Shown here one piece after another: positions 1 through 11,603 of a DNA stretch of 11,603 bases. The notes beneath the pieces are model-generated. The model was not told the origin of the DNA. It saw only the letters and a list, made by a program, of their open reading frames with translations, and did no database searches. Numbering within the stretch: position 1 is the stretch's first letter; every line of letters starts with the position of its first letter. The translations under genes were made by a program, and so were the position numbers. This DNA comes from Planctomycetota bacterium. GTDB taxonomy: Bacteria > Planctomycetota > Phycisphaerae > SM23-33. The DNA is taken from assembly GCA_029553505.1 (NCBI GenBank), contig JAKPKY010000249.1, positions 1 to 11,603 on the forward strand. Reading direction: 5' to 3'.

Positions 1-21
1 GACAAGGCTGCGAATGTTCAT
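1..21 (-). CDS. 5' end (7 codons, MNIRSLV...) of an unidentified gene that runs off the left edge of the window, downstream of uppS
   Basis: ATG at 21-19 on the minus strand; AGGTGGAGG Shine-Dalgarno immediately upstream (reverse complement of 26-34); frame open to the window edge; only 7 codons visible so no product call. Confidence 0.3.
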
Positions 22-146
22 GGCGCCTCCACCTTCCGTGCTCGACCGGCGCGGCCGCAGTATGCACTTCCGCAGTCTATGATACCACCTTGCCCCGCCA
101 GCTACTACTACTTCTTTGTGAAGGGGCCGTTGCCCTCCCGGCCCGC

Positions 147-920
147 TCACAGGCCGCTATCGAGCACCATGCCGAAGCGGCGCTCGCGCTGGCTGAAGGC
201 CCGGATGGCGTCCAGCAAGTGCTCCGCCGCAAAGTCGGGCCACAGCACATCCATGACGACAATCTCGGCGTAAGCGATCTGCCAGAGCAGGAAGTTGCTG
301 ACGCGCAGCTCGCCGGCGGTGCGGATGACCAGGTCGGGGTCGGGCACTCCGGCGGAGTCCAGATGCGTGGAGATGGCGGCTTCGTCGATCTTCGCGGGGT
401 CGAGCGTTCCGTCGCGGGCCTCGGCGGCGACGGCGCGGACGGCGTCGACGATCTCCGCGCGCGACCCGTAATTCAACGCCAGGCACAGGAACATCCCGGT
501 GTTGGACGACGAGACGCGGACGGTCTCGTCCAGCTCGCGCAGGACATTTTCGGGCAGTCCGTCGCGCCGCCCCAGGTGCCGCACGCGGATGTTGTGGTCC
601 ATCACCGTGGGGCGCTCGTGGATGAGGTAGTCGGCGTAGAGGTGCATCAGGGCGTTGACCTCTTCGCGCGGGCGGCGCCAGTTCTCGATGGAGAAGCTGT
701 AGAGCGTCAGGGCGTCCATCCCCAGCCTGGCCGCCTCGGTGACGATGCGGCGGACGACCTTGGCGCCTTCCTGGTGCCCCACCGGGCGCGGAAGCCCACG
801 GGCGCGGGCCCAGCGCCCGTTCCCGTCCATGATGATGGCCACCGAGCGCGGAATCCGCCCCTCGCCGACGCCCAGTTCGGCCCGCGCCTTCGCGACGGCT
901 TGCGGGGATATGTCCGCCAT
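147..920 (-). CDS. uppS: Undecaprenyl-diphosphate synthase (cis-isoprenyl transferase), 257 aa from MADISPQ (alternative upstream start at 953)
   Basis: Translation carries hallmark UppS motifs (IIMDGNGRWA, ALTLYSFSIENWRRP, NYGSR, RTAGELRVSNFLLWQIAYAEIVVMDVLWPDF, RERRFG); start ATG 920-918 overlaps the purA stop as TAATG. Confidence 0.93.
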   Translation of the reverse strand: MADISPQAVAKARAELGVGEGRIPRSVAIIMDGNGRWARARGLPRPVGHQEGAKVVRRIVTEAARLGMDALTLYSFSIENWRRPREEVNALMHLYADYLIHERPTVMDHNIRVRHLGRRDGLPENVLRELDETVRVSSSNTGMFLCLALNYGSRAEIVDAVRAVAAEARDGTLDPAKIDEAAISTHLDSAGVPDPDLVIRTAGELRVSNFLLWQIAYAEIVVMDVLWPDFAAEHLLDAIRAFSQRERRFGMVLDSGL

Positions 921-2224
921 TACCGAAGCTCCTCGACGCCCGTGCGACGCCAAATGAGCATCTCCCGCTCCGGGCCCACACCGATCGACCCGACCGGGCG
1001 GCCCAGGTACTGCTCAATCCGCTCCACGTACGCCTGTGCCGCGCGGGGCAGGTCGTCGAACCGCCGGCACGCGGAGATGTCTTCCTTCCAGCCGGGCAAC
1101 GTCTCGTAGACGCACTCGGCCTGCGCCATCTCGTTGGGATCGAACGCGTCGATCGCCTTGGAGCCCACGCGGTAGCCCGTGCAGATTTTCAACTCGTCCA
1201 GGCCGGTCAGCACGTCCAGCAGCCCCAGGGCGATCTCGTGGACGCCCGACAGGTCCGCGGTGTATTTGACGAGGAACAGGTCCAGCCAGCCGCAACGCCG
1301 GGGGCGGCCCGTCGTCGTGCCGTATTCGTGCCCGCGCTGGCGGATGTAGTTCCCGGTTTCGTTGTCCTGCTCGGCGGGGAACGGTCCGGCGCCGACGCGG
1401 GTGGTGTAGGCCTTGACCAGCCCGATGACGTGCCCGACGGACGACGGAGGCACGCCCGTCCCGCTCGGGACGCCGCACGCGCTGACCGACGAGCTGGTGA
1501 CGAACGGGTAGGTTCCGTGGTCGATGTCCAGCATGGTTCCCTGCCCGCCCTCGAAGAGGATCCTCTCGCCGGCGGCGGTGGCGCGGCGGAGGAGTTCGCC
1601 CGTGTTGTCGATCATGGGCGCCAGGACGCGGCCGTGCTCGACATACTCCTCGGCGATCTGCTTTCCGTCGAGCGGTTCGGCCCCGTACAGGGCGCCGAAG
1701 ACGCGGCTCTTGATGTCGGCGATCATGCGGACCTTGTCGCGCAGGCGGTCGGGGTCGCGCAGCTCCCCGACGCGGATGGCGGTGGAGCGGTTGGCCTTGT
1801 CGCTGTAGCAAGGCCCGATTCCGCGGGCGGTGGTCCCGATCTTCGCGCCGCCGAGGCTCTGCTCGCTGAGCTGGTCCTGGAGCTTGTGCCAGGGCATGAC
1901 CACCTGGGCGCAGGCGGAGATGCGAAGGTTCCGCTCGTCGGCCTCGACGCCGCGGGCCCGCAAGCCCTCGATTTCCTTCCGGGCCACCGGCGGGTCGAAC
2001 GCCACGCCGTTTCCGATGACGTTCACCACGTCCGGGCGGAAGATTCCGCAGGGAATCAGGTGGAGGGCGAATTTCTCGGTCCCGACGACCACGGTATGCC
2101 CGGCGTTGGCCCCGCCGCAATACCTGGCGACGTACCGCGAGACGCCCGCGACGGCGTCCACGATCTTGCCCTTGCCCTCGTCACCCCATTGAAGGCCCAC
2201 GACGCAGACGTTCTTGCATGCCAT
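920..2224 (-). CDS. purA: Adenylosuccinate synthetase, 434 aa
   Basis: N-terminal P-loop GLQWGDEGKGK, GHTV, TTARGIGPCY, and the GTTGRPRRCGWLD motif typical of PurA; stop TAA at 922-920 overlaps the uppS start by 1 nt, suggesting translational coupling. Confidence 0.95.
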   Translation of the reverse strand: MACKNVCVVGLQWGDEGKGKIVDAVAGVSRYVARYCGGANAGHTVVVGTEKFALHLIPCGIFRPDVVNVIGNGVAFDPPVARKEIEGLRARGVEADERNLRISACAQVVMPWHKLQDQLSEQSLGGAKIGTTARGIGPCYSDKANRSTAIRVGELRDPDRLRDKVRMIADIKSRVFGALYGAEPLDGKQIAEEYVEHGRVLAPMIDNTGELLRRATAAGERILFEGGQGTMLDIDHGTYPFVTSSSVSACGVPSGTGVPPSSVGHVIGLVKAYTTRVGAGPFPAEQDNETGNYIRQRGHEYGTTTGRPRRCGWLDLFLVKYTADLSGVHEIALGLLDVLTGLDELKICTGYRVGSKAIDAFDPNEMAQAECVYETLPGWKEDISACRRFDDLPRAAQAYVERIEQYLGRPVGSIGVGPEREMLIWRRTGVEELR

Positions 2225-2363
2225 GATCTCTGTGGTTCTCCGTATCGGAGGCGCGCGTTCCGATCCCCTCGGAACCCCATGAGCATAAACGACGCCGCGG
2301 GGGAGTCAAGGATTCTCCGCCCGCCGGCGGGGACAACCGGAGAAAAGCCGCGGAAAGTTGTGC

Positions 2364-2387
2364 TTGACGGGGACGACTTGTTACAAT
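2364..2387 (+). promoter_or_regulatory. Candidate sigma70-type promoter with extended -10 (TGtTACAAT at 2379-2387) for the 2428 gene; TTGACG at 2364-2369 is only 12 nt upstream, so the extended -10 is probably the functional determinant
   Basis: tgcTTGACGgggacgactTGtTACAATatc read directly; ~40 nt upstream of a GTG start with a strong AGGGAG SD. Confidence 0.35.
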
Positions 2388-2427
2388 ATCTGTAGGCAGG
2401 CAATTCAGGAGTAGAGGGAGATCATTC

Positions 2428-2700
2428 GTGGTCAGTGAACGAAGAAGCGCCGCCCTGCTGGGCATCGGGCTGGACCGGGACAACGAACAATTCCGCGTGA
2501 CACGCGGACCGAATTTCTACCTCGTCGGCGGGTCGCGGGAGACCCACGAATCCATGCAGGAAAAGTGCCTCAAGTTCAACGAGAAGCTCGATTCCCGCGG
2601 AAAGCAGCTGGAGGACCTGGAGCACCGCGAGTTCCTGGATCTCGCGGCCGAATGCAGGATGAACGTCGTCGCGCCGGCCCCCGGTCGGGACGTGAAATAA
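2428..2700 (+). CDS. Hypothetical small protein, 90 aa, no recognisable family
   Basis: GTG start 7 nt after AGGGAG SD (2415-2420); own promoter; moderately charged, no signal peptide or TM; ends TAA then an AT-richer spacer. Confidence 0.55.
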   Translation: MVSERRSAALLGIGLDRDNEQFRVTRGPNFYLVGGSRETHESMQEKCLKFNEKLDSRGKQLEDLEHREFLDLAAECRMNVVAPAPGRDVK

Positions 2701-2832
2701 TTCTGAAAAATTCCCCTTGCCAATTTGCGGCAGCGGGGTTCCAATAATAAGTCATGTCGTACCATGGCCGGAAAGGGAGTTTCGGCCGAGAGGATCAGGA
2801 GGAAGAGCAAATCGTTGCACGGGAGGACGCGT

Positions 2833-3030
2833 ATGCGAGCGTTTCGCCCAAGTGCCTTCGCGCCACAGGAAGAGGTGTTGCTGGACGCAGAGGCGGAGTT
2901 GGAGAGGCAATCCAACATTCGCCTGTACGAACAGCGCGCCCAGGCCGGGATGCCTCTGTTTGAGCGCCACCCCGACCGCCAGGTCCTGTCGCTAGGTACG
3001 CCGGAGTTCGTGCTGGACATGCCTTTCTGA
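2833..3030 (+). CDS. Hypothetical small protein, 65 aa (alternative longer starts at 2764 MAGKG or 2725 in the same frame)
   Basis: ATG 2833 preceded by GGGAGG (2821-2826) at 6 nt spacing; possible promoter TTGCCA(2719-2724)-17-TCCAAT upstream; followed by a 7-bp-stem hairpin 3046-3072 without a strong T-run. Confidence 0.35.
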   Translation: MRAFRPSAFAPQEEVLLDAEAELERQSNIRLYEQRAQAGMPLFERHPDRQVLSLGTPEFVLDMPF

Positions 3031-3175
3031 GGCGTGGCGAGCCTCGTCGAGGAGAGCGACGAGCCCTTTGCCGGCCGCCCCACAAGCCCGCCTGGGCGGG
3101 TGTCGGAACGTCCCTGTGCGCAGACCGACCCGCACCGCGCCACGCGGCGATTGCGTCTCGCGCGGGCGCGGACCG

Positions 3176-3204
3176 TTGCCCTCGCGCGAAGATGGGGGCA
3201 TAAT
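3176..3204 (+). promoter_or_regulatory. Candidate promoter for ispE: TTGCCC (3176-3181) - 17 nt - CATAAT (3199-3204)
   Basis: Hexamers with canonical 17-nt spacing ~40 nt upstream of the ispE GTG start. Confidence 0.4.
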
Positions 3205-3242
3205 CCCTGTCCGCGGGCGCGGCATGCCCGCGAGGGACTTCC

Positions 3243-4154
3243 GTGACCGACCAAACCGACATCCTGCGCGTCTCGCCTCCGCTGCCGCGAATGCGGCGTC
3301 TCTCGCCGTCGCGCGTCGTGCTGCACGCGCCGGCGAAGATCAACCTGAACCTGCTGGTGGGGCCCCGCCGCGACGACGGTTATCACGGCCTGGACTCGAT
3401 CGTGGCGCGGGTGTCGCTGTACGACCGCATCGAGCTGCGCGCCCGCGACGACGGGCAGGTGGTCCTGGCTTGCGCGGGGTTCGACTGCGGGCCGGCGGAG
3501 CGGAACCTGGCGCACCTGGCGGCCGAGGCGATGCGCCGCGCCGCCGGCGCGCCGCGCGGCGCGGACATTCGCCTGGACAAACGGATCGGTCCCGGGCGCG
3601 GGCTGGGCGGCGGCTCGTCCGATGCGGCCGCCGTGCTCGAAGGACTCAACGACCTGTGGCGCTTGCGCCTGCCGCCGGAGCGGCTGGGCGAGATGGCCGC
3701 CTCGCTCGGCAGCGACGTGCCGCTGTTCCTGGGCCCGGCGACCGCGCGGATGACCGGGCGCGGGGAGATTCTCGCGCCGGTCGAGGTTCACCCCTTTTCC
3801 GCGATCCTGGTGCTGGCGCCGCGCCTGGCCTGCGCGACGCGCGAGGTGTATCGCGCGTTCGACGAGCGCCCCGCCCCGCCGGAGCGGCAGCTGCCGCCCG
3901 AAACGTTCCGCGGGCCGCCGTCGGCGTGGCGCGGGCGGCTGGTGAACCACCTGGCCAACGCCGCCTGCCGCGTCTGCCCGCCGCTGGGCGAGGTTATCGA
4001 GACCCTGCGCCGCGCGACCGGGCTGCCCGTCCACGTCACCGGCAGCGGAAGCGGGCTGTTCGTGCTCTGCGACGATTCCGGCGAGGCGCAGGCCGTCGCC
4101 GCGCACATGCCGTCGTCCCTGCGCGAGTGCAGCCTGATTGTGGAACCCGCCTGA
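3243..4154 (+). CDS. ispE: 4-diphosphocytidyl-2-C-methyl-D-erythritol kinase (MEP pathway, GHMP kinase family)
   Basis: APAKINLNLLV, RRDDGYHGL, DKRIGPGRGLGGGSSDAAAVLEGLNDLW, LGSDVPLF motifs match IspE; GTG start at 3243 with GAGGGA SD 5 nt upstream (alternative internal start MRRLSPS at 3291 lacks an SD). Confidence 0.9.
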   Translation: MTDQTDILRVSPPLPRMRRLSPSRVVLHAPAKINLNLLVGPRRDDGYHGLDSIVARVSLYDRIELRARDDGQVVLACAGFDCGPAERNLAHLAAEAMRRAAGAPRGADIRLDKRIGPGRGLGGGSSDAAAVLEGLNDLWRLRLPPERLGEMAASLGSDVPLFLGPATARMTGRGEILAPVEVHPFSAILVLAPRLACATREVYRAFDERPAPPERQLPPETFRGPPSAWRGRLVNHLANAACRVCPPLGEVIETLRRATGLPVHVTGSGSGLFVLCDDSGEAQAVAAHMPSSLRECSLIVEPA

Positions 4155-4166
4155 CGGAAGCGACCG

Positions 4167-4691
4167 TCAGTCCTTGTCGCCTTTTTTCTTGCCCTTGTCG
4201 TCATCGTCATCGTCGTCGCGGTCCTTCATGTGCTGCTGGATCGCGGCGTCGTTCTCGACGATCATCGCCTGGAGGTGCTTGACCGCCTTCTCCGTTTCGC
4301 CCTGTTTCTTGTAGAGGTCCTTGAGCGTCAGGTGCAGGGCATTGCGCAGGCCGAGGGTCTTGGTCTTCTCCAGCGTCTCCTCCAGGTCCCTGGCGATGAC
4401 GTCGTCCTTGCGGGGCAGGTCGTCCTTCAGGGCGCCCAGGGCGATCATCCCCGCCGTCGTGGGGTCGAAGCAGACGTGCTTAAGATGCTCGACCATCCCG
4501 AGCATCATGCGGATTTGCCCCATCGGCTCATGCGGCCGGGGGGGCGTGGGCTGGCCAGGCCGCGGCCCTTCCCGCGGTCCTTCCCGTTCGGGCGCCGCAT
4601 CCGGGCGAGGCTGGGCGATGGCCCACGTCGCCAGCAAAGTCGCGGCAACAACCGCCGTCACAATCACCGGCATGGCAATCCTGGTCTTCAT
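4167..4691 (-). CDS. Secreted/periplasmic hypothetical protein, 174 aa: signal peptide, Pro-rich linker, helical domain, C-terminal poly-Asp/Lys tail (DRDDDDDDDKGKKKGDKD)
   Basis: Start MKTRIAMPVIVTAVVAATLLATWAIA (ATG 4691-4689) preceded by AAAGGAA SD; typical signal peptide with AxA-like cleavage region; longer ORF to 4748 lacks an SD; convergent with ispE. Confidence 0.6.
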   Translation of the reverse strand: MKTRIAMPVIVTAVVAATLLATWAIAQPRPDAAPEREGPREGPRPGQPTPPRPHEPMGQIRMMLGMVEHLKHVCFDPTTAGMIALGALKDDLPRKDDVIARDLEETLEKTKTLGLRNALHLTLKDLYKKQGETEKAVKHLQAMIVENDAAIQQHMKDRDDDDDDDKGKKKGDKD

Positions 4692-4762
4692 GGTCGGTTC
4701 CTTTCTTCCCTTGGGGGTGAGTGATGATTCCTGGTCCACGGATGACAATTTTACCGCGGCCC

Positions 4763-4791
4763 TTGACCGTCCGACACGATCATGCTACAAG
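4763..4791 (+). promoter_or_regulatory. Candidate promoter for tRNA-Ala: TTGACC (4763-4768) - 17 nt - TACAAG (4786-4791)
   Basis: Good -35 and spacing; weak -10 (last base G); tRNA 5' end 15 nt downstream. Confidence 0.3.
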
Positions 4792-4805
4792 GAAACCTGC
4801 TGCAT

Positions 4806-4878
4806 GGGGCTGTGGCGCAGTTGGGAGCGCGTCTGCATGGCATGCAGAAGGTCGAGGGTTCAAATCCCTCCAGCTCCA
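4806..4878 (+). tRNA. tRNA-Ala (anticodon GGC), 73 nt, CCA not encoded
   Basis: Cloverleaf folded by hand: acceptor GGGGCTG/CAGCTCC with the G3:U70 wobble pair that defines Ala identity; D-stem GCGC/GCGC; anticodon stem TCTGC/GCAGA with loop ATGGCAT (GGC at 34-36), identical in stem-loop architecture to E. coli tRNA-Ala(GGC); T-stem GAGGG/CCCTC with loop TTCAAAT; discriminator A. Confidence 0.92.
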
Positions 4879-4882
4879 TTGA

Positions 4883-4911
4883 GGCGGACCTTTTCGGGTT
4901 CGCCTTTTTTA
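4883..4911 (+). terminator. Rho-independent terminator for tRNA-Ala: GGCGGACC-ttttcg-GGTTCGCC then TTTTTTATTT
   Basis: 8-bp GC-rich stem (one G:T wobble) followed by a T-run; the T-run overlaps the TAA stop (4911-4909) of the convergent minus-strand gene. Confidence 0.7.
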
Positions 4912-6192
4912 TTTCCCCGCCTTGGTTTCCGGAGGGGCTTCGCTCGCAACCATTGATTCCCTAAGGCATTGGAACGCCTCGCTCATCCGGACGGCGTCCG
5001 GCTCGCCCGAAGCGTCGAAGACCATCGCCATGGGCGCGGCGTTGAGGCCGGGACGGACTTTCGCCCCCGCGACGACCAGCCAGCGGTGCCACTTGCCGGC
5101 CGAGGGCGTCAGCACGCTGAAAATTTCCGTCGCCGTCTCGCCCGCCTGCCAGGACTTGTGGACCAGGACGAGGTATCCCTTGTCGCGGAAGTGTTGCAGG
5201 TAGGTGTCCAGGACGGCCTGCGGCGTCTTGGCCGACCGCCCCGCCAGCGCGCGGGCGAACAGCAGCCCGCCCGGCGCGGGCGTGAGGTACAACTGGGCGT
5301 AGGGTTCGATCTCGGCAACATACTTTCGTTCGCCGCGTTCGAAGCGGACCCAGCCCGTCGGGGGCCTGACCTCGATTCGCAAAGGCCCGTCGCGTTTGGA
5401 GACGGCCTGTCCGGGCGCGGCGGCGGGCGTCTCGGCCAGCGCCTTGACCAGCGCTGCCGCGAAGGGCTCGTAGAGCTTCCGCTCTCCCTCGGCCTGGTGG
5501 TCGGGCCCGCGCGGCGGGGCCTTGCCTGCCGCGACGGCCTCCAGCCAGGCGTCCAGCGCGTCGTCGGGCTCGACAAACTCCAGGCCCTCGCCCAGGCGCG
5601 TGTCGAGGGTGAAATTCGCGTCAGCGCCGTCCGCCGTCTGTCGCCACATCGTCAGCGTGCCGGCCGCGTCTTGCGGGCGCGTGCCCACGCTCACCCAGAC
5701 GGGCACGGACGCGGGCGGCTTCCACAGGCCGATCGACTCGCCGGATTTTTCCACCGGCGTCACGGAGTTCAGCACGATCCCCGACAGGCGTTGCGGGTTC
5801 AGAGAGGCCAGCGCCAGCGCCGTCGGACCGTTGGCGGCGTCGGCGACGAGCAGGAACTTCCGCGCGTCGAGGGGCTTTCCCTCGGCTGCCCGGTCCACGG
5901 CCGCCAGCAACGCCCCGACGCGCGAGGCGTCGAGTTTTTCCCCGGCCGCCGGGCGAAACACGAAGAAGCCCTTGGCGAGCAGCCGCGGAGTGAAGTGCTC
6001 CGCCGCGCCGCGCGGCCCCTCGGCCGCCAGCAGCAGCGCGGCAGGACGCTTGCCTTCGGCCGCCTTGGGAGTCAGGACCGCCAGGTTGACGGGCTCCGCC
6101 GACTGCGACGCCGGCTGCGACGCCGCATCGGCCCCCATGGCGACGGCCACCAAACCCGCCCACGCCACTGCCGCAACGATGTGCCTGTTCAT
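4909..6192 (-). CDS. Secreted hypothetical protein, 427 aa (signal peptide MNRHIVAAVAWAGLVAVAMGADA); ORF is open upstream to a TTG at 6270 but that extension overlaps the MITE-like repeat
   Basis: Long ORF with non-artefactual composition (many K/E/F/W/Y); N-terminal hydrophobic signal sequence from ATG 6192; no motifs I can assign to a family. Confidence 0.55.
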   Translation of the reverse strand: MNRHIVAAVAWAGLVAVAMGADAASQPASQSAEPVNLAVLTPKAAEGKRPAALLLAAEGPRGAAEHFTPRLLAKGFFVFRPAAGEKLDASRVGALLAAVDRAAEGKPLDARKFLLVADAANGPTALALASLNPQRLSGIVLNSVTPVEKSGESIGLWKPPASVPVWVSVGTRPQDAAGTLTMWRQTADGADANFTLDTRLGEGLEFVEPDDALDAWLEAVAAGKAPPRGPDHQAEGERKLYEPFAAALVKALAETPAAAPGQAVSKRDGPLRIEVRPPTGWVRFERGERKYVAEIEPYAQLYLTPAPGGLLFARALAGRSAKTPQAVLDTYLQHFRDKGYLVLVHKSWQAGETATEIFSVLTPSAGKWHRWLVVAGAKVRPGLNAAPMAMVFDASGEPDAVRMSEAFQCLRESMVASEAPPETKAGK

Positions 6193-6245
6193 GCCGTCAC
6201 TGAATACCCCAAATCCGCCCCGACGGCAAGAAGCGAAAATAGTAG

Positions 6246-6385
6246 CCAGGCTCTGTCTGAAAACTCGCAATCCGGGGGTGCCACGGCTTGCTTGTCAAGC
6301 CGTGTCGCCGCAAGAACACTGCTTGCAAGCAAGCAGTGCCACCCTTGTGGATACATCTGGCGAGGAGTTTTCAGACAGAGCCTGG
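6246..6385. mobile_element. MITE-like element, 140 bp: perfect 21-bp terminal inverted repeats (CCAGGCTCTGTCTGAAAACTC 6246-6266 / GAGTTTTCAGACAGAGCCTGG 6365-6385) flanked by TAG on both sides (6243-6245, 6386-6388); carries two GC-rich palindromic hairpin modules
   Basis: Inverted repeat and flanking TAG direct repeat read directly from sequence; no ORF inside; sits in the divergent promoter region between the 4909..6192 gene and mutY. Confidence 0.4.
6274..6344. repeat. Two adjacent palindromic hairpin modules (R1 family) inside the MITE-like element: GGGGGTGCCAC-GGCTTG-cttgt-CAAGCC-GTG (6274-6304) and, in opposite orientation, CACTGCTTGC-aa-GCAAGCAGTGCCACCC (6317-6344)
   Basis: The reverse complement of the second module (GGGTGGCACtGCTTGCTTGCAAGCaGTGTTC) is near-identical to 10304-10336 (GGGTGGCACgGCTTGCTTGCAAGCcGTGTTC). 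Confidence 0.6.
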
Positions 6386-6417
6386 TAGCCTGTGCATCGG
6401 TCGGAGCGCACGAACCG

Positions 6418-6446
6418 CTTGGCCGGGCGGTCGGCGGACCGTACAA
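6418..6446 (+). promoter_or_regulatory. Candidate mutY promoter: TTGGCC (6418-6423) - 17 nt - TACAAT (6441-6446), followed by a GC palindrome CCCCGCGCGGGG in the leader
   Basis: Canonical spacing; 40 nt upstream of the mutY GTG. Confidence 0.4.
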
Positions 6447-6486
6447 TGCCCCGGCCGCCCCGCGCGGGGCCGGCGGAATCCGTATC

Positions 6487-7572
6487 GTGAAGCTCTCCCC
6501 AAAGATCGTCGAAGACGTCCGGAAACGCCTGCTGGACTGGTATCGCCGCCACTGCCGCGAGATGCCCTGGCGGCAAATCCGCGACCCCTACGCCATCTGG
6601 ATTTCCGAGATCATGCTCCAGCAGACGCGGGTGACGGCCGTCGTGCCCTACTTCCGCCGATTCCTGGAGCGATTCCCCGACGCAGCGTCGCTGGCCCGGG
6701 CCCGCCTCGACGACGTGCTCAAGGCATGGGAAGGCCTGGGCTACTACAGCCGCGCGCGGAACCTCCACGCGGCCGCCAAGCGCGTCGTGGCCGACTTCGG
6801 CGGGGCACTGCCCCGCAGCGTCGAGCAACTCCGCTCGCTGCCGGGCGTGGGGCAATACACGGCCGGGGCCATCGCGAGCATCGCGTTCGGCCTGGACGAA
6901 CCCGTGCTGGACGGAAACGTGACGCGCGTGCTGTGCCGCCTGCTGCGCGTGGAATCCGACCCGCGCAGCGGCGCGACGGTGCGCGGGCTGTGGGCGGCGG
7001 CGCGGCGGCTCGTGCCGCGCGGAAAGGCCGGCCTGTTCAACCAGGCGATGATGGACCTTGGCGCGACCGTCTGCACGCCGCGCAACCCCCGCTGCGGCGC
7101 CTGCCCGCTGGCGACGCCCTGCCGCGCCCGCGCAGCCGGCGTGCAGGAGCAACTGCCGCGCAAGGCCTCCCGCAAGCCCCTGCCGCACCACACCGTCGTC
7201 TGCGCGATCGTCCGCCGGCGCGGGCGCATCCTCCTGGGCCGCCGCCGGGAAGAGGGACTGCTGGGCGGCCTGTGGGAATTCCCCGGCGGGAAGGTCGAGC
7301 CCGGCGAGTCGCTGCCGCAGGCCCTCGCGCGGGAAGTGCGAGAGGAAGTCGGCCTGGACATCCGCGTGGGCGAGCGGCTGGCCGTCGTCGAGCACGCCTA
7401 CACGCACTTCCGGATCACGCTGCACGCCTTCGACTGCCGGGCGGACAACGGGCGGGCGCGGGCGCTCGGCTGCCAGCGCGTCCGATGGGTCCGCCCAAAC
7501 GAACTCGACCAGTACGCCTTCCCCCGCGCCAACCGCCGCATCCTCCAGGCCATCACGGAATTTTCGATTTGA
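6487..7572 (+). CDS. mutY: A/G-specific adenine DNA glycosylase MutY with C-terminal NUDIX/MutT-like domain, 361 aa
   Basis: LLDWYRRH..R.MPWR, EIMLQQTRV, helix-hairpin-helix LPGVGQYTAGAIASIAFG, catalytic D in VLDGNVTRV, 4Fe-4S Cys cluster CTPRNPRCGACPLATPC, C-terminal WEFPGGKVE NUDIX-like fold; GTG start at 6487 is the first in-frame start after the promoter; the long upstream extension of the ORF (from 4969) is antisense to the previous gene. Confidence 0.9.
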   Translation: MKLSPKIVEDVRKRLLDWYRRHCREMPWRQIRDPYAIWISEIMLQQTRVTAVVPYFRRFLERFPDAASLARARLDDVLKAWEGLGYYSRARNLHAAAKRVVADFGGALPRSVEQLRSLPGVGQYTAGAIASIAFGLDEPVLDGNVTRVLCRLLRVESDPRSGATVRGLWAAARRLVPRGKAGLFNQAMMDLGATVCTPRNPRCGACPLATPCRARAAGVQEQLPRKASRKPLPHHTVVCAIVRRRGRILLGRRREEGLLGGLWEFPGGKVEPGESLPQALAREVREEVGLDIRVGERLAVVEHAYTHFRITLHAFDCRADNGRARALGCQRVRWVRPNELDQYAFPRANRRILQAITEFSI

Positions 7573-7615
7573 GATTTGACCTTCGGTCCTCGGTCTTCGG
7601 TATCCGGTATCCGGG
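7566..7615. repeat. Heptanucleotide tandem repeats: GATTTGA x2 (7566-7579, overlapping the mutY stop) then YYTCGGT-like x5 (CTTCGGT CCTCGGT CTTCGGT ATCCGGT ATCCGGG, 7581-7615)
   Basis: 7-bp periodicity read directly from sequence. Confidence 0.75.
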
Positions 7616-7725
7616 TTCCTTTCCGGGCGATGGTCGCGGCGCTGTATGGGGATTTCTTTGTTGCGAGCGTCTTGGCGACCACTCCCTTACGGTCGTGGCT
7701 CTGTAAAAGCCCGAGGCACAATTCG

Positions 7726-7858
7726 CGATTTCCGATTGCCTGCTGCCTATTGCCTTCTTCCCTCAGTCCTCCCAATTGTCAATTGACAATCGACAATTGA
7801 CAATTTCTCACCACTCTCCACTCTGCACTCTCCACTCTGCACTCACCACTCTCTCCTG
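7726..7858. repeat. Continuous-phase array of 19 imperfect heptamers. Units: CGATTTC, CGATTGC, CTGCTGC, CTATTGC, CTTCTTC, CCTCAGT, CCTCCCA, ATTGTCA, ATTGACA, ATCGACA, ATTGACA, ATTTCTC, ACCACTC, TCCACTC, TGCACTC, TCCACTC, TGCACTC, ACCACTC, TCTCCTG
   Basis: 133 bp in which sub-arrays of distinct unit sequence (TGC-type, CAATTG-type, CACTC-type) follow each other without breaking the 7-nt phase; lower GC than the flanks. Confidence 0.75.
7775..7790. promoter_or_regulatory. Perfect 16-bp palindrome ATTGTCAATTGACAAT (two CAATTG cores) embedded in the heptamer array; candidate operator for a dimeric regulator
   Basis: Self-complementary on inspection; ~100 bp upstream of the putative nfeD promoter. 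Confidence 0.4.
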
Positions 7859-7886
7859 ACATGTCCCAAAAGCGCGGGGTTGTGAC

Positions 7887-7916
7887 TTGCCAGCGCGCGG
7901 GCAGGATGGGTATCTT
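7887..7916 (+). promoter_or_regulatory. Candidate promoter of the nfeD-floT operon: TTGCCA (7887-7892) - 18 nt - TATCTT (7911-7916)
   Basis: Best hexamer pair between the repeat array and the AAGGAG SD at 7980-7985; weak call. Confidence 0.3.
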
Positions 7917-7992
7917 TCGTTCCGGCGGGCGGGGGCGCCCGCGCAGGCTGGCAGCATGGGCCTGAACGCACCTCGCGATAAGGAGTCTTGCC

Positions 7993-8628
7993 ATGACGGA
8001 ATGGTGGACGCACCTGACGATGCTGAACCAGTCGTTTTACGTGGCGGCGGGGTTCTTCAGCATCATCTTCCTGTGGCAGTTCATCGGCGCGATGCTGGGC
8101 ATGGGCCACGGCGACGTGGACCTGCATCTGGACGCGGGCGCCGACGCCGCCGACGTCGGCGGCGACAGCCTGGAGGCGCACTCGGCGCACGAGGCAGCCG
8201 ACAGCGCCGCGGCCTTCAAGGTGCTCTCCCTCCGCGCGGTGCTGGCGTTCTGCACGATGTTCGCCTGGGCCGGGGCGCTGTACCTGAACCTCGGCACGCG
8301 CGTGGCGATCGCCCTGCTGTACGCCCTGGCGTGGGGCCTGGCGGGCTGGGCGCTGGTGGCGGTGCTGGTGAACTGGATGCGCCGCCTGTCCGAGAGCGGC
8401 ACGCCGCGCCTGAGCTCGTGCGTGGGCACGACGGGCACGGTGTACCTGCACATCCCGGCCGGCGGGTGCGGCGAGGCGCGCGTGATGGTCAGCGGGGTCA
8501 TCTCGACGGTCAAGGCCCGCGCCGCCGACGGCGGGCAGATGGTCGCGGGCACGCCCGTCCGCGTGACCGCCGTGCTGGATCACTCCACGATATCGGTCGC
8601 CCCTGTCACGGGGGAGAAAACTGCCTGA
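7993..8628 (+). CDS. nfeD: NfeD-like membrane protein (short NfeD/YuaF type): N-terminal TM helices plus C-terminal OB-fold beta-barrel, 211 aa
   Basis: AAGGAG SD 7 nt upstream of the ATG; two or three hydrophobic helices (FYVAAGFFSIIFLWQFIGAMLG, AVLAFCTMFAWAGALYL, IALLYALAWGLAGWALVAVLV) then GTVYLHIPAGGCGEARVMVSGVISTVKARAADGGQMVAGTPVRVTAVLDHSTISV typical of the NfeD C-terminal domain; sits immediately upstream of a flotillin gene, as in the B. subtilis yuaF-yuaG pair. Confidence 0.75.
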   Translation: MTEWWTHLTMLNQSFYVAAGFFSIIFLWQFIGAMLGMGHGDVDLHLDAGADAADVGGDSLEAHSAHEAADSAAAFKVLSLRAVLAFCTMFAWAGALYLNLGTRVAIALLYALAWGLAGWALVAVLVNWMRRLSESGTPRLSSCVGTTGTVYLHIPAGGCGEARVMVSGVISTVKARAADGGQMVAGTPVRVTAVLDHSTISVAPVTGEKTA

Positions 8629-8779
8629 CAAAACGAACCGCGGAGTTCGCAGTCCCGAAGGGATGCCTTCGGCAAGGACGCGGAGTCAGAGAAATGAATT
8701 AGAAGTCTTCTCAGCGACCTCTGTGCCCTCTGCGGTGGGGATTTTTGTTCTTGGACTTCAAGGGAAAGGAACAGGACCA

Positions 8780-10270
8780 ATGAACGCAATGACGGCAATG
8801 CCGGCCCTTCTGGCGGCGACGGGCGACGAGGGGGGATTCCCCACCGGGGTCGTGCTGACGCTGATGCTCCTGGTCATCGGGTTCGGCGTGCTGATGTTCT
8901 TCTTCAGCCGCATCCGCCGGTGCCCCTCCAACAAGGTGCTGGTCATCTACGGGAAAACGGGCAGCGGCGCCGCGCGGTGCGTGCACGGCGGAATGGCGTT
9001 CGTCTGGCCGCTGATCCAGGCGTACGACTACCTGGACCTCGAGCCGTTCGTCGTGCCGATCGACCTGACCAACGCGCTGTCGCAGGAGAACATCCGCGTG
9101 TCGGTTCCGACGACGGTGACGGCCGCCATCTCCAACCAGCCGGGCGTCATGGAAAACGCCGCCATCCGACTGCTGGGACTGACGCGCGGGCAGATTCAGG
9201 CGCAGGCGCAGGACATCATCCTCGGGCAGATGCGCGCGGTCATCGCCACGATGAAGATCGAGGACATCAACCGCGATCGCCAGGCGTTCATGAGCGCGGT
9301 GAACGAGGCCGTGACGTTCGAGTTGGAGAAGATCGGCCTGGGCGTCATCAACGTCAACATCCGCGACATCGAGGACGAGTCGGGATACATCAAGGCGCTG
9401 GGGCGCAAGGCGGCGGCCGAGGCCATCAACCAGGCCAACATCGACGTCGCCGAGCAGGAGAAGCGCGGGCAGACGGGCGTGGCCGAGCGCCAGCGCGACA
9501 CGCGCATCGCGGTGGCCAACGCCAACGCGCTGGCGGACATCGGCGAATCGCAGGCCAGCCGCGACCGGCGACAGAAAGTCGCCGGGCTCGAGGCGCAGGC
9601 GGTCGAGGCCGAAACCGACGCCGACGCCAAGAAGGCCTCCTACCGCGCCAACCAGCGCGTGGCCGAGGAGCAGGCGCGCAACCGGTCGGAATCGGCCGGC
9701 AAGGAGGCCGACGGCGCCATCCGCGTCGCGCAGGAAGTCGCCCAGAAAAAGGCCGAGGAAGCTCGCGCCCAGCGCGAGCAGGCGCGCCTGAACGCCGAGG
9801 TGGTCGTGCCCGCCAACGCCCAGCGGGAGAAGGTCATCATCGCCGCCGAGGCCGAGAAACAGCAGTCCATCCGGATCGCCGAAGGACAGGCCGCCGCCAC
9901 CCTCGCCAAGATGCAGGCCGAGGCCAAGGGCGTCCAGGCCATCCTCGACGGAAAGGCCGAGGGCTACCAGCGACTCGTCGAGGCGTGCAAGGCGGCCGAG
10001 CAGGTGGCCGCCCTGCTGCTCATCGAGAAGCTCGCGGACGTCGCGGCCGTCCAGGCCCAGGCGATCAAGGACCTGCCCATCGAGAAGGTCATCGTCTGGG
10101 ACGGCGGCGGCGACGGCGAGGGCGGGCTCAAGGGGCTGGGCGGACGGCTGCTCGGGGCCCTGCCGCCCATGCACGACCTGGCCAAGCAGGTCGGGCTGGA
10201 GCTGCCGGAGTTCCTCGGGCGCATCGCGGCGGAAGCCAACAAGACGCCAAAGCCCGCCAAGGACGCCTGA
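8780..10270 (+). CDS. floT: Flotillin-like SPFH/band-7 protein, 496 aa
   Basis: AAAGGAA SD 9 nt before ATG 8780; N-terminal membrane hairpin (GVVLTLMLLVIGFGVLMFFF) then SPFH domain (KVLVIYGKTGS..., IEDINRDRQAF, GYIKALGRKAAAE); long Ala/Glu/Gln-rich coiled-coil (EA-repeat) region; C-terminal KVIVWDGGGDGEGG. The in-frame extension back to 8663 has no SD and is judged artefactual. Confidence 0.88.
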   Translation: MNAMTAMPALLAATGDEGGFPTGVVLTLMLLVIGFGVLMFFFSRIRRCPSNKVLVIYGKTGSGAARCVHGGMAFVWPLIQAYDYLDLEPFVVPIDLTNALSQENIRVSVPTTVTAAISNQPGVMENAAIRLLGLTRGQIQAQAQDIILGQMRAVIATMKIEDINRDRQAFMSAVNEAVTFELEKIGLGVINVNIRDIEDESGYIKALGRKAAAEAINQANIDVAEQEKRGQTGVAERQRDTRIAVANANALADIGESQASRDRRQKVAGLEAQAVEAETDADAKKASYRANQRVAEEQARNRSESAGKEADGAIRVAQEVAQKKAEEARAQREQARLNAEVVVPANAQREKVIIAAEAEKQQSIRIAEGQAAATLAKMQAEAKGVQAILDGKAEGYQRLVEACKAAEQVAALLLIEKLADVAAVQAQAIKDLPIEKVIVWDGGGDGEGGLKGLGGRLLGALPPMHDLAKQVGLELPEFLGRIAAEANKTPKPAKDA

Positions 10271-10296
10271 CGCGGCGTGACGTTTCCCGCAAGCCG
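10271..10296 (+). repeat. 26-nt direct repeat CGCGGCGTGAcGTTTCCCGCAAGCCG immediately after the floT stop (copy 1; copy 2 at 10901-10926)
   Basis: 25/26 identity with 10901-10926; leader segment of the REP-like composite element. Confidence 0.7.
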
Positions 10297-10303
10297 CGGC
10301 GAC

Positions 10304-10338
10304 GGGTGGCACGGCTTGCTTGCAAGCCGTGTTCATAC
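10304..10338 (+). repeat. R1 palindromic module GGGTGGCAC-GGCTTG-cttg-CAAGCC-GTGTTCAT (9-bp stem hairpin)
   Basis: Near-identical to the reverse complement of 6312-6344 and related to 6274-6304. Confidence 0.65.
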
Positions 10339-10367
10339 CTCGCGCATGCGTGCGGGGCACTACGGAT

Positions 10368-10440
10368 GGGTGCCACGGCCAAGCGCTGTCTGCTTGGCCG
10401 TGCGGACACCCTCAAGCACACGACGCTTGAGGGTGGCACC
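10368..10440 (+). repeat. R2 element, 73 nt, predicted three-way junction: outer stem GGTGCCA/TGGCACC; hairpin 1 GGCCAAGC-gctgtct-GCTTGGCC; linker GTGCGGACA; hairpin 2 CCCTCAAGC-acacgac-GCTTGAGGG
   Basis: 70/73 identical to 10936-11008; lies in the 5' leader of the bPH gene. Confidence 0.7.
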
Positions 10441-10460
10441 TGCCCAAGACGGAGTGAACC

Positions 10461-10910
10461 ATGGAAATGACGATGGAGATTCAGCGCCGCAAGGTGGAGA
10501 GTTACCTGCTCTGGCAGGCGGCGCTGACGTTTCTGCTGATCGGGGTGTGCACGTGGGGCGTCGGCCTGGCCGTGGGGTTGTTGTACCTGCTGACGTTCGG
10601 CCCGTACGTCGCCCGCCGGCGGGCCGAGGCGCTGGAGTACCGCCTGGACGGAACGACCGTGCGGATCCGCGAGGGATTCCTCTTCATCAAGCACAAGAGC
10701 ATCCCGCTGGACCGCGTGACGGACATCGTGATGGACCAGGGCCCGCTGCTGCGGCACTACGGGCTGTGGACGCTGAAGCTCCAGACGGCCGGCGTCGGCC
10801 AGGGGCGTGCCGAGGGCGTACTGTACGGCCTGACGGAACCCGAGCGCATCCGCGAGATGCTGATCGCCGCCCGCGACCAGGCCGCCCGCCGCGGCGACTA
10901 CGCGGCGTGA
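10461..10910 (+). CDS. Bacterial PH-domain (bPH_2 / YdbS-like, DUF304-type) membrane protein, 149 aa
   Basis: GGAG 8 nt upstream of the ATG; two N-terminal TM helices (LLWQAALTFLLIGVCTWGVGLAVGLLYLLTF) followed by a ~90-aa domain with the characteristic IPLDRVTDI...QGPLLRHYGLWTLKLQTAG pattern of bPH_2 proteins. Confidence 0.75.
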   Translation: MEMTMEIQRRKVESYLLWQAALTFLLIGVCTWGVGLAVGLLYLLTFGPYVARRRAEALEYRLDGTTVRIREGFLFIKHKSIPLDRVTDIVMDQGPLLRHYGLWTLKLQTAGVGQGRAEGVLYGLTEPERIREMLIAARDQAARRGDYAA

Positions 10911-10926
10911 TGTTTCCCGCAAGCCG
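10901..10926 (+). repeat. 26-nt direct repeat CGCGGCGTGAtGTTTCCCGCAAGCCG (copy 2); its first 10 nt encode the last three codons and TGA stop of the bPH gene
   Basis: 25/26 identity with 10271-10296. Confidence 0.7.
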
Positions 10927-10935
10927 GGTCTATCT

Positions 10936-11008
10936 GGGTGCCACGGCCTGGCGCTGTCTGCTTGGCCGTGCGGACACCCTCAAGCACACGACGCTTGAGG
11001 GTGGCGCC
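10936..11008 (+). repeat. R2 element, copy 2 (GGGTGCCACGGCCtgGCGCTGTCTGCTTGGCCGTGCGGACACCCTCAAGCACACGACGCTTGAGGGTGGCgCC)
   Basis: 96% identical to 10368-10440; differences are AA->TG in the hairpin-1 5' arm (weakens pairing) and A->G in the outer stem (keeps G:U). Confidence 0.7.
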
Positions 11009-11026
11009 CAACAGTGGGCGTCGGGG

Positions 11027-11060
11027 AAAAAAAGAACGCCGCCTCTGTGAGGCGGCGTTC
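11027..11060 (-). terminator. Rho-independent terminator of the cold-shock gene: perfect 12-bp stem GAACGCCGCCTC / GAGGCGGCGTTC, 3-nt loop, followed on the minus strand by a T7 run
   Basis: Read directly; 25 nt downstream of the csp stop; also closes the convergent bPH transcript (no T-run in that direction). Confidence 0.8.
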
Positions 11061-11084
11061 CTGTGATTCATGCCGCGGGCGGGA

Positions 11085-11285
11085 TTAGCCCTTGCGGACG
11101 TTGACGGCCTTGGGGCCCTTCGGACCCTGCGTCAGGTCGAACGTCACGGTTTCGCCTTCGGCCAGCGACTTGAAGCCTTCGCCCTGGATGTCTCCGTGAT
11201 GGACGAACGCATCGGTGCCGTCATCGGCCGTAATGAATCCGAAACCCTTGGAATCGTTGAACCACTTCACCTTGCCGGTTGCCAT
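11085..11285 (-). CDS. cspA: Cold-shock protein, CspA family, 66 aa ([18 protein letters not shown]...)
   Basis: RNP-1 KGFGFI and RNP-2-like VFVHH motifs; AAGGAG SD 8 nt upstream of the second ATG (11285); the first ATG at 11291 is too close to the SD. Confidence 0.9.
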
Positions 11286-11291
11286 ACTCAT

Positions 11292-11503
11292 GGCTCCTTG
11301 TCATCAGGCACGTTTGTTCTCGAGCGTGTTCTCAAGCAACGAAACCGCAACGGTGAAGGGATTCACGGGGGCGGAAGACCTGAGTGTCAACTGTAGAAGA
11401 ATGCGAGTGCCGATCGTATTCGCCGGCGGCAAGCGAGGAACCTTTCCCCGCGGACCGTCAGCCATGTTGACTCAGGGTAGCGTTCCGCGCGGGGGAAGTC
11501 AAA
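11292..11503 (-). promoter_or_regulatory. Long (~200 nt) 5' untranslated leader of the csp gene, with a possible promoter TTGACT - 17 nt - TACCCT near 11470-11503 (minus strand)
   Basis: Csp genes typically carry long structured 5' UTRs; the hexamers are weak; the 67-aa ORF 11387..11590 here is judged spurious. Confidence 0.3.
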
Positions 11504-11517
11504 GCAATTCGCAAATA

Positions 11518-11584
11518 TCCCGCGCGCGGTTTCGCGGCGGCGCGCGGGAAACGACAACGCCCACGGAGGGCTGTCCGTGGGCGT
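11518..11584. other. Two GC-rich hairpins: CCCGCGCGC...GCGCGCGGG (11519-11548) and CGCCCACGGA-gggctg-TCCGTGGGCG (11559-11584, followed by TTTGCATTTG)
   Basis: Possible terminator(s) of an upstream minus-strand gene beyond the window, or a plus-strand terminator; read directly. Confidence 0.3.
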
Positions 11585-11603
11585 TTGCATTTGCCGTATG
11601 CGG

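Follow-up and report, generated by a model that had tools for sequence, protein, structure and literature searches.

A Probable IS427-Group MITE Upstream of mutY in a Planctomycetota Bacterium, Its Sibling Copies and Its Parent Insertion Sequences

A short fold-back element located in the divergent intergenic region upstream of mutY in a Planctomycetota bacterium (assembly GCA_029553505.1, contig JAKPKY010000249.1; the window is the whole analyzed stretch of 11,603 nt) is most probably, at roughly 85%, a MITE, i.e., a non-autonomous derivative or hitch-hiker of an IS5-family insertion sequence (IS) of the IS427 group. The assignment is made because its 18-bp ends are common to transposase-carrying ISs and because sibling copies are dispersed. 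The ends are identical to those of such ISs, the family of short elements is large and multi-copy, and the element has no coding capacity; we infer, in addition, mobilization in trans and a TA duplication at the window site. The element carries IS427-group ends but is not itself an IS. The initial annotation had already read it as a MITE, and a search with its terminal inverted repeat (TIR) recovered both siblings of the element and parent ISs that have these ends and encode a transposase.

The present element is an ordinary kind of bacterial repeat and changes no concept, IS5-family elements being well known to give rise to MITEs. For the Planctomycetota, a phylum poorly covered by catalogues of mobile elements, the gain is a MITE family that is defined and whose parent IS group has been identified. 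The TIR string returned no match in PMC or bioRxiv, and a published description of the TIR family was not found in the literature search. For annotation, it is useful to know that assemblies break at such repeats and that ORFs are spuriously extended into them, as at the mutY locus; the copy there may also be a source of expression variation beside this DNA-repair gene.

Structure of the Element and Its Locus

The element is delimited by two 21-nt arms, 6246–6266 (CCAGGCTCTGTCTGAAAACTC) and 6365–6385, which are 100% complementary and 98 nt apart, as had been described. With up to three mismatches allowed, the 21-mer occurs at two sites in the whole window, and matches were obtained in 0 of 200 dinucleotide shuffles. 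The core of the left TIR (GGCTCTGTCTGAAAACTC, 6249–6266, plus strand) is identical in all 18 nt to the left end of a full-length IS (L131) and corresponds to the first 15–16 nt of the ISs at L103, L108, L109, L110, L112, L118, and L122; the right core (6365–6382, minus strand) is its exact reverse complement. Outside these cores, CCA (6246–6248), formerly included in the TIR, occupies the C-TA slot of the family (target base and TA duplication), and TGG (6383–6385) occupies the TA-G/A slot (TA duplication and target base, which in the parent ISs form the transposase stop codon).

The interior (6267–6364) is a non-coding fold-back sequence with an inner palindrome at 6276–6344, as indicated by nested inverted repeats and folding. 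A 152-nt stretch forms a single hairpin on each strand (−89.3 and −87.3 kcal/mol; z = −9.5 and −8.6), while the interior folded alone reaches −47 kcal/mol (z = −5); the nested palindromes and the single long hairpin bear out the earlier description of a hairpin-rich, non-coding interior. The GC content is 0.56–0.57 at the element versus 0.70–0.75 in the surroundings. Over its 134–140 bp, the sole ORF is an upstream extension of the neighboring gene's frame. The proposed overlap of the left arm with the upstream reading frame holds for the mechanically called ORF (4909–6270, minus strand) and fails for the annotated gene, which starts at 6192. Coding sequence for an IS5-type transposase is absent from the window, as judged by C-terminal tblastn probes and by domain scans of the nine large ORFs, in agreement with the initial annotation.

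TAG occurs just outside both arms (6243–6245 and 6386–6388). It is part of a longer 6-bp direct repeat, GTAGCC, on the plus strand at 6242–6247, where its last two bases are also the first two of the 21-nt arm, and at 6385–6390.

The window was also scanned with Rfam at gathering thresholds, with no match at the element. In a 371-nt region searched at E values up to 10, the best match reached 23 bits against a gathering score of 48, and nothing scored among 17 sibling loci. Two independent public assemblies of the same strain (L094 and L096) start exactly at 6295, which is the center of the inner palindrome GGCTTG-cttgt-CAAGCC; these contig starts fit an assembly break caused by either the repeat or the palindrome.

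The element is flanked by two divergent genes separated by 294 bp. On the minus strand, 54 nt from the element, lies the ATG (6192) of a gene (4909–6192) for a 427-aa protein of no known family, whose exact product is present in public records; its N-terminus resembles a signal peptide (MNRHIVAAVAWAGLVAVAMGADA), and neither Pfam nor NCBIfam gave a match. A tRNA-Ala(GGC) gene is located at 4805–4879, just past the 3′ end of this gene and on the opposite strand. On the plus strand, the GTG start of mutY (6487–7572), encoding the A/G-specific adenine glycosylase, lies 101 nt beyond the end of the element. The earlier identification of mutY is upheld by TIGR01084 (325 bits; cut-off 286) and by the HhH-GPD and NUDIX_4 domains.

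The sole consensus match to a sigma-70-like promoter in the intergenic region (TTGGCC-17-TACAAT, 6419–6447, plus strand) is situated between the element and mutY, outside the element, and no terminator-like T-run is present. The suggestion that the element could alter the expression of either gene finds no support in this arrangement, and a regulatory effect on either divergent gene is speculative. The likeliest effect, if any, would be that of a stable hairpin in a 5′ leader or of a spacer separating the divergent promoters.

An empty site was not found, the four public contigs with the locus being identical across the region. The exact MutY and the exact 427-aa protein occur on identical contigs only. 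MutY homologues reach 68% identity at most, too low for nucleotide comparison at the locus, and the 427-aa protein has a single homologue (36% identity), which is not beside mutY.

Sibling Copies in Other Genomes

The terminal 18-mer CCAGGCTCTGTCTGAAAA was scanned on both strands in contigs from one genome per species (596 Gb) and was found in 93 stretches, compared with ~17 expected by chance (an estimate based on 4^18), mostly in Planctomycetota and partly in Gammaproteobacteria. In 48 cases, an inverted partner was present 45–350 bp away (up to three mismatches in a 15-nt core), these sibling counts covering only the minority CCAGG end variant that was fixed by the search pattern. A pattern covering the YYA end variants is [CT][CT]AGGCTCTGTCTGAAAA. 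Approximately 37 of the 48 paired copies belong to contigs labelled Planctomycetota, Phycisphaerae, Pirellulales, Planctomycetales, Tepidisphaerales, or Brocadiia, nine to Pseudomonas, Halomonas, Vreelandella, Salinicola, or Billgrantia, and a few to bins of other phyla. Several copies may occur in one metagenome-assembled genome (MAG), such as B58T3L14 (five loci), B36T1B5 (three), and CSMAG_1105 (three). In viral contigs, which served as a negative control, the 16-mer occurred 45 times, apparently inside coding sequence, and was never paired, showing that the pairing is specific.

Some loci differ in arrangement. In the cultured Pirellulales species Roseiconus nitratireducens, four loci (L007, L028, L037, and L060) carry the exact 18-mer with no recognizable partner within 400 bp, and at least two of them have the left flank CGCTGTCCAG in common; these loci may represent a one-ended or more diverged repeat type. 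At L049 (2281–2300), a second TIR ends right next to the element (...TCAGACAGAACC-CA-GGCTCTG...), a sign of insertions that are adjacent or nested.

Interiors and Fold-Back Across the Family

Several unrelated interior subfamilies were observed under one TIR. The interior of the window element recurs in a Planctomycetaceae MAG (L069; 87% identity over 70 nt), there as part of a full element, and in the Phycisphaerales genome UBA12270 (L059; 94% over 62 nt), and comparison of the window with L069 revealed compensated changes in the inner hairpin. The L059 copy (2590–2856) is without a left TIR and is interrupted by ~155 N, flanked by duplicated ACAAGCAAGCCGT; either the copy has been truncated or rearranged, or the assembly has a gap at the palindrome.

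A second subfamily of 150–165 nt, with the same ends, is conserved in MAGs of several Planctomycetota classes and keeps a full-length fold-back (L003, L005, L010, L012, L027, L049, L054, L062, L065, L067, L074, L079, and L093). In this 160-nt sister subfamily, 14 copies from different classes display double compensatory changes at 22 of 48 consensus pairs. Such changes fit either selection on the hairpin or homogenization of the palindrome arms. Across the family, the interior z-scores of members range from 0 to −12, i.e., fold-back is common and not universal.

Parent Insertion Sequences and Transposase

Among the 93 genome loci, there was no complete parent IS, only a decayed remnant in Pseudomonas duriflava (L075), whose transposase frame (...RFDKLAISFKALV...FQTEP) ends in the TIR and which gave no plasmid match at the DNA level. 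The R[YF]DK motif is typical of the C-termini of IS5-family transposases. Metagenome contigs were scanned for the TIR followed, after 36–66 nt, by R[YF]DK, which yielded 31 loci; the TIR + RYDK pattern gave zero matches in viral contigs. Twelve of the 31 proved to be complete ISs of 911–947 bp with the same core (GGCTCTGTCTGAAAAC) at both ends (L103, L108–L112, L115, L118, L122, L127, L129, and L131), and one IS of 919/920 bp is present at four different sites (L103, L109, L118, and L122).

Each parent IS contains two overlapping ORFs, apparently encoding a frameshifted transposase. When the two ORFs were joined by hand at the overlap, the product matched NF033580 (transpos_IS5_3) with 286 bits (cut-off 110), as well as PF13340 (DUF4096) and PF01609 (DDE_Tnp_1). 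The right TIR of the parent ISs encodes the transposase C-terminus ...F-S-D-R-A (TTT TCA GAC AGA GCC), while the transposases of the relatives have other C-termini. In both the parent ISs and the relatives (L132–L135, L181, and L182), the transposase ORF stops at the flanking TAG or TAA. The stop codon is thus composed of the flanking TA (the presumed target duplication) and the next target base, so that termination depends on a YTAR target.

Beyond the 16–18-nt ends, the window interior has nothing in common with the parent ISs, and an origin by internal deletion is thus not supported.

Element Boundary and Target Site

Wherever the left end of a full-length IS is intact, the junctions read yTA/GGCTC...GAGCC/TAr (the slash marks the boundary), with right flanks of TAG or TAA. 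The same TA flanks were seen in ISPst8, the ISPs1 family, L181/L182, and the ISs on the SH-PL62 and Isosphaeraceae EP7 plasmids, relatives whose variant ends begin with GG(C/T)T or GCCTC (the latter in Isosphaeraceae EP7). In the short copies, for which the search fixed one end as CCA, the non-fixed end reads CTA in ~19, TTA in ~9, CCA in ~5, and others in a few. TA is present at one end in 26 of the 48 and is the commonest dinucleotide at the non-fixed end.

A pair of plasmids provides a comparison of a MITE with its target. The 146-bp copy on a Pseudomonas amygdali plasmid (L183) reads ...GCTCC-CTA/GGCTCTGTACG...CAGACCC/TAG-TGTGG, and the left flank of a P. syringae plasmid (L184), 98.5% identical, reads ...GCTCC-CTAG/ and then continues into a different IS. 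Only the left junction is informative here, related plasmids carrying another IS at the same CTAG. It indicates that the CTA to the left of the MITE is backbone, as a TA duplication within CTAG predicts. The same CTAG site therefore holds either the 146-bp MITE, beside an IS630 element (L183, 700–848), or a different IS5-group IS (L184, 1700–2930), and looks like an insertion hot spot on P. syringae-group plasmids.

From these sequence comparisons, the element-specific inverted repeat is read as 18 nt (6249–6266/6365–6382), with CCA/TGG as flank positions. Because CTAG is palindromic, flanks of C-TA...TA-G lengthen the apparent TIR by 3 bp. The window copy has CA/TG at the TA/TA position and all 36 core bases intact, and our reading is that CA/TG arose from TA/TA by one symmetric T:A to C:G change. 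The palindromic flank together with this change would account for the perfect 21-bp TIR of the initial annotation, of which the match itself stands and the extent as the TIR of the element does not.

A similar revision applies to the TAG flanks, which are indeed present at both ends and had been taken as a 3-bp target-site duplication. A 3-bp direct repeat outside the 21-nt boundary was detected in 4 of the 48 short copies versus 1.1 expected by permutation; of these four, L073 and L078 are paralogues of each other, and L049 directly adjoins a further TIR. Since the IS427 group makes 2-bp duplications (PMC3281130) and the repeat is confined to these four copies, a TAG duplication is not a signature of the family. 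A general 3-bp duplication outside CCAGG was rejected on the same count.

The 6-bp GTAGCC repeat is not predicted by a 2-bp-duplicating enzyme of the IS427 type. Pure chance is unlikely (a post-hoc estimate of ~1/4096 per offset), and no comparable repeat occurs in the other short copies examined. The TA model would imply insertion into a tandem TAGTAGC-TAGTAGC having CTAG at its center and predicts GAAAATAGTAGCTAGTAGCCTGTGC as the empty site; collapse of the TAG/GTAGCC repeat would instead give the pre-insertion site GAAAATAGTAGCCTGTGC and the predicted empty site GAAAATAGTAGCCTGTGCATC.

Proposed Mechanism and Alternative Explanations

In the proposed mechanism, the 18-bp ends would be the binding and cleavage sites of a DDE transposase of ~280 aa encoded elsewhere, whose DUF4096 and DDE_Tnp_1 parts would be read from two overlapping ORFs, apparently via a frameshift. 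Acting in trans, this enzyme would cleave the element at its GGCTC ends, and insertion would take place at the TA inside a YTAR target (typically CTAG), with duplication of the TA.

Two modifications of the MITE reading concern what became of the element, or how it arrived. It is unlikely that the fold-back of IS427-type MITEs is under selection, making them exapted structured elements across the phylum, or that GTAGCC marks an insertion route by microhomology or template switching. If selection on the fold-back were true, the hairpin situated between the secreted-protein gene and mutY would have a regulatory role. Exaptation at the locus itself, in which an element of MITE origin, its fold-back retained by selection, now influences the expression of mutY or of the secreted-protein gene as a structured RNA or DNA element (a hairpin in the 5′ leader, a barrier to transcription, or a target of RNase III, for example), is a distinctly unlikely explanation. 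The retention of fold-back across diverged copies, the 22 of 48 doubly compensated pairs in the 160-nt subfamily, the compensated inner-hairpin changes between the window and L069, and the symmetric flank change would all fit such a role, as would the reported effect of published MITEs on mRNA stability (PMC3733652). However, gene conversion or symmetric master copies can homogenize palindrome arms without selection, there is no Rfam match, and the interior z-scores vary from 0 to −12 within the family.

That the sequence is a locus-specific regulatory palindrome evolved in place, such as an operator or a bidirectional terminator/insulator, is very improbable. Its position in a divergent intergenic region of 294 bp and its very stable hairpin would be expected of such a site, but its ends are shared by ISs that encode a transposase and by dozens of genomes and loci that are unrelated, its interior turns up at different loci elsewhere, in other genomes, and a terminator-like T-run is lacking. 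The different flanks of the other copies exclude orthologous regulatory sites.

It has been reported that REP sequences are GTAG-tagged stem-loops of 20–40 bp that form inverted pairs and are associated with RAYT, and that GTAG-tagged repeats occur in PVC bacteria (PMC3733652). A REP/REPIN mobilized by RAYT (an IS200/IS605-like tyrosine transposase), suggested by GTAG before the left arm (6242–6245) and after the right arm (6385–6388), was rejected as virtually untenable: the two GTAGs are direct rather than inverted and hence lie outside the palindrome, the arms are 98 nt apart in contrast to 20–40-bp stem-loops, other family copies are without GTAG flanks, and the ends belong to a DDE IS of the IS5 family.

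Comparison with Known Systems

Among named ISs, a tblastn search of plasmids places ISPst8 and the ISPs1 family (~49% identity) closest to the parent transposases; IS5-family elements without a name, carried by Isosphaeraceae and Planctomyces plasmids, reach 52–55%. Transposases from Phycisphaerae and Planctomycetota MAGs (P0150 and P0146; L181 and L182) belong to ISs of the same architecture with variant ends. ISPst8 and ISPs1 have been classed as IS5/IS427 (PMC5658596, Table 1; PMC3056050). The family studied here resembles IS5/IS427 elements (ISPst8, ISPs1, and IS1248) in a TIR of the GG(C/T)TCTGT..GAAAA type and in C-TA...TA-G/A flanks, and its parent ISs are likewise ~0.9 kb long, with two overlapping ORFs (DUF4096 and DDE_Tnp_1) and an IS5_3 match. 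By contrast, the window element is without a transposase and has only 98 nt between its ends, and its exact TIR variant GGCTCTGTCTGAAAAC was found on unnamed metagenomic ISs only. IS427-group ISs of Paracoccus, captured with trap plasmids, are 832–865 bp long and contain two overlapping ORFs with a frameshift motif (PMC3281130), and nearly all of them have 2-bp direct repeats (PMC3281130, Table 2); the parent ISs described here, at 911–947 bp, are slightly longer.

The 146-bp MITE on Pseudomonas syringae-group plasmids (L183, pCOR2250) is likewise flanked by CTA/.../TAG. Its ends (GGCTCTGTACGTAAAGT) are of the same type as those of the window element and resemble the ends of the resident ISPs1/ISPst8, and its interior is ~75% identical to that of L008, a Pseudomonas chromosomal copy of the window element's family. 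However, the interior is unrelated to that of the window, and the TIR variant is ...GTACG.AAAG instead of ...GTCTGAAAAC.

Bacterial MITEs such as Correia/NEMIS, RUP, ERIC, and Nezha (PMC3733652) resemble the present family in being non-coding elements of 70–300 bp, with TIRs of 15–30 bp common to an IS, and in being multi-copy, intergenic, and able to form a robust hairpin. The present family differs from them in its IS lineage, in its distribution over many Planctomycetota classes and some Gammaproteobacteria, and in combining several unrelated interiors with one TIR.

Follow-up and report, generated by a model that had tools for sequence, protein, structure and literature searches.

The window analysed here, an 11,603-nt stretch of a Planctomycetota genome (class Phycisphaerae), contains many copies of a short palindromic module, and the question it raises is what kind of element this is and how its copies came to lie where they do. 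The initial annotation had placed a GGGTGSCAC-ended module in at least five places within 11.6 kb, in both orientations and in several combinations, and took it for a family of recombining palindromic units that may seed larger composite elements. The recurrence itself was readily reproduced. GGGTGSCAC occurs six times in the window, at 6276 on the plus strand, at 6336 on the minus strand, and at 10304, 10368, 10431 and 10936 on the plus strand, against a chance mean of 0.33, and none of 200 dinucleotide shuffles of the window reached six. Strictly defined units, in which such a head is joined to a hairpin, numbered five, versus 0.02 expected from Markov-1 simulations. The window has a GC content of 67.8% and carries the following genes.

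147-953, minus strand: uppS (Pfam and ORF analysis)
920-2224, minus strand: purA (Pfam and ORF analysis)
listed between purA and tRNA-Ala: two hypothetical genes (Pfam and ORF analysis)
4805-4879: tRNA-Ala
4909-6192, minus strand: secreted hypothetical gene (ORF analysis)
6487-7572, plus strand: mutY (Pfam and ORF analysis)
7993-8628, plus strand: NfeD-like gene (Pfam and ORF analysis)
8663-10270, plus strand: flotillin/Band 7 gene (Pfam and ORF analysis)
10461-10910, plus strand: bPH_2 gene, hereafter bPH (Pfam and ORF analysis)
11085-11291, minus strand: cspA (Pfam and ORF analysis)

The layout of the units is regular. Six unpaired bases, GGGTG[G/C], form a tag, and immediately 3' of it stands a hairpin of 9-13 bp with CAC at its opening and GTG at its close. 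Seven such head-plus-hairpin units, which we regard as candidate REP units, were recognised in the 11.6 kb. Two of them form a doublet (6276-6344), one stands alone (10304-10331) and four make up two further doublets, the two copies of an element termed R2.

6276-6304, plus strand: REP unit u1, tag GGGTGC, hairpin CACGGCTTG-CTTGT-CAAGCCGTG; 29 nt, C-type head, 5-nt loop
6305-6316: 12-nt spacer TCGCCGCAAGAA separating u1 and u2
6317-6344, minus strand: REP unit u2, GGGTGGCACTGCTTGCTTGCAAGCAGTG; 28 nt, G-type head
10304-10331, plus strand: singleton REP unit u3, the 28-mer GGGTGGCACGGCTTGCTTGCAAGCCGTG, 34 nt past the flotillin stop codon
10368-10441, both strands: R2 copy a, heads-outward doublet of 74 nt
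10368-10402, plus strand: first unit of R2 copy a, GGGTGCCAC, hairpin GGCCAAGC...GCTTGGCC
10403-10406: spacer of R2 copy a, CGGA, 4 nt
10407-10441, minus strand: second unit of R2 copy a, head AGGTGCCAC, hairpin CACCCTCAAGC...GCTTGAGGGTG
10936-11009: R2 copy b, heads-outward doublet, 96% identical to copy a
10936-10970, plus strand: first unit of R2 copy b
10971-10974: spacer of R2 copy b
10975-11009, minus strand: second unit of R2 copy b, head GGGCGCCAC

Together, u1 and u2 form a heads-outward, REPIN-like doublet (6276-6344), placed between the divergent secreted hypothetical gene and mutY. The hairpin at 10304-10336 had been described as near-identical to the reverse complement of 6312-6344, and indeed 6314-6344 and 10304-10334 are 94% complementary over 31 nt; the sole difference between u2 and u3 is a compensatory G:C to T:A stem change at two positions. 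The similarity claimed for 6274-6304 also holds, u1 being another copy of the module, with a loop of 5 nt. The hairpin core said to be shared by the family was found in part: GCTTGCAAGC is present only at 6321-6330 and 10318-10327, and u1 carries GCTTGTCAAGC instead. The ends of R2 had been misread. The element does not end in GTGGCACCC; its 3' ends are GTGGCACCT (10433-10441) and GTGGCGCCC (11001-11009), which on the minus strand are the slightly degenerate heads AGGTGCCAC and GGGCGCCAC of a second, inverted unit. R2 is therefore a heads-outward doublet, and the window total is seven units rather than five. Its 4-nt spacer compares with one of 12 nt in the doublet at 6276-6344, which is otherwise built likewise. 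As single strands, all these elements fold far more stably than shuffled controls, with -24.4 kcal/mol (z = -6.2) for the doublet at 6276-6344, -10.2 kcal/mol (z = -3.7) for u3 and -30.8 kcal/mol (z = -6.2) for R2 copy a. Between the flotillin gene and bPH, u3 and R2 copy a fill a gap of 190 nt, and R2 copy b lies between the convergent bPH and cspA genes.

The module is not confined to this window. We scanned one genome per species with the 19-mer GGGTGSCACNGCTTGCTTG and worked with stretches of 8 kb (hereafter loci, numbered with L). The matches listed included at least 104 stretches from approximately 30 metagenome-assembled genomes (MAGs), nearly all of them Planctomycetota and labelled Phycisphaerales/Phycisphaeraceae, Planctomycetia, Pirellulales, Thermoguttaceae or Planctomycetaceae, together with a few chance matches. 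The closest relative among the matches listed was UBA12270 (Phycisphaerales). In this genome, the u1 29-mer is found identical in L073 and L019, R2-related hairpins are present in L107 and L092, and the spacer between u1 and u2 is kept as TTGCCGCAAGAA and TAGCCGCAAGAA in the doublet copies of L073 and L095, indicating that the doublet was copied whole. One stretch, L026, comes from a 318-kb contig in a MAG with the label Armatimonadota and bears a genuine heads-outward doublet (2560-2640); either the MAG is mis-binned or mis-labelled, or the family extends beyond Planctomycetota.

Over the 768 kb of loci, GGGTGSCAC heads numbered 189, versus about 22 expected. Since 122 units had been selected by the scan itself, they were excluded from the unbiased counts, and the unbiased evidence lies in the remaining heads, of which there were 67 (again versus about 22 expected). 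Among these 67, 54 are directly followed by a CAC...GTG hairpin, compared with 0.9 expected from Markov-1 simulations; when all units are counted, 158 were found where 0.9 were expected. The proposal of a high-copy, dispersed family of small palindromes thus held up, as did the prediction that the 9-mer would exceed the frequency set by base composition, with and without the scan-selected copies. Of the 108 canonical units in the loci, 59 were the u3 28-mer, more than any other unit, in a scan whose pattern favoured it.

Across the loci, the tag and the CAC/GTG base of the stem are constant and the stems are diverse, with types including GGCTTGC, TGCTTGC, TGGTTGC, GCTTTGC, GGGTTGC, AGGTTGC, TGACAA..., GGCCAAGC... 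and GGCTGC..., so that the modular nature of the family was confirmed. The loop is CTTG or CTCG and is closed by a G-C pair. For 27 distinct 28-nt units, 99.6% of stem cells were paired, a percentage biased by the unit definition, which demanded at least 6 stem pairs. The stems covary: 30 cells were changed on both sides, a level that 0 of 500 shuffles reached, and five pair types were seen at pair 10-25 and three at pair 12-23. Doublets are equally regular in their geometry. We counted 32 heads-outward and 0 heads-inward doublets, with spacers of 10-32 nt, and in the sampled set the two stems of a doublet always differ from each other. Whole doublets, spacer included, recur within a genome, as in the eight UBA12270 copies with a TTCnGGGCGAATTCnnCAA-like spacer. 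Two further arrangements were seen. L064 (3035-3232) has 3.5 tandem copies of a 56-nt unit with one REP each (95% matches), which is a rare arrangement, and a REP unit in L055 (4288-4375) contains a loop insertion of approximately 33 nt (GGGTGCCACGGCTTGCTTG-CCGGTGAGGCGGGGATCTTGCCCGCCAACGAG-CAAGCCGTG).

A candidate partner gene was found in the same loci. Searching their six-frame translation by phmmer with E. coli RayT (NC_000913.3) as the query returned three ORFs of the REP-associated Y1 HUH tyrosine transposase (RAYT) kind.

L017, 6033-6605: RAYT ORF, phmmer E = 1e-8
L021, 517-1122: RAYT ORF, phmmer E = 2e-7
L105, 4908-5459: RAYT ORF, phmmer E = 5e-7

Each of them exceeds the Pfam Y1_Tnp cut-off and has the motifs PEH[VA]H (the HUH motif), FWQ and YIH[AH]NP (the Y motif YIHxNP). 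For a profile made from the three ORFs, the closest solved structure was 4ER8, E. coli TnpA-REP (E = 3e-9), compared with E = 0.007 for the IS200-type 2FYX. At E <= 1e-10, about 8,000 homologues match the profile, and several of them are named transposase (Phycisphaerae, Planctomycetes, Gemmataceae) or 'REP-associated tyrosine transposase'. More specifically, the RAYT gene of L021 is flanked by the exact u3 28-mer of the window, at 482-509 on the plus strand and 1048-1075 on the minus strand, heads outward, and those of L105 and L017 are flanked by units of the TGACAA and GGGCAA hairpin types. Six more homologues with their flanks (L109/L110, L111, L112, L114, L115 and L116) have the same arrangement. 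Hence, hairpins tagged with GGGTGSCA[C/T] flank the RAYT gene in all nine loci examined, usually on the plus strand upstream and on the minus strand downstream. Many homologues of the clade sit on contigs of approximately 1 kb, as would be expected if RAYT genes are bracketed by repeats that break assemblies. No Y1_Tnp/RAYT gene lies within the window, and phmmer with E. coli RayT gave no match in 25 UBA12270 loci; a RAYT encoded elsewhere in the window's own genome presumably acts on the window copies.

The fixed tag, the covarying stems, the heads-outward doublets copied whole and the flanking RAYT genes all point to a REP/REPIN-RAYT system. Systems of this kind, in which REP, BIME or REPIN elements are associated with a RAYT (TnpA-REP), reportedly exist in E. 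coli and Pseudomonas (Nunvar 2010; Bertels & Rainey 2011; Ton-Hoang 2012; Quentin et al. 2018, PMC6006769); their units are imperfect palindromes of 20-40 nt, and a genome that carries them typically has one copy of the RAYT. The module is very probably a REP unit, alone or in REPIN/BIME-like doublets, one of the REP/REPIN set that goes with a RAYT clade of Planctomycetota. If it works like E. coli REP/RayT and IS200/IS605, the unit would fold whenever the DNA is single-stranded, and RAYT would recognise the hairpin together with its 5' tag, the presumed substrate being single-stranded GGGTGG-CACGGCTTGCTTGCAAGCCGTG. The enzyme may then cut and rejoin the strand, a cleavage chemistry again borrowed from those systems, and doublets could thereby be copied to new intergenic sites, with the repeat family coevolving with its transposase. 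Effects on the host would be secondary, for example putative stabilisation of the flotillin and bPH mRNAs at their 3' ends or perturbation of the divergent region 6193-6486. The idea that units recombine to seed composite elements found no support, the regular anatomy and the RAYT flanks leading instead to REP/REPIN-RAYT. The kind of system is known, and the family is an ordinary member of it rather than a set of newly arising recombining modules.

Genomic placement bears on the question of whether the units might be conserved for another reason. For these statistics, genes were called with our own codon-usage caller, which reproduces the Pfam-supported genes in the window, where it was checked. 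Units no more than 150 nt apart were merged, giving 117 sites.

Inside a gene: 2 of 117 sites
Between tandem genes: 49 of 117 sites
Between convergent genes: 32 of 117 sites
Between divergent genes: 19 of 117 sites
At a locus edge: 15 of 117 sites

Thus 100 of the classifiable sites are intergenic and 2 genic (approximately 98% intergenic), although genes cover 79% of the DNA. The intergenic regions of the loci comprise 372 tandem, 95 convergent and 93 divergent ones. Convergent regions therefore hold 32% of sites and make up 17% of intergenic regions, and divergent regions hold 19% of sites, with the window's own doublet among them. The family is extragenic and moderately enriched at 3'-3' junctions, with no avoidance of promoter-side regions.

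Given this distribution, the units could be thought of primarily as RNA elements, that is, terminators, stabilisers of mRNA 3' ends or a small structured RNA, conserved for that function. Besides the convergent excess, such a reading could draw on the covarying stem, on a loop of the stable G(CUUG)C / G(CUCG)C type, on the closeness of units in tandem regions to the upstream stop codon (median 61 nt, versus 123 nt to the next start) and on the window itself, in which u3 and both R2 copies come after stop codons. Nevertheless, the unit is asymmetric, its tag always being 5' on its own strand, and yet singletons in tandem regions showed no orientation bias (18 along transcription, 15 against). 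The sites between divergent genes also speak against it. Furthermore, no T-run follows the units on their 3' side and a terminator scan of the window called none at them, whereas cspA has a canonical intrinsic terminator at 11032-11062 (a 14-bp GC-rich hairpin with an A-run on the plus strand, i.e., a T-run on the minus strand), so the window's genome uses ordinary terminators. At E <= 1, Rfam gave no match at the units except a weak, chance-level Clostridiales-1 overlap (23 bits versus a gathering score of 48, E = 0.18). The conserved tag, finally, is explained by the association with RAYT. We consider it very improbable that the units are RNA elements in origin; an RNA role may be compatible with them as a secondary effect. 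Nor are they a cis element of a particular gene. The genes flanking units are unrelated to one another, and all-vs-all ORF clustering gave no recurrent neighbour family except the RAYT pair and syntenic housekeeping genes, by which a gene-specific element is ruled out. A CRISPR array was rejected as well: the units are dispersed and in both orientations, L024 and L051 have no arrays, and the 'spacers' of L064 are identical.

Another reading is suggested by the surroundings of the doublet at 6276-6344, which is enclosed by a pair of terminal inverted repeats (TIRs; CCAGGCTCTGTCTGAAAACTC) that define a 140-nt shell, W (6246-6385).

6246-6266, plus strand: left TIR of the W shell, 21 nt, 100% complementary to 6365-6385
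6365-6385, minus strand: right TIR of the W shell, 21 nt, perfect partner of the left TIR

W as a whole has a folding energy of -52.3 kcal/mol (z = -10.2 versus shuffled controls), and the promoter-like site of mutY (6419-6447) lies outside it. The observation that the module recurs in both orientations and in different combinations was correct, the combinations being singleton, inverted doublet and TIR-bounded element. The module could be carried along as no more than cargo in classical MITEs moved through their TIRs by a DDE transposase, or be left over from the parent insertion sequence. Consistent with this, W shells are also present in UBA12270 (L018 3653-3923, and L073 427-562, the latter 96% identical), and an unrelated shell, type A, of approximately 130 nt (TIR TAGAGCAACTGGCGTCA, with TA on either end), is present in at least 36 copies (L006-L106), each with a single REP unit, in the MAGs Dive96_bin3.198 and OFTM12 (e.g., L036 minus strand, approximately 2180-2310, and L014 6835-6965). 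However, most units and doublets in the loci have no surrounding TIR, and none encloses u3 or either R2 copy in the window; the same unit is found within two TIR families that are unrelated to each other; a consistent target-site duplication was not found at W (TAG stands on either side of it in the window, and L018 has none); and no DDE transposase with ends matching the shells was seen in the loci examined. A DDE-type MITE reading explains at most the outer shells and not the module family, for which we regard it as very improbable. The 21-bp TIR shell around 6276-6344 carries the REPIN as a layer of its own, specific to the lineage. As for similarity by chance or composition, or an assembly artefact, short GC-rich palindromes are common at the window's 68% GC and several contigs break at the elements. 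Yet no shuffle reached the observed head count, the units are about 60-fold above expectation in the loci, and the repeats were assembled independently in four samples and, among the matches listed, in approximately 30 MAGs. Chance is refuted, and we give this whole reading next to no weight.

The REP/REPIN-RAYT assignment agrees with published and comparative evidence. Table S1 of Quentin et al. 2018 (PMC6006769) places GGTGCCACTGCTGGCTTGTCCAGCAGTG and GTGCCACTGGCTCCGCCAGTG, as REPs, beside the subclass 2.2 TnpA-REP genes ADY58460.1 and ADY58178.1 of 'PbraA01', and the paper also notes GTGG-enriched REPs for marginal subclass 2.2 RAYTs and a 'CnGA' foot for class 3 TnpA-Y1 of Planctomycetes. 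The present units resemble the PbraA01 REPs of that table in the head (G)GTGCCAC, the stem opening CACTG and closing CAGTG and the loops CTTGT / CTTGC, and GTGCCACTGGCTCCGCCAGTG equals a unit of L005 except for the first tag bases. From the ADY accession numbers, we take 'PbraA01' to be Planctomyces/Rubinisphaera brasiliensis. The table deals with the flanks of individual RAYT genes in one genome, and the available part of the source describes neither a tag common to the phylum nor a doublet rule nor MITE-like carriers. Class 3 TnpA-Y1 of Planctomycetes was dropped as the partner because the flanking genes have the class 2 YIHxNP motif and match 4ER8. A literature search of incomplete coverage (the 9-mers, and Planctomycetes REP/MITE) returned no dedicated description of the family, members of which are recorded in the table above.

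The units share with REP/REPIN elements a palindrome of 28-35 nt with a conserved unpaired 5' tag at the hairpin foot, dispersed extragenic copies on a scale of hundreds, and inverted pairing across a short spacer, with the doublet copied whole. A doublet can bring together two unit subtypes, as with the Y and Z REPs of BIMEs, and a Y1 HUH transposase gene flanked by units recalls a REPtron. Known REP tags are GTAG or CGTC (Di Nocera et al. 2013, PMC3733652), whereas the tag here is GGGTG[G/C], giving nine conserved nucleotides with the stem base CAC; G-type heads carry GTGG, which fits GT[AG]G, and C-type heads carry GTGC, which does not. Classical REPs are species- or genus-specific, but here the tag and a near-identical hairpin are common to several orders of the phylum, no doublet of the sampled set has two identical stems and some copies lie in TIR-bounded shells. 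Unlike E. coli REPs, the units do not avoid sites between divergent genes, 19% being higher than classically reported. With IS200/IS605 (IS608, ISDra2), the family would share a Y1 HUH transposase that reads a DNA hairpin and an adjacent short guide on one strand; in contrast to those elements, the hairpins are dispersed without a transposase gene between them, there is no tnpB, and the flanked gene is a far closer match to RayT than to an IS200-type transposase. The shells W and type A, for their part, are small TIR-bounded intergenic repeats like Correia / NEMIS and TA-flanked MITEs, with which they have no sequence similarity, and conservation here lies in the internal REP unit rather than in the TIR.

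The family is mildly unusual in its 9-nt tag, its breadth across the phylum and the occurrence of REPs inside TIR-bounded shells. The 9-nt tag and an almost invariant 28-nt unit were found in Phycisphaerales, Pirellulales, Planctomycetales and Gemmatales. It is conceivable, though we put it forward tentatively and think it somewhat doubtful, that GGGTGS palindromes constitute a third REP super-family beside GTAG and CGTC, specific to a Planctomycetota RAYT clade, with the tag and the 28-nt unit static across orders and with REPs carried in shells. If so, either the recognition between RAYT and REP has been in exceptional stasis or there has been repeated transfer within the phylum, and REPs inside TIR-bounded MITE-like shells would couple two transposition systems. 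For REPIN specialists, the long tag, the phylum-wide near-identical unit and the nested REPs would offer a deep-branching test case of RAYT-REP coevolution. The current view of how REP/REPIN elements work is unchanged by these findings, by which a conspicuous repeat of uncultured Phycisphaerales genomes is explained as an ordinary REP/REPIN-RAYT system.

The repeats also matter for short-read assembly. Contigs L001 and L003 start at window position 6294, in the loop of the u1 hairpin, the 3' ends of L118 and L119, which come from other samples, coincide with that of R2 copy b (window approximately 11005-11009), and several scaffold gaps (N runs) of UBA12270 begin inside units, so the repeats fragment such assemblies. 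Other contigs of the window's population are 100% identical to it, and the same sequences were assembled independently in four samples. No presence/absence polymorphism of the units, of the sort that would show mobility, was found: mutY and bPH protein look-ups yielded short contigs alone, all of them 100% identical, and those for the exact flotillin and cspA proteins returned nothing.

Two features near the units are of a different nature. The Rfam cspA thermoregulator (RF01766) matches 11029-11370 on the minus strand with 55.5 bits, below the gathering score of 78, covering the cspA coding sequence and its 5' leader. A 27-nt direct repeat, D19 (ACGCGGCGTGAYGTTTCCCGCAAGCCG), which is not a REP unit, lies at 10270-10296 and 10900-10926 with 96% identity between the copies. 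Together with R2, it forms a composite of approximately 110 nt that follows both the flotillin and the bPH genes, the first copy being interrupted by u3 plus 36 nt; D19 was not found beside the R2-like elements of UBA12270. Its first copy starts at the flotillin stop codon, and its second is the source of the last three codons and the stop of bPH. Repeats can thus overlap gene ends, and here it is the neighbouring D19, not the REP, that provides the bPH stop.

Follow-up and report, generated by a model that had tools for sequence, protein, structure and literature searches.

Short tandem repeats have been described in several bacterial settings, among them the phase-variable contingency SSRs of host-adapted pathogens, e.g. 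the heptanucleotide or tetranucleotide tracts of Haemophilus. In cyanobacteria (Calothrix/Nostoc), the STRR units CCCCAGT, TTGGTCA and CAACAGT have as their hallmark a dispersal through the genome. More generally, among long SSRs, those with heptanucleotide units form the most abundant class in most prokaryotic genomes; this excess has been attributed to polymerase slippage, which according to one proposal is favored by the length of DNA that the polymerase contacts (Mrázek 2007, as relayed in PMC4679880 and PMC4692102). TAACTGA direct repeats of the 5'-leader type occur in marine Beggiatoaceae, Cyanobacteria and Bacteroidetes (MacGregor 2015, PMC4679880), and the G-quadruplex heptamers of Xanthomonas and Nostoc vary in length and sequence between related species (Rehm 2015, PMC4692102). 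Our literature search returned no paper linking heptamer repeats to Planctomycetes or Phycisphaerae.

Here, we analyzed an 11,603-nt stretch of DNA (hereafter, the window) from a bacterium of the Phycisphaerae (Planctomycetota; assembly GCA_029553505.1, contig JAKPKY010000249.1), in which a set of heptamers (array A, 7566–7615) runs across the stop codon of mutY. The general preference for a period of seven is readily recovered in a sample of ~594 kb of unrelated bacterial loci, where 14 runs of high self-identity at lag 7 stand against 0 to 5 at each of lags 4–6 and 8–13. This dominance reproduces the published heptanucleotide SSR excess. Lag 14, a harmonic of 7, gave nine such runs, and those at lag 7 include Caldilineae, Anaerolineae and Thermoflexales (Chloroflexi) as well as another member of the Phycisphaerae, with units that differ.

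Array A shares with the LSSR 5-11 heptamers (Mrázek, Guo & Shah 2007, as relayed in PMC4679880 and PMC4692102) a head-to-tail arrangement, an intergenic location and a length beyond chance; as far as that work is relayed there, those repeats too are attributed to polymerase slippage and have no function assigned. It departs from the long homogeneous runs relayed for that class in being short and composite, with two to three units per type, and in its Phycisphaerae host. The cyanobacterial STRR (PMC4692102) are likewise tandem, non-coding and gene-adjacent heptamers with several unit types per genome, but the units found here are GATTTGA, YYTCGGT and ATCCGGK, no STRR1-3 unit is present and the host is not a cyanobacterium. 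The TAACTGA repeats (PMC4679880) resemble array A in being intergenic, with two to six heptamer copies per set. Unlike these leaders, array A has other units and on the plus strand follows a stop codon, nfeD starting 378 nt later, whereas its minus strand runs into mutY antisense, where a frame of 51 codons is all that opens. The intergenic GGGAATC/GGGGAYT SSRs of Xanthomonas and Nostoc (Rehm 2015, PMC4692102) also lie 0–50 bp from start or stop codons, but array A lacks four runs of three or more G on either strand and thus has no G-quadruplex potential; a GGG at 7613–7615 stands alone, without any other G3 or C3 run in 7566–7615, and a quadruplex was rejected. Finally, the array has in common with contingency SSRs its short tandem units at and over a coding end, slippage-prone in principle. 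In contrast to them, it is short and impure, and changes in its unit number leave the mutY frame intact, the stop lying ahead of the remaining units. No variation in unit number was seen among five assemblies, which are themselves 99.9–100% identical overall.

Heptamers across the mutY stop codon

The mutY gene (A/G-specific adenine glycosylase; 6487–7572, plus strand) starts with GTG, encodes 361 aa and ends with a TGA at 7570–7572. Its product contains the Pfam domains HhH-GPD, HHH, EndIII_4Fe-2S and NUDIX_4, and matches at 100% identity a database entry (P0121) that carries the name A/G-specific adenine glycosylase and comes from a Phycisphaerae bacterium. The initial annotation of this DNA, made by reading the letters, had placed two GATTTGA units at 7566–7579 (plus strand) with the mutY TGA inside them, and these unit boundaries were reproduced exactly on re-reading. 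The first unit encodes the end of mutY (..S I stop) and contains its in-frame TGA, while the second TGA, at 7577–7579, is out of frame. Directly 5' of the pair, 7559–7565 forms a degenerate third GATTTGA-like unit (AATTTTC), and on the 3' side a single C at 7580 separates the pair from the next heptamers. For 7581–7615, the annotation had proposed five YYTCGGT-type heptamers; five 7-nt units are present, but the consensus fits the first three only. These (CTTCGGT CCTCGGT CTTCGGT) make up a 21-bp block at 7581–7601 on the plus strand (TRF 7583–7601, period 7, 91% matches), followed on the same strand by ATCCGGT and ATCCGGG at 7602–7615 (TRF 7598–7614, 100% matches).

The seven-nucleotide periodicity was borne out by self-identity at lag 7, which reaches 0.77 over 7566–7615 and 0.82 over 7581–7615, against 0.1 to 0.33 at other lags. 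In the best 35-nt windows, 27 of the 35 positions match at lag 7 in array A and 29 of 35 in a second array at 7726–7858. The maximum over lags 4–12 was 26 in first-order Markov simulations of the whole window (n = 300), and simulations with the composition of the spacer (n = 2000) gave a maximum of 23. Since no simulation reaches 27/35, the periodicity of array A is real. A chance pattern or an assembly artifact could be suspected from homogeneous blocks of two to three units each and from the TRF scores of the two sub-arrays (31 and 34, below the default threshold of 50). However, the observed lag-7 score was never reached in the whole-window simulations and assemblies made independently, from JGI, ENA (SPAdes, MEGAHIT) and NCBI, all show the same sequence, so that this reading is effectively refuted. 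With its head-to-tail period of 7, its length beyond expectation and its mostly non-coding position, array A is a heptanucleotide SSR, even if its homogeneous blocks of two to three units would not, alone, qualify as longer than expected. It sits between mutY, which ends at 7572, and nfeD, which starts at 7993, and overlaps coding sequence by 7 nt (the last codons and the stop).

We infer that array A is an ordinary, near-neutral composite heptanucleotide SSR produced by replication slippage, an interpretation covering both its origin and its lack of function, to which we assign a probability of about 0.6. According to this scenario, a 7-nt unit would duplicate by slippage or misalignment, which is tolerated in this non-coding spacer, copies would gain point changes (CTTCGGT/CCTCGGT; ATCCGGT/ATCCGGG), and mutated units would duplicate again to yield short blocks of two to three near-identical units. 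The single-base differences within the blocks of array A and the 14-nt super-period of the neighboring array are as expected from repeated slippage and mutation. The same process may have extended up to and into the last mutY codons and the stop, where it would be harmless because the first unit still ends the frame and conservation does not extend into the MutY tail. Indeed, the NUDIX_4 match stops 7 residues short of the mutY stop, and MutY homologues are conserved up to ...YAFPRANRRI... before ending in ~3–30 unrelated tail residues; the last five residues here (TEFSI) lie beyond this conserved end, in the variable tail. An effect of unit number on the length of the MutY C-terminus, which had been raised as a point to check, is not found: the reading frame already ends, at its TGA, within the first GATTTGA unit, so a gain or loss of GATTTGA after that unit leaves MutY unchanged, and the later units of array A are untranslated. 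As regards function, we ascribe no sequence-specific role to array A, which would be neutral spacer DNA or 3'-UTR at most. If the slippage interpretation is true, little changes: a Planctomycetota (Phycisphaerae) example is added to the unexplained excess of heptanucleotide SSRs in bacteria, and heptamer arrays can cross a stop codon without touching the protein.

Repeats at three scales in the mutY–nfeD spacer

The heptamers at the mutY stop had been described as a second set, separate from the array at 7726–7858 (plus strand), and this distinction is upheld. The downstream array holds 19 units, including the CGATTKC, ATTGACA and CCACTCT types, has a 14-nt super-period (96% matches) and shows the strongest bias toward C over G in the window (C/G 6.6). 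Together with the seven units of array A, it gives the 26 heptamer units of at least six types that had been counted across the spacer, a count that holds for the window. The two sets do differ in register as reported (7581 mod 7 = 0 versus 7726 mod 7 = 5), but this phase difference is uninformative because the non-periodic 121-bp core between them varies in copy number among assemblies.

This core (7610–7730, plus strand) is single in the window and in the MEGAHIT k141 contig L089, and is present in four copies in an 18.5-kb JGI contig (L081), which window 7610–7730 matches doubly by blastn. The four cores start at 8258, 8462, 8666 and 8835 of the JGI contig, i.e. with start-to-start distances of 204, 204 and 169 bp, the third unit carrying a 35-bp deletion; by alignment, the window core does not differ from the first or the last of them. 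Each ~204-bp unit consists of the 121-bp core and a linker of ~83 bp that contains an imperfect hairpin of GGAACNC and GTTCC repeats. The spacer in the window is thus one copy of a ~204-bp tandem unit that occurs four times in the JGI contig, a feature missed by the initial annotation. The spacer length of ~420 bp given there applies to the window and to the MEGAHIT contig, and not to the JGI contig, where it is ~997 bp (+577 bp).

The heptamers and the large unit are physically intertwined. The 3' end of the ATCCGGG unit (TCCGGG) overlaps the start of the sequence common to all copies of the ~204-bp unit, and the string TTCG(G)TATCCGGG is found once per inter-unit linker in the JGI contig. 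Moreover, at the start of each linker the opening units of the downstream array (CGATTGCCTGCT) run into the closing sequence of array A (TTCGTATCCGGG). From this junction it follows that the heptamer arrays pre-date the large duplication and mark its boundary; besides slippage at 7 nt, the spacer would also have undergone a larger tandem duplication of ~204 bp, whose junction is made of the start of the downstream array and the end of array A. The mutY–nfeD spacer is repeat-prone at three scales, and within ~18.5 kb of this organism's DNA its heptamer arrays are the sole ones.

Other assemblies of the same locus separate the behavior of the small and large units. MutY was located on three further contigs besides the JGI contig, and by blastn the window is 99.9% identical to the latter and 100% identical to L083, L084, L089 and L090. 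The variation of unit number between isolates, suggested earlier as a check, was not seen: the heptamers are identical in five assemblies (the window, L081, L083/L090, L084 and L089), of which L084 covers the downstream array only. This says little about mutability because all these assemblies, being 99.9–100% identical, essentially represent one population. The polymorphic feature among them is the large ~204-bp unit, not the heptamers. It is present once in the window and in L089 and four times in L081; parts of each of the four units are found on L083, a scaffold interrupted by N gaps, and L090 and L084, both SPAdes contigs, end inside the repeat. The 420-bp spacer is probably a shortened form (a deletion allele or a collapsed assembly) of the ~1-kb spacer with four units, and short-read MAG contigs are consequently an unreliable source of repeat counts at mutY–nfeD. 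Of the two options, a real one-copy allele is more probable than an assembly collapse, because the shared stretch of 121 nt is shorter than the k of 141 used for the MEGAHIT contig.

Downstream of the spacer, an nfeD-like membrane protein gene (7993–8628, plus strand; weak Pfam NfeD match) is followed by a flotillin/SPFH gene (ORF 8663–10270, plus strand; Pfam Band_7), for which the database start gives 496 aa. The flotillin gene has a 100% identical database entry (P0001), lies on the 18.5-kb JGI contig and has relatives at 99%. Ahead of nfeD, alignment with a related genome (L087) delineates a conserved block, CTGACATGTC..AAA..TTGTGACTTG..CGGG (7856–7901, plus strand), which overlaps a promoter-like site found by promoter scan (TTGCCA-18-TATCTT, 7887–7916). 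This relative has its own heptamer arrays directly upstream of the promoter-like block that it shares with window 7856–7901. Their presence in the equivalent spacer could reflect selection for arrays at the locus, a consideration that concerns the downstream array. Array A itself is not a conserved feature of mutY, since neither MutY nor flotillin relatives have a matching arrangement: the nearest MutY relatives (L001, L329 and L330; 65–68% aa identity, the best match in genomes being 65% and the best database homologues 66–68%) have other neighbors and no heptamers at the stop, and relatives anchored on the flotillin gene (80–82% identity) have no mutY upstream.

These observations invite the alternative that the spacer is a hypermutable regulatory region of the contingency or VNTR type, in which repeats of 7, 14 and 204 bp would tune mutY termination and/or the distance or strength of the nfeD–flotillin promoter. 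The change in copy number of the ~204-bp unit would fit, from one (window, L089) to four (L081) with pieces of u1–u4 in L083/L090/L084, the one-copy contig probably representing real reads given a core shorter than k. So would the composition of the downstream array, where tandem TTGACA-like units occur and where the rut-like excess of C over G is the highest in the window (C/G 6.6), and the arrays of L087 at the same position relative to the promoter-like block. However, the heptamer units are invariant in all assemblies compared, the one-copy form could be an assembly collapse, and array A itself, with C = G, is not rut-like and precedes the nfeD start by ~380 nt in the one-copy form and by ~960 nt in the four-copy form. 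We consider this regulatory role unlikely. In particular, unit changes in array A would alter neither a reading frame nor the spacing of a promoter, the array being far from the promoter-like site at 7887–7916.

With array A read as a product of slippage, the more notable facts lie outside 7566–7615, namely the one-copy form of a four-copy ~204-bp repeat and the arrays of the relative beside the conserved block. As a side observation, two species have heptamer arrays ahead of a conserved promoter block of the nfeD operon.

Search for functional signals in array A

Known types of functional element were sought across the region. At the gathering score, Rfam matched a tRNA elsewhere in the window and nothing else, and a permissive Rfam search gave nothing below E = 0.05 in the spacer, its matches being to miRNA or flavivirus elements at chance level. 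RNA folding of either strand was no more stable than that of shuffled sequences (z = −0.8 and −0.3), and no intrinsic terminator was detected in 7300–8200 on either strand. Three further candidates were rejected. UUCG tetraloop hairpins were discarded on inspection, the CUUCGG strings of array A lacking flanking stems. A Rho rut site in array A was dismissed on its equal C and G content, the C-rich and G-poor character being confined to the downstream array. A coding repeat in the JGI contig was set aside as well: ORFs cross the region in several frames on both strands with Arg/Cys/Pro-rich products, and the loss of 35 bp from unit 3 disrupts every such frame. The 243-aa gene call across that repeat was treated as spurious.

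The regular recurrence of a CGG/YCGG core every 7 nt through 7581–7615, seen again in the GGAACNC/GTTCC arms of the JGI linker, would suit a reading of the units as reiterated protein-binding sites (iteron- or operator-like) or as a structural element in the DNA, slipped or bent for instance, that contributes to nucleoid organization; three units make 21 bp and would thereby span two helical turns. However, a single binding specificity does not match three kinds of unit in a stretch of 50 bp and over six in the spacer as a whole, and a spacing of 7 bp places successive sites on different faces of the helix. Moreover, the units are not conserved in relatives and no candidate regulator gene lies nearby. 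Such a binding or structural role appears most unlikely.

YYTCGGT and its reverse complement in other collections

Three tandem YYTCGGT units were found in 55 IMG/VR contigs, compared with a chance expectation of roughly one to three by our own estimate (36 bits of information content). Permuted control heptamers of equal composition were found in 56 and at least 120 contigs, i.e. equally or more frequently, and a special dispersed YYTCGGT family was rejected on these grounds. As for the 121-bp core, it has no exact 28-mer match in IMG/VR, and blastn against plasmids and phages retrieved nothing for it. A 20-mer scan of JGI metagenomes gave seven unrelated chance matches among those listed and carries no information on dispersal, since even the source contig is missing from the scanned set.

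Read on the opposite strand, array A becomes ACCGAAG ACCGAGG ACCGAAG ..., and ACCGARR arrays in IMG/VR often stop 2–14 nt short of an ATG, from which a GGAGG sometimes separates them; this placement near start codons resembles that of the TAACTGA repeats (PMC4679880). A start codon (ORF of at least 60 aa) lies within 30 nt of 24 of 50 non-redundant ACCGARR arrays, often as ACCGGAGGTTAAAT-ATG, versus 13/50 on the opposite strand and 53/294 for the pooled permuted controls (Fisher p = 0.04 and 1e-5, respectively), an enrichment that is inflated by the pseudo-replication of related phage contigs. This suggests another reading, in which the minus strand of array A would be an RNA element, either a 5'-leader array driving or regulating a small antisense ORF or a relic of one. 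Besides the IMG/VR excess (24/50) and the analogous TAACTGA case (MacGregor 2015, PMC4679880), it can draw on an ATG at 7553 (minus strand), 27 nt past array A, that opens the 51-codon frame. However, this frame is Arg-rich and runs antisense to the part of mutY that encodes the conserved NUDIX domain, and none of the assemblies has a gene call there. Its high GC3 mirrors the third codon positions of mutY and is uninformative for that very reason. Array A is also absent in relatives, and control heptamers too are often near start codons. The kinship of the phage contigs behind the enrichment, together with a strand that runs into mutY antisense, makes the minus-strand leader a weak rival, and we regard it as very unlikely.

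In its most far-reaching form, the whole spacer would be a multi-scale hypermutable cassette (7, 14 and 204 bp), polymorphic for one versus four large units in natural Phycisphaerae and setting the expression of the nfeD–flotillin operon or of an antisense RNA against the 3' end of mutY, while ACCGARR would stand for an undescribed class of start-codon-proximal leader repeats. We hold this combination to be highly improbable. As a side observation in the viral sequences, ACCGARR arrays adjoin start codons in many GC-rich phage contigs.

Copy number of a tandem unit between mutY and nfeD

The spacer between mutY and the nfeD-like gene measures 997 bp in L081, a JGI contig from the same population, versus 420 bp in the window, because a tandem unit of ∼204 bp occurs four times in the former and once in the latter. 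This unit consists of a 121-bp core and a linker of ∼83 bp (window core, 7610-7730; L081, 8258-8955). Among the other assemblies of this locus, L089 likewise holds a single copy, and L083, L090 and L084 hold fragments. The copy difference reflects either a true VNTR allele or an assembly collapse.

Each of the linkers in L081 (8379-8461, 8583-8665 and 8752-8834) contains an imperfect hairpin of ∼66 nt, whose first arm carries GGAACTC, GGAACAC and GGAACCC at a spacing of 7 nt and whose opposite arm carries CGGTTCC, CCAGTTCC, CTTGTTCC and GGGTTCC, spaced by 7-8 nt. Given the TCCGGG direct repeats that bracket it on both sides, the hairpin looks as if it had been inserted at the duplication junction. 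The GGAAC of its arm may also resemble the -35 box of ECF-sigma promoters.

Downstream heptamer array and a conserved block

On the plus strand, the 78-nt stretch of the window with the highest C and lowest G content is found in the downstream heptamer array (7730-7888), with a C/G ratio of 6.6. This composition is as expected for a candidate Rho utilisation site 3' of mutY, and no intrinsic terminator was found for this gene. The same array includes a perfect palindrome, TTGTCAATTGACAA, as well as tandem TTGACA-like units.

A block of the form CTGACATGTC..AAA..TTGTGACTTG..CGGG is common to two Phycisphaerae whose flotillins are 80% identical, the window (7856-7901) and its relative L087 (8496-8540). 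In both, it lies directly 3' of heptamer arrays, although the array sequences themselves differ, being of the CCACTCT type in the window versus the AGGCA and TTTGNNN types in L087. The conserved block is probably the promoter region of the nfeD-flotillin operon.

Other repeats and features of the window

REP-like GC-rich palindromes of one family (GGGTGCCACGGC..GCCGTG, CTGCTTGCAAGCAAGCAG) are scattered over several intergenic regions (6270-6345, 10304-10334, 10367-10440 and 10935-11008). Two 74-nt copies, 96% identical, flank a gene encoding a bPH_2 domain (10461-10910), and so does a 27-nt repeat (10270-10296 and 10900-10926). Immediately upstream of mutY, a perfect 21-nt inverted repeat, CCAGGCTCTGTCTGAAAACTC (6246-6266 and 6365-6385), encloses 98 nt with the REP-like hairpins, a MITE-like arrangement.

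A tRNA gene (4806-4878; Rfam RF00005, 67 bits) occupies the spacer 5' of the long ORFs preceding mutY. The first ∼253 nt (1-253), beside a prenyltransferase gene, have no match to L081 645-897, the rest being 99.9% identical, which points either to a strain-level rearrangement or indel, or to a contig-end misjoin.

Heptamer arrays at other loci

Chloroflexi mutY loci also harbour heptamer arrays (L005, 2866-3016; L006, 2955-3018; L026, 6833-6905; L002, 700-743), with GAGGCAA (nine times), ATTCCRC (three to four times) and CAYTTCG (eight times) as units. In L005 and L006, which belong to two MAGs, the ATTCCRC units (21 nt, or seven codons) are part of an open frame running on into the MutY N-terminus; these units are equal in number in the two MAGs and differ in sequence.

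In IMG/VR viral contigs with a GC content of 62-65% (L099, L112, L117, L120, L132, L140 and others), (ACCGAAA/ACCGAAG)n arrays stop 2-14 nt 5' of ATG start codons, with several per contig. These ATG-proximal arrays are enriched relative to permuted-heptamer controls, their count being inflated by related contigs.

Follow-up and report, generated by a model that had tools for sequence, protein, structure and literature searches.

We found that the 7-nt periodic tract in the spacer between mutY and nfeD is probably a composite heptanucleotide simple-sequence-repeat (SSR) region, lying in unconstrained DNA and without a sequence-specific role for the nfeD-floT operon. The tract was studied within an 11,603-nt stretch of Planctomycetota DNA (the window, to which all coordinates refer unless a contig is named), and it falls into the genome-wide class of 7-bp tandem repeats, which Planctomycetes have in excess and which occurs also in cyanobacteria (STRR), Xanthomonas, Burkholderia and Bacteroidetes. 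Slipped-strand mispairing at replication would add or remove whole 7-nt units, point mutations would make the units drift and give rise to "morphing" units, and entire blocks would give way to others within short evolutionary times. The conserved block at 7852-7992, directly 3' of the tract, would be the functional promoter and 5'UTR. The tract itself would act at most as an AT-richer spacer, the turnover of which could incidentally alter the upstream context of the promoter.

The features of the locus are collected in Table 1. The mutY-nfeD spacer is 420 bp long (mutY stop 7572; nfeD start 7993), and the heptamer tract occupies a non-coding position inside it. Homologues of the NfeD-like protein carry the name [quoted passage not shown]. 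Relatives of the flotillin assign the window to the class Phycisphaerae within Planctomycetota. A coding origin of the tract was considered and rejected: a 243-aa ORF runs across the repeats in L001, a contig of the same strain, without a Pfam match, and ORFs overlapping the tract lack conservation, their sequence having been replaced in a sister lineage.

Table 1. Coordinates of genes, repeat blocks and predicted promoter elements around the mutY-nfeD spacer
Feature	Position	Strand	Composition or evidence
mutY (A/G-specific adenine glycosylase)	6487..7572	+	Pfam HhH-GPD + NUDIX_4; gene call in L001
Left composite heptamer array	7555..7626		(AATTTTC) GATTTGA x2, CCTTCGG TCCTCGG TCTTCGG (YCYTCGG x3), TATCCGG x2
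121-nt partial copy of 204-bp minisatellite unit	7610..7730		Non-periodic core between the two heptamer arrays
Block A, CNNTTGC-type	~7719..7753		First-pass frame CGATTTC CGATTGC CTGCTGC CTATTGC
Degenerate linker B	7754..7772		CTTCTTC CCTCAGT CCTCC
Block C, CAATTGA x4.7	7773..7805		TRF; inverted repeats
Block D, CACTCTC/CACTCTG x6.7 (14-mer CACTCTCCACTCTG x2.9)	7807..7853		Pyrimidine-rich on + strand
Conserved promoter/5'UTR block of nfeD-floT	7852..7992	+	Promoter scan, sister conservation
CTCCTGACATGTCCCAAAAGC box			Part of 7852..7992
-35 element TTGCCA (predicted)	7887-7892		Part of 7852..7992
-10 element TATCTT (predicted)	7911-7916		Part of 7852..7992
GC-rich palindrome	7922-7951		Part of 7852..7992
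RBS AAGGAG	7980-7985		Part of 7852..7992
nfeD-like gene, 211 aa	7993..8628	+	Pfam: weak NfeD match
Flotillin/SPFH gene, 3' of nfeD	8780-10270, or from 8663 in longest ORF		Pfam Band_7, 1e-27

A first-pass annotation had divided 7726-7858 into 19 consecutive heptamers and described the interval as AT-richer than the rest of the window. The units were reproduced exactly, and GC content was 0.50, compared with 0.68 for the whole window and about 0.75 for the flanking genes. Self-identity over the interval was 0.68 at lag 7, 0.58 at lag 14 and 0.48 at lag 21, with the remaining lags falling between 0.19 and 0.36. None of 5000 mononucleotide shuffles (0.29±0.04) attained the autocorrelation peak at lag 7, and the proposed 7-nt periodicity is present. 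TRF reported CAATTGA (4.7 copies, 88% matches) at 7773-7805 and CTCTCCA (6.7 copies) at 7807-7853, where the 14-mer CACTCTCCACTCTG was also found (2.9 copies, 96%). Both arrays contain at least three head-to-tail copies of a 7-nt unit. Their matches amount to 82-88%, the longest perfect repetition is a 14-mer present twice, and no adjacent pair of units is identical in the CAATTGA array. A sliding scan of lags across the entire window placed 7-periodic segments in this spacer alone (7555-7626 and 7707-7869) and revealed nothing comparable at other non-triplet lags. The periodic zone exceeds the limits first assigned to it: it starts at about 7719 and is joined by a second array at 7555-7626.

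Description of the tract as one array of 19 units in continuous phase held for the period of 7 and failed for the phase, which is not unbroken beyond chance; the tract consists of three arrays plus linkers. At the block junctions, neighbouring units agree at just 3-4 of 7 positions, and the lag-7 identity of 0.50 is equalled by other lags (lag 8 reaches 0.57 at the first junction). The heptamer frame is also broken by a 1-nt indel in the linker of the sister lineage. Phase continuity between arrays of unrelated units is indistinguishable from the choice of a frame.

Periodicity was then resolved by block. Block A (7726-7753) gave a lag-7 identity of 0.71 versus 0.26±0.09 in shuffles, and the left array (7573-7640) one of 0.56 versus 0.28±0.06; 0 of 5000 shuffles attained either value. 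The left array, whose lag-7 segment (7555-7626) peaks at 0.79 and which appears in TRF at 7583-7601 and 7598-7614, overlaps the mutY stop codon (TGA, 7570-7572). Linker B alone was not significantly 7-periodic (0.58 versus 0.39±0.13, attained by 606 of 5000 shuffles). Within the window, the CAATTGA motif is restricted to block C, and the block D motif has a single chance match with 3 mismatches elsewhere (10490-10503). A candidate promoter inside block C (TTGTCA-17-GACAAT, 9/12 on both strands) was rejected, the block being absent in the sister lineage; it scores on both strands because the repeat is symmetric. The strong palindromy of block C, its perfect TTGACA hexamers and its weak promoter score on either strand nonetheless count against the SSR reading.

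Exact-protein look-ups identified contigs of the same strain (L001-L004 and L083; at least four assemblies), which are 99.9-100% identical to the window. All five contigs, L001, L002, L003, L004 and L083, carry exactly the heptamer tract of the window, and unit number does not vary among these consensus assemblies of the strain. Between both heptamer arrays, L001, L002 and L003 carry 3.6 tandem copies of a 204-bp unit (a repeat search on L001 gave 4 copies, spaced 204/168/205). The window and L083 retain just the last 121 nt of this minisatellite, the window being L001 minus 577 bp, and this length difference, between a 420-bp form (window, L083) and a form of ~1 kb (L001-L003), could be either a collapsed assembly or genuine polymorphism. 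Block A grows from the end of the minisatellite unit, internal copies of which end in ...CGCGATTGCCTGCTTTCG and the last copy in ...CGCGATTTCCGATTGCCTGCTGCCTATTGCC. The 204-bp unit was also considered as a duplicated copy of the promoter and rejected (local alignment score of 19 versus 17.6±2.3 in shuffles). Heptamer tracts and the 204-bp minisatellite break or collapse short-read assemblies, and spacer lengths in these MAGs are therefore untrustworthy.

Next, the window was compared with a sister lineage of UBA12270 type (loci L050/L086, L085 and L087), the NfeD of which is 95% identical. It is the one informative sister lineage; an NfeD homology search returned only two sequences within 90% identity and the next at 64%. 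Divergence at fourfold sites of nfeD and mutY was 0.07-0.09, and the block at 7852-7992 differed at 6 of 141 nt. Block A is kept in the sister lineage and is exactly one 7-nt unit shorter, the GGCAC...CTTCTTCC stretch measuring 39 nt there and 46 nt in the window. The left array likewise lacks exactly one TCGGTCT unit (comparison with L085), and carries an extra 34-nt heptamer insertion (GATTTTT GATTTCA ... TTTCAGC TTTCCGC). Length thus changes in whole units of 7 nt between close relatives in both arrays. Linker B is kept, with the 1-nt indel. Blocks C and D (80 nt together) are absent, and their place is taken by an unrelated, pyrimidine-rich stretch of 35 nt, GTTTCTTTCCCCTCTTCCCTTCGGCCTTTCCCCTT; the sister segment holding this replacement is itself 7-periodic (lag-7 identity 0.59, attained by 0 of 5000 shuffles). 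The sister form of the tract is identical in three assemblies. At a second heptamer locus of the same genome, in the spacer between convergent CLC and RF-1 genes, the window's strain and the sister lineage are separated by gaps of 7, 10 and 7 nt. From these alignments, turnover of the arrays is much more rapid than neutral point substitution and proceeds in 7-nt steps. Such fast turnover beside a conserved promoter is the behaviour of simple repeats in unconstrained DNA.

The best sigma-70-like site predicted upstream of nfeD is TTGCCA-18-TATCTT (7887-7916). The tract ends 28 nt before this candidate -35 element, close to the 30 bp first estimated, and the predicted, conserved promoter lies downstream of the heptamer tract. 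An equivalent layout, ATGTCCNAAAAG...TGACTTGCMAGC...GGGTAYYTTT, is common to the window and L022, a distant relative with an NfeD 49% identical. The L022 box, CATGTCCTAAAAGC...TGACTTGCAAGC...GGGTACTTTT, is clearly homologous to that of the window, CATGTCCCAAAAGC...TGACTTGCCAGC...GGGTATCTTT, and the comparison supports TTGCCA-18-TATCTT as the real promoter. In L022, TTCCCGA x6 stands directly upstream of the conserved CATGTCC-AAAAGC promoter box, and the comparison shows arrays filling the space up to the edge of the constrained block. As the array of L022 occupies the matching place, the position could be favoured for a reason besides lack of constraint. A scan of metagenome contigs with the conserved promoter box as an exact pattern gave no match, and a protein-guided metagenome scan gave one distant locus only.

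We also asked how far period 7 extends beyond this promoter. Among lag-periodic segments in 82 fetched loci (628 kb), 33 had lag 7, none lag 8 and three lag 5, with two segments each at lags 10 and 11. TRF found 23 period-7/14 arrays in 169 kb of Planctomycetota loci (13.6 per 100 kb); in the same 169 kb, other periods were represented by two (8/16), one (5), three (10/20) and five (11/22) arrays. The density of period-7/14 arrays was 7.8 per 100 kb in Bacteroidota and 1.5 in other PVC phyla and Firmicutes, this lineage excess being measured on sampled loci, with the window's genome represented by about 19 kb of sequence. In that genome, the second heptamer locus (CLC/RF-1 spacer, L001 1072-1186) lies at a distance of 8 kb, and the heptamer arrays of Planctomycetota comprise many different units among loci. 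Period 7 is a property of the lineage, not of the nfeD promoter.

This observation agrees with published surveys. For pattern 7n3, Planctomycetes had the top phylum median in Table 2 of Huang & Mrazek 2014 (2.0), followed by Chloroflexi and Deferribacteres (1.0 each), Bacteroidetes (0.75), Verrucomicrobia (0.5) and other phyla (0) (PMC4060949). According to the accounts of Mrazek et al. 2007 given in PMC4679880 and PMC4692102, heptanucleotide repeats are the commonest class of long SSR in most genomes, and about 7 nt has been proposed as the stretch of DNA contacting the polymerase, so that slippage by this length would be favoured. Intergenic heptamer tracts of mixed units are known from Xanthomonas, cyanobacteria, Beggiatoaceae and Bacteroidetes (PMC4692102, PMC4679880). 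Rehm et al. 2015 described Xanthomonas heptamer tracts that occupy the same intergenic site and vary extensively in length and sequence between close relatives (PMC4692102), and MacGregor 2015 described intergenic mixtures of different heptamer repeats at which assemblies break (PMC4679880). Among the suggestions of the first-pass annotation, that of a lineage-specific repeat class is borne out, both by recurrence of heptamer arrays in Planctomycetota loci and by the published 7n3 excess in the phylum (PMC4060949). Its claim that a 7-bp period maintained over changing units is explained by no known feature does not hold, as mixed-unit tracts had already been published (PMC4692102, PMC4679880).

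The best alternative to the SSR reading remains a structured or mobile non-coding module, in which the arrays and the 204-bp minisatellite would form hairpins or cruciforms, act as a mutY-nfeD terminator or insulator, or be remnants of a MITE-like element flanked by heptamer arrays. Related loci frequently carry heptamer arrays in inverted pairs (L001 1083-1189, L016 5-249, L048 7572-7952 and 8536-8788, L022 160-235, and further pairs in L079 and L028). In the CLC/RF-1 hairpin, both arms differ in unit number together between the sister lineages; in L048, the ATTGCGG unit recurs four times within 1.3 kb. At the locus itself, block C as single-stranded DNA is predicted to form a 13-bp hairpin (z = -4.1), and the left array sets in at the mutY stop codon, the expected place of a terminator. 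However, no inverted partner of block A or block D was found within the window, a terminator scan over 7400-8100 returned nothing, and the RNA folds of the 204-nt unit and the whole spacer were no stabler than shuffles (z = -0.50 and +0.36). Moreover, blastn of the 204-bp unit against all fetched loci gave matches at this locus alone. Rfam gave no match to the spacer either: at gathering threshold, the sole match in the window was a tRNA at 4806-4878, and a search of the long form at E≤1 gave nothing beyond a chance match to the mir-939 hairpin (26 bits versus a threshold of 84). On balance, a structured or mobile module is unlikely here. The GGAAC/GTTCC inverted arms of the 204-bp minisatellite are also counted under this reading.

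The concerted changes in the arms of inverted pairs hint that selection may act on structure for at least some arrays. A wider proposition, that the heptamer arrays of Planctomycetota form a modular, selected class of cis-elements rather than slippage debris, seems to us quite unlikely. It draws on the recurrence of arrays directly upstream of the conserved nfeD promoter box in two lineages with NfeD 49% identical, on inverted pairs changing together, and on the reuse of units at different loci. If it were true, the arrays might be read 7 nt at a time by an OB-fold/CSP-like protein, or might serve as adjustable hairpins, and their rapid turnover would retune promoters and terminators between strains.

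An iterated binding array for a regulator, which the first-pass annotation had suggested, would in its specific form be a strain-specific operator modulating the nfeD-floT promoter from upstream. Two variants were considered: a dimeric regulator on CAATTG-centred palindromes (TTGTCAATTGACAA), and a protein contacting 7 nt per monomer on CACTCTC units, such as a cold-shock-type OB fold on single strands. Block C is nearly self-complementary, with palindromic arms of 12-13 nt, and it contains the perfect 16-bp palindrome ATTGTCAATTGACAAT plus repeated half-sites, with TTGACA present three times. Counted from the predicted -35 element, the tract extends from about -35 to -115. Binding of CspB-type proteins to heptamer repeats, with a single protein on each heptamer, has been reported (PMC4679880), and a cold-shock-domain gene is found 3 kb downstream. 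The palindromy of block C is, however, expected, because any tandem repeat of a CAATTG-containing unit is automatically palindromic, and with a 7-bp spacing, neighbouring sites do not share one face of the helix. Blocks C (CAATTGA) and D (CACTCTC) are lacking in the sister lineage, where the operon and its promoter are retained, and no regulator gene adjoins the tract among neighbours identified by Pfam and gene calls. Among about 50 nfeD-floT loci compared, from Planctomycetota and other phyla, 7-periodic DNA within 700 bp upstream of nfeD occurs only in the window's lineage, L022 and L048; about 45 others have no upstream array. In L048, the array (CCTGTGC x9) abuts the ribosome-binding site, a position unlike the window's. 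The units at the window, L022 and L048 are unrelated, and therefore do not provide a common binding site. A binding array at this promoter is very doubtful.

The first-pass annotation had also raised phase-variable promoter spacing. A "tuning-knob" SSR like hmw (ATCTTTC)n, in which gain and loss of heptamers in populations would alter nfeD-floT expression, shares its unit length with hmw, adjoins the promoter and could draw on the 7-nt indels between sister lineages in block A and the left array, but it is highly improbable: hmw tracts are homogeneous runs of 11 or more copies situated 3' of the promoter, in the transcribed 5'UTR (PMC12721329), whereas the arrays here are short and imperfect (at most 4.7 and 6.7 copies, 82-88% matches), stand upstream of the predicted -35 element rather than between the predicted promoter elements or in the predicted 5'UTR, do not differ between the window and five contigs (at least four assemblies) or among the three assemblies of the sister form, and precede a housekeeping membrane-microdomain operon that is no contingency locus. 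Slippage is nonetheless visible on an evolutionary scale, as 7-nt indels relative to the sister lineage.

The reading of the tract as a composite heptanucleotide SSR region removes a candidate "switch" from the nfeD-flotillin operon and places its probable functional promoter in the conserved 140 bp or so downstream of the tract. The locus also provides a clear comparative case for the unexplained 7-bp bias of bacterial simple repeats, with 7-nt indels and block replacement at 7-9% neutral divergence. The general question predates this locus: why 7 bp is favoured, and whether paired, concertedly changing arrays are selected.

Among known systems, the tract resembles cyanobacterial STRRs in that heptamer tandem arrays are scattered over non-coding sequence within a single lineage. 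The STRR families of heterocystous cyanobacteria are built of defined units (CCCCAGT, TTGGTCA and CAACAGT). By contrast, the present tract consists of CAATTGA, CACTCTC and CNNTTGC units and its host belongs to Phycisphaerae, so that neither units nor lineage match. Likeness to the Haemophilus influenzae hmw1A/hmw2A (ATCTTTC)n tracts consists in a 7-nt unit upstream of a coding region, the length of which is changed by slippage. The hmw tract comprises 11 or more perfect copies, is part of the transcribed 5'UTR, varies within populations and forms a hairpin that has a G-rich arm and is processed by RNase III (PMC12721329); none of these traits was seen in the sequence and consensus assemblies compared here.

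Further parallels are the mixed tracts of Xanthomonas and Nostoc (GGGNATC type; Rehm et al. 2015) and the TAACTGA repeats of Beggiatoaceae, cyanobacteria and Bacteroidetes (MacGregor 2015), which are intergenic and place different heptamers side by side. Like the tract described here, they occupy a fixed site in relatives, vary in length and sequence, and break assemblies. The units of the present tract are neither G-rich, as in the GGGNATC type, nor TAACTGA, and no single unit is dominant in the available sequence; not being G-rich, they therefore have no G-quadruplex potential. The tract is closest to the heptanucleotide class (7n3) of long simple sequence repeats (LSSRs) with units of 5-11 bp (Mrazek, Guo & Shah 2007; Huang & Mrazek 2014), with which it shares intergenic tandem 7-nt units and the dominance of period 7 among non-triplets. 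Planctomycetes have the top published median for this class (PMC4060949), and replication slippage is its proposed origin. There is no essential difference between this class and the tract, which is imperfect and built of several unit types. The Phycisphaerae MAG lineage and the nfeD locus are newly described for the heptanucleotide class, and the published Planctomycetes 7-mer excess is extended to uncultured Phycisphaerae.

We found a 204-bp minisatellite between mutY and nfeD. It is present in 3.6 copies in L001, L002 and L003, three contigs of the window's own strain from other assemblies, and in about 2 copies of a unit of ~172 nt in the sister lineage. Each full 204-bp unit possesses inverted arms of GGAAC x3 and GTTCC x4, with heptamers as spacing. 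The window and L083, another contig of the same strain, retain only the last 121 nt of the minisatellite, a difference of exactly 577 bp. N runs are found at the minisatellite in the NCBI versions. The 577-bp difference could reflect either assembly collapse or a true length polymorphism.

Just beyond the left end of the window, in the spacer between the convergent CLC channel and RF-1-domain genes, L001 carries a heptamer hairpin composed of a GAAAGCT-type array followed by its own reverse complement. Both arms contain fewer units in the sister lineage, with gaps of 7, 10 and 7 nt. Its TTTCAGC/TTTCCGC units also occur 3' of the mutY stop codon in that lineage (L085 ~9400-9435). Comparison of the window with L001 reveals 99.9% identity over 254-7730 and no match between window 1-253 and L001 1432-1684, where similarity reaches at most ~65-70%, and this only in part. 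The break at 253/254 falls in the minus-strand undecaprenyl-diphosphate synthase gene, in its 3' end, and is either a recombination breakpoint or the result of a chimeric assembly.

Coordinates of repeats, hairpins and associated features
Feature	Window	Other loci
204-bp minisatellite between mutY and nfeD	7610-7730	L001 9041-9740; L085 (sister lineage) 9455-9790
Heptamer hairpin, CLC/RF-1 spacer		L001 1072-1186; L085 833-940
71-nt direct repeat (copies 97% identical)	10367-10437; 10935-11005	
Small bPH_2-domain gene, between both 71-nt copies	10461-10910	
Conserved box CATGTCCYAAAAGC	7852-7880	L022 85-115
Inverted pairs of heptamer arrays		L048 7572-7952, 8536-8788; L016 5-249; L079 8614-8746; L028 1136-1215; L022 160-235

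The 71-nt direct repeat flanking the bPH_2-domain gene holds two short hairpins, GGCCAAGC..GCTTGGCC and CCCTCAAGC..GCTTGAGGG, and the 3' ends of the flotillin and bPH_2-domain genes have ...GCGGCGTGAYGTTTCCCGCAAGCCG in common. Together with one repeat copy, the bPH_2-domain gene resembles a cassette that was duplicated or inserted.

About 10-25 nt 5' of the predicted nfeD -35 element lies the box CATGTCCYAAAAGC. This box is common to lineages with only 49% identity between their NfeD proteins. An UP-like element is one possible role, a site for a regulator of the nfeD-floT operon another. At L022, a Planctomycetota locus that also has this box, an inverted pair of heptamer arrays is located within the nfeD 5'UTR. 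Like pairs are found in L048, L016, L079 and L028, also Planctomycetota loci. Some of the pairs enclose 140-350 bp of non-coding DNA, as exemplified by ATTGCGG x4 ... CAATCCG x4.6 in L048 (present twice inside 1.3 kb), and the arms of others nearly touch. Such pairs might represent hairpin modules or MITE-like elements.

Follow-up and report, generated by a model that had tools for sequence, protein, structure and literature searches.

The 11,603-nt window, that is, the whole stretch of planctomycete DNA analysed here, carries a gene for a bPH-domain membrane protein between two long direct repeats. The best explanation of this arrangement as a whole, to which we give a probability of about 80%, is that the 74-nt element in the repeats is a REP doublet of a dispersed planctomycete family spread by a REP-associated tyrosine transposase (RAYT). 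The long direct repeat around bPH would then consist of two layers, a leader bound to this locus and the REP doublets. This is a known kind of element in a bacterial group for which our literature search found no published description.

A direct-repeat search of the window returned a 27-nt leader (positions 10270-10296 and 10900-10926; 26/27 identity, 96%) and a 74-nt element (10367-10440 and 10935-11008; 71/74 identity, 96%). No other direct repeat in the window comes close to them: the next families are no longer than 50 nt and about 70% identical. The two long repeats that a sequence-only reading of this DNA had placed around bPH (25/26 and 70/73 matches) are therefore real, and are the same repeats with one base trimmed. 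Leader and 74-nt element are joined by unrelated linkers, of 70 nt (copy 1) and 9 nt (copy 2). The enclosed gene (10461-10910, + strand) encodes a 149-aa bPH_2 (YdbS/YdbT-like) membrane protein (PF03703, E = 4.9e-14). An NfeD-like gene (7993-8628) and an SPFH/flotillin gene (8780-10270, + strand; stop codon 10268-10270) lie upstream of copy 1, and the intrinsic terminator (11029-11068, - strand) of the cold-shock gene csp (11085-11285, - strand) lies 20 nt past copy 2.

In its minimum-energy fold, predicted for both strands, the 74-nt unit forms an outer stem (GGUGC/GCACC) around two G+C-rich hairpins, giving a three-way junction. Copy 1 folds at -48.2 kcal/mol (z = -6.3; 0 of 200 shuffles were as good) and copy 2, which differs by three substitutions, at -43.7 kcal/mol (z = -3.6). 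The reverse strand of the unit reaches -49.0 kcal/mol and folds as well as the forward strand. Copy 1 (about 10367-10441, + strand) was delimited by repeat search, folding and family scans, and has an orthologous copy in a sister MAG. It reads as a GGGTGC foot, hairpin 1 (10374-10402; CAC GGC CAAGC...GCTTG GCC GTG), the spacer CGGA, hairpin 2 (10407-10435; CAC CCT CAAGC...GCTTG AGG GTG) and a GCACC foot; copy 2 occupies about 10935-11009 (+ strand). The element is thus built as a doublet of the REPIN or BIME sort: a pair of short inverted palindromes, each with a conserved, in itself unpaired GGGTG(C/G) foot and a CAC...GTG hairpin. In the predicted fold the outward-facing feet pair with each other and close the three-way junction. 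Because the unit subtypes differ (GGC-CAAGC and CCT-CAAGC), each folds on itself and not on its partner. The sequence-only reading had drawn the same junction and suggested checking it by RNA folding and covariance; the predicted fold and the covariation of the stems, described below, agree on it.

Altogether, seven REP-like hairpins are spread over three intergenic gaps of the window. A single R1-type unit (10304-10334, + strand; sequence GGGTGGCACGGCTTGCttgCAAGCCGTGTTC) consists of a GGGTGG foot and CACGGCTTGC-ttg-CAAGCCGTG (+TTC), and an inverted-repeat search found a 94% complementary partner for it at 6314-6344. This unit had been described as a hairpin module inserted into copy 1; it is indeed a separate module and a lineage-specific indel, and the block of some 56 nt around it is missing from the sister MAG. 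The adjacent 32-nt block (10335-10366) had no copy outside its own locus in a fuzzy search of all loci. A third doublet, also R1-type (6276-6344, + strand), reads GGGTGC-CACGGCTTGC..GTG, a 12-nt spacer and CACTGCTTGC..GTG-CCACCC. It is enclosed by a 140-nt composite palindrome (6246-6385) with perfect 21-nt terminal inverted repeats and TAG on both sides, which folds at -88.5 kcal/mol (z = -8.1 against shuffles). The palindrome lies in the divergent gap between a 427-aa gene (4909-6192, - strand) and mutY (6487-7572, + strand), and is 93% identical to a copy at a different site in the sister MAG. No T-run follows the 74-nt element in the window sequence, and the elements had no Rfam match at E <= 1 in a scan of the whole window. 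The only Rfam matches in the window were a tRNA and a sub-threshold cspA leader.

Comparison with related genomes separated the two layers of the repeat. The sister MAG has a 1.4-kb radical-SAM gene exactly where the window has doublet copy 2, and carries an extra single 43-nt REP unit; doublet copy 1 would be ancestral, and copy 2, which only the window lineage has, sits exactly at this 1.4-kb radical-SAM indel. In an outgroup (GCA_035527675.1; flotillin 79% identical) NfeD and flotillin are followed immediately by a convergent aminotransferase gene, and the whole bPH region is absent. A look-up of the 496-aa flotillin returned only arrangements with bPH, and no excision variant was seen, bPH being kept in 4/4 assemblies.

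Leader copy 1 (ACGCGGCGTGACGTTTCCCGCAAGCCG, + strand) begins on the final base of flotillin's stop codon, and its segment CGCGGC...GCCGCG is able to pair as a 6-bp stem around a loop of 16 nt. Leader copy 2 (+ strand) contains the last bPH codons, GCG GCG TGA (10902-10910; Ala-Ala-stop). Allowing up to five of the 27 nt to mismatch, a fuzzy search through 1.28 Mb of related loci found 0 further copies, which speaks against the earlier view of the leader as part of the repeated element. In the sister MAG the leader is present at both sites in diverged form, the two matching at about 20/27 positions by manual count, and the orthologue of leader copy 1 shows one compensatory stem change (G:C to C:G) as read from the pairing. 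Sister bPH (89% amino-acid identity) retains the C-terminus ...RRGDYAA* and an unchanged ACGCGGCGTGA. Since its GDYAA* end exists without a downstream hairpin pair, a recent remodelling of the bPH end by repeat insertion, as the sequence-only reading had suggested, is contradicted. Judged by sequence comparison, the leader is an old paralogous sequence limited to the bPH locus and distinct from the REP family. It would have sat after both flotillin and bPH in the common ancestor with the sister MAG, and the near-identity of the two leaders in the window lineage probably reflects gene conversion, as far as 27 nt can indicate.

The 74-nt element is widely dispersed. A pattern scan of genomes matched at least 113 stretches, at least 86 of them with foot-and-hairpin units. 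Among the matches listed, the 86 unit-bearing stretches are nearly all from Planctomycetota, mostly Phycisphaerae, and the 27 unit-free ones are 26 non-planctomycete chance matches and one Pirellulales locus. More than 120 stretches with the same hairpin grammar were found in metagenomes. They include 11 or more doublets (73-77 nt) that are built like those of the window and stand in different flanks (mean column identity 92%), and at least nine contigs that share a sample with locus L002 at similar coverage. In family loci, 411 of 1256 GTGSCAC 7-mers were accompanied by a CAC...GTG hairpin (8 bp or longer); in control loci, 0 of 172 were. These 411 units, in 1.08 Mb of family loci, comprise 250 distinct hairpin sequences of 19-37 nt behind a GGGTG(C/G) foot; the foot is exactly GGGTGC in 281/411, its invariance across lineages being partly a product of the search patterns used. 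Several MAGs had at least six to nine matches among those listed, and the window's organism has seven units in 18.6 kb.

Among the units, 139 heads-outward pairs (spacers 4-33 nt) stand against 14 in other arrangements (6, 5 and 3), with 133 singles, and a crude coding mask covered 76% of bases but at most 21% of units. All 10 typed doublets were intergenic. Relative to flanking genes they are sense in the window, L228 and L238 and antisense in L120, L138 and L202; in L118, and at position 6276 of the window, they lie in the promoter gap between divergent genes. In a family alignment (A4), which was fitted to the model and holds both strands of near-palindromic matches, 98.4% of cells were paired compared with 28-43% when partners were slid; both sides change in 19 of 29 pairs, and the foot helix is invariant.

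A transposase of the expected class adjoins the units in relatives. At L205, an ORF identified in a scan against Pfam Y1_Tnp only (HVH...YIHRNP) has a GGGTGCCAC-CCCCAAGC unit beside it, and its homologues P0038, P0117, P0090 and P0009 pass the NCBIfam model NF047646, 'REP-associated tyrosine transposase', with 93-102 bits (cutoff 80). At L241, L247 and L248, RAYT homologues stand between inverted hairpins with GGGTGGCA.../...TGCCACCC feet, and more such units occupy the adjacent intergenic gaps. RAYT-flanking units with GGGTGGCAG feet were found by reading the flanks, as the hairpin definition (GTGSCAC with CAC...GTG) leaves them out. A phmmer search with P0038 against PDB sequences gave no match. 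The 18.6 kb at hand for the window's organism contain no RAYT gene, which makes the connection one of family, not of genome. By analogy with REP/RAYT systems that have been characterised, the hairpins would most likely be recognised as single-stranded DNA and spread by a REP-associated HUH/Y1 transposase, and mobilisation of the doublets by a RAYT in the window's organism is putative in the same sense. Taken together, the shared grammar, gene avoidance, heads-outward pairs, covarying stems and RAYT flanking in relatives support the REP/BIME-type extragenic family proposed in the sequence-only reading.

That reading had set its REP family against a simple local duplication, in which leader and element around bPH were copied as one segment and belong to no family. 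The leader is confined to the bPH locus, as such a duplication would have it, and doublets 1 and 2 share three private states (loop CTGTCT, spacer CGGA and loop ACACGAC). The 74-nt unit is not found only here, however: 11 or more further contexts contain it and hundreds show its grammar, which refutes local duplication for this unit. The linkers of 70 nt and 9 nt are unrelated. Both leader sites already existed when the sister MAG branched off, and doublet copy 2 is absent from that MAG. As a full account, we regard local duplication as highly improbable. Less remote, but still quite unlikely, is that a cassette of REP cluster and bPH was inserted long ago downstream of flotillin and left the 27-nt repeats as its scar, in the form of a target duplication or an att-like site; the last codons of bPH would then come from the target. 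The order flotillin-bPH is confined to the window and the sister clade, more distant bPH homologues have other, longer C-termini and unrelated surroundings, and leader-like sequence stands on both sides of bPH in both lineages. Against this, a target duplication of 27 nt would be a long one, there is no recombinase, no leader-like sequence follows flotillin in the outgroup, the sister-MAG leaders match at only about 20/27, and C-termini of the bPH protein family are not conserved in any case. Integron attC sites are bounded by RYYYAAC and GTTRRRY cores and lie downstream of the cassette ORF. A gene cassette of this kind was rejected: where GTTRRRY would be needed the leader reads GTTTCCC, an inverse core is missing, and the 18.6 kb contain no integrase.

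A different reading takes the three-way junction as a strand-specific functional RNA under RNA-level selection, either a stabiliser or terminator of mRNA 3' ends or a small RNA. The stems covary strongly, both window copies of the 74-nt unit lie directly downstream of co-oriented genes, and there is a precedent in the enterobacterial REPs, which protect mRNA 3' ends. Yet the two strands fold equally (-48.2 and -49.0 kcal/mol), orientation to flanking genes is mixed, the element has neither a T-run behind it nor an Rfam match at E <= 1, and a transposase adjoins units of the family. We consider such an RNA very unlikely as the primary explanation. Under the preferred reading of mobile REP doublets, the doublets may have an exapted, secondary effect on mRNA ends or mRNA decay.

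Among known systems, the E. coli BIMEs consist of Y and Z REPs that alternate in orientation and are accompanied by defined linker motifs to which IHF or gyrase binds. The planctomycete elements resemble them as mosaics of two inverted REP subtypes, in clusters with extra single units, that are intergenic, often follow genes and are gained or lost between close relatives. They differ in having no sequence similarity, and the leader is not a recurrent linker motif; an IHF site would not fit into the doublet spacers CGGA, CGAA, CGGAAGA and CGATAGA. MITEs are marked by terminal inverted repeats and a target duplication. The 140-nt element at 6246-6385 is similar in its perfect 21-nt terminal inverted repeats, TAG flanks and recurrence elsewhere, whereas the 74-nt doublets have no apparent terminal-repeat or target-duplication signature. 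The REPINs of Pseudomonas fluorescens and their RAYT transposases (Bertels & Rainey 2011, PMC3116915) are likewise inverted pairs of short palindromic REPs with a short spacer, extragenic, dispersed and numerous in a genome, with a single small HUH/Y1 transposase gene flanked by units (here in relatives). Unlike REPINs, the elements described here have a GGGTG(C/G)CA(C) foot in place of GTAG, a planctomycete host and putative mobility. Many doublets are also heterotypic, with two REP subtypes, which predicts a three-way junction and not one long hairpin. Di Nocera et al. 2013 (PMC3733652) defined REP superfamilies by the tags GTAG and CGTC, and that study and the one by Quentin et al. 2018 on TnpA-Y1 class 2/3 'REPtrons' (PMC6006769) place some such repeats or Y1 genes in Planctomycetes. 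Both groups resemble our family in general architecture, with a stem-loop behind a tag, many head-to-head dimers and an association with RAYTs, but the tag here is neither GTAG, CGTC nor the class-3 CnGA foot, and the strings GGGTG and CACCC are absent from PMC3733652. The CnGA foot of class-3 Y1 elements (PMC6006769) fits the CGGA spacer but is inconsistent across copies, and was set aside. Our literature search found no papers tying REPs to Phycisphaerae, and a string search for GGGTGCCAC/GTGGCACCC returned unrelated primer matches only.

Repeats of this family lie at many contig ends of planctomycete MAGs, and many RAYT homologues are on contigs of about 1 kb, a pattern that fits assembly breaks caused by the repeats as a candidate cause. 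A bolder reading, which we think rather unlikely, is that one foot, GGGTG(C/G)CA, and one RAYT clade were kept across several Planctomycetota orders (Phycisphaerales, Tepidisphaerales, Sedimentisphaerales, Pirellulales and Gemmatales) while the stems diversified, with heterotypic doublets as three-way junctions marking hot spots of gene gain and loss (here the bPH cassette between its 27-nt repeats, and the 1.4-kb radical-SAM indel at copy 2). If true, the REPIN-RAYT pairing here would be an unusually old, vertically inherited partnership. To our knowledge, work on REP and REPIN-RAYT systems has so far been almost entirely on Proteobacteria. The family in Phycisphaerae brings these systems to a poorly studied, mostly uncultured phylum. 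Its recognition foot differs, it has heterotypic doublets, and its RAYT clade can be identified. For the bPH locus, the idea that a repeat recently re-tailored the gene falls away. The repeats themselves provide a simple sequence marker of the lineage, and flag intergenic sites of gene-sized indels between close relatives.

The bPH_2 gene (149 aa, 10461-10910; Pfam PF03703, E = 4.9e-14) is bracketed by two direct repeats. A repeat search of the window recovered a 27-nt leader with 26/27 identity (10270-10296 and 10900-10926) and a 74-nt repeat with 71/74 identity (copy 1, 10367-10440; copy 2, 10935-11008), the remaining direct repeats being far weaker (≤50 nt, ~70% identity). The first base of leader copy 1 is also the final base of the SPFH/flotillin stop codon upstream, and the final bPH codons, GCG GCG TGA (two sense codons and the stop), lie inside leader copy 2. 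The 74-nt unit was folded into two G+C-rich hairpins inside an outer stem (-48.2 kcal/mol, z = -6.3), and the opposite strand folded equally well (-49.0 kcal/mol). An extra hairpin in copy 1 (10304-10334) is 94% complementary to a partner at 6314-6344. Repeat search and folding thus bore out the sequence-only reading in its description of the direct repeats, the fold, the extra hairpin and the bPH end in leader copy 2.

Read side by side, the copies share one unit: a GGGTG(C/G) foot and then a hairpin with CAC at its start and GTG at its end. In the 74-nt element, two of these units stand inverted with their feet outward, namely GGGTGC-[CAC GGC CAAGC gctgtct GCTTG GCC GTG], a CGGA spacer between the hairpins, and [CAC CCT CAAGC acacgac GCTTG AGG GTG]-GCACC. 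On the other strand, hairpin 2 reads as the hairpin 1 unit except for the loop and the CAC-adjacent triplet (GGC in hairpin 1 versus CCT in hairpin 2, the complement altered likewise), so the element joins two unit subtypes in a heterotypic doublet. GGGTGSCACKGC has five occurrences in the window, where 0.76 would be expected. A hairpin-aware scan found six units, or seven with the degenerate second half of copy 2, in three intergenic gaps: a second-type doublet (GCTTGC-ttg-CAAGC) at 6276-6344, the single R1 unit at 10304-10331 and the two 74-nt doublets.

The gene order is purA (-), a tRNA, a 427-aa gene (-), mutY (+, 6487-7572), a gene for a repeat protein of 243 aa, an NfeD-like gene, flotillin (8780-10270), bPH and csp (-, terminator at 11029-11068). 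Every REP unit of the window is intergenic; two REP-bearing gaps lie 3' of co-oriented genes, and the third lies between divergent promoters. The window is 99.9% identical to the 18.6-kb JGI metagenome contig Ga0116243_10005928. JGI contig L003 (4176-4615) is ~454 nt longer than the window at about 7610-7733, the surplus being 2.2 tandem copies, with 96% matches, of a 204-nt repeat within the 243-aa ORF region (7069-7800), a gene without a Pfam match; this reflects a copy number that differs between assemblies or strains, or else an assembly collapse. At the bPH start, JGI contig L251 has ATGTACATG (5682-5690) versus ATGGAAATG in the window (10461-10469), a small N-terminal difference of strain or assembly. 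The Rfam cspA thermoregulator RF01766 gave a sub-threshold match at 11029-11370 (-) covering the csp gene, its 5' leader and terminator (55.5 bits versus a gathering score of 78, E = 4e-12).

We then consider whether the element occurs only here, the outcome named by the sequence-only reading as defeating its REP-family interpretation. Scanning one genome per GTDB species with the pattern GGGTGCCACGGC-N35-65-GTGSCACC matched at least 113 stretches. Foot-and-hairpin units were present in 86 of the 113 listed, nearly all of them from MAGs of Planctomycetota (Phycisphaerae, Phycisphaerales, Phycisphaeraceae, Tepidisphaerales, Algisphaera, Pirellulales, Gemmatales and Thermoguttaceae), several of which had 6-9 or more matches each among those listed. 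The 27 hairpin-free stretches comprised 26 non-planctomycete chance matches, including Streptomyces, Micromonospora and Pseudomonas, and one Pirellulales locus (L015). A CAC...GTG hairpin with 8 bp or more came after 411/1256 GTGSCAC 7-mers at family loci versus 0/172 at control loci. A census among the matches listed gave 250 distinct hairpin sequences, with 139 pairs arranged heads-outward versus 14 otherwise, and at most 21% of units fell inside a deliberately generous coding mask, although this covers 76% of bases. The window's own hairpin type was found in at least 120 metagenome stretches, including at least 11 doublets of 73-77 nt with the window's geometry but other flanks (mean column identity 92%); at least nine contigs with this hairpin type share sample and similar coverage with one assembly of the locus. 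This recurrence in both scans identifies the 74-nt element as a dispersed family. Canonical GGGTGC-footed units and doublets were also seen in MAGs labelled Rickettsiales, Anaerolineales and Armatimonadota (stretches L055, L068, L091 and L094), which may be misbinned planctomycete DNA or may reflect a family wider than Planctomycetota.

A motif screen of all fetched loci yielded one HUH/Y1 ORF (EHVHLL...YIHRNP), in stretch L205 (Pfam Y1_Tnp, E = 6e-8), with a GGGGGTGCCAC-CCCCAAGC...GCTTGGGGGTG unit a few tens of bases beyond its C-terminal homology. The tblastn match spans residues 5-184 of the homologue P0009. This ORF (reverse strand, about 855-1420) has an in-frame TAA where homologues run ~30 residues further, which marks either a pseudogene or an error in the sequence. 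Homologues of ~188 aa number more than 3,700 (E ≤ 1e-10), many on ~1-kb contigs, and 4/4 tested passed the NCBIfam equivalog NF047646 'REP-associated tyrosine transposase' (RAYT; 93-102 bits, cutoff 80). In three Phycisphaerae/Phycisphaerales genomes the RAYT gene has inverted hairpins on both flanks with feet outward, for example GGGTGGCAGCGGCAAGC-aac-GCTTGCCGATGG upstream and CCATCGGCAAGC-agt-GCTTGCCGATGCCACCC downstream, which is a REPtron arrangement. Around ten more ...CTGCCACCC/GGGTGGCAG... hairpins lie in intergenic gaps near the RAYT gene of stretch L241, and none inside its genes, which hold two bare 7-mers only. The 18.6 kb from the organism of the window contain no RAYT gene, and the RAYT link is therefore by family only. 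In the outgroup GCA_035527675.1 (L248, 9800-11550), a RAYT gene sits between tandem arrays of ~92-nt repeats carrying CGCTTGAGGGTGCCACG upstream and GTGGCACCCTCAAGCG downstream, only ~3 kb upstream of the NfeD-flotillin pair.

The three-way-junction fold proposed by the sequence-only reading was checked by covariation across copies. Among 13 close copies, 98.1% of cells pair, and the position adjoining the CAC triplet appears as C:G, U:A, A:U and U:G. A covariance model built on these copies and searched against 100 sources aligned 57 matches from many lineages. In this alignment, which is fitted to the model and includes both strands of near-palindromic matches, 98.4% of cells pair versus 28-43% with slid partners, 19/29 pairs changed on both sides and compensatory cells numbered 247 versus 68 in shuffles; 0/6 foot pairs covary, the foot being fixed by the search patterns. 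The stems therefore covary. Ten window-type doublets placed between crude gene calls were all intergenic, with mixed orientation to their neighbours: the window, L228 and sister locus L238 carry them in sense, L120, L138 and L202 in antisense, and L118 in a divergent gap. This mixed orientation, the equal folding of both strands and the lack of any Rfam match on the doublets in a search of the window argue for a DNA-level element and not a strand-specific RNA gene, although the doublet may have a secondary effect on mRNA 3' ends.

The history of the locus was read from the sister MAG GCA_003485185.1 (labelled Phycisphaerales; L237 is the L238 sequence), 84-92% identical in homologous blocks. 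Its bPH is 89% identical with the same ending, ...RRGDYAA*. The flotillin-bPH gap there holds a diverged form of the leader (AGGCCGCGTGACGTTTTCCGCAAGCGG) and, as a 77-nt variant, the orthologous doublet. It is missing the R1-containing block of ~56 nt and carries 62 additional nt, including a long single unit, directly 5' of the bPH ribosome-binding site. On the 3' side of bPH, ACGCGGCGTGACGTTTCACGCAAACCC is followed immediately, with no doublet, by the 3' end of a radical-SAM gene convergent with bPH; the two stop codons are 5 nt apart. This radical-SAM/B12-binding gene of 1.4 kb separates bPH from csp there (L238 771-2201); the window (10926-11015) and L251 are without it and have exactly 90 nt instead, a 9-nt linker, doublet copy 2 and 7 nt. 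Copy 2 is thus lineage-specific, and since both copies share the loops CTGTCT and ACACGAC and the spacer CGGA, it probably derived from copy 1 or a common master copy. The bPH end, which the sequence-only reading took to be remodelled by repeat insertion, was not recently so, given the sister's identical ending without a 3' doublet.

The sequence-only reading likewise made the leader a component of the repeats; with zero further matches in 1.28 Mb of related loci, it is instead locus-specific and does not belong to the mobile element, both its sites being older than the window/sister split. A hand count of leader-leader identity (~20/27 in the sister MAG versus 26/27 here) suggests homogenisation by gene conversion in the window lineage. 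The outgroup has flotillin (79% identical) after NfeD, then directly a convergent aminotransferase, with no bPH, leader or REP after flotillin; bPH thus arrived at this position in the window/sister clade, and the 27-nt repeats may be the scar of its insertion. Because they and the doublets offer 27 + 74 nt of homology, loss of bPH by recombination is possible in principle; no such variant was present among the four assemblies of the locus seen. Leader copy 1 (10271-10298) could also form a hairpin, CGCGGC-16 nt-GCCGCG by eye, where its sister counterpart (L238 118-145; GCCGC...GCGGC) has one G:C to C:G double change with pairing kept and a nearly unchanged loop, GUGACGUUU(C/U)CCGCAA, a possible functional motif 3' of the flotillin stop codon.

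The second-type doublet forms the tip of a 140-nt composite palindrome (6246-6385; -88.5 kcal/mol, z = -8.1) that ends in perfect 21-nt terminal inverted repeats, CCAGGCTCTGTCTGAAAACTC / GAGTTTTCAGACAGAGCCTGG, with TAG on each side. A 93% identical copy lies at another site in the sister MAG, after truB (L237 5277-5417, L238 5146-5275), and CCCCCAAGC-type doublets in other metagenome contigs have similar extended palindromic flanks. The palindrome looks like a MITE carrying, or having captured, a REP doublet.

Family-wide distribution, stem covariation and the RAYT link in relatives support and extend the REP-type interpretation offered from sequence alone, and by architecture and context the family is of REP/BIME/REPIN type with RAYT. 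Its foot is neither GTAG nor CGTC, the tags of described families (PMC3733652), nor the CnGA of class 3 (PMC6006769). The doublets, unlike those of described families, are often heterotypic with predicted three-way junctions, some are nested within longer palindromes, and the host is a planctomycete; the literature searched held no paper linking REPs to Phycisphaerae. At this locus, REP units are gained and lost within ~10% sequence divergence, one of them exactly at a gene-sized indel.
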